A stretch of 63,898 bases of DNA, counting the filler, from an uncultured Methanosarcinales archaeon (GTDB lineage: Archaea > Nanobdellota > Nanobdellia > Woesearchaeales > JAGLXL01): the NCBI GenBank assembly GCA_964472345.1. It is 4 parts of 4 records of this genome, joined end to end, with 100 filler letters (N's around TTAATTAATTAA, not from the genome) between each part and the next. Parts side by side here need not be neighbours in the genome. Positions count along the whole stretch, not along the records: positions 1 to 18,832 come from CAYYLB010000017.1; 3 more parts are not named here. One strand, given 5' to 3'. The notes under the pieces are model-generated. The model was given only the letters and a program-made list of their open reading frames with translations. It was not told the origin of the DNA and did no database searches. Shown here in pieces: positions 1 through 63,898 of this stretch. Both the position numbers and the translations under genes were made by a program. Every line of letters begins with the position of its first letter. Position 1 is the stretch's first letter.

Positions 1-502
1 GTTTTACTAAATCGCTCTCGGCTAAATGCTCAACATGGCCTAATTGCGTAGTGCCGTATGTCGAAACAACTACTGCAATATCTTTACCATTTTCACTTAT
101 GGCTTTTGCAACCTGATCTTCGCGGACTTGATAGTTTTCAGATGGTTTAGCATCTAAAACAATAAGTTCAAGTTTTAATGCTTCACAAGCTCTCGCGATT
201 GAAACGTGCGACAAATTGCTACAAAGAACTTTATTTTTTCCAGTTAATTCTCTTGCCAGTTCTAATGCTCTATAATTTGCCAGACTCGCAGATGGCTCAA
301 GAAGACCTGCCATATCTTTACCTAACAATCTATTATGAAAATATAAGAAATAAGAAGCCAACTCCTGCGCTCCTTGGTTTGAACCGTCCGCTAAATTAAT
401 ATTATCCCAACTGGCGCCAGCTTTCCTTCCACTATCAGTACAAGAGCCTATTATCTGGGCAAAATCAAGAGGTTCTCTTCTAGCCCTAAATAATCTTAAC
501 AT
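1..502 (-). CDS. PLP-dependent group II decarboxylase (MfnA/GadB-like), runs off window edge
   Basis: Not in the ORF track. Manual translation from ATG 502 is open to base 1: MLRLFRARREPLDF...SASLANYRALELARELTGKNKVLCSNLSHVSIARACEALKL...IAVVVSTYGTTQLGHVE, matching group II decarboxylase motifs (AN..AL..AR, HxS, GTT..G). Confidence 0.7.
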   Translation of the reverse strand, partial: MLRLFRARREPLDFAQIIGSCTDSGRKAGASWDNINLADGSNQGAQELASYFLYFHNRLLGKDMAGLLEPSASLANYRALELARELTGKNKVLCSNLSHVSIARACEALKLELIVLDAKPSENYQVREDQVAKAISENGKDIAVVVSTYGTTQLGHVEHLAESDLVK

Positions 503-613
503 GTTGAACGGGGCGTTAATAGCCGTTTATAAATCTGTCTATCGGTTCACTACTTGGTAAAGATAACATTAAAACCGAAAGATTTTTATACATCTGGTAA
601 TATATACAACCAC

Positions 614-1228
614 ATGGTAGAAAAAACGACCAATATTAAATTGGGGATAATCCGCCTCTTCAGATCAGGCTATTTAGCACAATTTCATGTTAGAGAAATG
701 GCTACATTAGCTAAAAAAAGCCATGTAACCCTTTTGCCCCATCTTACCTCATTAGAAAAAGATAAAATTCTTATCCCAAAGACTGTTGGTAAAAACAAAC
801 AGTACTCACTGAATTTTGAAAATATCATCACCAAGAACTACTTAACTCTTTCAGAGACTGTTGAGACCACAGCATTTTTGGAGCAGGTATTCCTTATTAA
901 AAAAATCACCAAGGAAATTTTTGACTTAAACCTATCGGGAACAATCATCTTATTTGGTTCTTATGCAAAAAAAACGTTCCACGGAGACAGTGACATTGAT
1001 CTTTTTTATCTAGGCCAAACAGATGATAAAGAAATCCAGAATATTAAAAACATTGGCAAGACTTATGGAAAAACCATTAATGTCAAAGGATCAACATTAA
1101 AAAATTTTGAATTAGGACTCAGGAAAAAAGACCCTTTGATTATGGAAATCGTTAAAAACCATGTCATTCTGCAAAACCCCGAGCAATTTGTTCATGCTCT
1201 CTGGAGGTATTATGATGAAAGAAGATAA
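614..1228 (+). CDS. wHTH-fused minimal nucleotidyltransferase (MNT antitoxin)
   Basis: N-terminal wHTH plus ILFGSYAKK..HGDSDIDL; BRE/TATA-like ACCGAAAGATTTTTATA upstream of ATG 614. Confidence 0.85.
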   Translation: MVEKTTNIKLGIIRLFRSGYLAQFHVREMATLAKKSHVTLLPHLTSLEKDKILIPKTVGKNKQYSLNFENIITKNYLTLSETVETTAFLEQVFLIKKITKEIFDLNLSGTIILFGSYAKKTFHGDSDIDLFYLGQTDDKEIQNIKNIGKTYGKTINVKGSTLKNFELGLRKKDPLIMEIVKNHVILQNPEQFVHALWRYYDERR

Positions 1229-1724
1229 AGATCCAAAACGCCATGTCCTATGGTGTTTCAAACAAAAACGCGGTATCAAATTGGAGGAACCGAATAACAA
1301 CCTTTGCGCTGTTTACATTAAGAAAGCAAAAAGCAGTTTGAATATGCTTGAATCTGCTACTGAAAAAGATGAAATTGACTGGATTTCAACTACCGCTTAC
1401 TATGCCCATTATTTTGCTTTCTATGCACTACTCCAAAAATGTGGAATAAAGTCAGAGATATATGATTGCACTGTCTCACTTATGCACTTTCTCTTTGTTG
1501 ATGGAAAATTACTAGAACAAGAGCTTTACAACGAACTACAGCTGGCAAAAGGGTTACGTGTTGATACACACTATTATGCGACGGAAGGGATTGATTTGAA
1601 TAAACTGAAGAAAGACTCAGAGACAGTAAGAAGCTTCGTTCTCAAGATGGAAGAGGTTATTGAAAATCAGACAGGAGAACAAATTGAAGTTATGAGAGAA
1701 AAACTGAGTAACGCCCGCCATTAA
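1212..1724 (+). CDS. HEPN domain protein (toxin partner)
   Basis: TAYYAHYFA, GIKSE, RVDTHY; GGAGG before ATG 1212; overlaps the MNT gene. Confidence 0.8.
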   Translation: MMKEDKDPKRHVLWCFKQKRGIKLEEPNNNLCAVYIKKAKSSLNMLESATEKDEIDWISTTAYYAHYFAFYALLQKCGIKSEIYDCTVSLMHFLFVDGKLLEQELYNELQLAKGLRVDTHYYATEGIDLNKLKKDSETVRSFVLKMEEVIENQTGEQIEVMREKLSNARH

Positions 1725-1784
1725 TTCTTTAAGCGAGATGGCATTTCGTGCTTGCAGGAAACGTTGTGCGCGCTGGTGCTGTTG

Positions 1785-2429
1785 CTAACGCTTCTCGCGC
1801 AGTTTCAGGACGCTCTCGTACGTCTTCAGCACGTCGGCCTGCTTGACATAAATCAGGAATTCCGGCGGGCAGATGATCGTCTCCTCGATGTTGATATCCG
1901 CCAGGGAGATCTCGCTTGCGATCCGCGCCAGGACACCCTTGGTCTTGGTGACCTTCCCGCTGAGGGTGATGCTCAGCTCGCTCAGGCCGCGCTCGACATC
2001 TGTTATAGCCGTTTCCGGAAACTGCGCAGTGATGGAAGGCAGCTGCTCCTGATCGGCGATGAGCTTGGTCGCGGTGCTGCCGGTGATGATTCGGAAGGCG
2101 CCGTTCTGCGCGAGGCCGCGGAGCGTGCAGAGCGCAGGCAGCTTCTTTTCCGCCTCCTTGCCCAGGGTGACGCAGGCGATGTTGTTTCTCGTGGCGATGC
2201 TTGCGTCCGTGAAAAGGTTGGTGAGCTTCTCTTCCGTTTCCTTTGCTTTCGTGCCGCGCTCAAAGCGCCGGATGGCGGAGATGACGGAGTCGAGAGAGGC
2301 GCTGAGAGGGTAACGCTTCAGCAGGTAGCGCGCAAGCGCGCGGGTGTTGATCAGGCTGCGCGTGAGGTCTTTCTGGATGGCTGCATCGCTTTTGATGATG
2401 TTCCACACTTCACGGGTGATGCTTTCCAT
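1785..2429 (-). CDS. ACT-domain regulatory protein
   Basis: N-terminal INTRALARY helix, C-terminal ACT-like KGVLARIASEISLADINIEE. Confidence 0.75.
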   Translation of the reverse strand: MESITREVWNIIKSDAAIQKDLTRSLINTRALARYLLKRYPLSASLDSVISAIRRFERGTKAKETEEKLTNLFTDASIATRNNIACVTLGKEAEKKLPALCTLRGLAQNGAFRIITGSTATKLIADQEQLPSITAQFPETAITDVERGLSELSITLSGKVTKTKGVLARIASEISLADINIEETIICPPEFLIYVKQADVLKTYESVLKLREKR

Positions 2430-2565
2430 TGTTTGCGTTTTGAGCGCTTTTGCTTGAATGTGTCAATTTGCGCTTATTTGGATGATATATGTCACAATAT
2501 TTATAAACTTTGCGGCATATGTTCCTTGAGCGTTTTATAGGAAGTATATGCTGAAGTGACGGAGA

Positions 2566-3582
2566 ATGGCAAGCAGTGGAGCGGTAGCGGAGAGGGAAGG
2601 GCCAGCGTTGGCATTATCAGACTCGGTACTTGGTGAAAATCCCGCTTCTCTCCGTGAAGATGGAAGTTCTCTCATTTTTTCGTCTGATATTGAGAGGCTG
2701 GTGAAGTTAGGTCTTTCTGTTCGAGAAGCGGTCGCTGAGGGAAACGACCTCTCGCGAGCCTTCACCGGATCGGGTTTAAAACTAGAGAGAAGTTACCGAG
2801 AGGGGAATGCAATTTCATACCTCCTAAGGGGCCTGACAGATGGTGAATATAAACTCCTCGTAAGGGAAGTAGGACTGCCGAATGGGAGGCGTGACGCAGA
2901 TGTTCAAATCATCTTCGACATAGGTTATACCATCCGGTCTTCTCATGGTCGCAACAGTGAAGACTGCGATTGCCGCGGTAAGCAGGGTGACCCAATAACG
3001 CGCACGTGGCAGGGGATTGCGGATGTCATAACTCACCTGGTTCACCACGAAATCCCGTTCGCAGAAGCCGTTCCTTATCTCATGGCGTTGAGCGAAAGGG
3101 AAGGGTTGCAGCGGTGGGCTCCTCTCGAAGGCCATTTCACCAAGTCAGAAGCAACATTTGAGTATCAACCTGAGCGTAGGCAAGAGGGACCAAGCTTCTT
3201 TATAGGGTACTATGGTGCCTCTTTTGCCGAAATTGTTGCGAACCCGGAGTTTCATACATCTGATCGTGGGGCGCAGGGCGGGATTACCTCACCTATGCAG
3301 GAAACGCTTCAGGCATTGCGCCCCAGTGCCGCCGTTGATGTTGCCCTCAGCACGGTTTCAACGTTCCTTACCATAACGACATTCAAGGCTAATTACTCTC
3401 AGGAGTCTGTGGAACTTGAGATTGCACTGCAGATTCCTTTTAAAGATGAAGCAACAGCACAGATTTACCGAAGAAATCCTGGCGGCAGCCTAGCGACAGA
3501 TGGCAGTGGCTATCGGAATGGCAACGGACATCACGTTTCCCTGCCAACCAATGGTGCGGCTCATCATGCGGCGGTTCTATGA
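2566..3582 (+). CDS. hypothetical protein
   Basis: 338-aa ORF with TATA upstream and lower GC than core genes; no family recognised. Confidence 0.6.
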   Translation: MASSGAVAEREGPALALSDSVLGENPASLREDGSSLIFSSDIERLVKLGLSVREAVAEGNDLSRAFTGSGLKLERSYREGNAISYLLRGLTDGEYKLLVREVGLPNGRRDADVQIIFDIGYTIRSSHGRNSEDCDCRGKQGDPITRTWQGIADVITHLVHHEIPFAEAVPYLMALSEREGLQRWAPLEGHFTKSEATFEYQPERRQEGPSFFIGYYGASFAEIVANPEFHTSDRGAQGGITSPMQETLQALRPSAAVDVALSTVSTFLTITTFKANYSQESVELEIALQIPFKDEATAQIYRRNPGGSLATDGSGYRNGNGHHVSLPTNGAAHHAAVL

Positions 3583-4100
3583 CCAACCGCCTGGTTCCGC
3601 CTTCGGGTATCCCCAGTCACTTGATTAATGATGATATAACCAAATTTCTTCTCGATTATCCAACGCTTGAGGGTTATTGTGGCACGTTCACTCTTGCCTT
3701 TTCCGGACAATTAGTACAAGGAGGAGTTTCTGTATCCAGCTTTTATGTTTCCCGCAAATCACCCGTTGCACGTCAGAATGATAACTTTGGTGACGATGCT
3801 CGTGCGCTCGCTGCTGAGCTGTGCCGAAGAAGCTCTGCAAACGTCGCTGTTCTGGCTGCCCCAGATTCAAGGCACTACATCCTCTACGAATTGGTGGACG
3901 GCGCTTCTGATCTGTCAAACGAAAGAGATGTCCTCTGGGCGGCCTGTTTTGATGGGAATACACTTGAATACCAAACCACTGTTCCATGGGGATTAAGTGT
4001 TGGTAGGATCTCCTGGTTATTAGAGAGCATTCGTCGCCGGACAGAGCCCCCCAGCGATGAGCATCCAATCCCGAAGTATGCCCCCTCAATTGATGGATAA
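3579..4100 (+). CDS. hypothetical protein
   Basis: 173-aa ORF with ATGA overlap to the previous gene. Confidence 0.6.
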   Translation: MTNRLVPPSGIPSHLINDDITKFLLDYPTLEGYCGTFTLAFSGQLVQGGVSVSSFYVSRKSPVARQNDNFGDDARALAAELCRRSSANVAVLAAPDSRHYILYELVDGASDLSNERDVLWAACFDGNTLEYQTTVPWGLSVGRISWLLESIRRRTEPPSDEHPIPKYAPSIDG

Positions 4101-4107
4101 CTCTTCG

Positions 4108-5076
4108 TCACTCCGTTCCTGCGTTTTTTCTTAGCCTTGCCACAAAAAAACCTTCCGTCCCGTTGTCCTGCGGCCAGATGCGGAGGCAGTCCCTGATCGC
4201 ATCAGCGTAGCGCTCCCCTTCAAACGCAAGGACGGGCGCTGAGCGCTTCAGGCCGGGCAGCTCCGCCCCCGTGATCGCTTCAATCACCGCATCACTATTC
4301 CGCTTCAGCAGGAAATCAACCACCGCCTCGTCCTCTTCCGGCTCCATCGTGCAGGTGCTGTAGACCAGCACGCCGCCGGGCTTGAGCAGCTTCCACGCGC
4401 TCTCGAGCAGGCGCTGCTGCTGCTTTTGCAGGCGCCTCACCATCAGCGGGTTCCAGATGTCGATGGTCTTGAGCGACTTGCAGATGGTTCCCGTTCCGCT
4501 GCACGGCGCGTCGAGCAGGATGCGGTCGAACTGCAGGCCCCTGATGCCCTCGCCGCGCATCTCTGTTATGATGACATTGATTGCGCCGATGCGCTGCACG
4601 TTCATGCCCAATGCGGCAAGCCGGTCCGCCTTGTAGTCGTTGGCGACGATGATGCCAGTGTTCTGCATCATGGCTGCGAGCTGCGTCGTCTTGCTCCCGG
4701 GGGAAGCGGCCATGTCCAGCACTGCCTCGTGCGGCTGCGGATCCAGGACAAGAGGGGGGATCATGCTCGCGGCTTCCTGCACGTAGATGTAGCCGAGGTG
4801 GTGCTCGAGCAGGTTGCCCACGTCCCTGCGCTCTGCATGCTCAATCCAGAATCCCTCGCGGCACCAGGGGATGGGCGTCAGCTTCCAGCCTTTCGCCCCG
4901 AGGCGCTTCACGCAGTCCTCTATGGAAATCTTCAATGTGTTGACGCGGACGGCCTTGCGAAGGAAGGAGAGTGAATACTTCCTGAACTGCTCCCAGTCGG
5001 TCAAGTGACTATAGCGCTCGATGAATGGCTCTTTGAACTTTATTTTTTCCGCTTCGGGGATGGGAGTTGGATCCAT
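4108..5076 (-). CDS. RsmB/NOP2-family RNA m5C methyltransferase
   Basis: YVQEAASM, VLDMAASPGSKT, ILLDAPCSGTG, LVYSTCT, EGFFVA. Confidence 0.95.
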   Translation of the reverse strand: MDPTPIPEAEKIKFKEPFIERYSHLTDWEQFRKYSLSFLRKAVRVNTLKISIEDCVKRLGAKGWKLTPIPWCREGFWIEHAERRDVGNLLEHHLGYIYVQEAASMIPPLVLDPQPHEAVLDMAASPGSKTTQLAAMMQNTGIIVANDYKADRLAALGMNVQRIGAINVIITEMRGEGIRGLQFDRILLDAPCSGTGTICKSLKTIDIWNPLMVRRLQKQQQRLLESAWKLLKPGGVLVYSTCTMEPEEDEAVVDFLLKRNSDAVIEAITGAELPGLKRSAPVLAFEGERYADAIRDCLRIWPQDNGTEGFFVARLRKNAGTE

Positions 5077-5216
5077 TCCTTGTTAAGAGTGTGGGATGTT
5101 TAAATGTGTTTCTTAAATGACTTGAACTTCTCCATTTATGGCATCCACTTCTCCTGGGCCTCAGCAACCCCAACATTTTTATAGGTGGATATCCTTCCCG
5201 CAGGAGAGGTGAGCTT

Positions 5217-5567
5217 ATGGCAAGCGTGCAAAAAACGTATGCGTTGGTGTTAGGCCTCGTTCTTGCGGTTGTCGGCATCTGGGGCTTTTTTACCGGTAAG
5301 ATTCTCGGCATCTTCGGCGTGAACGCAGCCCAGAGCGTGCTCCACCTGATTGCAGCAGGATTCGGCATCTATGTCGGCACGAAAGGCGAAGGATCCGGCT
5401 ACAACATGAGCATCGGGTGGATCGGAGTCGTGCTCGCGGTGCTGGGGTTCATCCCGGGCGTGAGCGGCCTGCTGCTGAGCCTGCTGAACATCAACACCGC
5501 AATCACGGTGCTGCACCTCGCGATCGGCGTGGTGTCGCTGGGCGTCGCCTATGGAGTGAAAGAGTAA
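5217..5567 (+). CDS. small multi-TM membrane protein (DUF4383-like)
   Basis: Four hydrophobic helices, repeated N...vLHL motif, GAGGTGA RBS. Confidence 0.75.
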   Translation: MASVQKTYALVLGLVLAVVGIWGFFTGKILGIFGVNAAQSVLHLIAAGFGIYVGTKGEGSGYNMSIGWIGVVLAVLGFIPGVSGLLLSLLNINTAITVLHLAIGVVSLGVAYGVKE

Positions 5568-5593
5568 TTCTTTTTTTTCTTTCTTAATCCGCC

Positions 5594-5815
5594 ATGAAAA
5601 AGCTGCACCTGCTTGGCGTCGGCGTGCTTTTTGCCGGCTTGCTTATTCTCAATCTCCTCCATCTCGCCCATTACCACCAGGGTACCGGATGGGAGATCCA
5701 CAACGAAGGGGCCGGCGCTTACGCGTCAATTGCCGCTGGTTTTGTTATCACTATTATTGGGATTGTGATCATGGTGCGGGCGAACAGACATGCCGGGCAG
5801 CGGAAGATTCCTTGA
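5594..5815 (+). CDS. small membrane protein
   Basis: Two hydrophobic segments in 73 aa. Confidence 0.55.
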   Translation: MKKLHLLGVGVLFAGLLILNLLHLAHYHQGTGWEIHNEGAGAYASIAAGFVITIIGIVIMVRANRHAGQRKIP

Positions 5816-5850
5816 GAAAGATTTAAAATCCAGCCCGCGAACGAGCATCC

Positions 5851-6297
5851 ATGCATGCCGATACGCATCTTCGCTATGTCTCTGTCGCCGCCCTTATCGT
5901 TTCTCCTGACAGAAAAAAGCTTTTGATATGCAAACGCAGCGATAGCGACAGCTATGAACCATGCAGTGTCGTGTTTCCCAGCGGCAGGGTGGAAGGGAAA
6001 GAGCTTTTGAAGGAGCGGCTGCTTGCAGAGATACGAGAGGAAGTGGGTGTTCAGATTGATGAGGAAAGCACGGTGTATATTGGCGAGTGTGTCTTTTTGC
6101 GTGATGGGCTGCCCGTCAATCAGGTATGTTTTGGGGTGCGTGCGACGAATACTGCTATCCGCCCAGATTCAAAAGAGCTGAAAAGCATCCGCTGGGTGAT
6201 GCCTGTGGAATTCCGCCGTGAGTTCGGACCTACAGGGTATGTTGCAGGACTGTTCGGGTTTGTCCGACGAGCAGAAGAGATGGGGCTTCTTGTTTAG
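5851..6297 (+). CDS. NUDIX hydrolase
   Basis: Nudix box variant FPSGRVEGKE..ERLLAEIREEVG. Confidence 0.8.
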   Translation: MHADTHLRYVSVAALIVSPDRKKLLICKRSDSDSYEPCSVVFPSGRVEGKELLKERLLAEIREEVGVQIDEESTVYIGECVFLRDGLPVNQVCFGVRATNTAIRPDSKELKSIRWVMPVEFRREFGPTGYVAGLFGFVRRAEEMGLLV

Positions 6298-6438
6298 GTG
6301 AAAGTCCTTGCATGAGATATATACAATAAGAGTTTGAAAAGTTTCCGAAAGACCGGAGAATAACACCGCGTCGCCTGGGCTCGTTTATCACTATTAACCA
6401 AAAAGCTTAAATAGTGGTTATTGGTTATTTATGTTAAC

Positions 6439-6777
6439 ATGGCAGAAATGGATATAATAAAGAGAAATTTTGAAGAATACAAAGAGATAGGAGACTACTC
6501 TCTTAAGAAAGGAAAGTTTAATGCTGCAGTCACACTCTACTACAAAGCGCTTGTTGAGCTGTGCGATCTTGAACTGCTTAGGAAACTGAATAGGATCGGA
6601 GCAAACCATTCTGAGCGCTTCCATCTGCTTGAGCAGGCTTCACCAGAACTCTATGCAATCGCGTCAAAGCTTTTCCGCTTTTACAGGGATTCCTATAACA
6701 AAGAGATGAGTGAAACCATTGCACAGCTTGTCGGGAAGGAGGTCGGGCATGCAGAACAGCTTATCCTCAAAGATTGA
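6439..6777 (+). CDS. HEPN-like toxin
   Basis: AAVTLYYKAL, NHSERF, YRDSY; directly upstream of an MNT gene. Confidence 0.7.
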   Translation: MAEMDIIKRNFEEYKEIGDYSLKKGKFNAAVTLYYKALVELCDLELLRKLNRIGANHSERFHLLEQASPELYAIASKLFRFYRDSYNKEMSETIAQLVGKEVGHAEQLILKD

Positions 6778-7297
6778 GAATTGGATAAAGAAAGAAAAAG
6801 TGCTTGATGTTGTTACATTCGGCTCGTCGGTGCGCGGCAAGCATAAGCCCGGTGACCTTGATGTGTGCATAGTAATCAATGACAAAGATGCACAAAAGAG
6901 CCTTGATCTGGTTGAGTCGCTTGGCAACATGCTTGGAGAAAAAGCTCATGTATCAGTTATTACCGCAAGCGAATTTTTAAACGGCAATACCCTTGCAAAG
7001 ACGCTTCTTAGTGAAGGAGTAAGCAGCAGAACAGGAAAACATTTTGCGCAGATATTTGGTTTCGTGAGTACGAGCCTGTTCGTTTATAGCTTGAAAAATT
7101 TTTCCGCATCAAAAAGGGTAAGATTCCATTACCTTTTGCAGGGCAGGCGCGGGACTTCAGGCATATTAAAACAGGTCCGGGGGAGCTTCCTGGGAAAGGG
7201 GGTTATTGCCGTCCCGACTGAGTATGAGGATGCTCTAAAACCCATATTTGATACATGGGGATTAGATTATAAAATAAAGCGGGCTCTTGTTGGTTAA
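6749..7297 (+). CDS. MNT nucleotidyltransferase with C-terminal Cas2/PaaX-like ferredoxin-fold domain
   Basis: FGSSVRGK..PGDLDVC; C-terminal FVYSL..KRVRFHYLLQG..LGKGVIAVP; GGAGG RBS. Confidence 0.75.
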   Translation: MQNSLSSKIENWIKKEKVLDVVTFGSSVRGKHKPGDLDVCIVINDKDAQKSLDLVESLGNMLGEKAHVSVITASEFLNGNTLAKTLLSEGVSSRTGKHFAQIFGFVSTSLFVYSLKNFSASKRVRFHYLLQGRRGTSGILKQVRGSFLGKGVIAVPTEYEDALKPIFDTWGLDYKIKRALVG

Positions 7298-7395
7298 TAG
7301 AGTTAACAAAAAATGTTTTTCTCAAGCTTTTGGTTAACAATATTAACTGATGGCGCGTACAAAACTTTAAAATAAAGCATAAAAATCGGGTGCTT

Positions 7396-8385
7396 ATGCA
7401 TAAGCTAATCCTTGGCATTGAAACAACCGCGCACACGTTCGGCATCGGCATTGTCGACTGCAGAGGGAAAGTCCTTGCCAATGAGCGGGAGAGCTTCACC
7501 ACCAGCCATGAGGGCATGATCCCCTGGAAGGTCGCAGAGCATCATTTCGACAGGTGGAAACCGGTGCTCGATGCCGCTCTCGCGCGGGCGCAGGTGACGC
7601 TCCGCGACGTCGGCCTTGTCGCGTTTTCGCAAGGGCCCGGGATGGGACACTGCCTGAGGGCGGGGAGCTTCCTTGCGCGGTGCATCGCGCTGAAGCATGG
7701 AACGCCGATCCTCGGAGTCAACCACTGCATCGCGCACCTGAGCATTGGAGAGCTGCGGACGAAAGCGCGCGAGCCGGTTCTGCTGTACGCGAGCGGGGCG
7801 AATACGCAGGTGATTGCGCTTGAAGGCGGCAGGTACCGGGTGTTTGGCGAGACGCTTGACATGGGGGTGGGAAATTTTCTCGACAGCGTGGCACGGGAGC
7901 TTGGCCTGGGGTTCCCGGGCGGACCCAAGCTGGAGAAATTAGCGCGTGGGGGGAAGAAACTGATCGAGCTGCCCTACACCGTGAAGGGGATGGACGTGAG
8001 CTTCGGCGGGCTGTTTACGAATATACGAAAAAAGATACGGGCAGGAACGGACGCGAAAGAAGACATGGCCTATTCGCTTCAGGAAACGGTCTTCGCCATG
8101 CTCGTCGAAGTCGCTGAGCGGGCGATGGCGCACACCGGCAAAGATGAGTTGCTGCTTGGCGGGGGGGTCGCGTGCAATGCGCGGCTGCAGGAGATGTGCA
8201 GGATCATGTGCAAGGAACGCGGCGCAGCATTCTTCGTGCCGGAGAAAGAGTTCCTTATGGATAATGGGGCAATGATCGCCTGGCAGGGCTTGCTTGAGCA
8301 CCGAGGAGGCAGAAAACAGCGGATAGGTGACACGGGCATCCTGCCGCACTGGAGAACGGACCAGGTCGCAGCCGCATGGCGCTAG
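7396..8385 (+). CDS. kae1: KEOPS tRNA threonylcarbamoyltransferase Kae1
   Basis: LGIETTAHT, SQGPGMG, VNHCIAH, GETLD, GGVACN, DNGAMIA. Confidence 0.97.
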   Translation: MHKLILGIETTAHTFGIGIVDCRGKVLANERESFTTSHEGMIPWKVAEHHFDRWKPVLDAALARAQVTLRDVGLVAFSQGPGMGHCLRAGSFLARCIALKHGTPILGVNHCIAHLSIGELRTKAREPVLLYASGANTQVIALEGGRYRVFGETLDMGVGNFLDSVARELGLGFPGGPKLEKLARGGKKLIELPYTVKGMDVSFGGLFTNIRKKIRAGTDAKEDMAYSLQETVFAMLVEVAERAMAHTGKDELLLGGGVACNARLQEMCRIMCKERGAAFFVPEKEFLMDNGAMIAWQGLLEHRGGRKQRIGDTGILPHWRTDQVAAAWR

Positions 8386-8618
8386 CGGCGCTTTTTCCTT
8401 TGTGGTGCTTTTCGCCCCATTCCTGATGCGGAATCCGATGCGCGGGGCGCGTGCGCGGATGGCGCGGGGTGCAAGTACTTCTGCTCGTCCCTCGGCGTGA
8501 GCGGCTCATAAATCAGTCCGCAGGACTTGCACACGACCTGCTGGAGGCGGCTGTTGTGGACGATGTCCAGCGAGGCGCAGTCAGGGCACTCGCCTATCTC
8601 AACAATATCCTTGACCAT
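8382..8618 (-). CDS. small TFIIB-type zinc-ribbon protein
   Basis: CPDC..VVCKSCG with a basic tail. Confidence 0.7.
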   Translation of the reverse strand: MVKDIVEIGECPDCASLDIVHNSRLQQVVCKSCGLIYEPLTPRDEQKYLHPAPSAHAPRASDSASGMGRKAPQRKKRR

Positions 8619-8678
8619 GAGGTAGGGAATGGTTTCCGCTTATAAAAACATTTCGCTTGAAGATCCTCTACAGCATAT

Positions 8679-10040
8679 TCAAGCCCCATTGAGCTTCTTC
8701 AGGATGTGCATGCGTCCCTTCCAGACCAGCGCTTCGCGCAGCACCTCCTCGATGCGCATCACAGGTATGATCTGCAGGCGCTTAAGCTTCGCAGGGTCGA
8801 TGATGATGTCGCGGAGATTCGAATGGGGGACAATGACACGCTTGAGCCCCGCGTCGATGGCCGCCTCGACCTTGCTCGTGACGCCGCCAACGGGAAGCAC
8901 ATCCCCCCTGACGCTCAAGGAACCGGTCATGGCAGTGTCCTGCCGCACGGGGATATGCTGAAATGCAGAGATGATGGCAGCGGCGACCGCGATGCTTGCG
9001 GAATCGCCTTCAACGCCTTCGTAGGTCTGGAGGAACTGGACGAAAATATCGTAGCGCTCCTTGATGTCCTCGCCGAAGTGCTTCATGATGATGGCGCGGA
9101 CGTTCTGGACGGCTTCTTTTGCGATATCCCCCAGCTTGCCCGTGGCGATGATCTGCGTCCCTTTGCCGCCGGGGGTGATCTCGCTCTCGATGGGAAGCAG
9201 GATGCCGCTGAACGCAGCGCCGGAGCCTATCACCGCCAGCCCGTTCACGCGGCCGATGCTGCTGCCTTCGGTGATGATGACCTCATATTCCTTCTTGCGC
9301 TCGATGTACTGGTCGGCGATCTGCTGCTCAAGCGGCCGCGCCAGTTTTTTTGCGCGCTCGAGATGGACTTTTGCAACAAGCTTTGCATTGTCTTCCTTTG
9401 CCAGGTCGCCTGCCGCACGGATGAAGCCGCCGAGGCCGCGCAGGTGAAGGGTCAGATGGCCTTTGCGGTTGGCGCGGCGGCGCGCCTCTTCTATCATCGC
9501 TTCGATAGAGTCACGGCTGAAATGGGGTATCGTGCCGTCTTTCCTGACCTCCTGCGCGATGAAACGCGCGATCTTGAGGCGGTTTTCCCTGCTATCGGGC
9601 ATGGTGTCGTTCATGAAGACCTCATAGCCATAGCCGCGGATGCGCGAGCGCAAGGCGGGATGCATGTGCTTGATGGTTTCGACATTGCCTGCCGCGACCA
9701 GGACGAAGTTGCAGGGAACGGGGTCGGTCCTGACCATCGCGCCGGCGGAGCGCTCGCTCTGGCCGGTTATGGGGAACTGCTTTTCCTGCAGTGCACTGAG
9801 CAGCTCCTGCTGGGTGCGCGGGTTGAGGGCTGCGATCTCATCGAGGAACAGGACGCCGTTGTGCGCCTTGTGGATCATGCCTGCGACCACCCGCTGGTTT
9901 GCCGGCGTGCCTAATCCACCAGAGTTTTTACAGAGGATGCCATTGACGAGCACGTTGCCCGAGCTTGTTGTGACGTTATAAAGCTTGCCCCTATAGCGGA
10001 CTCTTTCTGCTTTGGTTATAGTTTGTGTTTTAAGTTTCAT
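8679..10040 (-). CDS. lonB: LonB protease C-terminal part preceded by 39-aa intein C-fragment
   Basis: [26 protein letters not shown], Walker B VLFLDEI, catalytic GDSAS Ser and GGVTSK Lys. Confidence 0.95.
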
Positions 10041-11473
10041 GCTATAGCCTCACTACTCGGCCCAAAATTATTAAGAAGAAGATAGAGGGAGTTAGGCGTG
10101 AGGTTGAGCACTTTCATGGCATGCTCGGCGCCATATCCTCTCTCAAGGAGTTCGCCGTATTTCTTTTTCTTGAGCATCGCCCATTGCCCTAGAGCGCTAT
10201 AAAGCCGTTCTACTTTGTATGTGCAATAGTTTAGTTGGGTATTTATCAGGAAAAGGATGACGTTGTCGATTTTCTTCTCTATGAGCAAGCGAAAAATATG
10301 TGATCCTTCTGTAGCATAAGTGCCTTCATATATTGAAGTTGTTGATATCCTATTGCGACACAAATATTCTTTTAGCTCGGTGAGGAATTCAATCCTATTC
10401 TGTTTGAGAGCTAATGTGCCCGTTATTCCAACCTCTAATGTTGTAAGGTAGTTGCCGCGTTTGTGAATGATGGGGGTGCAAAGCTCTCCTCCGAGGAACG
10501 AGCCGAAAAATTCTTTTTCAAGGTTAGGGTTTATCTTAATCCATGGCGGCACTTTCAGCTCGTGGGTGGTTTTGTTGCCACGCGGGGCTCCGAGCGCAAG
10601 GAAGAAACGGATAATGTTGCGGTTTGTGTTTTGATAACACCAACTATGGCCCTTTCCACCCCCTTCAATGATGCGCGAATTCTCTCCGCCATTCAGCCCG
10701 AAAAGCGCTTCGATGTCGCGCCCAAATTCTTTCACGGCTTCAAGCTCTGAACTGGATAAGAAGATGCCGTTAAGATTCTCAAATATGCCGCCATCACCAA
10801 AGGTTGCCCCAATAACTTTTGCAATTATAGGAAGGTGGGGGCTGTCAAATTTGAGAGGGAGCAGCCTCTGCTCTTTGAGCCATAGGGCAGCCTGGATAGG
10901 TATGGGAACGTGCCTGCGTGCATGCCACCAGCGTGTTTTCCCTGTGGGTTGCCCCATCGCTTTTGCTATCCTTTTATAGCCCCAAGATGGATTCTTTGAT
11001 TTAATGTTGAGGTAGGTGTGATACAGACGGCACTGCTCACGCTGGTGCCCATCGTAGGTGTTTATAATGCTCTCTTCGTCGATTATGATATCCGTTTCGC
11101 CAGCGACAACCTCTTCACCTGCCTTGAGGTGTTGTGCTTCGACGTATACAATTTGTCCATTTTTCCACACAGCTATTTTGTGTTCTGGCGTGACGATAAG
11201 TTCTTTGTTTTCGTACGTTGTGAGTTTTATCATTTCACCACAGTGATCATATCTGTTGGATGATAAAACTTCAACGGGGGAAACAGAACCGTTTGTTTCG
11301 CCCAGTACAAAGAGGTCGTCTTTCGGAAGGTGTATTGCCTCGTAATTGTTTTGTTTATTGATAAGAACATTTCCTTTGTATTTAACGAAAAGTGGATCAA
11401 GCTCATTACTTAATTGTACGGGCTGAATCTTTCCGTCTTTTACCCGATCTATTTTTAATAGTGAAAAAAAAGT
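9924..11473 (-). mobile_element. Lon intein, split: IntN+HEN 11473-10037 and IntC 10040-9924
   Basis: Lies between HDPFQ and SGGLGTP, the site used by Thermococcales Lon inteins; visibly AT-richer than the exteins; blocks B, F and G recognisable. Confidence 0.9.
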
Positions 11474-12097
11474 TTGGAAAGGATCATGGAGCACATCGCC
11501 TAAAAGGGCGCCTGCGTGAGCGCCGGTCGCATCGTAGAACGGCGCCGTCTTCCGGTTAAAGTTGTCCACAATGAGCTTGGGGACCTGAAGCTTGCCGGGA
11601 GCGGTGCGCATGCCGACATTGATGAACAGCATGAAGCCGACGACGAAGATGATGCTGGTGATCATCGACGCCGCATAGACGATGTCCGGAATGAGGCCGC
11701 GGCGCCAGAAGTAATAGGGCAGGATGGCGCTGATAAGGACAAGGATGAGGACAATCCAGTTCTGGCTGCGCAGGAGCTTGGTGCTCTCAATCTGGGAACG
11801 CCGCGCCACCTCACGGCCACTGGCTGCAGGCACCTCCTTGATGAGCGGCTGGTTCTCATCGTGAGGATTCGGAAGCGCGAGGATGTCGGTGAGCTTTGAC
11901 TTGGGCAGGAGCTCGGCAAGAGCAAGGCCGAGCATGCTCTTTCCGGTGCCGGGATCGCCAATGAGCAGGACATGGCGGCGCTGGTGGGCTGCCTTCCTGA
12001 TGACGTTGACCGCCTCGTCCTGGCCAACGACCTGGTCGATGATGCGGTCGGAGACCTTGATCTCGGCGGTGCTCTTGAACGTGAACTCTTCAGCCAT
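10037..12097 (-). CDS. lonB: LonB N-terminal part fused to intein N-fragment with LAGLIDADG endonuclease
   Basis: Walker A GDPGTGKS, two TM helices, [13 protein letters not shown], block [24 protein letters not shown]. Confidence 0.95.
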
Positions 12098-12243
12098 AGT
12101 GGTTCATGGGCAGGGGCAAGTTTAAAAAGATTGTGTTTCCCTATTTTGACGGGAAAGAAAGCGTTCGGGGGCAGAGCGAGTGCAGGCCGCGGTACCCTCA
12201 AAGAAACCCACCCACCAAATGGTGAAGCATAATAATTATAAAT

Positions 12244-12435
12244 ATGCAGCATATCCCGGAGCGCATGGAGCCCGTGTTCAGCTTTTTCATTCTCGTGAAC
12301 GCGTACGCGTTTTTCGTCGCGCAGCTCACGCGCGTGTTCCGCCACCACGGGAAGAAACGCGGCAGCTTCCTCCTCAGCAATCTTGTTGCTCTCGGAGCTG
12401 CACTGCTGGCGCTGCTGTTTGCGGCCCAGCTCTGA
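12244..12435 (+). CDS. small membrane protein
   Basis: Two hydrophobic segments; overlaps the 3' end of the convergent nuclease gene. Confidence 0.4.
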   Translation: MQHIPERMEPVFSFFILVNAYAFFVAQLTRVFRHHGKKRGSFLLSNLVALGAALLALLFAAQL

Positions 12436-13237
12436 ATTCTGCGATCGTCTTCTGCTCAAAACAGAGCTTGTAGAAGTCGCACCATTTGCACAAGGGGCCC
12501 GGCTTGAGGGGGTAGTCGCCGATGTCGCCGCTCCGCGTGTTGTGGTGGATGGCGCGGATCTCCTGCCTGGCTTCCTCGAGCAGGCTCTCGTCAACGGGTA
12601 TGTATTTCGGCGTGGAGCGCAGGAAAAAGACACTGGCCTGGTGCGGGAGGGCGCCGTGCTTTTCATGGTAGAGCAATGCGTAGATGCCAAGCTGCAGGCG
12701 GTACTCGCCGTTCACTTCGATCGCGGTGCTGGTCTTGTAGTCAGTGATGTGGACACGGCCGTCAACCTCCTCGATCGCGTCGATGAAGCCGTGGACGTGG
12801 TGCTCCTCTGAAAGGTAGCGCTCCTCGCGGCGCGGCGTCAGCCTCCGGAACGCTTCCGGGAACTCGCCGGGGTGCTGCCTGAGGCGCGTGATGAACTGCT
12901 GCAGCCAGTTGAGGAGCATCATCATGGTTTCGGAGAAGTAGAATGTTTCCTGATCCTTGTGGAGGCCGAAGCTCCTGATGAGGCTGCGGTTTCTCTTCCA
13001 ATGGTCGGTGAGGAGCGCCTGGATGCGCTGCGCAAGCTGCTGCCCGCAGGTGTCAAAGGTGACCTGCGCTGCGTCAAGGTCGAAGAATTCCTCGAGGACG
13101 CTGTGGGCAATCTTGCCGCGGACCTGCTGGATCGTGGCTTTGGTCGGCAGCTCAAGGACATACTTATAGTAGTATTTCCTCGGACACTGCTTGTAGGTGT
13201 TGATGCTGCTCGGGCTCTGCAACCTCTTTTTCTGCAT
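12374..13237 (-). CDS. PD-(D/E)xK nuclease, Cas4/RecB-like with Fe-S cysteines
   Basis: SPSSINTYKQCP, GFIDAI, DYKT, QLGIYA, CKWCDFYKLC. Confidence 0.9.
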   Translation of the reverse strand: MQKKRLQSPSSINTYKQCPRKYYYKYVLELPTKATIQQVRGKIAHSVLEEFFDLDAAQVTFDTCGQQLAQRIQALLTDHWKRNRSLIRSFGLHKDQETFYFSETMMMLLNWLQQFITRLRQHPGEFPEAFRRLTPRREERYLSEEHHVHGFIDAIEEVDGRVHITDYKTSTAIEVNGEYRLQLGIYALLYHEKHGALPHQASVFFLRSTPKYIPVDESLLEEARQEIRAIHHNTRSGDIGDYPLKPGPLCKWCDFYKLCFEQKTIAEFRAGPQTAAPAVQLREQQDC

Positions 13238-13281
13238 GGGACTGCACCTGCGCGCGATTCTTATAAATGTTTTGGCAGCGG

Positions 13282-13454
13282 GGCGTTATTGAAAAGTTCC
13301 CGTTCGCTGCGCTCGATTCAATGGTCCTTCGGACTGGCATCGAGCTGGAGCCTGGCAGGCGTCCCGCTTACGCCAGCGCTCACTGGCCTCCCACCTTCTG
13401 GGACCCAAATCACTGCGGTGATTTTAAGGCATTGGCGAACTTTTCAATAACGCC
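13282..13454. mobile_element. MITE family A, copy 1
   Basis: Perfect 18-bp TIR GGCGTTATTGAAAAGTTC / GAACTTTTCAATAACGCC; 8-bp TSD GGCAGCGG at 13274-13281 and 13455-13462. Confidence 0.9.
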
Positions 13455-14137
13455 GGCAGCGGCGATTTCACGATCGCGTCGAGCAGGTGGTGATACGCAG
13501 GGCTTATGGGGGCGAAGTGGCCTGCATCGGCCAGTGGGAGCTGGTGCGTCCCCGGCACGGCTGCGCTCTCCGGCGGCACAATGGGATCCTGCACCCCATA
13601 GATCGAGACGGCCTCGACGCCACCGGGAATTCCGCGGGACGCGAGTTCCTGCAGGTAGGGGCTTCCGGGCATGAGCTGGCGAGCCACGGAGAGGTAGCCG
13701 GCAATGGACAAGCCGCCGTAGGGAGCTGCCACCATGACGACACGTCCAACAGCGTGAGGAACAGACTGCGCAACAGCAAGGGCGAGCAGGCCGCCCGTGC
13801 TGTGGCCGATCAGCTGGACAGGCTCTTCAAGCTCAGCGGCAAGGGCCTCAATTCCTGCGGTGAGGAAGCGCCCTGCCACGCGCAGATCACCGGCAGCATA
13901 CGTTTCGAGCAGCGCATTCGAGCCATGCTCCTGAAGATAATGCTGGAGGCCTGAGAGGGACGCGGGCCCAAACCGCTGGAAAAACGGGTGCGGAGCCATT
14001 CCGTGAAGGAGAACGACCGTCGGCCTGCCGCGGATGAGGGGCTGCTTCTGGCGGCCGTCCAACATGTGCCTGAGCGCAGGGGCTACCAGCCCACGCCCTG
14101 CAGCACATTCCTGCCAGATGATGCTCGCGAGATGCAC
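13424..14137 (-). CDS. alpha/beta hydrolase (lipase-like)
   Basis: VVLLHGM, IGHSTGG, QDPIV, AGHF. Start uncertain; last 9 codons and the stop come from the MITE. Confidence 0.8.
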   Translation of the reverse strand: MHLASIIWQECAAGRGLVAPALRHMLDGRQKQPLIRGRPTVVLLHGMAPHPFFQRFGPASLSGLQHYLQEHGSNALLETYAAGDLRVAGRFLTAGIEALAAELEEPVQLIGHSTGGLLALAVAQSVPHAVGRVVMVAAPYGGLSIAGYLSVARQLMPGSPYLQELASRGIPGGVEAVSIYGVQDPIVPPESAAVPGTHQLPLADAGHFAPISPAYHHLLDAIVKSPLPALLKSSPMP

Positions 14138-14181
14138 ACAGGAAGGAAAGCGGCAGAGCTTCTTAACGTTTGCCAAAAAGA

Positions 14182-14454
14182 GGGGGTTGGTGCGTTGCGA
14201 AGAGACTGCGCGTCTCTGGCAACTCCTCGGATGCCTCGGAGTCATTCGCTTCGCGGCACTGCCAGATCGCTCCGCTGCGCGGCGAAGACTTCGCTCCGCC
14301 TGGGCTCTCCTCGCGTTGCTCGGCGAGCATTTCCTGCTGCATTTCTCGCAGCATCCCACAGCTTACACCGAAAGAAATCAGTTCCAGTGGCTCTGCAAGC
14401 AGCAGACAGCGTCGCTCACAAGGGAATGGCAGTGCACATTTCGCACCAACCCCC
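14182..14454. mobile_element. MITE family B, full copy
   Basis: 13-bp TIR GGGGGTTGGTGCG / CGCACCAACCCCC; flanking direct repeat AAAAAGA (7-9 bp depending on end definition). Confidence 0.8.
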
Positions 14455-14493
14455 AAAAAGATACATATAGGAGCGGTTTTTTCACGCACGGAT

Positions 14494-14844
14494 ATGCACG
14501 ACCGCACGCTGCTGAAGATTGCCCTGATCGGCTCCATCACCGGCGTCGCGCTGCTGTTCGCCTTCTCGGAGCAGTTCTCCGTCAGCGAGCAGACCATCTC
14601 GCGCCTCGATGAGCTTCCGGAAGGGCAGGAAGTGGACGTGACCGGGCTGGTTCTGCGTGCCACCGACAAGGGCAACGTGCTGTTCCTTGACATCGCGGAA
14701 GAGAAGGTCGAGAAGGTGACTGTCGTGCTGTTCAAGGACCGCGACGTGCAGGTCAAGGAAGGCGATTACGTGCGCGTGATCGGAAGCCTGGAGGAGTACC
14801 AAGGGAAGAAGGAGATCATCGGGAATAAGGTGGAGGTGAAATGA
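14494..14844 (+). CDS. membrane-anchored OB-fold protein
   Basis: N-terminal TM, then VDVTGLV..LFLDI..GDYVRVIGSLEEYQGKKEI. Confidence 0.8.
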   Translation: MHDRTLLKIALIGSITGVALLFAFSEQFSVSEQTISRLDELPEGQEVDVTGLVLRATDKGNVLFLDIAEEKVEKVTVVLFKDRDVQVKEGDYVRVIGSLEEYQGKKEIIGNKVEVK

Positions 14845-14850
14845 AGTCCA

Positions 14851-15318
14851 CTAACGCCTTATGATGTACCTAATAATTTCTGGTCCTTTCAGAAGCATGC
14901 CCAAACCACACGCGGCAGTAGCAGAGTATAAGACTGTATTGAAGGCTTCCAACACATCTTTGCTTTCAACTACGTGCGGACCGACAATGATTCCGACAAG
15001 CCCAGTGAGTCCCCCAACAAGTGCGACTTTCGCACCCCTGCTTAATGGATTTGGCTGCACGGAGGCATCAAAATGTGAATGTGTTCGCCGACCTCCTCGT
15101 GGATTGTAATTCTTACTGAACTCAGGCAGATACGCGCCAAGTAATGGCTGTGCCAAAGCTTGGGTTGTAAGGCGAGTCTCGAAGTCCATTCTTGCCTGGT
15201 GTTCTCCAACGGTCCCTAATCTCCCAAACGTTCCCTGATTATAATGCCAGCGGAAAAATTTTTCCCTCTCGGCACCATCGCCATCTATCGCGTTCCGCAG
15301 CTCATTTAGTCCGACCAT
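14851..15318 (-). CDS. hypothetical membrane protein
   Basis: 155 aa with two C-terminal hydrophobic segments; TATA upstream. Confidence 0.6.
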   Translation of the reverse strand: MVGLNELRNAIDGDGAEREKFFRWHYNQGTFGRLGTVGEHQARMDFETRLTTQALAQPLLGAYLPEFSKNYNPRGGRRTHSHFDASVQPNPLSRGAKVALVGGLTGLVGIIVGPHVVESKDVLEAFNTVLYSATAACGLGMLLKGPEIIRYIIRR

Positions 15319-15417
15319 TGATTGATGTGAGAAGCCTTTCTATTTAAATATTTCGTTATTTTAAAGTGGTTACAAATAATAAGAAAAATAGTTAAACAGT
15401 GTGATCAAATTTTCTGC

Positions 15418-16614
15418 ATGCTTGGAGAGATTCTTTCTGCCATACTCCTCGGAATCCTCGCCGGCATCGTCACCGGCCTGATGCCAGGCGTCCATGTCAA
15501 TCTCGTCTCCGCGACGCTGCTGAGCACCTCTGCGTTCTTCCTCGGCTTTACCCAGGTCACGACGCTGGCCGTCTTCATCATCTCGATGGCCGTCATCCAC
15601 ACGTTTCTCGACGTGATTCCCTCGATCTACCTCGGCGCGCCGGAGGCGGACACGGCGATGGGCGTCCTGCCCGGCCACCGGATGCTGCTCCAGGGGCGCG
15701 GCTACGAAGCGATCAAGCTGACGGTCATCGGGAGCTTCGGGAGCCTCATCGCCGTGCTGCTCGCAACACCATTGCTGCTGGCCGTGATGCGCGCCGCACA
15801 GCCCGTGCTTGAGCCGTGGATCGGGTGGATTTTGCTGGCGGTTGTTGTTGCCATGACACTGCGGGAGAAGAAGAGGCTGCTCGCCGCATTCCTCTTTCTC
15901 CTGAGCGGCGCGCTGGGAATCGTGGTGCTGAACCTTGGTGTGACGCAGCCGCTCTTTCCATTGCTTTCCGGGCTGTTCGGGCTGAGCACGATGCTCATCA
16001 GCCTCAACCAGAAGGTGAACATCCCCCCGCAGCAGATCCGCGCAGAGCTTCCGTTGCAGAAGCGGCAGATGCTCGCGTCCGTCGGCATCGCGAGCGTCGT
16101 GGGGAGCTTTGTGGGCTTCTTCCCAGGTCTTGGGCCGGCGCAGGCCGCAGTCATCGGAAGCCAGTTCCTGCGCGGCGGGAACAAGAACTTCCTCATCCTG
16201 GTCGGAGGGCTGAGCACCGCGAACATGATGGCAAGCCTCGTGACGTTCTACGCGCTCGACAAGGCGCGGAACGGCGCCATCGTAGCGGTGCGCGAGATGC
16301 TGGGAGCGATATCGCTCGGGCAGCTCACGCTGTTCCTGCTCGTCGGGCTCATCGCCGGGTGCGCCGGCATCGCGCTGACGCTGTTCTTCGCCAAGCGCTT
16401 CGCCTCCTGGCTCCAGCGCGTGCCGTACCCGTGGCTGTGCTGGTCGGTGATTGCGCTGATCGCCGTTCTTGTGCCGCTGGTCTCCGGCTGGCTTGGGCTG
16501 CTGGTGCTTGCGGTTTCGACGCTCGTGGGCATGATCGCGCCGCTCACGAATGTTTCACGGAGCCAGGCGATGGGATGCCTGCTGCTGCCGGTGATTGTTT
16601 GGTTTTTGGTGTGA
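15418..16614 (+). CDS. TctA/DUF112-family membrane protein
   Basis: GLMPGVHVN, IPSIYLGAP, LPGHRMLLQGRG, FFPGLG; many TM helices. Confidence 0.9.
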   Translation: MLGEILSAILLGILAGIVTGLMPGVHVNLVSATLLSTSAFFLGFTQVTTLAVFIISMAVIHTFLDVIPSIYLGAPEADTAMGVLPGHRMLLQGRGYEAIKLTVIGSFGSLIAVLLATPLLLAVMRAAQPVLEPWIGWILLAVVVAMTLREKKRLLAAFLFLLSGALGIVVLNLGVTQPLFPLLSGLFGLSTMLISLNQKVNIPPQQIRAELPLQKRQMLASVGIASVVGSFVGFFPGLGPAQAAVIGSQFLRGGNKNFLILVGGLSTANMMASLVTFYALDKARNGAIVAVREMLGAISLGQLTLFLLVGLIAGCAGIALTLFFAKRFASWLQRVPYPWLCWSVIALIAVLVPLVSGWLGLLVLAVSTLVGMIAPLTNVSRSQAMGCLLLPVIVWFLV

Positions 16615-17158
16615 AAGCAATTCGGTTATTTTTTATTACAAGGCGTACTACGAGGCCCCCTTCAGGTGATCTCATATAAGAAACGCTGTCGGTGTAGATG
16701 TGCATTAACAATATTCCTGTTCCTAGATTCCCTCTTGGTTTTTCTTTACCACTAAATTCGTAGAAATCAGGGCCGATGTTCCCACCCGTTAGTGCTCTTC
16801 GGTGCGCTAAAAATTGCAAGAGGTCATCATTAACAGTACTGCCTTCATCGACTATCACAAATTCGGCGAAGCCAGGATGTACCTTATAGGCGATGGTGAC
16901 TGTTTTGGTTGGGTCTAATCCGCTTCCGTGCTGGTGAGCATTAAGGAGAGCTTCATATAATGCTGTAAATAAACGCTCGGAGTGACCATTCTGCTGCGCA
17001 AGTTTTGTAAGTTCTTCAGCGGTTGCTCTAATCTGATGGTCATACCCCTCGGAAGGAAAAGTAGATCTGGTCGTAACATATGTGTCGTCGAGCGTAAAGA
17101 TTGCCAGTTCCAAGCTGGGATGGGTGAATGGTTCTCTTACACCAAGCAGGGCTACCAT
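16544..17158 (-). CDS. RsbW/SpoIIAB-like HATPase (anti-sigma-type Ser/Thr kinase fold)
   Basis: ALYEALLNAHQHG (N box), IVDEG (G1), GTGILLM..TDSVSY (G2). Confidence 0.8.
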   Translation of the reverse strand: MVALLGVREPFTHPSLELAIFTLDDTYVTTRSTFPSEGYDHQIRATAEELTKLAQQNGHSERLFTALYEALLNAHQHGSGLDPTKTVTIAYKVHPGFAEFVIVDEGSTVNDDLLQFLAHRRALTGGNIGPDFYEFSGKEKPRGNLGTGILLMHIYTDSVSYMRSPEGGLVVRLVIKNNRIAFTPKTKQSPAAAGIPSPGSVKHS

Positions 17159-17268
17159 AATAAAACATAAAAAGTATATAGTTTATAAATATTTTGTTTG
17201 TTATCATACAAGAGGAGTAACATTATTAGCAACAACCTATTTAAACCCCCTCCTTCTCCCCCTCACGC

Positions 17269-17535
17269 ATGCACGGCCTCATCACCGCATTCCGGGGAAG
17301 CCACAAGACGAAGCGCGGCAACCACCTGATTGTGCTGCCGGAAGGCGTCGACAGCCGCGAGAAGGCGAAGGCACTGGAAGGCAAGCGGGTACAGTGGGCA
17401 AATCCGGAAGGCAAGAAGAAAATGGTGATTTCCGGGAGCGTGCGGGCGGCGCACGGAGGCAATGGGGCGGTGCGCGTGATTTTTGAGCGCGGGCTGCCGG
17501 GACAGGCGCTCGGGACAAAAGTGGAGATCGCTTAG
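17269..17535 (+). CDS. rpl35ae: 50S ribosomal protein L35Ae
   Basis: AHGGNGAVRVIFERGLPGQALGTKV. Confidence 0.95.
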   Translation: MHGLITAFRGSHKTKRGNHLIVLPEGVDSREKAKALEGKRVQWANPEGKKKMVISGSVRAAHGGNGAVRVIFERGLPGQALGTKVEIA

Positions 17536-17918
17536 GCGGCTTTGCGGAGCATTGATTGTTCTTCTGCAAAAAGCCGTTCAAGCTCGCTGTTCAGGCGGTT
17601 GATGGCGAAGATGAGGTCGCGGGAAGGTGACCCTTCTGCAGCTCTCAAGCCATGTTCAAGCTTCAGAATCTTCGTGATCTGCTGAGCGAGGACAGGCAGG
17701 ATTTCTTTTTGCCGGTCTGCCAACCTCTCTTCGAACTTGATCTTTTTCTCCACAACATTCAAAGAAGCGACGACTCTCTCGATGTACCTCTTTAGCTGAG
17801 CATCAGGCCCGGTGACGTTCAGCGCTTCGACCACGGCATCAATCCCGCGCGCGATGGGGGCGTACGCATCCCTGATCGCCGCTGCGAACCGCTGCAGGAG
17901 CGCAAGCTTCGCTGCCAT
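17532..17918 (-). CDS. hypothetical helical protein
   Basis: 128 aa, overlaps the stop of the upstream gene. Confidence 0.55.
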   Translation of the reverse strand: MAAKLALLQRFAAAIRDAYAPIARGIDAVVEALNVTGPDAQLKRYIERVVASLNVVEKKIKFEERLADRQKEILPVLAQQITKILKLEHGLRAAEGSPSRDLIFAINRLNSELERLFAEEQSMLRKAA

Positions 17919-18463
17919 CAGTCCTTCCCCAGGATGTCTGCGGTGCTGGCGCCGAGCACGGCGAGGAGCGAGTTCGTCGCGACGGTCTTGTACACCTCCA
18001 CGAACGAGGAGTGCGTGTCAATAAAACCAAATGCGAAGAGGGTGAGCGCGACGACCGCAAGCGCGACCGAGTAAATCACGATGACGCGCAGCGGGATGAA
18101 GCGCTTGACCTTCACTTCCCTCACCTTGCGGAAGCCGGAGTAGTACATGAAGAGGAAGCAGATCAGCAGCGAGAGGAGGTAGAGGAATGTGGCGCGGCCC
18201 GCTGAGATCTTTTCCGCAATCTCGACGCCGTAAAAGAAGGCGAAATGGCCGACGGTGCCAAAGACTGCGCCGATCGAGCCGCGGATAAGGTCATGGTAGG
18301 TGATCCTGGTGAGGGGATGGGACGCGTACCCGCGGACGTCCTTCTCGAGCTTCTGCAGCTCCGCAAGCTCCTGCTGCCCCATGCGCTCGATCTTCCGCTC
18401 TTCCGCTTCGATCTTTCTCTCTTCAGCAAGAATCCGCCTGGGCAGAGGCCTCTTTTTCTTCAT
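17918..18463 (-). CDS. membrane protein with N-terminal coiled coil (DUF2391-like)
   Basis: EERKIE repeats followed by four TM segments. Confidence 0.7.
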   Translation of the reverse strand: MKKKRPLPRRILAEERKIEAEERKIERMGQQELAELQKLEKDVRGYASHPLTRITYHDLIRGSIGAVFGTVGHFAFFYGVEIAEKISAGRATFLYLLSLLICFLFMYYSGFRKVREVKVKRFIPLRVIVIYSVALAVVALTLFAFGFIDTHSSFVEVYKTVATNSLLAVLGASTADILGKD

Positions 18464-18532
18464 GCGTTCAGGGAGAGCCGAGGAGTATTTAAGAATTGCT
18501 CTCTATTGGCGCGCAAGGGAGCGGCAGCGCGA

Positions 18533-18703
18533 TCAGCCGCACAAGAACGCCAGTTTGGGCAGGACGCCTTTGCACGACAGCATGGCAAGGACGATGCCGC
18601 CGATGACGCCAAGGATCAGGCCATAGATGAAGAACTTGAACTCGATGACGCCGAGCTGGGCTTTCCTGCTTCTGAGCATGCGGGACCTGTTGAGCGGGTT
18701 CAT
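18533..18703 (-). CDS. small protein with class III signal-peptide-like N-terminus
   Basis: RSRKAQ followed by a hydrophobic stretch. Confidence 0.55.
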   Translation of the reverse strand: MNPLNRSRMLRSRKAQLGVIEFKFFIYGLILGVIGGIVLAMLSCKGVLPKLAFLCG

Positions 18704-18832
18704 GGGAATCACCTTTTTCTGCCTGATAAAAGGGAAAAAGGGCATTATTCTTATAAAGGTTGTGGAAACGAGGGCTTTGTGTCGTGTCCGGAAATTATTT
18801 CGCCAACCATTTATAAGCTTGGATAAACCCCA

Positions 18833-18932
18833 NNNNNNNNNNNNNNNNNNNNNNNNNNNNNNNNNNNNNNNNNNNNTTAATTAATTAANNNNNNNNNNNN
18901 NNNNNNNNNNNNNNNNNNNNNNNNNNNNNNNN
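18833..18932. other. artificial contig linker
   Basis: N-run, TTAATTAATTAA (stops in all frames), N-run; 100 bp. Confidence 0.99.
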
Positions 18933-18934
18933 AT

Positions 18935-20875
18935 GCTGGCAAAAAACAGCAGATTGTTAATCAGCTTCTGGAAAGGCGAATCGCCGTGAGGGAAAAGAAT
19001 GCATTCCATCCTAGTGGTGAACGTGGTCCGCTTGATGTACACACTCACCCCGCATCACCCGACCCGTTCGGTACTTTCTCCCCCATCAAGCCGAATGCGC
19101 TCGATGCAAAGGTAGCGATGGTGATGGGGGAATCCCCTTTCGATACGCGCTATTGGACTCTGGAGGAAGCTGCAAGCGTGCGGGCGCTCGCTCGTCAGCA
19201 GTTGCCGGATGAGATAGCAGCCAGCGAAAGATTGGTTGAGGCACTTCAGTCGGATCTAACATTCCTTGAAACCCGAACGCCCGGCATTGACACTTATCGT
19301 ATCGCTGTTGGAGGCGCGCTGCGCGAGGGATCAGGACAGGACATGCAGCATCTTCTGCGCAATGATGTGCTTATCTCGCGGCTTGCTCCGCGATTTGACG
19401 GCCAGACGAGAGAGCCCCTCGCACCCCAAGGGCGGCTGCTCGGATTCCTCAGGCTTGTCGAGACAGATCCTGCTGATTTCGCCGGGCTCATCGATAATGC
19501 CAGAGGACTCGTTCAACGTGATATTGATCACTTCACGGAGAATGCACAACGAGCGCGCGAGGCCCTTGACATTGTCCGGTCTGGAAGCGACCGCGAGCTG
19601 TTCTTCAAGGCAGTGCCGCGGACACTGACCCCTTCCCCCCAGGATGTTGGACACCTCCTCGGCAAAGACCCCATCACCCTGACCGTCGGCGGCAAGCCGG
19701 TGCAGATACGCGCGGGCGTCATCGTCTTTCCCCACGGGACGACATACACCATCATCGAGGAAGGCAGCGACACCGTCCAGCTCGTGCGCGTGCTTGAGGA
19801 CCAGCCGCAGACGCTTTCGTCGCCGGCGGGAGCGCGTCCGTTCCGGGCGGAGGTCGAGAGCGTGCCGCTGTCCGCCTTCGGCATCAGGAAGGAAGACGTT
19901 GCGTCAGGAGCAGCCGCCAGTGGGTTCCGGCTACCTCAGCAGGCACCCGCTCCAACTCCGCAGCCGCTCGTCCCAAAACCACCACCAAGGCCGCTCGAAG
20001 AGATTCGGCGGGAGGCGCAGCAGGCGCTTGCTGATGTGAATGGCCGGCTTGGAGGCGTCTTGGACGAGAGCACGCGGGCGCTGCTCGAGAGTCAGTCGCG
20101 TTTGCTGAGGCAGGTGGAAGTCAGCACCGAGCAGGGAATGCTGTTGCAGGAAATCAACAATGGGGTGCATGATGGAACTCATTTTCGTGCCAAGGGCGTC
20201 CTGCTGGGGCATCCCGAGGGGGTTGTCGAGGGAGATGTCCCGGGAAAGGGAGCACAACTCAGCTCCGACATGGTCCACGTGTCGCCGGACGGCCACGTCG
20301 TGCTTGTAGATATTGCAGGGCATGGGGATCCGCACCCCGTACCTCGGAAGGCGGCGCTACCGGAGTTCGAGGATTTCATCAAAGAACAAGTGCTCCCTTC
20401 GGGCGACGGCCTGTTTGAGCCCGCTCAATTTGATGCGCTCAGCCGGATGGCGGAAAGGATCAGCGAAAGAGAGGCGGGGGATGCCTTTTTCGCAACGGTC
20501 ACTGCCGCAAAGCTGTTTCCCGATGGCCGTATGCAACTCCTGAGCAGTATGGATGAAGTTTACATTGTCCAGCGGGATGGGGGTGTACGGAGGATAAACA
20601 TGGGAGGACCACCTATAGGCATCCCCCAGATAAGGTTCAACCCATCCGAGGTACATACCACCACATTGCCGCCCGGGGACAAACTTGTCATCATGACCGA
20701 CGGCTTGCGTGAGAGTCTGAATGCGGCTGGCGGTGAGGGAGCTCCTGTTTCCGATGATGGATTCAATGCGCTTGTCAGGGAGATTGCGGAAGCCGAAGAT
20801 CCGGAGAAGGTTGTAAGAAACCATGTCCAAGAACAAATTGATGACATCACGGTCCTTGTCATCGAAAGGAAATAA
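18935..20875 (+). CDS. 3' part of a large multidomain protein with C-terminal SpoIIE/PP2C phosphatase
   Basis: Frame open from the contig edge; VDIAGHG, IMTDGL, IDDITVLVI; Pro-rich linker; upstream HTHP...PSPQD. Confidence 0.8.
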   Translation, partial: AGKKQQIVNQLLERRIAVREKNAFHPSGERGPLDVHTHPASPDPFGTFSPIKPNALDAKVAMVMGESPFDTRYWTLEEAASVRALARQQLPDEIAASERLVEALQSDLTFLETRTPGIDTYRIAVGGALREGSGQDMQHLLRNDVLISRLAPRFDGQTREPLAPQGRLLGFLRLVETDPADFAGLIDNARGLVQRDIDHFTENAQRAREALDIVRSGSDRELFFKAVPRTLTPSPQDVGHLLGKDPITLTVGGKPVQIRAGVIVFPHGTTYTIIEEGSDTVQLVRVLEDQPQTLSSPAGARPFRAEVESVPLSAFGIRKEDVASGAAASGFRLPQQAPAPTPQPLVPKPPPRPLEEIRREAQQALADVNGRLGGVLDESTRALLESQSRLLRQVEVSTEQGMLLQEINNGVHDGTHFRAKGVLLGHPEGVVEGDVPGKGAQLSSDMVHVSPDGHVVLVDIAGHGDPHPVPRKAALPEFEDFIKEQVLPSGDGLFEPAQFDALSRMAERISEREAGDAFFATVTAAKLFPDGRMQLLSSMDEVYIVQRDGGVRRINMGGPPIGIPQIRFNPSEVHTTTLPPGDKLVIMTDGLRESLNAAGGEGAPVSDDGFNALVREIAEAEDPEKVVRNHVQEQIDDITVLVIERK

Positions 20876-21069
20876 TGTGCGGGAGGCGATACGAAGCAGC
20901 AGACAAGCTGATGGATAAGAAACGTCGTTTCCCTGGCAAGAAAACACCGCTGTGCGTTACCTGGAACGAGTGCGTCGTCCAGCTCAGTGGGCTCGAATTG
21001 ACGGACAATGCCATGAGCGCTACCGTTCTTGGCGTTCTCTTGGCACTCTTGAAGGCGTCGTCCTGGGAA

Positions 21070-21771
21070 TCAGGAGGGGAAAACAGCTTGCTCGTTCTGC
21101 ACAATGCTTGCAATGAGCTGCATGAAGCACAACCGCAGCTGCTGGCGGATGATGCGCTCCGCCAGCTCTCCTTCCTTCCCAGCTCTTGGGACGAGGCTGT
21201 CAGCCAATGATGTGAGCGCATCAACGATTTGCTGGTACGGCACCGGATTCTGAGTGATGGGTTCAACAAGTGCTGCCGTAAACCTGCCGGCCAAGCCATC
21301 ATCGGGCAGTGCGGCGAGTGCGTAATCGGGGATAAATCGCGCGGCGCGCCGAAGCTCAGCATCGAGTGTGACCGCGTTCATGTCAGGTGCCACAGCAAAA
21401 GGGCCCGTCACGATCGCGCGCCCCCCACTATAAAGAAGCGTGACGGTGGCACTATATGCTATATCCCGCAGCGGCACTTGCCCCCCTTGGCCTTGCGAAT
21501 CCTGCAGGTCTTGCGGATGGCTGGGTGCGGGCGTGTGCACTAAATGAGAGACGATGACAGCTGCTCCGATTGCATTACCCATGCCCGGATACGCAGCGTC
21601 GTTGATGCCTGCCGTCCTTTCCAGTTGCGCCTGAACGATCCAGAGCAGGTCCCTGTTATAATGGTCAAGTGGGACTATTGCGTCGCTTTTGGGGTTCTCC
21701 TGATAGGAATAAGAAACCTGCTTCCCACTCAACAGATCATCGAATGACCGGACCACGTCGCCCCCTGACAA
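21070..21771 (-). CDS. hypothetical protein
   Basis: 233 aa with TATA upstream. Confidence 0.55.
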   Translation of the reverse strand: MSGGDVVRSFDDLLSGKQVSYSYQENPKSDAIVPLDHYNRDLLWIVQAQLERTAGINDAAYPGMGNAIGAAVIVSHLVHTPAPSHPQDLQDSQGQGGQVPLRDIAYSATVTLLYSGGRAIVTGPFAVAPDMNAVTLDAELRRAARFIPDYALAALPDDGLAGRFTAALVEPITQNPVPYQQIVDALTSLADSLVPRAGKEGELAERIIRQQLRLCFMQLIASIVQNEQAVFPS

Positions 21772-22107
21772 TTGCCGCGAGGCGAACTTTATAACCCTTT
21801 CGAAAGTAACTCCTTTCCGGTAAGTATTGCCATGCTGCTCCCCATGTCTACCGTCCCCTTATGCCTGCGGTTCCTGTGGTTGTTTTGGCGGCGTTCCGCT
21901 GGCTGCCGCTCCCTGGCCTGCGCTCAGAGGCAGTGCCCACGGCGTGCCACGGGAACCGCACGATGCCTCGGGGAGCGCCTGCCAACCCCGCCGGAACCAT
22001 GCGGCGCCAGGGAACTCCGCCCGCCGAGCACGAGCCGGAGCCGCCCGCTCACTTGGGAACACTCTGCGCCACCCACTGCTCCGGGCTCTCCGCAGGGGAC
22101 ATCCCGA

Positions 22108-22356
22108 TCAGTATTTATGCCCAACAATAACCTTCTCAAGATAAAGTTCTTCCTTGTTTTCGTCGTATGAGAAAATAATCCTCAACGTACCTACCCATAG
22201 GCGTGAGCTTCCGCTCAGATCGTAATGCAATCTCTTATACCGCGTTGGATTTTCGGCGACTTCCCCGATTTTCTTCTTTATCCTGTCCTGAAATTGCTTA
22301 TCGAGCTTCTCAAAGTCTCGTGAGAATTCCCTCGTAGGCAGGATCTTATAGCTCAT
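22108..22356 (-). CDS. relE: RelE/ParE-family toxin
   Basis: YKILPTREFSRDFEKL..NP..KRLHYDLSG..RLWVGTLRIIF. Confidence 0.9.
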   Translation of the reverse strand: MSYKILPTREFSRDFEKLDKQFQDRIKKKIGEVAENPTRYKRLHYDLSGSSRLWVGTLRIIFSYDENKEELYLEKVIVGHKY

Positions 22357-22528
22357 CCCAATCAACAAAATCTCTTTTTTTAATCTGTTCTTTCGCTTTC
22401 GTATGCGATTCCATAAATTCCTTATCACTCATCAATTCGAGAGATTCAACTATTGCATCAAATTCATCTTTAACTCTAACCAGATCCACAATCGCCTGCC
22501 TGTGCACTTCTATAGTTTCCGGCGCCAT
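22346..22528 (-). CDS. antitoxin of RelE
   Basis: Acidic 60 aa, ESLELMSDKEFMES..VDWDEL; overlaps the toxin start. Confidence 0.8.
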   Translation of the reverse strand: MAPETIEVHRQAIVDLVRVKDEFDAIVESLELMSDKEFMESHTKAKEQIKKRDFVDWDEL

Positions 22529-22752
22529 TCTGTGCTGTAAGGGAACTTACTTAATAAACTTTACTCTCTTGGCGAGAAAAAAGCACGATCCGCACGAAGC
22601 GTCCTCGTTTGATGTTGCTCATACTATTGCAGAGCGTGTTGCGGGAGATGGCATGCTGCCCAGTGACGGCGAGCAACAACGATAAACGACACGAACCTGA
22701 ATCAGTCCGGCCGCCCGCCGCTCCCCCGTGCCAGGCGCCCAAGCGGCCGCTT

Positions 22753-23571
22753 TCACCGAGCCCCTGCCGTTTTCGCCACCCACTGCCGGAACCACGCGAT
22801 CCACACAAGAACCATCGCAAGATTAAGGTACAGCGCAAGCTGCGGGCGGAGGAAGAAGAAGGTGCGGAAGGGGAGCTGGACAGCCTGCAGGACGGCAATC
22901 GTGAGGAATGCCGCGGCAATGGCGAACCAGGCCGGCCCGGGGTGTTTTTTGAAGACGCTGAATGCCGCGCCGACGCTGCGGAAGACCTTGCGGGAGCCGC
23001 TGAAGACATGGTAGGAATGGAAGACGATGAAGAGCAGCACGGTCAGCGCGAGCAGGATCAGGATGCCGTTCGCCACGTTGAACACGGCGGGGCTGGCGGT
23101 GAAGATCCCGATGACAACACGGACAACAATCATCACCACGATGATGCCGGCGGCGACGGGGAGCAGCGCAAGATTGAGGAGGTTCCACTTCCAGTGCTGC
23201 CTGAAGCGGAAGCTGCCGAGCGGCCTGCCGCTGATCAGGTGCCAGTTGAGCGCGCGGCTGAGCGAGAAGAGAAGGAAGAAGAGCAGCGGCAGGAGCAGGA
23301 TGATGCCGAGAAACTGCACGACGAACGACTGCAGCTGGGCGGTGTATGCCTGGAGCTGCTCGGGCTGCAGGCTGAGAAGGAAGCTCTGGAATGCCTCAGG
23401 AGTCATGCCGCCGGACAATGCAACGGTCCTCCTGCGGAAGAGCTGCACAGCCAGACTGAAGAGGATGGAGATAATGGCAAGGCAGATGCTGTCAACGGCA
23501 AGCGTGGCGAAGAATGCCTTGCCCAGGGAGAATGAGCTCCGGTAGCTGTCCATGCAGAGCCTGAGCGCCAT
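22753..23571 (-). CDS. multi-pass membrane protein
   Basis: About six TM segments; last gene of the minus-strand operon. Confidence 0.8.
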   Translation of the reverse strand: MALRLCMDSYRSSFSLGKAFFATLAVDSICLAIISILFSLAVQLFRRRTVALSGGMTPEAFQSFLLSLQPEQLQAYTAQLQSFVVQFLGIILLLPLLFFLLFSLSRALNWHLISGRPLGSFRFRQHWKWNLLNLALLPVAAGIIVVMIVVRVVIGIFTASPAVFNVANGILILLALTVLLFIVFHSYHVFSGSRKVFRSVGAAFSVFKKHPGPAWFAIAAAFLTIAVLQAVQLPFRTFFFLRPQLALYLNLAMVLVWIAWFRQWVAKTAGAR

Positions 23572-23573
23572 GC

Positions 23574-25916
23574 CTACCAGTCCACCTCCGCCGGCGCCTG
23601 GGCTGCCGCTGTCCCGGCGCCCTGCGCATTCTCAAAGCTGCCCGTGCCCTCGACGATGTCGGCGCAGATTTCCGTGACCTCGCCGCCCCTTCCCACGGCC
23701 TTCTTGCCGAAGACGACGCAGGCCTTCGTATAGAGGCGCGGGGAGTATTTGACGATCGTGTCCTTGCTGACCTCGCCGTTCTGCACCTCGACGAATGCGG
23801 GGAGGATGGGCACGGACTTCTCCGGCCCTGTTACCACGACGTTGAAGCTGACGGCGCCCGTTTCATCGGCAAAGGGGGTGAGCTTCTCGTCGTCCGGGGC
23901 CGTGACGCCGTAGCTGATCTTGTAGAAGAACTCCTGCACGGGCTGGCCGTTGAGGATGCAGACATTGTCCTTGGTTCGGCAGGATCCCTTGGCGCAGCTC
24001 CCGCCCTGGCTGCAGAGCAGCGGCACCGGGGGGGAGCGCTCCGCCTGGATGTTGCCGATGAACTGCACGAGGCCGCCGGAGCGCTCGATGGCCGCGACGC
24101 TGCCGCCGACGACGCCGAACTCGCCCTGGCAGACGGCGGATTCCCAGTACTCCACGCCGAGGTACGCCGAGGCGAATGCCTGGTCCATCGTCTCGCGCCA
24201 GCCGGACATGAACTCCCGCCCGAAGAGCAGCGAGGAGAGCTCGTGGTACGGGCGGTAGATGGATGCGTACTGGCCCACGCGCGCCGCTTTTGAAAGGCCG
24301 TTCCAGAAGAGGTTGGGATTCGCAACAACGCCGAAAAGATTAAAGCCGCCTCCGGGAATCAATGTGGGATTATTCTTTTCCCAATCGTCTGCTTTCTTTA
24401 CGAGCTTGTCCTGCGTTTCGCCCGGAACCGGCTCGCGGTAGAGGCTGCCGTCCTCCCGCTTCTTTATCTCGTGCCACCATCCGCCGGGGCCGATGATGAA
24501 GTCGCCGTCGCTGAGTTTTCCGTCACCCTTGTTTCCATTCACCGGTGTATCCACCCACGCGTCTTCGACGGCGTAGGCATCAGCATTAGTGTCCAACCCT
24601 GTGATCGTATCGGGCTTCTCATCGCGCTTGTAAATCGCCCCCGTCTGCCGGTCGTAATAGTCCATAACCTTATTACCCTGCGCATACAGGTTGCCGCTGC
24701 GGTCATAGACGTAGATGCGCTTGTTGACCCCATCCAGCTCCCGCTCCGTCCACCCGCCTGCCTCTCCTTCGGTGTGAGGAACGATGACCCTGCTGCCATC
24801 TGCTTCCCTGAACTGGGGGGGTGTTTTAACCGTACCAGTTTGCTCAGGCTCATAGTTCCACTTCCCCGAGTACTCCTCAACCTCACTTCCCGAGGGATTC
24901 CTGATGATCAGCCCTGCCTGCGAACGCTCGAAGGACATGTCTGCGGTGGTGATGGTGGTCTTGTCGGCTTGCACGGCAGTAATATCGGCAGCGCCAGCGG
25001 ACCATTCGCGGGTGAGGGTGTAGCCTTCTTTTTTCTCAATTATTTCAGTCGTCTTGGGCAACGCGTCGGGGGCACTGCTGAAGGTCCGTGCCGTGGTTAT
25101 CTTGCCTCCATCGTAGGTCACCTGCCTTTTATCGCTGTAATGAAATGTTACCCCCCCTTCTGAAACGGAAACAAGGCCGTTAAGGTCAAGCTGCTTTGCT
25201 GTGTCGGCCGCAATAGATTTAGGGGCGGCTTCTCCAATTTGTATGGTTGGACCTCCACTCTTTGGAATCGTAACAATCGCTCCCTCGCTCCCGAAACGGT
25301 ATTTTTCTTTATTAATGTCATTCGACATCCATGTGTCGGTGCTACGCTCATAATAGTGTGTCCAGATATTACTAGAAAACACCTTCCCGAGTTGGGTATC
25401 TGTGAGACTGACGGTGCCTCCACCTTCAAGCTGCACAGTTTTCAAACCTGAGGCTGAACTTGTAGTGGGAGCGGCAACTGGAGCGGGAGGCGGTGTCGCA
25501 GTTGGTGTGCCTGCTGGCGGCGGCCCGGTTGGCGCGGGCGGCTGCTGAGGCGCTCCACCCGGCGCGGCTGTAGCTGGGGGGGGTGGTGTATACTGGGCTG
25601 TGGTCTTGTAAGTTTTGGCGAACTCATCGAGGTCGGGTATATTCTTCGTGAGACCACTATCAGCATAAAAATTGGTCACAGCTTTCTTTTGAACCGAATA
25701 GATGGCTTCACTACTACCCCCCGGGACCGAACTGATAAACTTACCCCCATCTTGATATGTCCACTCCTTTGTAGTCGGCTGTTGACTTTTATCGGCGTAT
25801 GTAACCTGTTCATATACCTTTTGACCTGTAGTGAGTATATAGTTATTTTGGCCCACCACTACGCCCGCAGCTATGAGTGCCATCACCAACAAAACAACCA
25901 CAATCCTTCGTCTCAT
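23574..25916 (-). CDS. large exported protein with Pro/Ala/Thr linker and Cys-containing C-terminal domain
   Basis: Signal peptide MRRRIVVVLLVMALI; ATGA overlap with the upstream gene. Confidence 0.8.
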   Translation of the reverse strand: MRRRIVVVLLVMALIAAGVVVGQNNYILTTGQKVYEQVTYADKSQQPTTKEWTYQDGGKFISSVPGGSSEAIYSVQKKAVTNFYADSGLTKNIPDLDEFAKTYKTTAQYTPPPPATAAPGGAPQQPPAPTGPPPAGTPTATPPPAPVAAPTTSSASGLKTVQLEGGGTVSLTDTQLGKVFSSNIWTHYYERSTDTWMSNDINKEKYRFGSEGAIVTIPKSGGPTIQIGEAAPKSIAADTAKQLDLNGLVSVSEGGVTFHYSDKRQVTYDGGKITTARTFSSAPDALPKTTEIIEKKEGYTLTREWSAGAADITAVQADKTTITTADMSFERSQAGLIIRNPSGSEVEEYSGKWNYEPEQTGTVKTPPQFREADGSRVIVPHTEGEAGGWTERELDGVNKRIYVYDRSGNLYAQGNKVMDYYDRQTGAIYKRDEKPDTITGLDTNADAYAVEDAWVDTPVNGNKGDGKLSDGDFIIGPGGWWHEIKKREDGSLYREPVPGETQDKLVKKADDWEKNNPTLIPGGGFNLFGVVANPNLFWNGLSKAARVGQYASIYRPYHELSSLLFGREFMSGWRETMDQAFASAYLGVEYWESAVCQGEFGVVGGSVAAIERSGGLVQFIGNIQAERSPPVPLLCSQGGSCAKGSCRTKDNVCILNGQPVQEFFYKISYGVTAPDDEKLTPFADETGAVSFNVVVTGPEKSVPILPAFVEVQNGEVSKDTIVKYSPRLYTKACVVFGKKAVGRGGEVTEICADIVEGTGSFENAQGAGTAAAQAPAEVDW

Positions 25917-27091
25917 CGTTCCTCTCCGGCCGATACCGCCTGCTTCCTTGGCCACTTTTGCATAACGTTTCCGCAAATGATCTGGTAATCGGCAGGATTC
26001 AGCTTGCTCAGCTCGACGGCCTGCTGCTGCGGATCGGTCTGGATAGTGAGGTGAGGGTACTTCCCTTCCTGCTGCAGCCGCTGCACTTCCGCCATCATCG
26101 CGCCAGCGACAACCGGCCCGTGAGTGGGAGTGGGAGGGATTGTAAAGCCGAACTCAGGGACCATCTCCCCGACCGCCCACCGCGGCGTATGGAGGTAGCC
26201 TGCAGCGATGGTGAGCATCTCCGCTGCAGCAATCTCTTGCAGCTTGTCTGCGCAAATAAGATTGTTCCTTGCATAGGCGCGGGCGACCGTGTCGAACACG
26301 ACCTCATCAATGCAGTCAAGCAGGACACGCTCCTTGAAGAGCGACTCACGGAGGTGGGCGTATCGCTCGTATTCATTCCTCACGAGAGCGAAGTACACAT
26401 CCCAGCACGGGCTGCGCCCGTTCGGGGAAAACCCTGGCTGCTCGCCGCGGACGATGCCCCAGGCATAATCCACAAAGCGGATGATGGGATCGAGGATCAC
26501 CAGCATCCTGCCCTGCGCTGCATCGAAATGGCTCCTGTTTCTCTGCCCGGAATTAAACGCACCGTAGATCACGCCGTCGTAATCAGGGATGTACACATGG
26601 TTCGTGATGGTGACGGTAACGGGAAACTCCTCTCCGCCGACGTGAACATTCCTCCCTGTGCGGCCGACAAAATCGCCAACAATGATATCATCAGCAGTGC
26701 CTGAGGGATTCGGAAAGAACGCAAATACCTTTCCCCGCTCCTCAAACCACCGTTCGACATCCGCGACGGTCGAAAGCCGCGTGCCCGCCTTTTCGCTGAC
26801 GATAGCAGTGATCGTGGCGCTGACATCCTCACCGCTGACCCCAGACCATTCCGGCTGGCGCCCGGCGCGACCAATATAATATGGGACAACGAACACTTTG
26901 AGCCCTTCGATGACTTCCTCAACCACTGCTTCGTCTTCCCATTGATCAAGCCGCCCCTGCGCCGTTCCATCGGCAGGCACCTCCTCCTGCACGCTCTCTT
27001 CGAGCGGCGGCTCCTGCGCGCTGAGCGTCCCGCCGCCCACAAGCGCCCCCGCCGCGAGCACAATGCCGGTGAGGCTCCGCTTTCCCATCAT
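25913..27091 (-). CDS. exported hypothetical protein
   Basis: Signal peptide MMGKRSLTGIVLAAGAL..SAQ; ATGA overlap with the MNT stop. Confidence 0.7.
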   Translation of the reverse strand: MMGKRSLTGIVLAAGALVGGGTLSAQEPPLEESVQEEVPADGTAQGRLDQWEDEAVVEEVIEGLKVFVVPYYIGRAGRQPEWSGVSGEDVSATITAIVSEKAGTRLSTVADVERWFEERGKVFAFFPNPSGTADDIIVGDFVGRTGRNVHVGGEEFPVTVTITNHVYIPDYDGVIYGAFNSGQRNRSHFDAAQGRMLVILDPIIRFVDYAWGIVRGEQPGFSPNGRSPCWDVYFALVRNEYERYAHLRESLFKERVLLDCIDEVVFDTVARAYARNNLICADKLQEIAAAEMLTIAAGYLHTPRWAVGEMVPEFGFTIPPTPTHGPVVAGAMMAEVQRLQQEGKYPHLTIQTDPQQQAVELSKLNPADYQIICGNVMQKWPRKQAVSAGEER

Positions 27092-27690
27092 GCCGCCCCC
27101 CGCCAGGAGCCGATCAGCGTGCCGACGACCCCGTCGATGTCGCCGAACAGGAGGTGGCTTTCGGCAACCTCGATCGCCAGCGGCCGCTGCTCCCGCATGG
27201 ACTTCTCCCACTCGCGGCGGCTCACAAACTCCATGTTGACCGTTCGAGGATAGCCCCGCGCGATGGCCCGCATCCTCCCCGCATCCGCCCTGCCGATGAC
27301 GAGCAGATCGACGTCCGAGCCGCTCTTTTCGGTTCCCTTCGCGAAAGAGCCGAAGACGATGATCGCTTCCGCATGGGGCAGCAGGTCTTCGAGCACCACG
27401 CGCAGCTCGGCGTTGTGCAGGGCGTTGAGCGCACGCCAGTGCTCCATCAGCAGGACCATCAGCCGCGCCGCAAGGCTGTCGAGGTTGAGCAGGTATTCCC
27501 TGTTCCTTCCCTTCCGCGTTGAGCGGAGGATGCCCTGCTGCACCAGCTGGTTGAGTGATGTAAGCGCCGTTTGGGGGCTGAGCGAAAGCCTACGAGCAAT
27601 CTCCCTGCCGGAAATGGAACTCGTGTCGCGGCCTGTGCACAGCGCGATTATGTCCAATTTTTTAGATATGTGTCTATTTTTTTGTTTCAT
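27088..27690 (-). CDS. wHTH-MNT nucleotidyltransferase
   Basis: SGREIARRL HTH; VFGSFAKG..SDVDL. Confidence 0.88.
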   Translation of the reverse strand: MKQKNRHISKKLDIIALCTGRDTSSISGREIARRLSLSPQTALTSLNQLVQQGILRSTRKGRNREYLLNLDSLAARLMVLLMEHWRALNALHNAELRVVLEDLLPHAEAIIVFGSFAKGTEKSGSDVDLLVIGRADAGRMRAIARGYPRTVNMEFVSRREWEKSMREQRPLAIEVAESHLLFGDIDGVVGTLIGSWRGAA

Positions 27691-28117
27691 TGGATACCAC
27701 GGACCGGAGTCCCGCGATGTCGAGGTCGGGGAGTACCTGCTTGCACTTGAAGACAAACGCCTTCACCTGCTGCTCATCGCGCAGCTCCCGCTCCTTTAAG
27801 TAGTATTGAGCGTCGATACGGTCGCTCTTGAGTGATTCCACGAATCCCGCCTCCGACGGCGTAAACTGCGGAATATGCCTCATCAACTCGAGCGAGCATT
27901 CATGAATCTCGGATTTGATGCCGGCGTGCATCAGGAGGGCATAGAGCGCATTGTAGCAGGCGTAGTATGCAATGATCACCTTCCATTTTCCGCGGTTGGT
28001 CATCATCGCCTCAATCGTATTCTCCGCCTCAAGCAAATAACTCCTGCTGAGGTTTTTGTTTGGCTCGATGAGCTCGATTCCCCGTTCCTGCTGCACGCAC
28101 CAGGCAAGTTTCCCCAT
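27674..28117 (-). CDS. HEPN domain protein
   Basis: AYYACYNA, GIKSEIHEC, RIDAQY; paralog of 1212-1724. Confidence 0.85.
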   Translation of the reverse strand: MGKLAWCVQQERGIELIEPNKNLSRSYLLEAENTIEAMMTNRGKWKVIIAYYACYNALYALLMHAGIKSEIHECSLELMRHIPQFTPSEAGFVESLKSDRIDAQYYLKERELRDEQQVKAFVFKCKQVLPDLDIAGLRSVVSNETKK

Positions 28118-28290
28118 CACGCCACCCCCCCGCAACCCGCGAGGACAGCGGCAAAGCTGCCAGCCTTCCGGGGCATGCCGGTATCGCGCGCAATGCGGCT
28201 CGCGTGAAGCCCGGCGGCGTCGCGGGAGGTGAAGGGGGCTGCTCCCTCTGCGTTTTGGCCTGCATCAGCCATTTTTCCTCTCTCAATCCT

Positions 28291-28355
28291 GCTTTCTTTT
28301 TTCATCACAGCACCTGGCTGCTATAGTCTGCCTTGATCTGCTTGAACCCTGCGGC
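28291..28355 (-). repeat. diverged duplicate of 29156-29220 (3' end of the 1008-aa gene)
   Basis: Gapless 50/65 nt identity; encodes AGFKQIKADYSSQVL* versus AGFKTIKQDYCSRVL*. Confidence 0.85.
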
Positions 28356-28468
28356 TGTCACCGTGACTCCGCTCAAAACGCCACGAGCGGCGTGAGCACC
28401 ACCCTATGGCGGGGAACGAAATATTTAAATACAGCTGTTGGTTCGAGATGCGCATGGAAGAAGGGGCT

Positions 28469-28591
28469 ATGAGCAAGGAAGAGAAAGACAACCGGTTCAT
28501 CGAATTAGTGCGGGCGCTCCGTTCACTGCCCAAAGGAAAGTTCGAAGGCATGTCGGCTCCCCAAATTGCGCATTTCATACGGACTCACTAG
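28469..28591 (+). CDS. possible small antitoxin, convergent with the PIN gene
   Basis: 40 aa, TTTAAATA upstream, C-terminal SAPQIAHFIR. Confidence 0.4.
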   Translation: MSKEEKDNRFIELVRALRSLPKGKFEGMSAPQIAHFIRTH

Positions 28592-29030
28592 GTTGCTGGA
28601 TTATCAGATTATATCTTTTTCTTACGGTTCCCCGCAGGGTTTCCGCATGGAGGAAATCGCTATCGAATGTCAGAAACTTGCTGGCTTTGTGTGCGATTGC
28701 GGAAGCAAGGATAAGCAGATCCATCGGCTCCAATCGGTAATCAATCTCTTTTAAATCGTTGATAATCGTGAAAACCCGGCTCTCCGGAGTATAGATGCCA
28801 ATGGTGTACCAGCCAAACAGATGCTTTAAGTAATCAAAAGCGGGTTCCATTCTTTCGCGGGGCCCTTCTTTTATCACTTTAAGAATTTCGCCCAAAACAA
28901 TCGTGGTGAATATCACGGTAAACTTTTTCTTCTGCCCTGAAAGCTGCCAGAGCTTTGGCAGGATGTCCGGGCGGACTTCTTCAAACATGTCGGCAAGCAC
29001 CACTGAGCTATCGACGTGGTACCGGTTCAT
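28575..29030 (-). CDS. PIN-domain (VapC-like) protein
   Basis: HVDSSVV, VLGEI, MDLLILASA, LTFDSDF. Confidence 0.85.
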   Translation of the reverse strand: MNRYHVDSSVVLADMFEEVRPDILPKLWQLSGQKKKFTVIFTTIVLGEILKVIKEGPRERMEPAFDYLKHLFGWYTIGIYTPESRVFTIINDLKEIDYRLEPMDLLILASAIAHKASKFLTFDSDFLHAETLRGTVRKRYNLIIQQPSESV

Positions 29031-29169
29031 TCTCTGGTCACCCTTCCCATCACATTCAGTACACCAACCGGCATGATACTTCTTATGATGGGGCCTTTTT
29101 TTTTGCGGAGGCAACACCAGGTCTCCTCAGGCCCGTTTCTTAGGCGCATGAGGGAGCTTTCTTTTTCCA

Positions 29170-32100
29170 TCACAACACCCTACTGCAGTAATCCTGCTTG
29201 ATCGTCTTGAATCCTGCGACCATGGAAGCGATGTCCTGCGCGATGTCAGCGATGCCGAAGACCCATGCGGCGACGTTGCAGAATGCTGCACCCTTGCCCG
29301 TGGTCGGGCACCAGGCGGTGGAGCAGAGCCACGCAACCCCAACCCTCAGCAGCCCAACCGGGTCGGTAAGCGCGCTCTTCAGCGTGTTCAGGATGTGATC
29401 AAGCACGCCGACGAACGGGATGAGCTGGAAGACCTCGCCCCAGAAGTACTTGCACTCCTGGTAGTCGCGCAGCTCGCGGCAGGCCTCGATGGTCGCGACG
29501 CCCGCCTTGACCTCATTCTCGAGGCAGTCCGCATAGCGGCACTCTATCTGGCGCAGCTTCTCAAGGTTGTAGATGATGCCCGGAAGGCACAGCGTCGCCA
29601 CGGAGGTGACGATGCTGCTCTCGGCTCCGGGGAAAGAGCCGTCGGGGCCCGTGAAGCCGAGCGGCTTGTAGCCCTGCCATTTTCCTGCAATGTCAACGGC
29701 ATCACGCCCGAATTTCGCGACATCGCCGCCAAAGACCTCAAGCGTGGAGGTGCGGCAGCTTGCCACCTTGCAGAAGACGGTGAGCGCCTTCACGCCGTAC
29801 TCTTCCCCCCTGTCCCGCACCTCGCCGACCGCCTTGCAGTGGAAGACCGCGTACGCCGTGCCGAACACCGTGTTGCGCATGAGATCCGTCGCACTCTGCA
29901 GCCCGTTCATCACCGCCCTGAAGACGAATATGATAAACTTCAGGATACTGCAGAGCGCCTTGGCCCACTTCAAAATCGTGTTCAGCGTCCCGATGATCCC
30001 GTAGAAACCCGAGTCAGCGGCTTCCTTCGCCGAGTCTATCTCGTCCTCGATCGTCGAAAGCTCGCGGTCGAACGGCGTGGTGAAGAACCGCACGCTCACG
30101 TTGACGTGCTCCTCCTCCGGCTGCTGCACCACGCTTGTCCCGCGCCGGCTGAACACCCGCAGCGTGCAGTCATAGCTGAGCGGAGCGCCCGCGCCTTCAA
30201 ACGGCGCCAGCTCCAGCACGAGCTGCGGCGCCGTGCTCCCCGCGAAGTTGTTGATCGCAAACGCCCGCGCAAGCTTCTCGCTGTCGCCGGCGCAGGAAAC
30301 CAGCTGGGTGGAGAGGATCGTGACATCGGGGGAGCCGCTCTCAAGGGGAACGGTGCAGAACACCCGCTGGGAAGCGAGCTTCACCGTGCTCGCGTCAAGC
30401 CCCTCGGGCGAGCACCGCACCCCGCCCACCGACCAGAAATCCGGCTGCGTCTCCAGGTCCGTGCCGAGAATCTCGATGCTCACCGTCTTCTGCCCTATGT
30501 TGCCGGCGACGTCCTCCGCAGACAGCACGAGCCGCGCGTCCGGGACATACCCCGACTTGATGCGGTCGGTGACCAGCGTGCAGACCTGCCTCTCCGCCTG
30601 CCGCGTGCACGCCGCCTGCACGATGCTGCCGTTTGAGACGATGCCAGAGACGTCCGCGCGCCCTTTCACCGGCGTCGCATCGGCGACCTCGAAGGTGACA
30701 CGGAGCACGTCCCTGCTCTGGAAGAAGTCGCGCGGCTGCGCAGACTGCCCGGCGAGCGCAGTGATCGCCACGTCACCAATCACCGGCGCAGCGGTATCGA
30801 GCTCGATCTCCGCAGACGCAGGCTGCGCCGCATTCCCCACCGCATCCCGCGCCTCAACGAGCGCGATGGTGCCCGAGTGCTGCACATCAATCCCGGACCA
30901 GGAGCATCTCCACAGGCTGCCGGCAGGCGAGCAGTCATCCGCCTGGCGCGTCCCGTAGAGCGCGCTGATGCCCGACAGGTCCGCTTTCACGCGATCGTTC
31001 CGCATCCCGCTCTGGCTCTCCGCGAACACCGCGACGAGCGTGTTGTTCTGCGGCTTCGCGATGCTCCTGCCGGAAACCTGCTGCGCCGTGCCAAACGACT
31101 GCACCACCGGCGCGGTGCTGTCAACCGCGAGATTCACGCTCAGCGTCTTGGTCTGGCGGTTGTTGCCGTCGCTCGCGCTCACGATGACGGAAACCGACTG
31201 GCCTGTCTCGATCTGGCGCTCCGGCCAGCGGCAGGTAAAGGTATTGTTCACCACATCCGTCCTGGTGCAGCTCGCCGGCTCATTGTCCAGCCGCAGCTTC
31301 GCGCCCGTCGCGTTCACGAAAAGGCTGCTGCCCGCTTCCTCGACCTCGACGGACAATGGCGCTGAGACAAGCGATGAGGGGACAAAATTGAGGAAATCCC
31401 CGACGCGGAAGCTGCCCTCGCGGATGTCCGGCGCGATCCGGTCAAACACGAAGCTGTTCGAGCTGCTGCCCGCGGAATGGTTCAGCCTGTCGCTGGCAAC
31501 CACCTTCACCGTGCGCGGCCCGCCGCTCGCCCCGGAAAGCGACACTGTCTCGATGAGCGTGGCAGCGCCGCACGCGGCAGGGACCTTGCCTGCGAGCTCG
31601 CTCCCCTCAAGGCTTTTCAGCACTGCGCCGCTGGACGCGTCCCGCAGCTCGATCCGCTGCAGCCCCACGCAGCCTGCTGGCCTTTCCTGGACCGTGAATG
31701 CGACCTGCACCAGATCGCCAGCCTGCTGCGCAATCACGTTCGTGACGCCTGGGGCGCTCCCGTCAGCAGTGACCTGCGCAGCGACGCTTTCCGAGCCCCG
31801 CAGCCTGATGTCGAGAGGATAGGCCGCCTCAAAGATCCTCGTGTCCTCATAGTTGAACTCATAGGTGCACAGCTGCGTCCCTCCCGCAGCCGGCGAGCAG
31901 CGATCGAATGGAAACCCGTTCACCGTCAGCTGCGAGGGCGCGACCGAGCCGGTGTTCCGCGCGCTCACCTCGAGCGTCCACGTGTCGCCCGCAGCATCGA
32001 TGAAATTCGGCACGCGCGCATTTCCCGTGTTTCTCGTGACCGCCAAGTCAGCGAACACCTGCGCAGAATAAAACGGCAGGCTGAGCAGCAGGAAGAGCAG

Positions 32101-32196
32101 GAACGCAACACGTTTTCCGTAGCGGATATTCCGGCAATCGGCTCCGGTGAAAAAGTCCGGCGCCTCTTCGCTCGCGCTTTTCTGGACGGTTTTCAT
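29170..32196 (-). CDS. large exported protein: Ig-like repeats plus Cys-rich helical C-terminal domain
   Basis: Signal/TM segment, repeated D..AP and A.D..GN motifs, C-terminal LCLPGIIYNLEKLRQIEC..CKYFWGE. Confidence 0.85.
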   Translation of the reverse strand: MKTVQKSASEEAPDFFTGADCRNIRYGKRVAFLLFLLLSLPFYSAQVFADLAVTRNTGNARVPNFIDAAGDTWTLEVSARNTGSVAPSQLTVNGFPFDRCSPAAGGTQLCTYEFNYEDTRIFEAAYPLDIRLRGSESVAAQVTADGSAPGVTNVIAQQAGDLVQVAFTVQERPAGCVGLQRIELRDASSGAVLKSLEGSELAGKVPAACGAATLIETVSLSGASGGPRTVKVVASDRLNHSAGSSSNSFVFDRIAPDIREGSFRVGDFLNFVPSSLVSAPLSVEVEEAGSSLFVNATGAKLRLDNEPASCTRTDVVNNTFTCRWPERQIETGQSVSVIVSASDGNNRQTKTLSVNLAVDSTAPVVQSFGTAQQVSGRSIAKPQNNTLVAVFAESQSGMRNDRVKADLSGISALYGTRQADDCSPAGSLWRCSWSGIDVQHSGTIALVEARDAVGNAAQPASAEIELDTAAPVIGDVAITALAGQSAQPRDFFQSRDVLRVTFEVADATPVKGRADVSGIVSNGSIVQAACTRQAERQVCTLVTDRIKSGYVPDARLVLSAEDVAGNIGQKTVSIEILGTDLETQPDFWSVGGVRCSPEGLDASTVKLASQRVFCTVPLESGSPDVTILSTQLVSCAGDSEKLARAFAINNFAGSTAPQLVLELAPFEGAGAPLSYDCTLRVFSRRGTSVVQQPEEEHVNVSVRFFTTPFDRELSTIEDEIDSAKEAADSGFYGIIGTLNTILKWAKALCSILKFIIFVFRAVMNGLQSATDLMRNTVFGTAYAVFHCKAVGEVRDRGEEYGVKALTVFCKVASCRTSTLEVFGGDVAKFGRDAVDIAGKWQGYKPLGFTGPDGSFPGAESSIVTSVATLCLPGIIYNLEKLRQIECRYADCLENEVKAGVATIEACRELRDYQECKYFWGEVFQLIPFVGVLDHILNTLKSALTDPVGLLRVGVAWLCSTAWCPTTGKGAAFCNVAAWVFGIADIAQDIASMVAGFKTIKQDYCSRVL

Positions 32197-32389
32197 CTTG
32201 ATATCTGCCCTGTTTCCTTTCGTTGGAAAAGCGGCCCTCGTGCGGCTAAAGTGTACGCGAGGAAGACAAGCTCCCTCTTGGTTGCGCTCGGCAGAGCCTC
32301 GGCAACCGCCTGCCCGCTCAGACAGTTGTGGCGCCCGACTTTTTCACCTTCGCCACAGCGGCTTTTCGCACGAACATTAGCGGTGGTTC

Positions 32390-34504
32390 TCATGAGTACT
32401 CCGGCAGCAGCAACTGCTGGTACTGCTGCGACAATGCCCCCAGCTGCCCGAAAAGCTCAAAATCCTCGAGCTTCCTGCCCGCTTCGGGAACGTCCTGCAG
32501 CGCAAGCTCGAGCACGTAGAATGTGACCTGCTGCGCGGGATACAGCTCACCGGCAGAGATCTCAAGCGGCGCAGAGCTGTTCCAGTCCAGCCGCGTGTTG
32601 GGCACCTGATCAAGGATGAGCCCGGGAGGCGGAGGGACGTAAAACTCTTCTCCGGCAGAGCGCCGCAGTTCAGGAGGAATGACGACGCGCTCGTTCAGCA
32701 CGCCGTGCGCCGTGACCTCGTACCTGCCCGGCAGCAGGCGCAGCGTTGCCCCCTCCGTTCCCGTGACTGTAACACCAGTGGTGAACGGCTCGCCAGCTTC
32801 TATGCGCCGCAGGACGAGCGTCGCCTGCTCACCCTCCGCCAGCGGCTCGGCAGCGCCATGGAATGCCCAGCCGGAAACGCCCGGCGGAGCCAACGGCCCT
32901 GCGGCCGCGCCTTTCAGCAGCTTCTTCTTCTGGATGGCAACCGCAAGCTCCTTGTACCGCCAGAGATCCGCCACAACCGTCTCCTCCGTGCCGCGCGCCG
33001 TGTCAAGCGCAGCGAATGATGATTCGTAATCACGATGCGACACGTGCACGGCCCCTCCGAGCGCGACAGGGAACGGCGTGGTGAGCACGCCGCCGCTGGT
33101 CACGCCGAGCGTGCAGCGCTCGTCGCCGACGGCAAAGACCACCGCCGCATCCGGGAGCGCCTCCCGCGAATACGCGTCACGCGCAACCACAGTTATATTT
33201 CCGCTCGTGCGCTGGTTCAGGTTGCACAGCAGGCTCTCCTCAAACGCAGCGAGCGGCGCAGCCAGCACGCCCTCGCCCGCAGGCCGGTTGTCGCGGATGT
33301 TCGCCTCGAGCGCAAACGTGAAGAGCAGCCCCTGCCCGTCCATGGCATCCGGATCGCGCAGCGACACCCAGACAGGATAGCTGAGGTCATACACTGTCTT
33401 ATAGCGCTGCATCCCGAACGGATAGCCGAGCAAGGAGACGGAAACGCTCTGCGGCTCGATCACCCCGCCGCGCGCGTTCGTGTGCAGGTAGGGCTCCCAG
33501 AAATCGAGATAATTGAAACGAACCTCAAGGTCCTGCCCTCCGGAAAGCGGCAGAATCATGTTGTCGTAGATGCGCTGCTTCGTCTCGCGGTACTTCGCGT
33601 CCGCAGGATAGGAATACTCGTAGCGGTTCGCCGCATCCTGATACCTCAGCAGGGGGACGTAATTGCCCAGCAGCAGCTTCACGTCGCTCTTCACGTCAGC
33701 CTCCTGCCAGAACACGCTGCTGGCGAAGCTGAACGTGCTCGCGGTCATGGGCGGCAGCTTCTCTCCCGTCGTGTCAGAGAAGAGGGTGAGCAGGCTGAGC
33801 GTGTTCTGCTCGAGGAATGAATAGTTCTGCTGCGCAGCCGTGATCTGCGCCGCAATCCCGTACAGGTGGAGAAGGTCAGCGGGCAGCTCAACGAAAAAGT
33901 GCTGCAGCGTGCTTTGCGCGTCACCTTTCGCCGCCTGCACCTGCTTCTCGAGCGCAAACCGCACCGCCCCCGGAACGATCGAGACTGCTGCTGTCGCGGG
34001 CTGCTCAGCGATCACAAACCCCTGCCGGACAAACACGTCGTACCGGTTGAGGCAGCGCGGAAGCTCCTGCTCGGCCCAGCGCCTGAGATCGTTCTCCATC
34101 TGTGGGATGGTGGGGCGGAACGATGCGATGGTGATTGCATTGGCTGTGTTGGGGGCCTTATTGTAATACCAGTACGGGACCTGCAGCTCCGAGCCGGGAA
34201 AGCTGACACCATCCGCGTCCGTCGGGTCCTGCTCGTTGAAGAACAGCCCATGCCACCTCTCCGGGAAGATGTAGCCTCCTGACTGCCCGAGCCGGTGCAG
34301 CCCCTGCTCCGCGACCACCTTGAGGCAGTCTTCCGTGAAGAGCTTGATCGGGTTGAACTCCAGCGGGATGTCCTCAGCGACCGGCACGGCTGCGCGCAGC
34401 GGCTGCTCCTTCACCGTCCGGGTAAAGAAAATGAGAACCCCAATAAGGAGGAGAAGCACGACGCCAACGATGATAAAGACCGTGACCTGACCTCTTTTCC
34501 GCAT
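32390..34504 (-). CDS. large protein with class III (pilin-type) signal peptide
   Basis: MRKRGQVTVFIIVGVVLLLLIG. Confidence 0.85.
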   Translation of the reverse strand: MRKRGQVTVFIIVGVVLLLLIGVLIFFTRTVKEQPLRAAVPVAEDIPLEFNPIKLFTEDCLKVVAEQGLHRLGQSGGYIFPERWHGLFFNEQDPTDADGVSFPGSELQVPYWYYNKAPNTANAITIASFRPTIPQMENDLRRWAEQELPRCLNRYDVFVRQGFVIAEQPATAAVSIVPGAVRFALEKQVQAAKGDAQSTLQHFFVELPADLLHLYGIAAQITAAQQNYSFLEQNTLSLLTLFSDTTGEKLPPMTASTFSFASSVFWQEADVKSDVKLLLGNYVPLLRYQDAANRYEYSYPADAKYRETKQRIYDNMILPLSGGQDLEVRFNYLDFWEPYLHTNARGGVIEPQSVSVSLLGYPFGMQRYKTVYDLSYPVWVSLRDPDAMDGQGLLFTFALEANIRDNRPAGEGVLAAPLAAFEESLLCNLNQRTSGNITVVARDAYSREALPDAAVVFAVGDERCTLGVTSGGVLTTPFPVALGGAVHVSHRDYESSFAALDTARGTEETVVADLWRYKELAVAIQKKKLLKGAAAGPLAPPGVSGWAFHGAAEPLAEGEQATLVLRRIEAGEPFTTGVTVTGTEGATLRLLPGRYEVTAHGVLNERVVIPPELRRSAGEEFYVPPPPGLILDQVPNTRLDWNSSAPLEISAGELYPAQQVTFYVLELALQDVPEAGRKLEDFELFGQLGALSQQYQQLLLPEYS

Positions 34505-34649
34505 GCATACCCCTCTCGTAAAGAATAAGGCGGAGGAAGACGGGGTGTTTTATAAATGTCACGATTTCCAGCGCGCCAACCCGGCGCAGGCGACACCGCA
34601 GACGGTTTTGGCGGGATTGTTTCCCGGGGGAGGCACCGGCGATATGGCT

Positions 34650-35164
34650 TTAAAGCTTCAACAGCCTCTTGAGCATGCTATCAATCTCTTTTGACGCCGA
34701 ACCTTCGATCTCCCCAACCTTCCTCAGGAGCCGCTTCCTATCAATAGCACGCACCTGAAAGACAAGGGCGATGGACGGCGTAAGCAAGCCGTTGCGTGCG
34801 GTTGGCCTTACTTCAAGCGTAAAAGGAAACCGCAACGCCTGCACATTCGAGGTTAGGGGGATGGGCGCCATTGAAAAGTTCCCGTTCGCTACGCGCGAGC
34901 TGCGTGTCCTCCGGACAGGATTCGCGCTAGCGCCTGGCGGGCGTCCCGCTCACGCCGGCACGGAGAACGTGCAGCGTCCTCCTGGGTGTCGTGCCGAGCC
35001 CGACACGCACACTGGCCATGTTGGCGAACTTTTCAATGGCACCGGGGGATGATGATGGCGACGTTTGCCGGCGTCTCGGCAAGAATGACCGACGGCCTTG
35101 TCCCAGCCTGCTCGTGCCCATTCGCCGAAGGAATCTCAACAAGCCAAATCTCCCCTTTGTTCAT
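34650..35164 (-). pseudogene. mazF: PemK/MazF toxin interrupted by a MITE
   Basis: MNKGEIWLVEIPSANGHEQAGTRPSVIL..IIIP | LTSNVQ..VFQVRAIDRKRL; removing the MITE and one TSD restores a 108-aa frame. Confidence 0.9.
34864..35043. mobile_element. MITE family A, copy 2
   Basis: TIR GGCGCCATTGAAAAGTTC / GAACTTTTCAATGGCACC (17/18); 8-bp TSD GGGGGATG at 34856-34863 and 35044-35051. Confidence 0.92.
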
Positions 35165-35364
35165 AGTGACCGCTCAAAAGAACGAAGTGCTTCATCGCTA
35201 AGCGCATCCCACTCTTTTATCTCTTGCTTCAGGTCAAGATACCTGCTCAGCGAATCAAGATACACAACGAGCGCCCGATCTACCAACTGCCTCTTTTCAA
35301 TGCCTAACAGCTTCGACGCTGTTGTGAGCTTGTCGGAAACTTCCTTGGGAACTTCAACTTGCAT
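35161..35364 (-). CDS. RHH-like antitoxin
   Basis: 67 aa, EWDALSDEAL tail, ATGA overlap with the toxin. Confidence 0.8.
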   Translation of the reverse strand: MQVEVPKEVSDKLTTASKLLGIEKRQLVDRALVVYLDSLSRYLDLKQEIKEWDALSDEALRSFERSL

Positions 35365-35518
35365 GATTTGGGAGGAGGGCGGGTGATTTATATAGTTAAC
35401 GCGGGAATCTTGTCTTGTTCGCTTTGAGAGACTGCAAGGAGCAACAGCATCAACACGGCGCCTGCCGGATGCCGCCGGATGAACAAACCTTTTTTAAAGC
35501 AGCCCCTCTTCCCTTCTC

Positions 35519-37682
35519 TTGCATAAAGAGGAATCGGAATTGGCATCGAAGCCGAAGCTGCAGCTGGCGATAGCGCTTCTTGCGGCAGCCATCGTTCTCG
35601 CATTCGCCGCATACGTGGCGCAGCAGCCGCTCACGCCGACCGGGCTGACCGTCCATGAGCCTGAGCTCGGCATCCAGGCGACGAACGTCACCGGCTGCCA
35701 GGCAATTACCACAAGCGGCGACTACGAGCTGAATGCCTCGGTAAGCAATGAAAGCACCTGCTTCAACATTCTGGCAGACAATGTCGCGCTGAACTGCAAC
35801 GGCTACGAGATCAACTACGGGAACCAGAGCGTGGGCTCCGCCATCATGGCCAATGGAAGGAGCAACCTCACCATCAGGAACTGCCTCATCAAGGACAGCA
35901 ACGAGTCCGACACCGACAGCACTGCCATCAACCTCACCAGCGTCACGCTGAGCCGGATCGTGAACAACACGATTCAGACGAACGGGACGGCCAACGGCGT
36001 CGGCATCTTCTTCAATAACAATGCCACCAACAACACCATTGCCAACAACACCATCCGGACGCAGGGCTCGGCCAACTTAAACCGGGGGATTGCGCTTGGT
36101 TTTTCTTCTTATGATAACCTTGTTTATAACAACAATATCTCCACGAACGGGACGGCGAACAATGTCGGTATTCAAAGCGGCTTTTTCAGCGGCAGGAACA
36201 CCATCCGGGGCAACACCATCTTTGCCAGCGGCACCACGACCAGCAACGTTGGCATTGTCCTCACCAAGGGGAACCAGAACGACACCATTGCCGGCAATTT
36301 CATTGCGACGAACGGGAGCTCGAGCAACTCCGGAATTTCCTTACAGAACGAAAACGTTTCAGGTCACATGATTGCGAACAACACCATCGTCGCGCGGGGG
36401 AGCACCACTTCCAACATAGGTATCATCCTCAATGCGTGCGCAGCAGGGGTGAGTGGTAATCATTTGATTGGCAACAGCATCACCACCAACGGCACCAGCG
36501 CCAACCACGGCATCAGCCTCAACCCCGCGTGTGTCAACACCACGGTCGCGCACAACACCATCAATATCGGAGGCACCGCAGACGGCAACTTTGGGATCAA
36601 CCTTGACTCAGGACCCAACAATATCACCAACAACACCATCATGACAAATGGCACGCTCAACAACCATGGCATCGAGATTCCAACGGTGAGCGGCACGGAC
36701 AGGCTTGAGGGAAACAACATCACGACGCTGGGCAACGGCAGCTACGTGATTCGCATCACGGCAACGGTGGGAGTGCAGATCAACAACACCATCTTCTCGA
36801 CGCCGGTGGAATGGCTCTTTACCGACAGCACGTCAAGCGCGAACATCACGAACACCACCTTCGCCACGAGCAACGGCAGCATCCGCTTTCCCGAAACGAT
36901 CGAGATCAACGCCTCGTTCAATGTCACGCAGGGCGTCCTGAACATCTCGTTCAACCGAACCTTCGTGAACAGCAGCAACCTGACATTCCTCAACCGGAGC
37001 GCGGTGCTCACCCTCACCGGCCTGGGCGACAGGAGCGATCCGATTCCCGCGGCTGAGTTTGGAGATGGCGCCGTGGTGAACTGCACGCAGGGAACGGCGC
37101 CGCAGTGCGGTGAGCTGAGCTTCTCCGACGGCATATTTGTCTTCAATGTCACCCACTTCACCTCCTATGCGTCGATCGAGAACGACTCGGACGCGCCGAT
37201 CCTCAACATCACCTCGCCGGTGAATGACACGCTGTTCAACGCTGCATTCAACATCACGGAGAACATCACCGACGCCAGCCTGGATTATGTGATTTATGAG
37301 GTCCGCAACGCGAGCGGCAACGTTTCGCAGTGGATCAACCAGACGAACCAGACCGGCATTAAATGGACGAGCCAGATCAACATCAGCCTGCTCGCGGACG
37401 GCAATTACACGGTCCTGAAGAACGCGACGGATCTTGCCGGGAACACGCAGACTGTGGTGCGCGCCTTCCGCACCGATCAGAGCGCACCGGGCATCTCCAA
37501 CGAGCAGGCGGTCAACATCGGCACCACCTCTGCCGCGCTCGAGGTGACGAGCAATGAGGCGGCGACGTGCAAGTTTGACACGACCGACGCAAGCTATGAA
37601 AGCCTCACCAACACCTTCGACACCACGGGCGGCACCAGCCACAGCACGCAGGTCGCCGGCCTCAGCGCAGGCACAACCTATG
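35519..37682 (+). CDS. surface glycoprotein with parallel beta-helix repeats (5' part)
   Basis: Signal plus PTGLTV motif, repeated NNTI.TNGT..N.GI units, many N-x-S/T sequons; truncated by the gap. Confidence 0.9.
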
Positions 37683-37782
37683 NNNNNNNNNNNNNNNNNN
37701 NNNNNNNNNNNNNNNNNNNNNNNNNNTTAATTAATTAANNNNNNNNNNNNNNNNNNNNNNNNNNNNNNNNNNNNNNNNNNNN
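37683..37782. other. artificial contig linker
   Basis: N-run with TTAATTAATTAA. Confidence 0.99.
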
Positions 37783-37999
37783 GAGAAGTCACGGCCGAGC
37801 AGGCGGAGCCACGGAAGGCTGCAGTGACCGTTTCCTTCAAGGGACCGTTCCGCTCATCACCGCGCGTATGCGCATCGATGCGCAGCGGACTCACCGCGAC
37901 TGTCTCTTCATGATGAACCTGCTCACGATCAACGGGCATGATGAGCCGCCTGAAAACCCGCCAAAAGATTTCCTTATAGAAAAAGAGTGAACAACTGCC

Positions 38000-39277
38000 A
38001 TGATTGACATTGACCTCATCCGGAGCAGCCCCGCACTGGTCATCAAGGACCTCGAGCGGCGGCGCATGCCTGAGCTTGTCCCGGCCGTGCACGAGCTCCG
38101 CGCGAAGGACGCCAAATGGCGCACGCTGAAGTCGGAGGTCGAAAAGCTCCGCGCCGGGCGCAACAAGCTCTCGCAGCAGGTGAATGAAGCGAAGAAGGCC
38201 GGGCGTGACGTTCAGGCGCTGCTTGCGGAAGCGAAGGAGATCCCTTCCCGGATCGAGAAGAAAGAGCGCACGCTCGCGCGGCTGCAGGCATTCATCGGGC
38301 GCACGCTGCTGCAGCTGCCCAATATGCTGGACGGCACGGTGCCGCTCGGCGAGGTGGACGGCGGCAACGTCGAGGTGCGCACATGGGGCAGGCTCCCCAA
38401 GTTCTCCTTTCCCGCAAAGAACCACATCGAGCTGTGCGAGTCGCTTGACCTTGCGGATTTCGAGCGCAGCAGCAGGATCGCGGGCAAAGGATTTTACTTC
38501 CTGAAGAACGAGCTGGTGCTGCTCGAGCAGGCGCTTGTCCGGTTCGCGCTCGACGTCCTGCGGAAGAAAGGCTTCACCCTGACGAGCCCGCCGCTGCTCC
38601 TGCGCCGAGAGCCATACCGGGGAGTAACCGACCTTGCGGCGTTTGAGGAGGTCATGTACAAGGTCCACGAGCAGGACGCGTACCTGATCGCGACATCCGA
38701 GCATCCGCTCGTCGCGCAGTTCATGGGCGAGATCCTCGAGGAGAAGCAGCTGCCGATCAGGCTCGCGGGCGTGAGCGCATGCTTCCGGAAGGAGGCGGGC
38801 AGGCACAGCGTGGACGAGAAGGGCTTGTTCCGCGTCCACCAGTTCACCAAGGTCGAGCAGGTTGTCGTCTGCAAGCCTGACGAGAGCGGCAAGTGGCATG
38901 AGGAGCTGCTGGCAAACGCGGAAGAGATCTTCCAGGCGCTCGGGCTGCCGTACCGCGTGATGCTGCTCTCCTCGGCAGACACCGGCAGGGTGATGGCAAA
39001 GACCTATGACATCGAGGTCTGGATGCCGCACCAGCAGCAGTACCGCGAGGCGGTGAGCTGCAGCACCGCAACGGACTACCAGGCGCGGCGGCTCGGCATC
39101 AGGTATCGCGCAGGCAGCGAGAACAGGCTGGTGCACACGCTGAACAGCACCGCAGTCGCCACCACCAGGGCCCTTGTCGCGATCCTGGAAAACGGCCAGC
39201 AGAAGGACGGGAGCGTGAAGGTTCCTGAGGTGCTGGTGCCCTCTATGGGCGGGATGAAGGTGATTAAGAAGAAATGA
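38000..39277 (+). CDS. serS: serine--tRNA ligase
   Basis: YLIATSEHPL, CFRKEAG, GLFRVHQFTKVEQ, VHTLNST. Confidence 0.98.
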   Translation: MIDIDLIRSSPALVIKDLERRRMPELVPAVHELRAKDAKWRTLKSEVEKLRAGRNKLSQQVNEAKKAGRDVQALLAEAKEIPSRIEKKERTLARLQAFIGRTLLQLPNMLDGTVPLGEVDGGNVEVRTWGRLPKFSFPAKNHIELCESLDLADFERSSRIAGKGFYFLKNELVLLEQALVRFALDVLRKKGFTLTSPPLLLRREPYRGVTDLAAFEEVMYKVHEQDAYLIATSEHPLVAQFMGEILEEKQLPIRLAGVSACFRKEAGRHSVDEKGLFRVHQFTKVEQVVVCKPDESGKWHEELLANAEEIFQALGLPYRVMLLSSADTGRVMAKTYDIEVWMPHQQQYREAVSCSTATDYQARRLGIRYRAGSENRLVHTLNSTAVATTRALVAILENGQQKDGSVKVPEVLVPSMGGMKVIKKK

Positions 39278-39317
39278 ATAGTAAAACTTATATACTAGTA
39301 TTACTTTAATACTTTCT

Positions 39318-39557
39318 ATGCTCAAAACCATCAAGATGGTGGATGATGCGACGTGGGCCCGCTTTAAAGGCCTTGCGGCGAGGAAAGGGACGACGATGGG
39401 TGCCCTCCTCAGGACGATGGTAAGCGAGTACGAGCAAAGCTCAAATGACTTCTGGGAAACCATTCTTGAAGGAGAAAAAATCCTTTCTGAGGGCGAAGCT
39501 GCGGGCATGAAAAAGGCCGTTGTCCGTCTCAGGAAAGACTATGGGTTCCGCGCATGA
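39318..39557 (+). CDS. RHH-type antitoxin (VapB-like)
   Basis: KTIKMVDDATWARFK; ATGA overlap with the PIN gene. Confidence 0.8.
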   Translation: MLKTIKMVDDATWARFKGLAARKGTTMGALLRTMVSEYEQSSNDFWETILEGEKILSEGEAAGMKKAVVRLRKDYGFRA

Positions 39558-39949
39558 GCCTGGTGTTTGATACGGCAGTACTGATTGATATAGAAAACCG
39601 TGAGCCACGCACGCTTGCAAAGCTTAAGGAACTGGTGGTGTTGTATCCTGGGCCTGGCCAAATAACATTTGTGACCTATTTTGAATTCTTGTTTGGGCTG
39701 AAAGAGAAGTCTCCCAAGAACAAGGAGCGTGCGCTTGCATTCCTCAACCATTTTGAATGCGTGCAGACAACCAAGATGACGGCACAGGTTCTCGCTGGGT
39801 TAAAGCACAACTGCGAACGTGCGGGCAAAAGCCTTCCGTTGGCTGATCTCCTCATTGCGGCGCAGGTCATAGAAAATGGGGGGATTCTTGTCACCCGTGA
39901 TACTGATTTTGAGCGTATCAGAGAGCTCAGAAAGATTGTCTTGCATTAA
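39554..39949 (+). CDS. vapC: VapC PIN toxin
   Basis: FDTAVLID, YFE, ADLLIAA, VTRDTDF. Confidence 0.92.
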   Translation: MSLVFDTAVLIDIENREPRTLAKLKELVVLYPGPGQITFVTYFEFLFGLKEKSPKNKERALAFLNHFECVQTTKMTAQVLAGLKHNCERAGKSLPLADLLIAAQVIENGGILVTRDTDFERIRELRKIVLH

Positions 39950-40034
39950 AAATGGTAATCAAGAAGCTGATAAGGCACAATGGTTTATCTGAAGCCCTCT
40001 ATGAGGTGATATCTCCCATCGGACAAGGAGCCGC

Positions 40035-40499
40035 ATGATCGTGCCCGTCAGCCAAAAAACCACGCCGTCAATGCCATCCCGCGCGAAGCGCCCCCTCATC
40101 GGCGTCGGCGTCATCATCCTGCGCAAAGGCAAGGTGCTGCTCGGCCTGCGCAGGGGTTCGCACGGCGCCGGAACATGGAGCTTCCCCGGCGGCCATCTTG
40201 AGTTCGGTGAGTCCATCGAGGAATGCGCGCAACGTGAAGCTTTCGAGGAAACCGGGCTGCGCATCACGGGCATCCGCTTCGGGCCGTACACCAACGACGT
40301 TTTTCCCGGGGAAGGAAAGAATGAAGGAAAGCACTATGTGACGCTCTTCGTCGTTGCCGATGCCCCTTCCGGCGAGCCTGAGGTGCGCGAGCCTGACAGG
40401 ACCGGGCGCTGGGAGTGGTTTTCCTGGGATGCGCTGCCGCAGCCGCTGTTCCTGCCGGTCAGGCATCTGCTGGAGCAGGGCTACTCGCCATTCAGATGA
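40035..40499 (+). CDS. NUDIX hydrolase (MutT/NUDT15-like)
   Basis: FPGGHLEFGESIEECAQREAFEETG. Confidence 0.92.
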   Translation: MIVPVSQKTTPSMPSRAKRPLIGVGVIILRKGKVLLGLRRGSHGAGTWSFPGGHLEFGESIEECAQREAFEETGLRITGIRFGPYTNDVFPGEGKNEGKHYVTLFVVADAPSGEPEVREPDRTGRWEWFSWDALPQPLFLPVRHLLEQGYSPFR

Positions 40500-40975
40500 A
40501 CCCTTTCAAGGCCATAACGCACGCACTTGACACCGCGGGCATCCCGTACCGCATCCGCGAGCATGCTCCCGTCCGCACGAGCGGGGAAGCGGCCATCGCG
40601 CGCGGCTACACGCAAGAGGAAGGCATGAGACGCGGCGCAAAGGCGATGATCATCCGGAGCGAAGGGCGTTTTTACCAGTTTGTGCTGCCGGGAAACAGGA
40701 AGCTTGACTTCAGGCGGATCAAGGCGCTGCTGGGGACGGAGAGCGCCAGCCTCGCAACCGCAGAAGAAGTTGAGAAAGCGATCGGCTGCACACCGGGAGC
40801 GGTGCCGCCGTTCGGGAGCTTGTTTGGCATCCCCACCTACGTCGACCCCGCATTGCTCGAAAATGGGGAGATCGACTTCAACGCCGGGAAGCATACCGTG
40901 AGCATCACGATGAGGACGGCCGATTGGAGAAAGGCGGTGAAGCCGGACGCAGCTCAATTTGTGCAAAAAGAATAA
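40496..40975 (+). CDS. YbaK/ProX aminoacyl-tRNA editing protein
   Basis: GAKAMI, GAVPPFG, FNAGKH. Confidence 0.9.
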   Translation: MNPFKAITHALDTAGIPYRIREHAPVRTSGEAAIARGYTQEEGMRRGAKAMIIRSEGRFYQFVLPGNRKLDFRRIKALLGTESASLATAEEVEKAIGCTPGAVPPFGSLFGIPTYVDPALLENGEIDFNAGKHTVSITMRTADWRKAVKPDAAQFVQKE

Positions 40976-41000
40976 ATAACAGGGAAGACTTCAGCGCCCT

Positions 41001-42074
41001 ATGGGAAGCCTGTTCACCACTATGCTCAAGGAGGGCGAATCCCTGTTCCGCGACACGGTGCCGCTTGATTTTGACTATATCCCCAAAGTCCTGAAGTACC
41101 GTGAAGCGCCGCAGCGCCAGTTCGCCTCCGCCATCAGGCCGCTGCTCGCAGACCGCTCCGGCAGGAACCTCTTCGTGCACGGCGCGCCGGGCGTCGGCAA
41201 GACCGTCGCGTGCAGGCACGTGCTGAAGGAGCTTGAAGAGGAGACTGATGCGGTCATTCCGTTCTACATCAACTGCTGGAAGCACAACACTCCCTACAAG
41301 ATGCTCCTTGAGATGTGCAGCCAGCTCGGCATCCGCCTGATCACCAGCCAGAAGACGCCGGAGCTTTTCGACAAGGTCAAGGCCGTCGTGAACAGGAAGA
41401 AAGCCGTCTTTGTCTTCGATGAGATCGACAAGGCAGATGTTGTTGATGCGCTCTACATGGTCCTTGAGGACATCTACAAGAAAAGCATCTTCCTCATCAC
41501 CAACTACCGCAGCAAGGTGCAGGAGATGGATGAGCGCATCGCCTCGCGCCTCAACCCCGAATTGGTGGAGTTCCTGCCGTACAACGCGCAGGAGACCCGC
41601 GGCATCCTCGAGGAGCGCATGCACTATGCCTTCGTTCCCGATGTGTGGGACGCGGATGCATTCACGCTCGTCGCGGAGCACGCTGCAAAGGCAGGCGACA
41701 TCCGCCAGGGCCTCTTCCTCATGCGCGAATCCGGCACGCTCGCGGAGGAAAAAGCATCCCGCAGGATCACGGGCGAGCACGTGCGCGCCGCAATCAGCAA
41801 GGTGACTCAGTTCACCGTGAATGCGTACGCCTCACTGGACGACGAGCTGAAATCAATCCTCGCGCTGGTGAATGCGCACCGCGGCCTGAAGATGGGCGAG
41901 CTCTTCCAGGAATACCTCGCAAAGGGCGGCACGATGTCCTACCGCAGCTTCACCCGCAAGATCGAGCAGCTCGAGAAAGGCCGCTTTGTTGCGACGGAGC
42001 GCACCGCCGGCGGCAGGGAAGGCAACAGCACCATCGTGCGTATGTTCGGCGAGAAGAAGCTGACGGAGTTCTAG
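41001..42074 (+). CDS. cdc6: Orc1/Cdc6 AAA+ protein
   Basis: GAPGVGKT, YINCW, VFDEID, FLPYN, GDIR, C-terminal winged helix. Confidence 0.92.
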   Translation: MGSLFTTMLKEGESLFRDTVPLDFDYIPKVLKYREAPQRQFASAIRPLLADRSGRNLFVHGAPGVGKTVACRHVLKELEEETDAVIPFYINCWKHNTPYKMLLEMCSQLGIRLITSQKTPELFDKVKAVVNRKKAVFVFDEIDKADVVDALYMVLEDIYKKSIFLITNYRSKVQEMDERIASRLNPELVEFLPYNAQETRGILEERMHYAFVPDVWDADAFTLVAEHAAKAGDIRQGLFLMRESGTLAEEKASRRITGEHVRAAISKVTQFTVNAYASLDDELKSILALVNAHRGLKMGELFQEYLAKGGTMSYRSFTRKIEQLEKGRFVATERTAGGREGNSTIVRMFGEKKLTEF

Positions 42075-42093
42075 GCCTTCCGCGCGTTGAGCG

Positions 42094-42615
42094 TCAGCGC
42101 CGCGGTGAGCCTCGCTTCTTTTTCTTTTTCCCCCTGCGCTTCCGGCCAGTGTCATCGTACGGATCCGGCAGCAATCCCGCAGCGCGCTCATTCTGCAGCG
42201 CAATCTGGTGCGCCTGCCAATACGGCACTCCCATGCGCATCTGCTGATACTCAGTGATTTCATGGATCACGGTGCTCTGGAAGTAGCTCCTGGAGACCCG
42301 CTGCCCTTTGCTGCGCACCCTGCAGCCGCAATGGCCGCCCTCCCACGCGCTCTCATGGTAATGGTGCGTGCTCACCCAGATCTCGCTGTGGGGGATGAAC
42401 TCATGCACATAGCCATGCCCCCCATGGCCGAAGTAGGCGCAGAGGTTGTTCCGGAGCCACCGCCCGTCAACCGCATAGACCCTGAAAAGCCCCTCTCTCC
42501 GCACAAGCCGCTTCCAGGGCCCCGAGAGGCGGAAGCGCTTGTCTTTCGCGTGCGCCCGGCCCTGGATGTCCCATTCGAGCACCGCCCAGAAAGGAGCGCG
42601 GGAATCATGTTTCAT
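42094..42615 (-). CDS. hypothetical protein with HExxE...AH motif
   Basis: VDGRWLR, GGHGYVHEFIP.SEIW, IHEITEYQQMRMGVPYWQAHQIA. Confidence 0.65.
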   Translation of the reverse strand: MKHDSRAPFWAVLEWDIQGRAHAKDKRFRLSGPWKRLVRREGLFRVYAVDGRWLRNNLCAYFGHGGHGYVHEFIPHSEIWVSTHHYHESAWEGGHCGCRVRSKGQRVSRSYFQSTVIHEITEYQQMRMGVPYWQAHQIALQNERAAGLLPDPYDDTGRKRRGKKKKKRGSPRR

Positions 42616-42847
42616 CGGAGAAAGGAAGCAGGCTGCGTTTAAAAACACTGCGTTTTCCACCGGTGTCTGCCGAGCGGAGACTCGGAAACCAATGGTTTCT
42701 GAGTTGCTAGAGTTCCGCGGGAACTCCAGCATGAGCGCAGATAGGGAACGGAGCGCAGCGTAGCGGAATGACCGTCGCGCCGAAAACTTTCCAAGAACAC
42801 CTCCCCATCGAAGCTTTTATAAAGGAGAATACCCTTCGGTGACGACG

Positions 42848-44281
42848 ATGAAAAAAATGAGGGGACTGCTCGCGGTGCTGGCGCTGCTGTTGCTGCTGCC
42901 GGGCGCTGCGGCGGTGACTTCTATTGCCGTTGAGCCTTTGAGCGACCATATTGTCTATGGGGAGCGTGCGCGCTTTAACGTGACGCTGACCAATCAGGAG
43001 AGCACGGTGCAGACCTATGAGATATTCTCGCCCCTCAGCGGCCTGAGCTGGAGCGTTCAGACGCGGCCGCTGCGCAACAGGATGGCGACGCTGAACCCCA
43101 ACATGTCCTTCTCGACCGAAGTGGTCGTTGAGCCGATCGAGCGCTTCCCGCCGGGCGTGCATGTGGTCAACCTTGATATCACCTCCTCGGCAGGGGAGAG
43201 CTATCGCAAGCCGCTGCAGGTGTATCTTGGGCCGACAACGCCGCAGGAATACCTGCCGTCCGTGCGGGTGAGTGTCGACCTGCAGGAGCGTGTTGATCCG
43301 CGGGAGCCCCAGTCCATCAGGCTCTTCCTCGAAAACCTCAATCCGCTTGACTTGACGGGCATGCTCGCGCGCGTGGTGAGCAGCGATCTCCCTGAGTTCA
43401 ATCTCGAGCAGACCGTCGATCTGCCTCCGGCCGGCAGGAAAGCGGTTGAGTTCACCGTGAAGCTGCCGGATCTGCAGCAGCCGAAGGAGTACCCGCTGTT
43501 CATCCAGCTCGAGCGCGGCGCCGAGATCATCAAGGTGATCCCCAGGAAGATTGAAGTTATTGCGCTGGAGCTGCCGTTTGCCGCCGCCGTGGATCGGGCG
43601 AGCGCGTTCCTTCAGGTGCAGCAGAGCATGCGCGTGACGAACCCGGGCAACGTGCGCACTGCGCAGAAGGTGACGCTGCCGGTCGGCGCGCTTGAGCAGT
43701 TCTTTGTCTCGGCGCAGCCCGGGGCGCGCGTCGTGAAGCAGGAAGGGCAGCGGCTGCTCGAGTGGGATGTCGAGCTCGCTCCCGGCGCGGATGCGCGCAT
43801 CGATGTTGTCACGAGCTACCGCGTGCCGTTTGTGCTCATGATCATCCTGCTGGCCGGCCTTGCCCTTTACGCGATTTTCCGCAATCCGCTGGCGCTTTCA
43901 AAAGCCGCTTCAAACGTCGAGCTGAAGGAAGGCGGCGTTTCGAGCATGAAGGTGACGATCGCGGTGAAAAACCTGAGGAATGGTGCGCTGCGCAACCTCG
44001 AAGTGCTCGACCGGCTGCCGGGGATCGCGGACATCACGAAAGACATCGAGATGGGCACGCTGAAGCCAAGCCAGATCCTGCGCGGAAAGCATGGCATCTA
44101 CATCATGTGGAAACTGAGCGAGCTCGACGGGAAAGAGGAGCGCATCATCCACTACAACATCAAGAGCAGGCTGAACATCATTGGAACGCTGCAGCTGCCG
44201 CGGGCGAAAGCGACGTTTGTCACGCACCGCGGGAAGAAGAAGGTTTCTTATTCGAATGTGTACCGCGTGACGACGGAATAA
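42848..44281 (+). CDS. membrane-anchored surface protein with Ig-like (DUF11-like) domains
   Basis: Signal peptide, beta-rich repeats, internal TM, C-terminal EVLDRLP..WKL..YNI domain. Confidence 0.8.
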   Translation: MKKMRGLLAVLALLLLLPGAAAVTSIAVEPLSDHIVYGERARFNVTLTNQESTVQTYEIFSPLSGLSWSVQTRPLRNRMATLNPNMSFSTEVVVEPIERFPPGVHVVNLDITSSAGESYRKPLQVYLGPTTPQEYLPSVRVSVDLQERVDPREPQSIRLFLENLNPLDLTGMLARVVSSDLPEFNLEQTVDLPPAGRKAVEFTVKLPDLQQPKEYPLFIQLERGAEIIKVIPRKIEVIALELPFAAAVDRASAFLQVQQSMRVTNPGNVRTAQKVTLPVGALEQFFVSAQPGARVVKQEGQRLLEWDVELAPGADARIDVVTSYRVPFVLMIILLAGLALYAIFRNPLALSKAASNVELKEGGVSSMKVTIAVKNLRNGALRNLEVLDRLPGIADITKDIEMGTLKPSQILRGKHGIYIMWKLSELDGKEERIIHYNIKSRLNIIGTLQLPRAKATFVTHRGKKKVSYSNVYRVTTE

Positions 44282-44343
44282 GGCTGTCACTGTAGGCCGC
44301 CCGCCGGTGGGATCCATGCAGTCATTCTCCAGAGCCGCGCAAA

Positions 44344-44371
44344 GCAGTCTCTTCGCAGCGCACCAACCCCC
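44344..44371. mobile_element. MITE family B, isolated end
   Basis: Reverse complement matches 14182-14209 at 27/28 nt. Confidence 0.75.
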
Positions 44372-44416
44372 GGCCCCAAGAAAGCATTATAAATACAGAA
44401 ATCATAAAGAACAAAA

Positions 44417-45451
44417 ATGGCAAAATCATCGAAGACGGTGCTCATTGTCGTCCTTGTCGCCATCATTCTCATCAGTGGAGCCTCATTAATAAAATTAAGA
44501 GATGATATAAGCAAACTGAAGGCGGCAGCCCAGCAGCTGGAGCTGAACTTCAGGGCGTTGAGGGAAAGCCACGAGCTGATGAAGAAAGAGAACCATGACC
44601 TGCAGGAGGAGAACAGGCGCGTCAAGGAAGATGCCGCGTTGACAAAGAAAGTGGTGGAAGGGGAGATTGGAAAGACGCAGCTCGAGATAGAAAAGACACT
44701 CGACCGCCTGAACGAGTTTGAGATAAAGGTGGACGACTCGATAGATTGGTTCCGGCAGAACACAAACGTCGCAAACATCAGTGCATACGAAACGATTAGG
44801 CAGGAGCTGGGGAAGTGTGTTAAGGTGAGGGGGAATTGCACGATAGACCTTGGATGTATCAATAATGTCAACCAGCAGAATTATTTTGAGTACTCGTCCG
44901 ACGACCGCTCGACAGGCAGGAAGGACTATCTCAAGAACCTTAGCATGATCTACGGCCAGAAAGGAGGCGACTGCGAGGACTTTTCACTTCTATTCCGGGC
45001 AGAATATGATTACCTTGTGGACACCTGCCTGCAGAACGTCACGCGTGAAAAGATAGTGCCCTTCACCGGCGATGAGAAGATACCCGGCACATATATGTAT
45101 ATCGTCTGCGGCTCTTTCGATCCGGGCGGCGTGGTGGAGAACTGGGGCGGTCATTGCCTCGTTGCCCTCACGGCAGAGCCGATTCTGTCCTCATTGGATA
45201 TCTATAAGAAAATACGGAAAAGCACCCTTGTCGAGCCGCAGAACGGAGAGTTTGTTGCAGATATGTCAAATACCAACGTCACAAAAATCTTTGATAACGG
45301 CATGCCCCCCGACACTCTCCACCATCTCTCTATGGTAATCACCAACGACGACCTCATCATATTCAACGCATTCGGCGAGATGGTGGAGTGGGAGGGCTAT
45401 CATGATTTTCTCGATGACATCGGGCAGCTGAAAGGGGGAGTGGAGAAATGA
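44417..45451 (+). CDS. membrane-anchored coiled-coil protein with transglutaminase-like Cys domain
   Basis: TM, coiled coil, GGDCEDFS, GGHC, VEPQ. Confidence 0.75.
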   Translation: MAKSSKTVLIVVLVAIILISGASLIKLRDDISKLKAAAQQLELNFRALRESHELMKKENHDLQEENRRVKEDAALTKKVVEGEIGKTQLEIEKTLDRLNEFEIKVDDSIDWFRQNTNVANISAYETIRQELGKCVKVRGNCTIDLGCINNVNQQNYFEYSSDDRSTGRKDYLKNLSMIYGQKGGDCEDFSLLFRAEYDYLVDTCLQNVTREKIVPFTGDEKIPGTYMYIVCGSFDPGGVVENWGGHCLVALTAEPILSSLDIYKKIRKSTLVEPQNGEFVADMSNTNVTKIFDNGMPPDTLHHLSMVITNDDLIIFNAFGEMVEWEGYHDFLDDIGQLKGGVEK

Positions 45452-46593
45452 AAAAAGTACTTCTCGTCATTCTCCTGTTGGGCATTATCCTCGCTGGCTG
45501 TCAGCAGGATAAGGGTGCATCCTGCCCCCCACCGATGATCAGCGTAGGCGGCGAGTGTTGCCCCGACGTGAATAATAACACAATCTGCGATAGCCTGGAG
45601 CATGGAGGAGATGAAGCTGAAGATGAAGCCGAAGAGCCTGCAGAACCCTCCGTAAGTCTGCCAGACGAAAGCAGTAACGAGATCCTGCCTTTCACCGTGA
45701 ATCTCACTATCCTCGAAGAAGGGATAAACAAGACATATTATCCTCTCAAGCGGTATCACTTTGATGATGCAAATAGAGAGAACGTCACCGGCATCGAGAG
45801 CACATTTGACGTACGGGAATCGGCGATGCTCAACATCCTCCGGGTGAAGAAAGAGTACAACTACCTGAACAGCAGGGCTAATTTCTCCGATTTCGTGAAG
45901 AGGAGATATGATCTCAAGGTAAAAAATGATGATATAGAGGCAAATTCATGGATTGACTACCAGCAGCTGAAGGAGGAGGAGTGGGCGGATGCGAACTACT
46001 CCTATGAGCACCGGTTGGAGGGGATAGGGATAGCGGGCGACGAGGGTTTTATTGAGACGCACATTCTGATGTTTCAAAGGGCTGGCCAGCTCCTTGATGC
46101 CACCCTTGAGTACAAGATAACTCTCTTCTGCACACCCGAGCTTGTTGTTGAGGTGTATCCTTCCGAGCACTGGGAAGCGTACTACACCACCGGGAGCCCT
46201 GTCGAAACGAACAGGAAGGAAGTCACGCGGCTGATGGCTGAAGAGAAGGGTAGCATGGTGAAGAATGCGGAGAAGGTTCTGAAGGTATGCAAAGGCTCGC
46301 CGGAAGAGTTCACACTCAAGCCGAGAGAGGTTATCTTTTATGGCGTCGACGGCTTTTATCCGCATGACGTGCGCGTGGCCGCAGGGCAGAACCTGACAAT
46401 CTATAACGAAAATCTGAAGCTCACATCCATCAGAGTGTATTTTACATTTGTGAGGGAAACGCCAAGAAAGGTCTTTAACAGCAAGTTTGTCGAGCATGGA
46501 AAGGCCATTAACATTGAGATGGAAGAACCGGGCAACTACACCTATTTTGCGTTCGGCTACAATCCCCGAGCAACGGTTATCGTCGAGCCATAG
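45448..46593 (+). CDS. lipoprotein-like exported protein with C-terminal cupredoxin-like fold
   Basis: LAGC lipobox, CCPDVNNNTICD, GFYP..V..G..PGNYTYF. Confidence 0.7.
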   Translation: MKKVLLVILLLGIILAGCQQDKGASCPPPMISVGGECCPDVNNNTICDSLEHGGDEAEDEAEEPAEPSVSLPDESSNEILPFTVNLTILEEGINKTYYPLKRYHFDDANRENVTGIESTFDVRESAMLNILRVKKEYNYLNSRANFSDFVKRRYDLKVKNDDIEANSWIDYQQLKEEEWADANYSYEHRLEGIGIAGDEGFIETHILMFQRAGQLLDATLEYKITLFCTPELVVEVYPSEHWEAYYTTGSPVETNRKEVTRLMAEEKGSMVKNAEKVLKVCKGSPEEFTLKPREVIFYGVDGFYPHDVRVAAGQNLTIYNENLKLTSIRVYFTFVRETPRKVFNSKFVEHGKAINIEMEEPGNYTYFAFGYNPRATVIVEP

Positions 46594-46747
46594 CGCCCGC
46601 GCTGCTTTACGCTCTATCGATCCGCACTCATCACATTGATCGCTATGTAACCTAGGATATGTAACCGGCTCACCTCTGCCGCACAATTTCGAACCAACCC
46701 CATGCAAAGCACATCATTTATAAACACGGAGAGAATGAAACGGCCTG

Positions 46748-47605
46748 ATGCCACGCACGGAAACAAACCCTCACGCGCTTGACATTGGCGGACAGGCAGT
46801 GATCGAAGGGGTGCTCATGAAGAGCAGGCAGAAGCTCGCGATTGCGGTCCGCCTGGACGATGGGGGCATCCGCGTGAGAAGGGAGGCCATCCGGCGCCTG
46901 CCGAAGCTCCTGCGGCTCCCTCTCGTGCGGGGCGTCGCGACGCTGTTCTTCATCCTCATCCTCGGGATCAAGGCGCTGGTCTGGAGCGCCAACCAGTCGC
47001 TCAGGAAAGAGGAGGAGCTCTCCACGCTCGAGCTCGCCGTCACGCTGTTCACCTCCCTCATCGTCGCGACGGTCGTCTTTGTCGGCGTTCCTTTTGCCGT
47101 CACGAAGCTTATCCGGCTCACCGGCTTCTGGTTTAATGCCGTGGAGGGAGCGATCCGCCTCGCGCTCTTTGTCGGGTATGTCGCCGCAATCTCGCTCATG
47201 AAGGACGTACGGCGGCTCTTCCAGTACCACGGCGCCGAGCACATGGCCGTGAACTGCTATGAGTTCAGCGAGCCGCTGACGGTGAAGAATGTCGCGAAGC
47301 ACAGCACGATCCATCCCCGCTGCGGCACGAGCTTCATCGTGCTGGTGCTGCTCATCACGATTGTCCTGTACTCATTCATCTCCACCGAGGTCTGGTACGC
47401 GAAGCTCCTCTGGCGCATCGCGCTGATTCCCGTGGTCGCGGGCCTCTCGTATGAAGTGCTTCGCTTGGGCGGCAAGTTCCGCGGCAGCAGGCTGATGATG
47501 GCGCTGGTTGCGCCCGGCATGTGGGTGCAGCGCATCACGACACAGAAGCCTGACAAGAAGATGATCGAGGTGGCGATAAAGGCGCTGAAGGCGGTGATAG
47601 GGTAA
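46748..47605 (+). CDS. DUF1385 membrane protein
   Basis: IGGQAVIEGV, FQYHGAEH, HPRCGTSF, QRITT. Confidence 0.93.
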   Translation: MPRTETNPHALDIGGQAVIEGVLMKSRQKLAIAVRLDDGGIRVRREAIRRLPKLLRLPLVRGVATLFFILILGIKALVWSANQSLRKEEELSTLELAVTLFTSLIVATVVFVGVPFAVTKLIRLTGFWFNAVEGAIRLALFVGYVAAISLMKDVRRLFQYHGAEHMAVNCYEFSEPLTVKNVAKHSTIHPRCGTSFIVLVLLITIVLYSFISTEVWYAKLLWRIALIPVVAGLSYEVLRLGGKFRGSRLMMALVAPGMWVQRITTQKPDKKMIEVAIKALKAVIG

Positions 47606-47615
47606 CAGCAGGCCT

Positions 47616-48350
47616 TCACTCCTTCGCGTGGTCCCAGAGAAACCGGAAGAACTGGAGGTAGGTGTCCGCAAGTGCGGGGTTCTCAATGACAATAGCCATA
47701 AAGTGGTCCTTCACCGGCAGCAGGTTGACGACGAGGTTGCCCGCGATGACTACCATCCCGATCGTCCGGTACCTGCTGGGAAGGAAGCGAAGCTCGGTGA
47801 GAGGGTCTGACCACAGCAGGTGCTTTCTCCGGCGGGTGAACTCATAGTAGAGCAGCTTCTGCCGGATGCCGCGCCTCAGGCGCTCCTTGCTCCACATTGT
47901 GTGCCGGTGCTTCAGGTACTTGCGATTCAGCCCGGAGCCCCCAATTCCGTAAATCGTCGGCCCCTGATGAAGCAGCATCATATGCGCTTGGAGAACGCCT
48001 TCCGGCCCGAAAAAGTGGTAGACCTGCTGCTTCCCCTTCTGCACCTTGAACTCTTCGCGGAGCCGTGGCAAAGCCTGTGCAATAAGCTCCTCCTTCTCTT
48101 TCACCAGCTGCAGGAGCTGCTCCGGATCGGCTGGCTCATAGATATGCTTGTTGGAGCGGACAACGGTGGCGATGAGGCCTTTGTTGCGCAGCCGCTCGAG
48201 CGCGTCGTAGACGTTCACGCGGTGCACACCCGACGCCCTTGTGATCTCCTGCGCTGTCGCCGGGCCTAGCTTCAGCAGCGCGAGATAGACGCGGCCCTCG
48301 TTCTTCGTGAGGCCGCTCGCCAGCAGGGCTTCGTCGTGCAGGGAGTCCAT
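47616..48350 (-). CDS. TrmB-family transcriptional regulator
   Basis: GLTKNEGRVYLALL..VHRVNVYDALERL. Confidence 0.9.
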   Translation of the reverse strand: MDSLHDEALLASGLTKNEGRVYLALLKLGPATAQEITRASGVHRVNVYDALERLRNKGLIATVVRSNKHIYEPADPEQLLQLVKEKEELIAQALPRLREEFKVQKGKQQVYHFFGPEGVLQAHMMLLHQGPTIYGIGGSGLNRKYLKHRHTMWSKERLRRGIRQKLLYYEFTRRRKHLLWSDPLTELRFLPSRYRTIGMVVIAGNLVVNLLPVKDHFMAIVIENPALADTYLQFFRFLWDHAKE

Positions 48351-48447
48351 CCAAGCAGGTTATTGCATCTTTCTTAAATATCTTTTGCTGGTAGTAGTGT
48401 TTATTACTACAAATATTTAAATGCACGTTGCTGCTCCTAGCGAACTC

Positions 48448-49095
48448 ATGGCGGAGCAGGCCAGAGTTGCGCTCATTGGCTTGGAAGGGACATTGGTGAG
48501 AGTGGATGGCGCTTTGCCAATTGAGATTACTTACTCGGCAAAGCTTAGGGATCTTTCTGGTGGGATTCCTTATGGATGCCTGGCACCACAAAGAACGGCG
48601 GTAATCCCTGACCAGGCCTGTGTAGAGCTAGCAGAGGGGGCAGTTCAGCCGGTTCCCGGCGCTGAGGATTTCCTGCGAGAGTTGAGAGAGCGGGGCTACT
48701 CGGTTGCAGTTTACTCGTCACTGCCGGCCGCCGTCGCTCGGGTGATTGTTCAGCGTGCCGGGCTCGATGGCTCCGTGGAGCTCGTCCTTTCTACATTCGA
48801 CATGAATGGCCCGAGCGAGCCGAAGACCATCAAGACTCATCTCGGGTACACCACCGCTGATGCAACATGTTTTTTGAATACACAGCTTGTGGTTGAAGGG
48901 GGCCTTGATGAACTGATACGGGCATTCGGTGCACTGCACAGGGACGGCGTCACGTTCGCCCTCATTGGCTCAGCGAATCTTCCGCCACCATGGGTTCATG
49001 CGATACCATCACTTGTGGAATACCGCACTTTGTTAAATATAGAGGGGCGGCCAGATGATATACCCACGGGAAGCGGTAATCTTAAAGCGGCATAG
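48448..49095 (+). CDS. HAD-like protein with degenerate motif I
   Basis: LIGLEGTLV, PVPGAEDFLRELRERG.SVAVYSS. Confidence 0.6.
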   Translation: MAEQARVALIGLEGTLVRVDGALPIEITYSAKLRDLSGGIPYGCLAPQRTAVIPDQACVELAEGAVQPVPGAEDFLRELRERGYSVAVYSSLPAAVARVIVQRAGLDGSVELVLSTFDMNGPSEPKTIKTHLGYTTADATCFLNTQLVVEGGLDELIRAFGALHRDGVTFALIGSANLPPPWVHAIPSLVEYRTLLNIEGRPDDIPTGSGNLKAA

Positions 49096-49271
49096 CCGAA
49101 AGTAAAGATAGGTATAGAGAAATGCGTTGATTGGTGTAAAAAATAACGCATTTCTAATATGAATCTTTGCCTAAAAACTTAACTTATTAACGCAAAGATT
49201 CATACATTCTTTCCTTAGCGAGTCACCATAACAGGAAAACAAATAAACAGACTGCCTCGTCCTCTTGCTTT

Positions 49272-49865
49272 ATGGAAACAAAGGCACAAAGAGTGCTGCA
49301 CCGCATTGAGCGGCAGAGCACAGAATCGTTCCTTCCCATCATCGGCCCGGTGAAGGGCGCACTCCTTAGGAAGCTGGTTCAGGAACACAAGCCCAGGCGC
49401 ATCCTCGAGATAGGCCTGCTCGTGGGCTACAGCGCGATTCTTATGGCGGATGCGTACGGGGGCTGCACCGTGACGTCCCTCGAAGTCGATCCCGAAATCG
49501 CGGCCGTTGCGCGAAGGAACATCGCGGACGCCGGCGTCGGGGAGCGCGTTGCCATCATCGTCGGCGATGCGAAGGAAACGATTGCGGAGCTCCGAGACCC
49601 GTTCGATCTGGTCCTGCTCGACGCGGCGAAGGAGGAGTACCTCGCCTACCTGAAGCAGCTGGAGAAGCACCGCCTCCTCTCCGTGCGCTGCGTCATCGTC
49701 GCGGACAACACGAAGATGTTCCGGGACGCCCTCCAGGAGTATCTTGACTACGTCCGTGCGCACTACCTCAGCAGCGAGCACGATTTCGGACGCGACGCGA
49801 TGGAGGTTTCCGTCAGCAGGCACCGAGGACCAGGCCGCTCTGCCAAGACACCCACATTTTCTTAG
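49272..49865 (+). CDS. class I SAM O-methyltransferase
   Basis: ILEIGLLVGYSAI, FDLVLLDAAKEEY, IVADN. Confidence 0.92.
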   Translation: METKAQRVLHRIERQSTESFLPIIGPVKGALLRKLVQEHKPRRILEIGLLVGYSAILMADAYGGCTVTSLEVDPEIAAVARRNIADAGVGERVAIIVGDAKETIAELRDPFDLVLLDAAKEEYLAYLKQLEKHRLLSVRCVIVADNTKMFRDALQEYLDYVRAHYLSSEHDFGRDAMEVSVSRHRGPGRSAKTPTFS

Positions 49866-49868
49866 AAG

Positions 49869-50471
49869 CTACCACAGAAAGATGTGCTGCACGCCCACCG
49901 TGACGAACTTCACGCCCCAGGCGATGGTGATAAGGCCGAGCACCGTCGAGATCACGCGCACTGCGTCAAGGCCGAGGAAGCGCCGCAGGGTGTCCGAGAG
50001 GAACAGCATGATGGCGGTGAACAGGAGCACGATGCCGATCGCGATTCCCGTGAGGAACTTGCCGTAATCGTATGAAGCGACAATCAGCGCCGTGATGGTC
50101 GCGGGGCCGGTGATCAGCGGCGTTCCGATGACCGAGGCGATGGCGGTCGCAGAGTTGCCTCTCTTGAGGGAGATGTCCTGCAGCGGCCTGCCGAGCGTCA
50201 TTTTCACGCCAAGAATGCCGAGGATGATGCCGCCGGCGATGCGGAACTCGTCGAGCGTGGTGGTGAAGAGCACGAGCAGCCGTTCGCCGAAGAGCAGCAC
50301 GATGCCGGACAGCAGCGCGGCGAGCGAGATGGCGTAGAGCGCGACACGCCTCCGCATCTCCCGCTTCATGGACGAGGATGCCACGAGAAAGACGCTGAAG
50401 CTGGCGAGCGGATCGACGATGACAAAGAAGAGGATGATGAGCTGGAGCAGCGCTTCGAGCGGTTCAGGCAT
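49869..50471 (-). CDS. marC: MarC family membrane protein
   Basis: FVIVDPLA, FRIAGGIIL, TPLITGPATI. Confidence 0.92.
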   Translation of the reverse strand: MPEPLEALLQLIILFFVIVDPLASFSVFLVASSSMKREMRRRVALYAISLAALLSGIVLLFGERLLVLFTTTLDEFRIAGGIILGILGVKMTLGRPLQDISLKRGNSATAIASVIGTPLITGPATITALIVASYDYGKFLTGIAIGIVLLFTAIMLFLSDTLRRFLGLDAVRVISTVLGLITIAWGVKFVTVGVQHIFLW

Positions 50472-50527
50472 GTGGCACCTTTTTACGGAACCAACGAAGG
50501 AGGGTTTATATGGTTTTCCTTCGGTGA

Positions 50528-50650
50528 GGGGTTTTTGCAAAATGTGCACGAGCCGCGCGAGTGCTGCCAATCCACTGCTACGCGAGAGAATTACTCCGAA
50601 CGAGGCAAGGAGTTGCCGGAGACGCAGTCTCTTCGCAGCGCAACAACCCC
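50528..50650. mobile_element. MITE family B, shorter inverted copy
   Basis: Both ends match 14182-14454 in reverse orientation; no TSD seen. Confidence 0.7.
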
Positions 50651-50735
50651 GTGCAGGGTTACGGCTGACGCATTTCCCGGCGGTGCGCGCCCTTCCGCCA
50701 TAACGCTTATAAACGCGGAAAAAAGCCTCAAGCGC

Positions 50736-51302
50736 ATGGTCGAGTTCAACACCGCACTCGAGGAGTTCCCGCAGGAAGTCCCGCAGGAGCCTGAGACCAT
50801 CGAGCGGCATGTGCGCGACATCGACGTAGCGGAGAACGCGCTGCGCGTCGCGGCAGACCTGCACCAGGCAAGCCACACGGACGGGAAGCACCGCGTCAGC
50901 GTGAGGGATGTCCGCGATGACCGCCTCAGCAAGGACGACGAGCGCGTCGCGGAAGCCATCACCAGGAAAGCAGAGCGCGAGCATGCGTACGAGCGGCTTT
51001 CCGCGGAGCAGGCGACTGGCGTGAGCGGCGCGTATGGCGGGCGGGGGGCGGCGGGCGACGGCGCCTATGGGCATGCGCACGGCGAGGCTGCGTGCAACTG
51101 CGGCTGGCGCGTGACGGCTGCGGAAGCGATGCACCAGATGCTCGGGACGCAGCACGCAGCCGACAAGGGCAAGAGCAGCACGTTCACGTACGAATCAGGC
51201 ACAGGCAAGACGGGAGTGGCGTACGCCAAAAGCGAAAGCCTTGAGACGCTTACCCATACCTACTCATCGCCGCTGGAAGGAAGCCAGATCCAGTATCAGT
51301 AA
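50736..51302 (+). CDS. hypothetical protein with CNCGW motif
   Basis: TATA upstream of ATG 50736; GAYG repeats. Confidence 0.7.
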   Translation: MVEFNTALEEFPQEVPQEPETIERHVRDIDVAENALRVAADLHQASHTDGKHRVSVRDVRDDRLSKDDERVAEAITRKAEREHAYERLSAEQATGVSGAYGGRGAAGDGAYGHAHGEAACNCGWRVTAAEAMHQMLGTQHAADKGKSSTFTYESGTGKTGVAYAKSESLETLTHTYSSPLEGSQIQYQ

Positions 51303-51320
51303 AAGACGGGGAAGAGCACG

Positions 51321-51497
51321 ATGGACTACGGCACGGCAGGACAGGGCAGCACGGCTGCATACGGAGGCGGAGGCTCAGGGGAGTACCGCGCAGACCGCGT
51401 CCGGGAAGCGTACGCGACGGCAGGGGACGGACGCCCGCTCGGCTGCTGCGGCAAGGGATGCTGCTGGTGGGGAAGGGTGAAGAGGGGGATGGCATAA
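51321..51497 (+). CDS. 58-aa Gly/Tyr-rich peptide with GCCGKGCCWWG
   Basis: Manual translation (below the ORF-track cutoff); purine-rich RBS; TAATG overlap with the next gene. Confidence 0.55.
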   Translation: MDYGTAGQGSTAAYGGGGSGEYRADRVREAYATAGDGRPLGCCGKGCCWWGRVKRGMA

Positions 51498-53611
51498 TGG
51501 TTGAATTCAGCACCGGCTACCTGCATCCGATGGACCGCGATTACGGCGGAGCGAAGGTCGAGGACACGAGCACGAACGACGTCGGTGTCGCGCCCATCCG
51601 CGATATCGGCTTCTCCGTCCCGCTGGGGATCGCGGCGCCGAACGTGCAGGGCGTCGCCGCCAAGATCAGGACCGGCACGCGCAAGATCGAGATCCAGTTC
51701 CCCGGAGCAGGAAGGGCGCAGCGCGGAGCGCAGACTCCCGGCGTCTATGGCCAGCTGCAGCGGCAGGCGCTCGAGGAGCTGAGCAGGGCGAACAAGGTTG
51801 ATTTCACGACCCACGCATCATTCTCCGTCATGGGGCTCGCGGGGATGGACCAGCAGGGCAACTTCTCCAAGCAGAACAAGAAATTCGCGGTTGACGAGAT
51901 CAAGCGGGCGATCGAGTTCGCGGCCGACGTGGCGCGCGGCGGCAACGTGACCGTGCATACCGGCGAGTTCCAGAGGCCGATCAGCGAGGAGGCGTGGGCG
52001 CGGGATCCGGAAACCGGCAGCCTGCTCTTCAAGAGCTTCGAGGAAGAGCCGGAGCGGGCGGTGATCCGCGTCGTCGACGAGCGCTCGGGGCAGATCGCGT
52101 CGCAGGTCAGGAAGAACCAGAAGGTGGCGCGGCCGGTGTGGCTTGCCGCGAAGCCTGGCGATACCTATTACGACGAAGAAGGGAACGAGCGTGTCGCGCA
52201 GGAGGGCGAGACCGTCTTCATCGACTACACCCATACGAAGGTGAAAAGCATGGAGGAGCGCGTCCCGGAGCATGACCAGGAGGCCGGGCGCTTCAAGGTC
52301 GAGTACTGGGACTGGGACCGGTTCGTGAAGGAAGCCGGGGACCGCACCAATGAAGCGCGCGAATTCTGGCGGAAACACAAGGATGACCCTGCGGCGTGGG
52401 ATCGCTCCATCTACTGGCAGTTCCGCAACGCCAAGTCAGAGGAGGAGGTCGTGGTCGATCCCGAGGAGGCGTACGTGCAGGCGACGCTCGAGACCAACGC
52501 GGCGAACGCAAAGGGCTGGGCGCTGTACTACGGGGGCGATTTCGAGGGTGAGCTGAAGGACCTCACCAGGCTCCAGAAGGCATTTGAGCTCTACAAGAAG
52601 ATCGAGGACAGCATGGGCGAGGACGAGCTTTGGAAGCTCAAGCGTGAGGCGCGCGGCCTGGCCCGGCAGCTGGCAGGCGACCTTGTTCCGCCGGACTATG
52701 AGAAACCCTCAGAGATCATCAAGGACGCGCTCCGCGAGGTGAAGCGCCGGTTCGAGCAGGCGCGCGAAGCCTCGACATCACAGGAGCAGCAGGCAGCCGA
52801 CGCCTACGAGACCATGCGCCACGTCGTCAGCCAGCGGAAATATGCACTGAAGGAATCGTACGACGCGTACGCGGAAGCGGGCATGGCTGCGATGATGCAC
52901 ACGAAGAAGCTCGAGAAGGAGAAGAAGCTGAGGGAGCCGATCTTCGTGGCGATGGAGCACATCTTCCCCGAGAGCTACGGCGGGCATCCTGACGAGCTGA
53001 TGGACCTCGTCGAAGGGGCGCGGCACTCCATGGCCGAGAAGATGCGGCAGCAGGGCTACGCGGAGGAGGAGGCAAAGAAAGCGGCAGAGACGCACATCAA
53101 AGGGCATCTCGACACCGGACATTTCAACATCTGGCGGAAGTACTGGGTGTGGGATCCCAACGTCAGCCCGGAGGACAACCAGAAGAAGTTTGACGACTGG
53201 CTGCTCGGCAAGATCGAGGAGATGGCCGCGAAGAACATGATCGGCAGCGTCCACCTGACGGACAACTTCGGCTACCATGATGAGCACCTGTCGCCGGGGC
53301 AGGGGAACACGCCGGTCGTCGAGATGATCAAAGTGCTGAAGAAGCACGGCTACAAGGGCCCGCTGATCGTCGAGCCTGGCGCTGACGCGACCACGGACCT
53401 GAGCGACTTCCACGGCCTGATGAAGACCTGGCGGCTCTTCGGCTCGTCGATTTATGGGATTGGCGCAGGCCTGCGCGAGCCGGGGCGGCAGCGGGCGTGG
53501 AGCGACGTGCAGTACGGCTACTTCGGCCAGGGGCATCCGCCCTACTTTGTCTTCGGCCGCTACTCGCCATCAGAAGACTGGACGCTGTGGAGCGGCGTGC
53601 CGATGGAGTGA
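51497..53611 (+). CDS. large xylose-isomerase/endonuclease-IV-like TIM-barrel metalloprotein
   Basis: TTHAS, VHTGE, AMEH, LDTGH, VHLTDN..DEHL, IVEPG, with a long internal insertion. Confidence 0.85.
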   Translation: MVEFSTGYLHPMDRDYGGAKVEDTSTNDVGVAPIRDIGFSVPLGIAAPNVQGVAAKIRTGTRKIEIQFPGAGRAQRGAQTPGVYGQLQRQALEELSRANKVDFTTHASFSVMGLAGMDQQGNFSKQNKKFAVDEIKRAIEFAADVARGGNVTVHTGEFQRPISEEAWARDPETGSLLFKSFEEEPERAVIRVVDERSGQIASQVRKNQKVARPVWLAAKPGDTYYDEEGNERVAQEGETVFIDYTHTKVKSMEERVPEHDQEAGRFKVEYWDWDRFVKEAGDRTNEAREFWRKHKDDPAAWDRSIYWQFRNAKSEEEVVVDPEEAYVQATLETNAANAKGWALYYGGDFEGELKDLTRLQKAFELYKKIEDSMGEDELWKLKREARGLARQLAGDLVPPDYEKPSEIIKDALREVKRRFEQAREASTSQEQQAADAYETMRHVVSQRKYALKESYDAYAEAGMAAMMHTKKLEKEKKLREPIFVAMEHIFPESYGGHPDELMDLVEGARHSMAEKMRQQGYAEEEAKKAAETHIKGHLDTGHFNIWRKYWVWDPNVSPEDNQKKFDDWLLGKIEEMAAKNMIGSVHLTDNFGYHDEHLSPGQGNTPVVEMIKVLKKHGYKGPLIVEPGADATTDLSDFHGLMKTWRLFGSSIYGIGAGLREPGRQRAWSDVQYGYFGQGHPPYFVFGRYSPSEDWTLWSGVPME

Positions 53612-53643
53612 GCGCCGGCTTGCTAGAGAGCAAGAGCATTGGG

Positions 53644-54140
53644 TCATTTACTCTCCTTCATCGCATCGAGAGAAGCAGCAAATGCCCGATACGAATCTGC
53701 CGAGAGATAAAACCCTTCCCCCATCATCCCGTCCAGCAGCGAATGAACTTCCTGCTTTGTAAGCAGTGAGGTGTGATAGGCGAGTGCGAGCACGAACAAG
53801 GTGCCGTGCGCTTCGACGCCGAGGACACGCGCGTACGCCTTCCCGAGCTTATCGTCGAAGAGGAGCATCGCCTTGCGCCCGGCTGCCAATGAGATGGCTT
53901 CCTTCTCCCCTTGCCTGAGGCTTGCCGTCTCTTCCAGAAATCGCGCGATGGAGGTCTCCCGGACACCCACCCACCGGCAATCGCATGCTGCAGCGCCAAC
54001 ACTTCCGGGCCGTCGCTGCCGTGCGTTATCTCACGAAGGACGCTTGGTGGAATCTCGACACGCTGGAAACAGCCCTTGAGCAGATGAAGCATTCCCTGTT
54101 TTCCAAGGGCGATCAGCGGCGATGCGTTGCTCACGATCAT
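53644..54140 (-). pseudogene. DUF3368 PIN toxin, frameshifted
   Basis: VSNASPLIAL in one frame; GEKEAI..LLFDD..GTLFVL in another; switch at (CACC)3 53964-53975. Confidence 0.85.
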
Positions 54141-54448
54141 CGTGCCAGCGCCGCTGCTGCGACATCGCGCTCAACTTCCTCCCGCGGATAGTTCGGCGGG
54201 ATCCCGGCATCTGCCGCCCGCCTCATGAAGTCCGCCAGCGGGAGCCGCGCAAGCTCCGCAGCGCGTCCGAGGGAAACCTGCCGCTGCGTGTATTTCTGGA
54301 AAGCAAGCCGGACGAGCTTCTCCTGAATCGCGCTTGCCAGCAGCTCCCTCAGGACCTTTGACTTGTCCGCTTTTTCTTCTTTTGCGACATACGCAAGGTC
54401 CCTGACGAGCGGCGCCGGAATCCGTGCGCCAACGGTTGTTTGGACCAT
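54137..54448 (-). CDS. UPF0175 antitoxin
   Basis: RHH-like N-terminus, VSLGRAAELA; ATGA overlap with the PIN gene. Confidence 0.85.
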   Translation of the reverse strand: MVQTTVGARIPAPLVRDLAYVAKEEKADKSKVLRELLASAIQEKLVRLAFQKYTQRQVSLGRAAELARLPLADFMRRAADAGIPPNYPREEVERDVAAAALAR

Positions 54449-54778
54449 GTTAACGTTTGCTAATTTTTGTTAACTTATACGCCTTTCGGCTGGTTCGGCA
54501 GCTTTTTGCCGCGATTGGTCACAGCCCAAAGCTCTCCAGCAGGGCCGGCGTGACACTGACCTCAATCACTGCCGCAAGGATGAGGATCGGGAGCGCCGCA
54601 GGACCGATCCGCAAAAGAAAAAATCCCCGCAGCCGGACCGCCGGAAAAGCTGGGAGCCGACAGGGCTTGTGTTGAGTTGAATACCATAACGATGCCGGGA
54701 TTTAACCATAGTCAATATCTACCGGGAATCCCGGTTATATAGAAACCTTTATAAATAAAAATTGATTCCAGGTATTCT

Positions 54779-55741
54779 ATGAGGATGCACTTTCCCAACA
54801 GCGCGTTTTTAGGCAACATAGACCCGTTTTTAAGAGCTTTTGATAGTTCCAACCCCGCCAGATTGGATATAACAGCAAATAAAAAATGGATTTCGATACA
54901 CCCCGTTGCATTGTCCATGGCCGCGGCGTTGGGTTTAACTTTGGGAAAATCGAATATTCGCTGCGAGAAACTTGAAGCGGCATCAAAACATTATTTGGCA
55001 AGGATGAACCTGTTTAAGATTCTGGGCATGAAGTCAGATATGAACATAAAAGAGCATGAGTCCGCTGGCCGATTTATTCCATTGATTCAAATAACCAACT
55101 CTGACGAATTAACAAGATTCATCACCGAAATGATTCCATTGCTCCATCTGGAACCCGAACATGCCCCCCCCATCAAATACATTGTGAGCGAATTGGTCAG
55201 AAACGTCCTTGAACATGCCCAATCAGAACATGGCGCCATTTTGTCTGCCCAGTATTACAAAAAAAGCAACACCATCCGAATCGGAATTGCGGATACCGGG
55301 GTGGGCATTAAAAAAACGATAAACCAAGCTTACGCTGCTCCAACTCACCTGGAGGCAATCCATTTAGCATTGATGCCTGGAGTAACCGGAACAACCCGAA
55401 GAGATTGGGGAACTGAGTATAATGCCGGAGCAGGATTATTTTTTATAAAGTCAATTGCTAAAGTAAACCGTGATTTTTTTATTATTTATAGCGGCAATGC
55501 CCTGTATAAGTTATTGAAAAGCAAGTCGAGCAAGCGCGTCGAGTTGCATGCGGATCCTTTTAAGGACCGACACTCTAAAGGAGAAGATTTTCCTTTCTGG
55601 AAAGGGACCGTTGTGGGCGTAGACATATCTCTGGATGCAACAAAAGAATTCTCTGTATTGTTAGACTTAATCAGAAAAACATATATCAAGACCATCAGGG
55701 AAAGAAGAAAAGAAAAATACAGGAGAGCCAGGTTCATATGA
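54779..55741 (+). CDS. HATPase_c protein
   Basis: SELVRNVLEHA, IADTGVGI, NAGAGLFF, GTVV; AT-rich. Confidence 0.88.
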   Translation: MRMHFPNSAFLGNIDPFLRAFDSSNPARLDITANKKWISIHPVALSMAAALGLTLGKSNIRCEKLEAASKHYLARMNLFKILGMKSDMNIKEHESAGRFIPLIQITNSDELTRFITEMIPLLHLEPEHAPPIKYIVSELVRNVLEHAQSEHGAILSAQYYKKSNTIRIGIADTGVGIKKTINQAYAAPTHLEAIHLALMPGVTGTTRRDWGTEYNAGAGLFFIKSIAKVNRDFFIIYSGNALYKLLKSKSSKRVELHADPFKDRHSKGEDFPFWKGTVVGVDISLDATKEFSVLLDLIRKTYIKTIRERRKEKYRRARFI

Positions 55742-56028
55742 AAGAGATTAAACTGCTTCCGTCGGTTGGGAATTTTGCGGAGAATAAGGATATTGCCAGG
55801 CACCTAAGGGTTGAAAAAATAATTCCTGCTTTGGAAAAAGGGAGGGAGGTTATTCTGGATTTTGGCGGCGTTGATTCCGCGACACAGTCTTTCATTCACG
55901 CATTAATCAGCGACCTCATCAGAAGATTTGGGAATGAGGTGCTTGATAAACTCTATTTTAAGAACTGCAACGAAACGATGAAGAAACTCGTGAATATCGT
56001 CGTAGAGTATATGCAGGAGAGTGTCTAA
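55738..56028 (+). CDS. STAS-like DUF4325 protein
   Basis: VILDFGGVDSATQSFIHAL; ATGA overlap. Confidence 0.88.
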   Translation: MKEIKLLPSVGNFAENKDIARHLRVEKIIPALEKGREVILDFGGVDSATQSFIHALISDLIRRFGNEVLDKLYFKNCNETMKKLVNIVVEYMQESV

Positions 56029-56064
56029 AAAATAAAGAATACAAATAGACCTATTCTCATTTTA

Positions 56065-56164
56065 NNNNNNNNNNNNNNNNNNNNNNNNNNNNNNNNNNNN
56101 NNNNNNNNTTAATTAATTAANNNNNNNNNNNNNNNNNNNNNNNNNNNNNNNNNNNNNNNNNNNN
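56065..56164. other. artificial contig linker
   Basis: N-run with TTAATTAATTAA. Confidence 0.99.
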
Positions 56165-57397
56165 GGCGGCACCAGCCACAGCACGCAGGTCGCCGGCCTC
56201 AGCGCAGGCACAACCTATGTGTATTATGTCCGCTGCAGGGACAGCGCTGGCAACCCGAGCAGCAGCAGCTCGATCAGCTTCACAACGACAAGCAGCGGCG
56301 GAGGCGGCGGTGGGGGTGGAGGAGGCGGCGGCGGAAGCGGAGGGAGCGGCGGAAGCGCCGGCAGCGGAGAAAGCGCACCGGCAGCGCAGGCAGCGGAAAC
56401 AGCAGAAGCCCCCAGCACCCAGGCAGCAGAAGCACCTGCTCCCGCGCCGGCGCCTGCCGCTGCTGAGACGGCTGCCCCCCCGGCTGAAGCGGAAGTCCCT
56501 GCCACCTATACCGTCACGCTCAGCGCTGAGGCGGTCGAGCAGGTTGCCGTCTCTGTCGCCACGCCAAGCTCCGAAGCCGCTTCCATCCTCGGCGCGAGCG
56601 AGCCGGAGAATACCAAGCTGATCGCCGCAGGGCTGCAGCATGCTTCTTCCGAACTCATTCATGCGCTTGATCCAGGCGAGACGAGCAAGCCCGTCGAGCT
56701 GCACATCATCTCGCCAACCACCGGGGAGGAAGTGATAGTGGAGGCGCAGTTCACGCGCCTGAGCGGCGATGAAGGCGCCTACGCGGCGAGTGCCGTTGAC
56801 GCGCAGGGGGATTCGTTTGAGGTGTATGTCGTGCTGCAGCTTCCCGCAAATGGGGACAAGGAGTATGTTGCCGGCCTCGGGTTTCTTGGGCCGCTCGTGA
56901 GGGTCCTGCCGCATCCCGATGACCTGACGGTTGAGCTTGACCTGCAGCGGCCGGGCGATGAGGGATACCAGCCGACGCTGAAGATAAAAGGGCTGTTCGA
57001 GGCGCTCCTGCATGGCCCCCGCTCCGTCTTCTACGAGCTGTATGGCCCCCGTGCGCCGCTGGAAGGCGAGCAGCTGCTGCTTGCGGAGCAGTTCAGCTAC
57101 ACCTCGCAGGCGACGGGAGCGCACACGCTTGAGATTGATGTCGCACGCGGAGCGGAACTGCTTTCCACCCACCGCCATCAGGTGCTTGCCGGGAAGCCGA
57201 CAGGCGACGAGCAGCCAGCGCGGATCAGCAGCAAGGTTCCCGTGCTGGAGATCATGTCTGCGGCGATGGCCATCATGCTGATCGTCTTCGTCGAGGTCAT
57301 CGCCGTGCAGCTTCTCACGATCGCAGAGCTCAGGGCCGCGCAGAGAAGGCCGGGGAAGAAGGCGGAAGGGACGCGCCGGAGCGGGGAGCTTCTCTAA
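56165..57397 (+). CDS. 3' part of the surface glycoprotein starting at 35519
   Basis: First 55 nt identical to 37628-37682 and in frame; poly-Gly and AEAPA linker; C-terminal TM. Confidence 0.85.
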   Translation, partial: GGTSHSTQVAGLSAGTTYVYYVRCRDSAGNPSSSSSISFTTTSSGGGGGGGGGGGGGSGGSGGSAGSGESAPAAQAAETAEAPSTQAAEAPAPAPAPAAAETAAPPAEAEVPATYTVTLSAEAVEQVAVSVATPSSEAASILGASEPENTKLIAAGLQHASSELIHALDPGETSKPVELHIISPTTGEEVIVEAQFTRLSGDEGAYAASAVDAQGDSFEVYVVLQLPANGDKEYVAGLGFLGPLVRVLPHPDDLTVELDLQRPGDEGYQPTLKIKGLFEALLHGPRSVFYELYGPRAPLEGEQLLLAEQFSYTSQATGAHTLEIDVARGAELLSTHRHQVLAGKPTGDEQPARISSKVPVLEIMSAAMAIMLIVFVEVIAVQLLTIAELRAAQRRPGKKAEGTRRSGELL

Positions 57398-57613
57398 GAG
57401 CTTATAGCGAATCTCGTTAATAACCAAACTCTTGCGAGATTCGCTAGAATAGCAAATTGCAAGTAAAAAGTTTGTAAATTTTTGCAATTTGCCATTATCC
57501 CATGAGGAGCTTTCGGTTTGGTGTACCACGCTGGTGCCACATCAGGTCCATCAGTCAACAGGGTAGGCTCTTGACATGAACGATCGCAGAACAAGTGCCT
57601 GCGCCACAGAAGA

Positions 57614-58039
57614 TCATCCCAGCTGATATTCTGTGGGGCTATAAACCCTGCTCTTCAGATTCGGAAACACAATAAAATCCTTCCTGTTCAGCGTCAGGAG
57701 GGCATCGCAGTTCGCTGCAAGAAACGTGGCCGCAATGAGGATATCAGGATAATCAATCATCCTCTTCTCCGTGATCAGGAAGGCGGTAAGCTTGGCTGCG
57801 GCATCGGCAACTTCCCCGCTGACATCAATCCATGCGAACTGGTTAAGCACCTCTTTTGCCGTAAGGACCGCAGCGCGCACATCCTTCCGCAGGTAGGAGC
57901 CGGTGAGTATTTCCGCAACCGTAACGGTGCTCACCACAAGCTCGGCGCCCTTCTGAACTGCCTGCTGGAGAAGCCGGACAACCTGTTCGTTCTGCCGGTC
58001 AATCTCTACAATCACCGACGTGTCGAGAAGCACTTTCAT
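57614..58039 (-). CDS. vapC: VapC PIN toxin
   Basis: LLDTSVIV, VAEI, PDILIAA, LTLNRKDF. Confidence 0.92.
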   Translation of the reverse strand: MKVLLDTSVIVEIDRQNEQVVRLLQQAVQKGAELVVSTVTVAEILTGSYLRKDVRAAVLTAKEVLNQFAWIDVSGEVADAAAKLTAFLITEKRMIDYPDILIAATFLAANCDALLTLNRKDFIVFPNLKSRVYSPTEYQLG

Positions 58040-58284
58040 ACGAGGATGCCGAGCCGCTTCAGCCGCTCTTCGACGGGGACTTTCCGTATCTGCTGGAGTG
58101 TCTTGGAGAAGCTCTCTGGCAGGAAATTGTGCTTCTCGAGCGCCCGGGGATCGCGCCTGCTGATGATTGCGGTATGGCCGATGGTGTTTATCTGGACAAC
58201 ATCGCCTTCACGGATGCCAAGCTTCGTCCGGACCGCTTTCGCAAGTGTTACCTGCCCGCCACGCGTCACAATGACCTGCACCAT
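58036..58284 (-). CDS. AbrB/MazE-type antitoxin
   Basis: VTRGGQVTLAKAVRTKLGIREGD. Confidence 0.9.
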   Translation of the reverse strand: MVQVIVTRGGQVTLAKAVRTKLGIREGDVVQINTIGHTAIISRRDPRALEKHNFLPESFSKTLQQIRKVPVEERLKRLGILV

Positions 58285-58382
58285 GCACAATAGTAAAAAA
58301 AGTAGTATTTATATATTTTACTGAAAAATTTAGTAAAAAGTGGCTACAAAGGTTTAAAAATGGCGTAGGGATAAACATAGGT

Positions 58383-59144
58383 ATGTCCCTCTATCTCATC
58401 GGCCTCGGCCTGCATGACGAGAACGACATCACGCTCAGGGGCCTCGAAGCGGTAAAAAAATGCTCCCGCGTCTACCTCGAGAGCTACACCAGCGTCCTGC
58501 AGTGCACGAAAGAGACGCTCGAAAAGCTCTGCGGAAAAAAGCTCATCCCCGCAGGCCGCGAGCTTGTGGAGAACCGGATGCAGGAGATCCTCGACAGCGC
58601 ACGCCGGCAGGACACCGCGCTGCTTGTGGCTGGCGACCCGTTCAGCGCAACGACGCACGTCACTCTCCTGATGGAAGCGAGGAAGCAGGGCATCGCCGTC
58701 AATGTGGTGCACAATGCCAGCATCCTCACCGCCGTCGGCATCACCGGCCTGCAGCTCTACAAGTTCGGCAAGACGACAAGCATCCCGTTCGCGACACCGG
58801 AGGCCCCGGCAGAGACGCCCTACCAGGCCATCAGGGAGAACCGGAAAAGCGGCCTGCACACGCTCGTGCTGCTTGACCTTGATCCGGCGGAGCAGCGCTT
58901 CATGAGCATCAGCGAGGCGATCGGGTCATTGCTGATGGCCGAGCAGCAGAAAAAGCAGGATGTTCTCACGCCGCAGACGCTGCTGGTGGGCGCCGCACGG
59001 CTCGGAAGCGGGGAGCCGCTGATACGGGCAGGCACCGCGGAGCAGCTGCTCGCCATCGACTTCGGAAAGCCGCCGCACAGCCTGATCGTGCCGGCAAAAA
59101 CGCTGCACTTCATGGAAGAGGAAGCGCTGCGGATGTGGATGTAG
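58383..59144 (+). CDS. dph5: diphthine synthase
   Basis: LYLIGLGL, ESYTS, GDPFSATTH, GLQLYKFG, GLHTLVLLD, LHFMEEE. Confidence 0.97.
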   Translation: MSLYLIGLGLHDENDITLRGLEAVKKCSRVYLESYTSVLQCTKETLEKLCGKKLIPAGRELVENRMQEILDSARRQDTALLVAGDPFSATTHVTLLMEARKQGIAVNVVHNASILTAVGITGLQLYKFGKTTSIPFATPEAPAETPYQAIRENRKSGLHTLVLLDLDPAEQRFMSISEAIGSLLMAEQQKKQDVLTPQTLLVGAARLGSGEPLIRAGTAEQLLAIDFGKPPHSLIVPAKTLHFMEEEALRMWM

Positions 59145-59145
59145 G

Positions 59146-60273
59146 ATGGTCCGTGTCGCGTATGGCGTCTGCGGCGAAGGAATGGGCCATGCCACGCGGA
59201 GCAGTGTCGTGATCGAGTACCTCCGCAGCCGGGGGCACGATGTTTCCATTGTGGCGGGCAGCCGGGCGTACGACTACATTGCCGCCCGGGGCGGGCAGGT
59301 ATCACGCATCAAGGGCTTTCATCTTGTGTATGAAGGTGACAGGCTCCGCAATCTCACTTCCCTCCTGCAGGTCGTCCAGACGCTTCCGCACGGCTTGGGA
59401 GCATCGCTGCAGACGCTGGCGCGGGTGTTGTATGACTTCCGCCCGCAGGTCATCATCTCTGACTTCGAGTTCTTTACCGCATCTGCCGGCAAGGCGCTCG
59501 GCATCCCGGTCATCTCCGCGAACAATATCTCCATTCTCAGGAGAGCCCGTGTCGGGCGTCCCGGGCGTGGTGTGCCGCATGCCCGCTGGCTGGCGCTGCT
59601 GACGGAAATGATCAGCACGCTCCACGCCGATTATTATGTCATCCCCACCTTCTTTCACCCTCCGGCAAAGCGGCGGAACGTCATTCTTACCGATCCTCCC
59701 GTGCGCAAGGTTATCAGAAACGCCGCTCCCTCGACAGGGAAGCATGTTCTGGTGTACCAAACCTCGCAGACAAACCGCGCATTGCTCGATGCCCTCACCA
59801 AGGTCGATGGGCGGTTCGTGGTGTATGGATTCGGGAAGCGGCGGAAGAGAAAAAATCTCGCGTTTCACGCTTTTAACGAGCAGGCGTTTGTCAAGGATCT
59901 TGCGGCAGCAAAAGCGGTGATCACGGGCGGAGGATTCAGCCTTCTCTCGGAGGCGCTCGCTCTTCACAAACCGGTTTTTTGCGTTCCCCTGCGCAACCAC
60001 CACGAACAGCTCACGAATGCGATGATGCTGCAGGAGCTTCGGTTCGGGGAATGCCATGAGAAGCCGACAGCGCAGGATGTGGAGGATTTCCTGCTGAAGC
60101 TGCCGCTGTTCAGAAAATACCTCACTGCCTACCGGCCGGATCCTGACGCGTTTGCACGAACCATCGAGCGGCTTGTCCGGCGGTGCGCACGGGCGCCTGA
60201 TGAACGGAAGCTCCGCGTGCTCCGCCGCCTGTTTTCCCGCGGCGAGGGCTTCGCTTCTCCAAAAACTACATAA
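59146..60273 (+). CDS. GT-B glycosyltransferase (MJ1255/VC2487-like)
   Basis: YGVCGEGMGHATRS, ISDFE, GGFSLLSEAL, HEQLTNA. Confidence 0.9.
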   Translation: MVRVAYGVCGEGMGHATRSSVVIEYLRSRGHDVSIVAGSRAYDYIAARGGQVSRIKGFHLVYEGDRLRNLTSLLQVVQTLPHGLGASLQTLARVLYDFRPQVIISDFEFFTASAGKALGIPVISANNISILRRARVGRPGRGVPHARWLALLTEMISTLHADYYVIPTFFHPPAKRRNVILTDPPVRKVIRNAAPSTGKHVLVYQTSQTNRALLDALTKVDGRFVVYGFGKRRKRKNLAFHAFNEQAFVKDLAAAKAVITGGGFSLLSEALALHKPVFCVPLRNHHEQLTNAMMLQELRFGECHEKPTAQDVEDFLLKLPLFRKYLTAYRPDPDAFARTIERLVRRCARAPDERKLRVLRRLFSRGEGFASPKTT

Positions 60274-60296
60274 ATAACCCTGCGGTTCCCGATTCT

Positions 60297-60911
60297 ATGA
60301 TCATCACCATCTCCGGGAAGCCCGGAGCAGGCAAGACGACGGCCGCGAAGCTGCTTGCGGAAAGGCTCGGCTACACGTTCTACTCGATGGGCGACGTGCG
60401 CGGCCGCTGGGCGCAGGAGCGCGGCCTGACCATCGAACAGCTCAACGAGCTCGGCATGCAGGAGGACTGGACCGACAAGCAGGTTGATGCACACCAGGCG
60501 GAGATCGCAAAAAAGGAGAAAAATGCGGTCATCGAGTCGCGCCTCGGCTGGTACTTTATCCCTCAATCGGTGAAGATTTTCCTCGATGTTGGTGAGGCGA
60601 CGGGCGCACGGCGCATTTACGAAGCGCAGCAGCGGGAAGCGCGCCCCGATGAACCGAGGTATCGTTCCGTCGAAGAGGCGCAGCATGCACTCAAGCACCG
60701 GATCAGGCAGGATCTCGCCCGCTACCGGAAATACTACGGCGAAAAAACGGATTACCTCGACAGGAAGAACTACGATTTCGTCGTCGACACCACCAAACTC
60801 ACGCCGGAGCAGGCGGTTGGGAAAATCCTCGTCTATCTTGAAACTCGTGCCGGGACAAAGAATTTAAATAAGCCCGGCAAACAACGCGCATATGCCCATC
60901 AAAGAGCATGA
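60297..60911 (+). CDS. cmk: cytidylate kinase
   Basis: ITISGKPGAGKTT, ESRLG, RYRKYYG, YDFVVDTT. Confidence 0.92.
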   Translation: MIITISGKPGAGKTTAAKLLAERLGYTFYSMGDVRGRWAQERGLTIEQLNELGMQEDWTDKQVDAHQAEIAKKEKNAVIESRLGWYFIPQSVKIFLDVGEATGARRIYEAQQREARPDEPRYRSVEEAQHALKHRIRQDLARYRKYYGEKTDYLDRKNYDFVVDTTKLTPEQAVGKILVYLETRAGTKNLNKPGKQRAYAHQRA

Positions 60912-61650
60912 CTTCATCGAGCTTGAGTACACCGGAAGGCTCGCGGACAATACGGTCTTTGACACGACGAGCGGGCAGCCCGCACAGGAGCCGGGCACCG
61001 GCGAGCCGCAGGCCGCGGCTGAGCCGCTGGTGATCTGCGTCGGCGAGCGCCAGGTGGTGCCGGGCCTCGACCAGGCGCTGGCGGGGAAGGAGCTCAATGC
61101 GAGCTACACGGTCACGCTCAAGCCCGAGCAGGCATTCGGAAGGAAGGACGCGAAGAAGATCCGGCTGGTCCCATCACAGACATTCAGGGAGCAGCGCATC
61201 ATGCCACATCCCGGGCTGCAGGTGGAGATTGACAACCACCCGGCGACGGTGCTGAGCGTGAGCGGCGGGCGCGTGCTCGTCGACTTCAACCACCCTCTGG
61301 CGGGGAAAGAAGTCCTGTATGAATTCAAGGCGAAGCGGCTCGTCACTGACAAAGCGGAGCAGATCAGAAGCTACCTGCGGGCGGCAGTGCCGTTTCCGGC
61401 TGACGTGCAGGCGACGGACGGAAAGGCCCGCATCCTGCTGCCGCACGAGCTTCCTGAAGGGCTCACCACGGCGTTTGCGGCGAAGCTGCAGGAGCTGACC
61501 GGGCTTGAGATTGAGTTCGCGAAGGCTGCCCAGGCAGAGGAGCGGGCGGATGAGCAGCAGGAGAAAGAGCCGCGCGCGGCAGCGCAGCCGAAGCAGGAGA
61601 CCGGAAAGCAGCCTCCCGCAAAAAAGCCTGAGCAGATGGAAACTCCCTAG
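60892..61650 (+). CDS. FKBP-type peptidyl-prolyl isomerase (archaeal long type)
   Basis: YTGRL..VFDTT, PEQAFG, VDFNHPLAGK. Confidence 0.93.
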   Translation: MPIKEHDFIELEYTGRLADNTVFDTTSGQPAQEPGTGEPQAAAEPLVICVGERQVVPGLDQALAGKELNASYTVTLKPEQAFGRKDAKKIRLVPSQTFREQRIMPHPGLQVEIDNHPATVLSVSGGRVLVDFNHPLAGKEVLYEFKAKRLVTDKAEQIRSYLRAAVPFPADVQATDGKARILLPHELPEGLTTAFAAKLQELTGLEIEFAKAAQAEERADEQQEKEPRAAAQPKQETGKQPPAKKPEQMETP

Positions 61651-61719
61651 CCCCTGATAGCTTATACTACGCGAGAGTAAAAAACTTTATATAGAAGCGC
61701 CTGTTTGGCATTGGTGAGG

Positions 61720-62952
61720 ATGATTGAGGTGGAACCGTTCGTGCAACAGAACTCTTCTGGGTGGCAGGGTATGCCATCTACCCATCATCAGGAACTGCAG
61801 CCCGAGTTTGCTTCTCCGATGCCGGGCCCTGCACAAAGTTCAGCTCCTGCATGGGCACCAAACGACATCACCATCAAGGAAGCGATGCCCCGGAAGCGCG
61901 CGGACATCGATGCGGAGCTTGAGGCGCTGCTTGCGCAGCAAAAGACGCACATCAAGGTGATCGGCTGCGGCGGCGCGGGAAACAACACGATCAACCGCAT
62001 CGCGGAAGTCGGCGTGAAGGGGGCGGAAACGATCGCACTCAACACTGATGCGCAGGACCTGCTCTACACGACGTCAGACAAGAAGATCCTCATCGGACGG
62101 GAAACCACCCGCGGCCTCGGCGCCGGCTCGAACCCGAAGCTGGGCGAAGATGCCGCCCGTGAGCAGGAGATGGAAATCAAGAAGTCGCTTGAAGACGCGG
62201 ACATGGTGTTCGTCACGTGCGGCCTCGGCGGCGGCACCGGGACAGGATCAGCGCCGATCGTCGCGGAGCTTGGGCGGAAAATGGGCGCGCTGGTCGTCGG
62301 CATTGTCACGACTCCGTTCACCATGGAAGGCAGCAAGCGCTGGGAGAACGCGCAAATCGGCCTGGAAAAGCTCGAGGAGGCGGTTGATACGCTCATCGTC
62401 ATCCCGAACGAGAAGCTGCTTGAGCTGTGCCCGGATCTGCCGCTGCAGACGGCGTTCAAGGTCGCGGATGAGATCCTGACGAACGCGGTGAAAGGCATCG
62501 CAGAGCTGGTGACGAAGGCGGGCCTGGTCAACCTTGACTTTGCCGATATCCGCGCAATCATGTCCGACGGCGGCGTCGCGCTGATCGGGGTCGGCGAGTC
62601 TGATACGGCAGACCGTGCAAGCGAGGCGGTGCAGAAAGCGATTGAAAACCCCCTGCTTGATGTTGATGTCAACGGCGCGACCGGTGCGCTGATCAATGTC
62701 GCGGGCGGGGAAGACATGACGCTTGACGAGGCACGGCGCGTCGTCGATTCGGTTGCGCAGCATCTTGATCCTGAGGCGAAAATAATCTGGGGCGCGCAGA
62801 TCTACAAGGACCTGAAGAGGACGCTCCGCGTCATGCTGGTAATCACCGGCGTGAAATCGGACCAGATCCTCGGCAACAGCACCTTCCGGCGCGTTGCAGC
62901 AAAACGGAAGCAGGACATCGAGCACGAGCTTGGGATCGAGTTCATGAACTGA
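61720..62952 (+). CDS. ftsZ: cell division protein FtsZ
   Basis: GCGGAGNN, GLGGGTGTG, NLDFAD; exact start uncertain. Confidence 0.98.
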   Translation: MIEVEPFVQQNSSGWQGMPSTHHQELQPEFASPMPGPAQSSAPAWAPNDITIKEAMPRKRADIDAELEALLAQQKTHIKVIGCGGAGNNTINRIAEVGVKGAETIALNTDAQDLLYTTSDKKILIGRETTRGLGAGSNPKLGEDAAREQEMEIKKSLEDADMVFVTCGLGGGTGTGSAPIVAELGRKMGALVVGIVTTPFTMEGSKRWENAQIGLEKLEEAVDTLIVIPNEKLLELCPDLPLQTAFKVADEILTNAVKGIAELVTKAGLVNLDFADIRAIMSDGGVALIGVGESDTADRASEAVQKAIENPLLDVDVNGATGALINVAGGEDMTLDEARRVVDSVAQHLDPEAKIIWGAQIYKDLKRTLRVMLVITGVKSDQILGNSTFRRVAAKRKQDIEHELGIEFMN

Positions 62953-63008
62953 TGCTCCGCCAAGACGCCATGGGCTATTAATTCAGCGTCGCCTCAAAAA
63001 AAAGATGA

Positions 63009-63341
63009 TTATGGGTGAGGTCTCTGTCCTTTCAGGTGGTTACTAAGGTAATTTCTTGTTTCCAATCTTTCGAGTTCAAGTTTCCCTATTACACCACAAA
63101 GTAAGAGTAATATACAGACCACAAGAATAAATGAATATGCAAATACTTTCAAAGATAAATTTTCAATAGCCATTATAGCAAAGATGTATCCTAAAGTCGT
63201 TTGAAAAATCAGAATAATAAAATCAGTTATTTGCCCCCATAGACGATTATACTTTGAGTTGTACCTTTCGAAAATCCAATCTCCATCAATAGGGGGTGAT
63301 ACGGTTTTCGGTTTTACCATGAATGATTTCCCTTCTTCCAT
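63009..63341 (-). CDS. hypothetical membrane protein, AT-rich
   Basis: Two TM segments. Confidence 0.5.
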   Translation of the reverse strand: MEEGKSFMVKPKTVSPPIDGDWIFERYNSKYNRLWGQITDFIILIFQTTLGYIFAIMAIENLSLKVFAYSFILVVCILLLLCGVIGKLELERLETRNYLSNHLKGQRPHP

Positions 63342-63537
63342 GAATCAAGAGAATTAAACCTATAGAAATGGACAATAAAAAGACAACTGAATAGGGTTGG
63401 GAAATTTTAAAAAAGAAATAAAAGAAAGCCACAAGACCATAAAATATTCCAAACAAACCTATAATAATCTGGGCTTGGATTAGATTTTCTTCTCCCATAA
63501 ATGCGTCCACGATTAGCTTATTTAATTTTTTAAGCAT
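63286..63537 (-). CDS. hypothetical membrane protein, AT-rich
   Basis: Two TM segments. Confidence 0.5.
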   Translation of the reverse strand: MLKKLNKLIVDAFMGEENLIQAQIIIGLFGIFYGLVAFFYFFFKISQPYSVVFLLSISIGLILLIHGRREIIHGKTENRITPY

Positions 63538-63540
63538 CTT

Positions 63541-63789
63541 TTATTCACACCCTTTCAGATTAAAGCCATCACTCTGTGCTTTCTCAAGAGAGTCGTAAAC
63601 AACTAAATTATTACTTGGTATTTGATTAATTACACCCATACATTTTGAATAACTATATAATTCTTTAGTTGCACTATCCCCCATAAATGCAGAATCCCTA
63701 TGTAAAAAAACTGCCGTAGTCCCCACCACCACAATACCTACAATGAACAAGATTCCAAGGAGCTCTAATGTTTGTCCTTTATTATCCAT
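63541..63789 (-). CDS. small protein with class III signal peptide
   Basis: MDNKGQ followed by a hydrophobic stretch; TATA upstream. Confidence 0.65.
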   Translation of the reverse strand: MDNKGQTLELLGILFIVGIVVVGTTAVFLHRDSAFMGDSATKELYSYSKCMGVINQIPSNNLVVYDSLEKAQSDGFNLKGCE

Positions 63790-63898
63790 GGGATTGATTT
63801 AACAAGTAAGCTGTCTTTAAAAGGTTTACGCAAATTAGCTTAGCGGAATTAAAGAGAAGGCACTTTCAGGTAACGCTTACTTTACAGCCCGTACCGCC

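Follow-up and report, generated by a model that had tools for sequence, protein, structure and literature searches.

Lon inteins of Pyrococcus are recorded in InBase. For LonB, 10 inteins in Euryarchaeota are reported in the available text of Novikova 2016 (PMC4760082), where split inteins are defined as split mini-inteins. The canonical natural examples, cyanobacterial DnaE and Nanoarchaeum equitans PolB, consist of two genes that each encode one extein part and one intein half, and the accessible portion of Dassa 2009 (PMC2677866) describes them as having no endonuclease and halves at separate loci. The same source describes the phage 'fractured genes', in which split-intein halves and an endonuclease between them share one locus, and the endonuclease gene and the downstream gene overlap at start and stop; these have been read as an intermediate in split-intein evolution and, as far as that text goes, are the only intermediates proposed so far (PMC2677866). 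In the literature searched, which includes few subscription journals, we found no account of a split LonB intein or of a natural split intein keeping its endonuclease.

Here, we have analyzed a lonB locus in a window (the whole stretch of DNA studied, 63,898 nucleotides) from an uncultured archaeon. The analysis confirmed that lonB is really broken inside its intein into two overlapping genes and that the endonuclease is retained. The host is a tiny groundwater archaeon of the Woesearchaeota type (DPANN), and LonB is a membrane protease. As in DnaE and N. equitans PolB, each of the two genes carries an extein part and an intein half, the C-half (IntC) is a short basic piece (39 aa, +7), the N-half (IntN) ends in an acidic segment and the split falls within the HINT-fold loop that serves as the endonuclease insertion site. 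Unlike them, the locus has an endonuclease (HEN) of ~350 aa on IntN, its halves overlap by 4 nt and there are signs of horizontal movement. With this LAGLIDADG domain fused to IntN, it falls outside the definition of a split mini-intein without endonuclease in the available text of PMC4760082. The fusion is the point of novelty in comparison with known split inteins, whose lack of an endonuclease had been pointed out in the preliminary description of this DNA, in agreement with the accessible text of PMC2677866. Compared with the 'fractured genes', the endonuclease is fused rather than free-standing and of the LAGLIDADG type, which is not found in the loci described in that portion of PMC2677866, and the hosts are cellular DPANN archaea instead of phages. 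Taken together, it is likely that this is a real, selected and naturally split intein in the sole LonB gene of a Woesearchaeota-type archaeon, which carries its HEN on the N-half, splices in trans, most likely still has a cutting HEN and belongs to a series of breaks with a single origin.

Organization of the split lonB locus

The identity of the host protein as archaeal LonB was supported by the equivalog profile TIGR00764, whose match spans the full length across ORF1 and ORF2 (Table 1). Profile positions 3-196 match residues 6-232 of ORF1 (E 5.5e-60) and positions 194-606 match residues 37-450 of ORF2, the C-part alone reaching 616.8 bits against a cut-off of 516.6. Since the two alignments meet, both ORFs adjoin a single insertion point after HDPFQ (residue 208). 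Mg_chelatase/AAA matches were found at residues 21-73 of ORF1, and ORF2 holds the LonB AAA-LID domain and Lon_C (3.9e-34). In all five genomes with two-piece loci that were examined for further copies (5/5), there was one strong match to the LonB C-part (70-76% identity), other matches being 26-33% identical.

Table 1 Features of the split lonB locus (positions along the whole window)
Feature	Position	Strand	Basis or remark
TATA-box-like TTTTTAAA, candidate archaeal promoter for both genes	12121..12128	(-)	~24-31 nt upstream of ORF1 start; proposed from the sequence
ORF1, 686 aa, C-terminus SSEAIA and stop	12097..10037	(-)	
LonB N-extein, ORF1 1-208: Walker A P-loop and hydrophobic membrane segment, end HDPFQ	11474..12097	(-)	TIGR00764, Mg_chelatase/AAA
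IntN, ORF1 209 to ~335: Thr1, block B TPEH, acidic C-terminal strand	11093..11473	(-)	Intein profiles, end of three-piece N-half
Endonuclease fused to IntN, ORF1 336-686	10040..11092	(-)	AlphaFold2 model, Foldseek, Pfam matches of homologues
LAGLIDADG motif 1 FGDGG, ORF1 433-437, candidate catalytic Asp435	10787..10801	(-)	Conservation, L080 alignment
LAGLIDADG motif 2 FLGGEL, ORF1 534-539, candidate catalytic Glu538	10481..10498	(-)	Conservation, L080 alignment, model
GTGAGG Shine-Dalgarno-like motif within the last ORF1 codons (..S-E-A..)	10048..10053	(-)	7 nt before ATG
ATGA overlap of ORF1 stop and ORF2 start (putative translational coupling)	10037..10040	(-)	Plus strand tcat; sequence, relatives, bridging contigs
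ORF2, 453 aa	10040..8679	(-)	
IntC, ORF2 1-39, net charge +7, end CKN	9924..10040	(-)	Relatives, L047 comparison
LonB C-extein, ORF2 40-453 and stop: SGGLGTP, Walker B region, AAA-LID, Lon_C	8679..9923	(-)	TIGR00764, Lon_C

The layout given in the preliminary description was reproduced at each point that was checked: coordinates and sequence agree on the make-up of both ORFs and on the ATGA overlap, the ribosome-binding-like motif ahead of the ORF2 ATG was found (10053-10048), the Walker A motif placed in ORF1 is present there as GDPGTGKS, and the basic IntC and acidic IntN end were recovered as net charges of +7 (residues 1-39) and -6 (ORF1 300-345). Both genes would be transcribed from one promoter, and translation of ORF2 may be coupled at the overlap. 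The products would be a membrane-anchored LonB(1-208)-IntN-HEN and an IntC-LonB(C-part) protein. A search of sequencing runs for the window stretch returned no RNA run among those listed.

Fold and conservation of the endonuclease domain

The AlphaFold2 model of ORF1 residues 338-686 (pLDDT 93.0, pTM 0.90) predicts two alpha-beta-beta-alpha-beta-beta-alpha repeats, arranged as an N-terminal helical/HTH part, a two-domain LAGLIDADG core, a C-terminal HTH tail and disordered last residues. Foldseek returned 96 PDB matches at E<=1e-3, and those listed have the LAGLIDADG fold and are nearly all homing endonucleases or engineered variants, with the TliVMA intein HEN (7qss, 1.5e-6), I-Tsp061I, I-DmoI, I-OnuI and PI-SceI at the top. 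The LAGLIDADG assignment made earlier from the sequence is thus upheld by the model and its fold matches. Pfam gave no LAGLIDADG match on the window's own HEN sequence; LAGLIDADG_3 was matched by 2 homologues in a close set of 22 and by 5 in a wider set of 32 (best 1.3e-8), and HTH_23 by 9 of the 32. No significant match between the window HEN and solved structures was found by sequence or profile search, and PDB profile searches with alignments A2 and A5 returned HINT-part or weak HTH matches only.

Both putative catalytic positions are conserved. The Asp and Gly of motif 1 are invariant in alignments A1, A2 and A5, [FL]GDGG occurs in 111 of 120 homologues, and FGDGG corresponds in alignment to ILGDGN in L080, a contiguous relative. 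For motif 2, G536 and E538 are invariant in A1 and the Glu (GGE) is conserved in A1, A2 and A5; motif 2 is aligned to the canonical L080 sequence GLFDSDGS and lies at the end of model helix 187-201. In the model, the domain shares the two-domain fold and an acidic residue ending each LAGLIDADG helix with TliVMA HEN, PI-SceI (1vde), I-DmoI and I-Tsp061I, whereas the HTH modules on both sides of its core and its attachment to only half an intein set it apart from these enzymes. The HEN is under purifying selection, with a constraint like that of the host protein: its dN/dS is 0.12 compared with 0.13 for the N-extein, values that are rough, since most pairs are saturated at synonymous sites and, depending on the region, only 18-82 of the 136 have a finite dS, and its amino-acid identity (0.62) is higher than that of the N-extein (0.58).

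Forms of LonB inteins and their proposed evolution

Related loci were found in contiguous, two-piece, three-piece (with a free-standing endonuclease), endonuclease-less, re-joined mini-intein and intein-free forms. Among 79 genome loci, taken from the best 80 of 568 so that proportions are biased, 19 had the two-piece form of the window, and the stop/start thereby recurs at the same break, as the preliminary description had proposed to check in DPANN genomes. Six relatives (L020-L023, L025 and L030) have exactly the three-piece layout of the 'fractured genes', their N-half gene stopping at the equivalent of residue ~332, and two (L031 and L033) are endonuclease-less. Contiguous LonB inteins are inserted at the site used in the window, after HDP(F/L/Y)Q, and differ from the split intein in being one polypeptide; in P0125, P0140, L080 and L081, IntN, HEN and IntC are homologous to those of the window. 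Contiguous members of this lineage belong to distant clusters only. An unrelated canonical intein (C1...THN; L047, P0122 and P0123) occupies the same site. With identities of 27% for IntN and 34% for IntC (over 32 aa at the C-end of L047), and with IntN alone aligned when A2 was compared with L047-type inteins by hhalign, this type was rejected as the contiguous ancestor.

The intein tree puts all 27 split sequences together on one side (100/99), with a single clade (97/98) for the three-piece sequences. In a tree rooted by outgroup HENs, the split clade (96) is nested among the contiguous Lon forms, making these paraphyletic; this tree comes from a quick search with SH-aLRT support only, and some outgroup sequences are on long branches. 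The IntN tree has the same backbone. The placement of the two-piece form between contiguous and three-piece forms is therefore supported in three trees, and the early suggestion of an intermediate between contiguous and split inteins corresponds to a path from contiguous through two-piece to three-piece forms. The lineage would have arisen only once, when a contiguous bifunctional LonB intein broke between HEN and IntC; a second break at the border of IntN and HEN would have produced the three-piece 'fractured gene', and the HEN would later have been lost in some lines. Based on these phylogenies, we favour in-situ breaks of a bifunctional intein over a free-standing endonuclease gene invading a mini-intein (step II in the available text of PMC2677866), where the window form would be half of the hypothetical step IIIa.

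Distribution and possible mobility

Of 400 genomes sampled evenly across the class, 303 gave a match. The two-piece form was present in five, one of which is the centre genome; split N-halves occurred in 13 genomes, 12 of them ending near residue 330 and one (G012) near 467, and contiguous forms in three. One genome (G264) had a separate HEN match only and another (G249) a HEN fragment. The remaining matched genomes, which form the intein-free majority, matched over residues ~6-210 only, in ORFs of 600-740 aa. The candidate target of the HEN is the 60 bp around HDPFQ/SGGLGTP, where first and second codon positions hardly vary among 47 intein-free loci.

On the C-extein tree, at least 14 state changes were needed, at least six of which are forced by strongly supported branches. 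The AU test on the extein tree rejected monophyly of the split alleles (dlnL 447, p 1.2e-5). Extein data also rejected the intein clade {L007, L009, L015} (dlnL 94, p 1.6e-74) and intein data the extein clade {L007, L008, L014} (dlnL 81, p 6e-6), all of these clades having been picked after the trees were seen. Such conflicting histories of intein and host gene suggest continuing mobility; recombination among lonB alleles could give the same incongruence without a nuclease. Together with the dominance of intein-free alleles and the purifying selection on the HEN, they lend indirect support to the earlier proposal that the intein may still be mobile.

We propose that the HEN, probably a monomeric two-domain LAGLIDADG enzyme between HTH modules, most likely still cleaves intein-free lonB at the conserved HDPFQ/SGGLGTP site, and that repair would copy the entire insert with its internal stop, ribosome-binding site and start codon, so that the gene break itself would spread. 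It is a tentative reading, with a little less than an even chance of being right, that the split intein homes as a unit in this manner, the HEN on the N-half cutting intact lonB and repair of the cassette spreading gene fission in DPANN, and that the family records the passage from contiguous to two-piece, three-piece and endonuclease-less forms with an occasional re-joined mini-intein.

The split intein could instead splice in trans and be immobile, with a HEN that is domesticated (for example to assist folding or assembly, or to bind DNA) or catalytically dead and a patchy distribution resulting from vertical descent and ordinary recombination. The Glu of motif 2, where contiguous L080 has the canonical Asp, would fit this reading, as would incongruent trees if recombination alone produced them. 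Nor can a recent transfer be seen, all of the sampled species being separated by saturated synonymous divergence. Conservation covers both candidate catalytic acids, the fold and the HTH modules on either side, however, and the HEN is under the same constraint as the host domain. In addition, a working HEN would have targets, given that intein-free alleles are the majority. An assembly role is opposed by the same HEN being free-standing in three-piece loci, where aid in cis is impossible, and by the persistence of the split intein where the HEN was lost, which indicates that LonB assembly does not need it. We therefore regard immobility as unlikely.

Intein halves and splicing residues

The residues used in splicing were compared among homologues. 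Intein residue 1 was C in 48, T in 45 and S in 24 of 117 sequences and nothing else, the window having Thr209; in inteins generally, Thr is uncommon at this position. Block B TxxH was found in 113 of 120 homologues by regular expression, with T303 and H306 of the window's TPEH invariant in alignment A1. A terminal Asn followed by Ser+1 was present in all 27 loci (26 related loci and the window, which reads ..KN/SGGLGTP). The penultimate His is absent, being Lys in the window and K, S or A in relatives; this His is often replaced in active inteins, so its absence is not decisive. The family profile matches the Mja KlbA intein (2jmz) at 8.2e-10, while the window itself scored below the cut-offs of PF14890 (Intein_splicing, ORF1 275-353; 28.0 bits vs 35.8) and TIGR01445 (20.9 vs 24.5).

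From these residues, we infer that the window halves splice in trans. The acidic IntN end and the basic IntC would associate and complete the HINT fold, and oxyester trans-splicing via Thr1, the block B Thr and His, the terminal Asn and Ser+1 would release a 622-aa LonB and a non-covalent complex of IntN-HEN and IntC.

The gene could also be split without splicing, the intein halves serving as a non-covalent docking module and the active LonB being a two-chain protease. The missing penultimate His, the Thr1 of the window and 45 of the 117 homologues and the profile scores under cut-off would all be compatible with this, but a module needed only for docking requires no C/S/T1, TxxH, Asn or Ser+1, and the conservation of all of them speaks against it. 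Moreover, contiguous relatives carry the same set of residues, including Thr1 in P0140, and must splice in cis since their intein interrupts the AAA+ domain. IntC is also as constrained as the C-extein (dN/dS 0.09). Thus, docking alone appears improbable, and trans-splicing is the reading we retain.

Integrity and recurrence of the break

Of 234 hits, the 120 best homologues were listed (54-70% identity). Their C-termini all follow the same helix and fall a few residues at most from that of ORF1 (one is cut a few residues earlier), an agreement that chance could hardly produce; none was contiguous at the break, as opposed to the early consideration that close relatives might all be contiguous. 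Three long matches (P0052, P0075 and P0069) that looked like contiguous forms were rejected, since each contains another intein, in Walker A, and ends at the split nonetheless. In the 19 two-piece loci, junctions ranged from a 4-nt overlap (12 loci, or 13 of 20 with the window) to spacers of 1-243 nt, in varied relative frames. A Shine-Dalgarno-like tetramer lies within -22..-4 in 13 of the 20 junctions, with GAGG at exactly -11 in the window and six of the 19 loci. Read-through of TGA or frameshifting was rejected because junction frames vary between loci. Independently assembled Logan contigs of runs X1 and X3 span 10037-10040 with 0 gaps, which leaves no sign of the 1-nt indel considered in the preliminary description; run X2 had no contig over the junction and the contig of X4 extends just 8 nt beyond it.

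The break could alternatively reflect an error of sequencing or assembly, a pseudogene of recent origin, or programmed frameshifting into one contiguous protein. In favour, one could cite an ATGA overlap one base away from a contiguous frame and confirming runs that belong to a single study, possibly with the source sample among them. This reading has almost no chance of being correct and, to the extent that sequence data permit, is already refuted, given the stop shared by all 120 listed homologues, intact ORFs of both halves at 54-76% identity, purifying selection on every part, bridging contigs without an indel, and junctions so varied in frame and spacing (up to 243 nt, with small ORFs between the halves) that no single recoding rule fits.

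Implications for split inteins and their hosts

Cysteine-less split inteins are described as very rare and sought after in the available text of PMC10189870, which gives N. equitans Pol as cysteine-less, as is the junction set of the window (Thr1/Ser+1). Judging from residue pairs, the 69 of 117 homologues that combine Ser or Thr at position 1 with Ser+1 may represent natural oxyester split inteins from groundwater organisms.

The origin of split inteins from contiguous ones is a long-standing question. The family examined here offers a large, cellular and naturally graded series in one gene, including the form that is missing from the model, in which the endonuclease is still joined to one half, and the pathway thereby becomes testable by comparison and at the bench. 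The conserved two-piece form resembles an extant stage on the way from ordinary inteins to split ones. It also raises the question of whether a split intein can stay a mobile element; if so, a selfish element would be able to propagate the fission of an essential gene.

Organization of the interrupted lonB gene

The interruption of lonB in the window involves two open reading frames (see table), with an ATGA at 10037-10040 common to the end of ORF1 and the start of ORF2, and a GTGAGG 7 nt upstream of the ORF2 start. The LonB equivalog profile TIGR00764 was aligned over both of them (profile positions 3-196 to ORF1 6-232, and 194-606 to ORF2 37-450), and thus a single LonB is divided between ORF1 and ORF2, with the interruption placed between HDPFQ (residue 208) and SGGLGTP. 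No second lonB was present in the window. The contrast between a basic intein C-half (IntC) and an acidic end of the intein N-half (IntN), reported in the preliminary description, was reproduced (net charge +7 and -6, respectively). A TATA-like sequence, TTTTTAAA, was located approximately 24-31 nt upstream of ORF1, and none was found in the window sequence upstream of ORF2, which would fit co-transcription and translational coupling of the two frames.

Features of the split lonB locus in the window
Feature	Position	Strand	Size	Remarks
ORF1	12097..10037	minus	686 aa
ORF2	10040..8679	minus	453 aa
Intein N-half	between HDPFQ and SGGLGTP	minus		Thr209 (11471-11473), block B TPEH
Middle domain	between IntN and IntC	minus	350 aa
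Intein C-half	start of ORF2	minus	39 aa	last residue Asn

Recurrence of the break in related genomes

The break had been described as a candidate natural split. Independently assembled contigs from two sequencing runs (X1 and X3; both are from the same study, and the source sample may be among its runs) bridged 10037-10040 without a gap, so that the break appears genuine and not a 1-nt indel. The intein part of ORF1 retrieved 234 proteins, and all of the best 120 (54-70% identity) stop a few residues past the same helix (LTPxSLYxxLN), one of them being truncated slightly before the common end point. Three long matches (934-1200 aa) were considered as contiguous forms and rejected: besides having the same stop point, they carry a further intein within the Walker A loop.

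At the contig level, with one genome per species, 568 stretches passed confirmation, of which 79 loci were retained. The two-piece form of the window was found in 19 of them, whereas six had a three-piece form, in which a separate homing endonuclease (HEN) gene lies between the LonB-N+IntN and IntC+LonB-C genes (one lacks the N-half at a contig end). Two loci were split with HEN remnants only, one was contiguous with a different intein, and the remaining 51 (47 of which were checked at the codon level) were intein-free at this site. Among the 20 two-piece junctions (19 loci and the window), 13 showed the 4-nt overlap and the others had spacers of 1, 3, 21, 34, 223, 224 and 243 nt; the relative frame of the halves varied, and an SD-like tetramer was found upstream in 13 junctions.

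Several loci showed additional features. In one two-piece locus (L013:5998-6023), ORF1 ends approximately seven codons earlier and the former tail codons, with GAGG, form a 21-nt untranslated spacer; this locus suggests that what counts at the end of ORF1 is the ribosome-binding site and not the amino acids encoded there. The last five ORF1 residues had low confidence in an AlphaFold2 model, and the stretch coding for them is the one bearing GAGG. Three other two-piece loci (L012:6052-6282, L014:6052-6183 and L009:6031-6138) have spacers of 223-243 nt with a small basic ORF (35-76 aa) that has its start on the former ATGA overlap; approximately 25 nt upstream of their IntC gene there is a TTTTAAAAAA-like box, as if this gene had gained its own promoter. 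In a three-piece locus (L022:6302-7279), the free-standing HEN gene and the IntC-LonB gene are separated by a gene for a C-5 cytosine DNA methylase (PF00145, 2.2e-100), which looks like a passenger in the spacer. In an intein-free LonB (L072:4541-5832), the C-part goes on in a different frame past approximately residue 66 of the ORF2 alignment, owing to a frameshift or to faulty assembly of the record.

The middle domain as a predicted endonuclease

Neither Pfam nor a sequence-based search of solved structures gave a match to the middle domain of the window. We modeled ORF1 338-686 with AlphaFold2 (32 homologues in the alignment; pLDDT 93.0, pTM 0.90). The modeled fold consists of two alpha-beta-beta-alpha-beta-beta-alpha repeats with helical modules on the flanks, and a Foldseek search of the PDB gave 96 matches at E<=1e-3, with the TliVMA intein endonuclease (7qss, 1.5e-6), I-Tsp061I, E-DreI, I-DmoI (target TM 0.63-0.69), I-OnuI and PI-SceI at the top of the list. 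The two LAGLIDADG helices end in FGDGG and GGE(L), with Asp and Glu conserved; their aligned counterparts in a contiguous relative (L080) are ILGDGN and the canonical GLFDSDGS. Among the wider homologues, LAGLIDADG_3 was found in 5/32 and HTH_23 in 9/32. On the basis of fold, motifs and homologue matches, the middle domain is predicted to be a LAGLIDADG enzyme of the monomeric type, flanked on each side by HTH modules, in agreement with the fused endonuclease proposed before. In 17 two-piece loci, amino-acid identity was higher in the HEN (0.62) than in the LonB N-extein (0.58), and dN/dS was equal (0.12 and 0.13; rough values, given synonymous saturation).

Predicted splicing capability

Among 117 homologues, residue 1 of the intein was restricted to Cys (48), Thr (45) and Ser (24), and TxxH was present in 113/120. 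The window and all 26 related loci shared the terminal Asn and the following Ser, and the penultimate His was replaced by Lys, Ser or Ala. Curated intein profiles scored under their cut-offs on the window, and a family profile matched the solved KlbA intein (8.2e-10). The same residues, including Thr1, are found in LonB proteins of this intein lineage that are contiguous (P0125, P0140, P0153, P0155, P0156, L080 and L081). Since the intein interrupts their AAA+ module, cis-splicing is required to yield LonB, and these relatives offer the best available argument that the splicing chemistry would work. Five genomes with two-piece loci had one LonB match each at 70-76% identity (other matches, 26-33%); the split gene is their sole close LonB. 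One of these genomes (G001), with its locus L001 among the 19, is flagged as unpublished, and no conclusion rests on it by itself. The dN/dS was approximately 0.09 in IntC, as in the C-extein, and 0.23 in IntN, these values being rough because synonymous sites were saturated in most pairs.

Thr is uncommon as an initiating nucleophile of inteins. With Thr1, found at Thr209 of the window and in the contiguous P0140 as well, and Ser+1, the catalytic center of such members is cysteine-less. According to PMC10189870, split inteins of the cysteine-less kind are very rare.

Signs of possible mobility

When 400 genomes of the class were sampled evenly, ORF1 was matched in 303. The two-piece form was found in five (including the center genome, G002), a split N-half in 13 (ending near residue 330 in 12 and 467 in G012), and contiguous forms in three; in G264 the sole match was to a separate HEN, and in G249 it was to a fragment of the HEN. 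The rest matched only residues ~6-210 in ORFs of 600-740 aa, and thus intact target alleles are the majority. Codon positions 1 and 2 of the insertion site were nearly invariant over 60 bp, as expected of a homing site.

The C-extein tree (72 rows) required at least 14 changes of intein state, at least six of them forced by strongly supported branches, and the nearest neighbor of the window was an intein-free locus (L024; support 95). A single clade of the 26 split rows was rejected by the AU test (dlnL 447, p 1.2e-5). Among two-piece loci, extein data rejected the intein clade {L007, L009, L015} (dlnL 94, p 1.6e-74) and intein data rejected the extein clade {L007, L008, L014} (dlnL 81, p 6e-6), these clades having been chosen after inspection of the trees. 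Such conflict could also arise from recombination without a nuclease. Nuclease activity and homing are predicted for the window element.

Relation to known inteins and proposed order of forms

Split inteins with a free-standing endonuclease gene, presumably in phage loci, were described by Dassa et al. (2009; PMC2677866); the endonucleases belong to families not known in inteins, and it is proposed there that an endonuclease gene invades a mini-intein, later loss of the flanks being a hypothetical route to bifunctional inteins. The review of LonB and other inteins by Novikova et al. (2016; PMC4760082) lists 10 LonB inteins in Euryarchaeota and defines split inteins as split mini-inteins, that is, without an endonuclease; the window element differs in carrying one and is otherwise split-intein-like. 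No description of a split LonB intein family with an endonuclease was found in the literature, where subscription journals were mostly outside coverage and absence is not proven. The window element belongs to both the intein and the LAGLIDADG families, and is predicted to work like a split intein by trans-splicing. The preliminary observation of a lonB broken inside its intein is thus confirmed, and its interpretation as a split intein with a fused endonuclease is supported.

Additional forms were identified by searching with the ORF2 start among longer proteins. P0125, a contiguous LonB, shares the intein, the HEN and the HTH tail. In P0121 (795 aa), a contiguous mini-intein, IntN leads straight into IntC (60% identity to ORF1 1-332; IntC, 78%); this single protein record may represent a split intein re-joined through deletion of both the stop/start and the endonuclease. 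The identical LonB site is occupied by a different, canonical intein (Cys1, THN end, LAGLIDADG_3) in L047:4628-5914 (also P0122, P0123 and G314), with 27% and 34% identity to the window halves, and the C-extein of L047 is sister (support 99) to that of the split-intein host L008. Thus, two intein lineages compete for one LonB site. Some two-piece N-halves (L008:1-1992; also P0052, P0075 and P0069) contain a second, contiguous intein with LAGLIDADG_3 in the Walker A loop (GTGK|C ... HN|S), so that a single LonB can hold a cis-splicing and a split intein together.

In the tree of the intein (32 rows), a branch with 100/99 support had the 27 split rows all to one side, and a single clade (97/98) comprised the three-piece rows. 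In the HEN tree (50 rows, with outgroups of 11 HENs located within other proteins plus 10 distant, free-size HENs; quick search, SH-aLRT support only), the contiguous Lon forms were paraphyletic, and the three-piece clade (98) was nested within the split clade (96). The IntN-only tree (30 rows) had the same backbone; its split clade included P0121 as well as the HEN-less loci, and these loci were placed in the three-piece group (99/96). The three trees agree on what would be a common history. In its simplest version, a contiguous bifunctional intein would have been the start, and a single break at the HEN-IntC border would have given the form of the window; one more break, at the IntN-HEN border, repeated losses of the HEN and at least one re-joining, for which one protein record is the sole support, would have followed. 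The form seen in the window, previously proposed as a possible intermediate, would then stand between contiguous and split inteins, the order on which the three trees agree.
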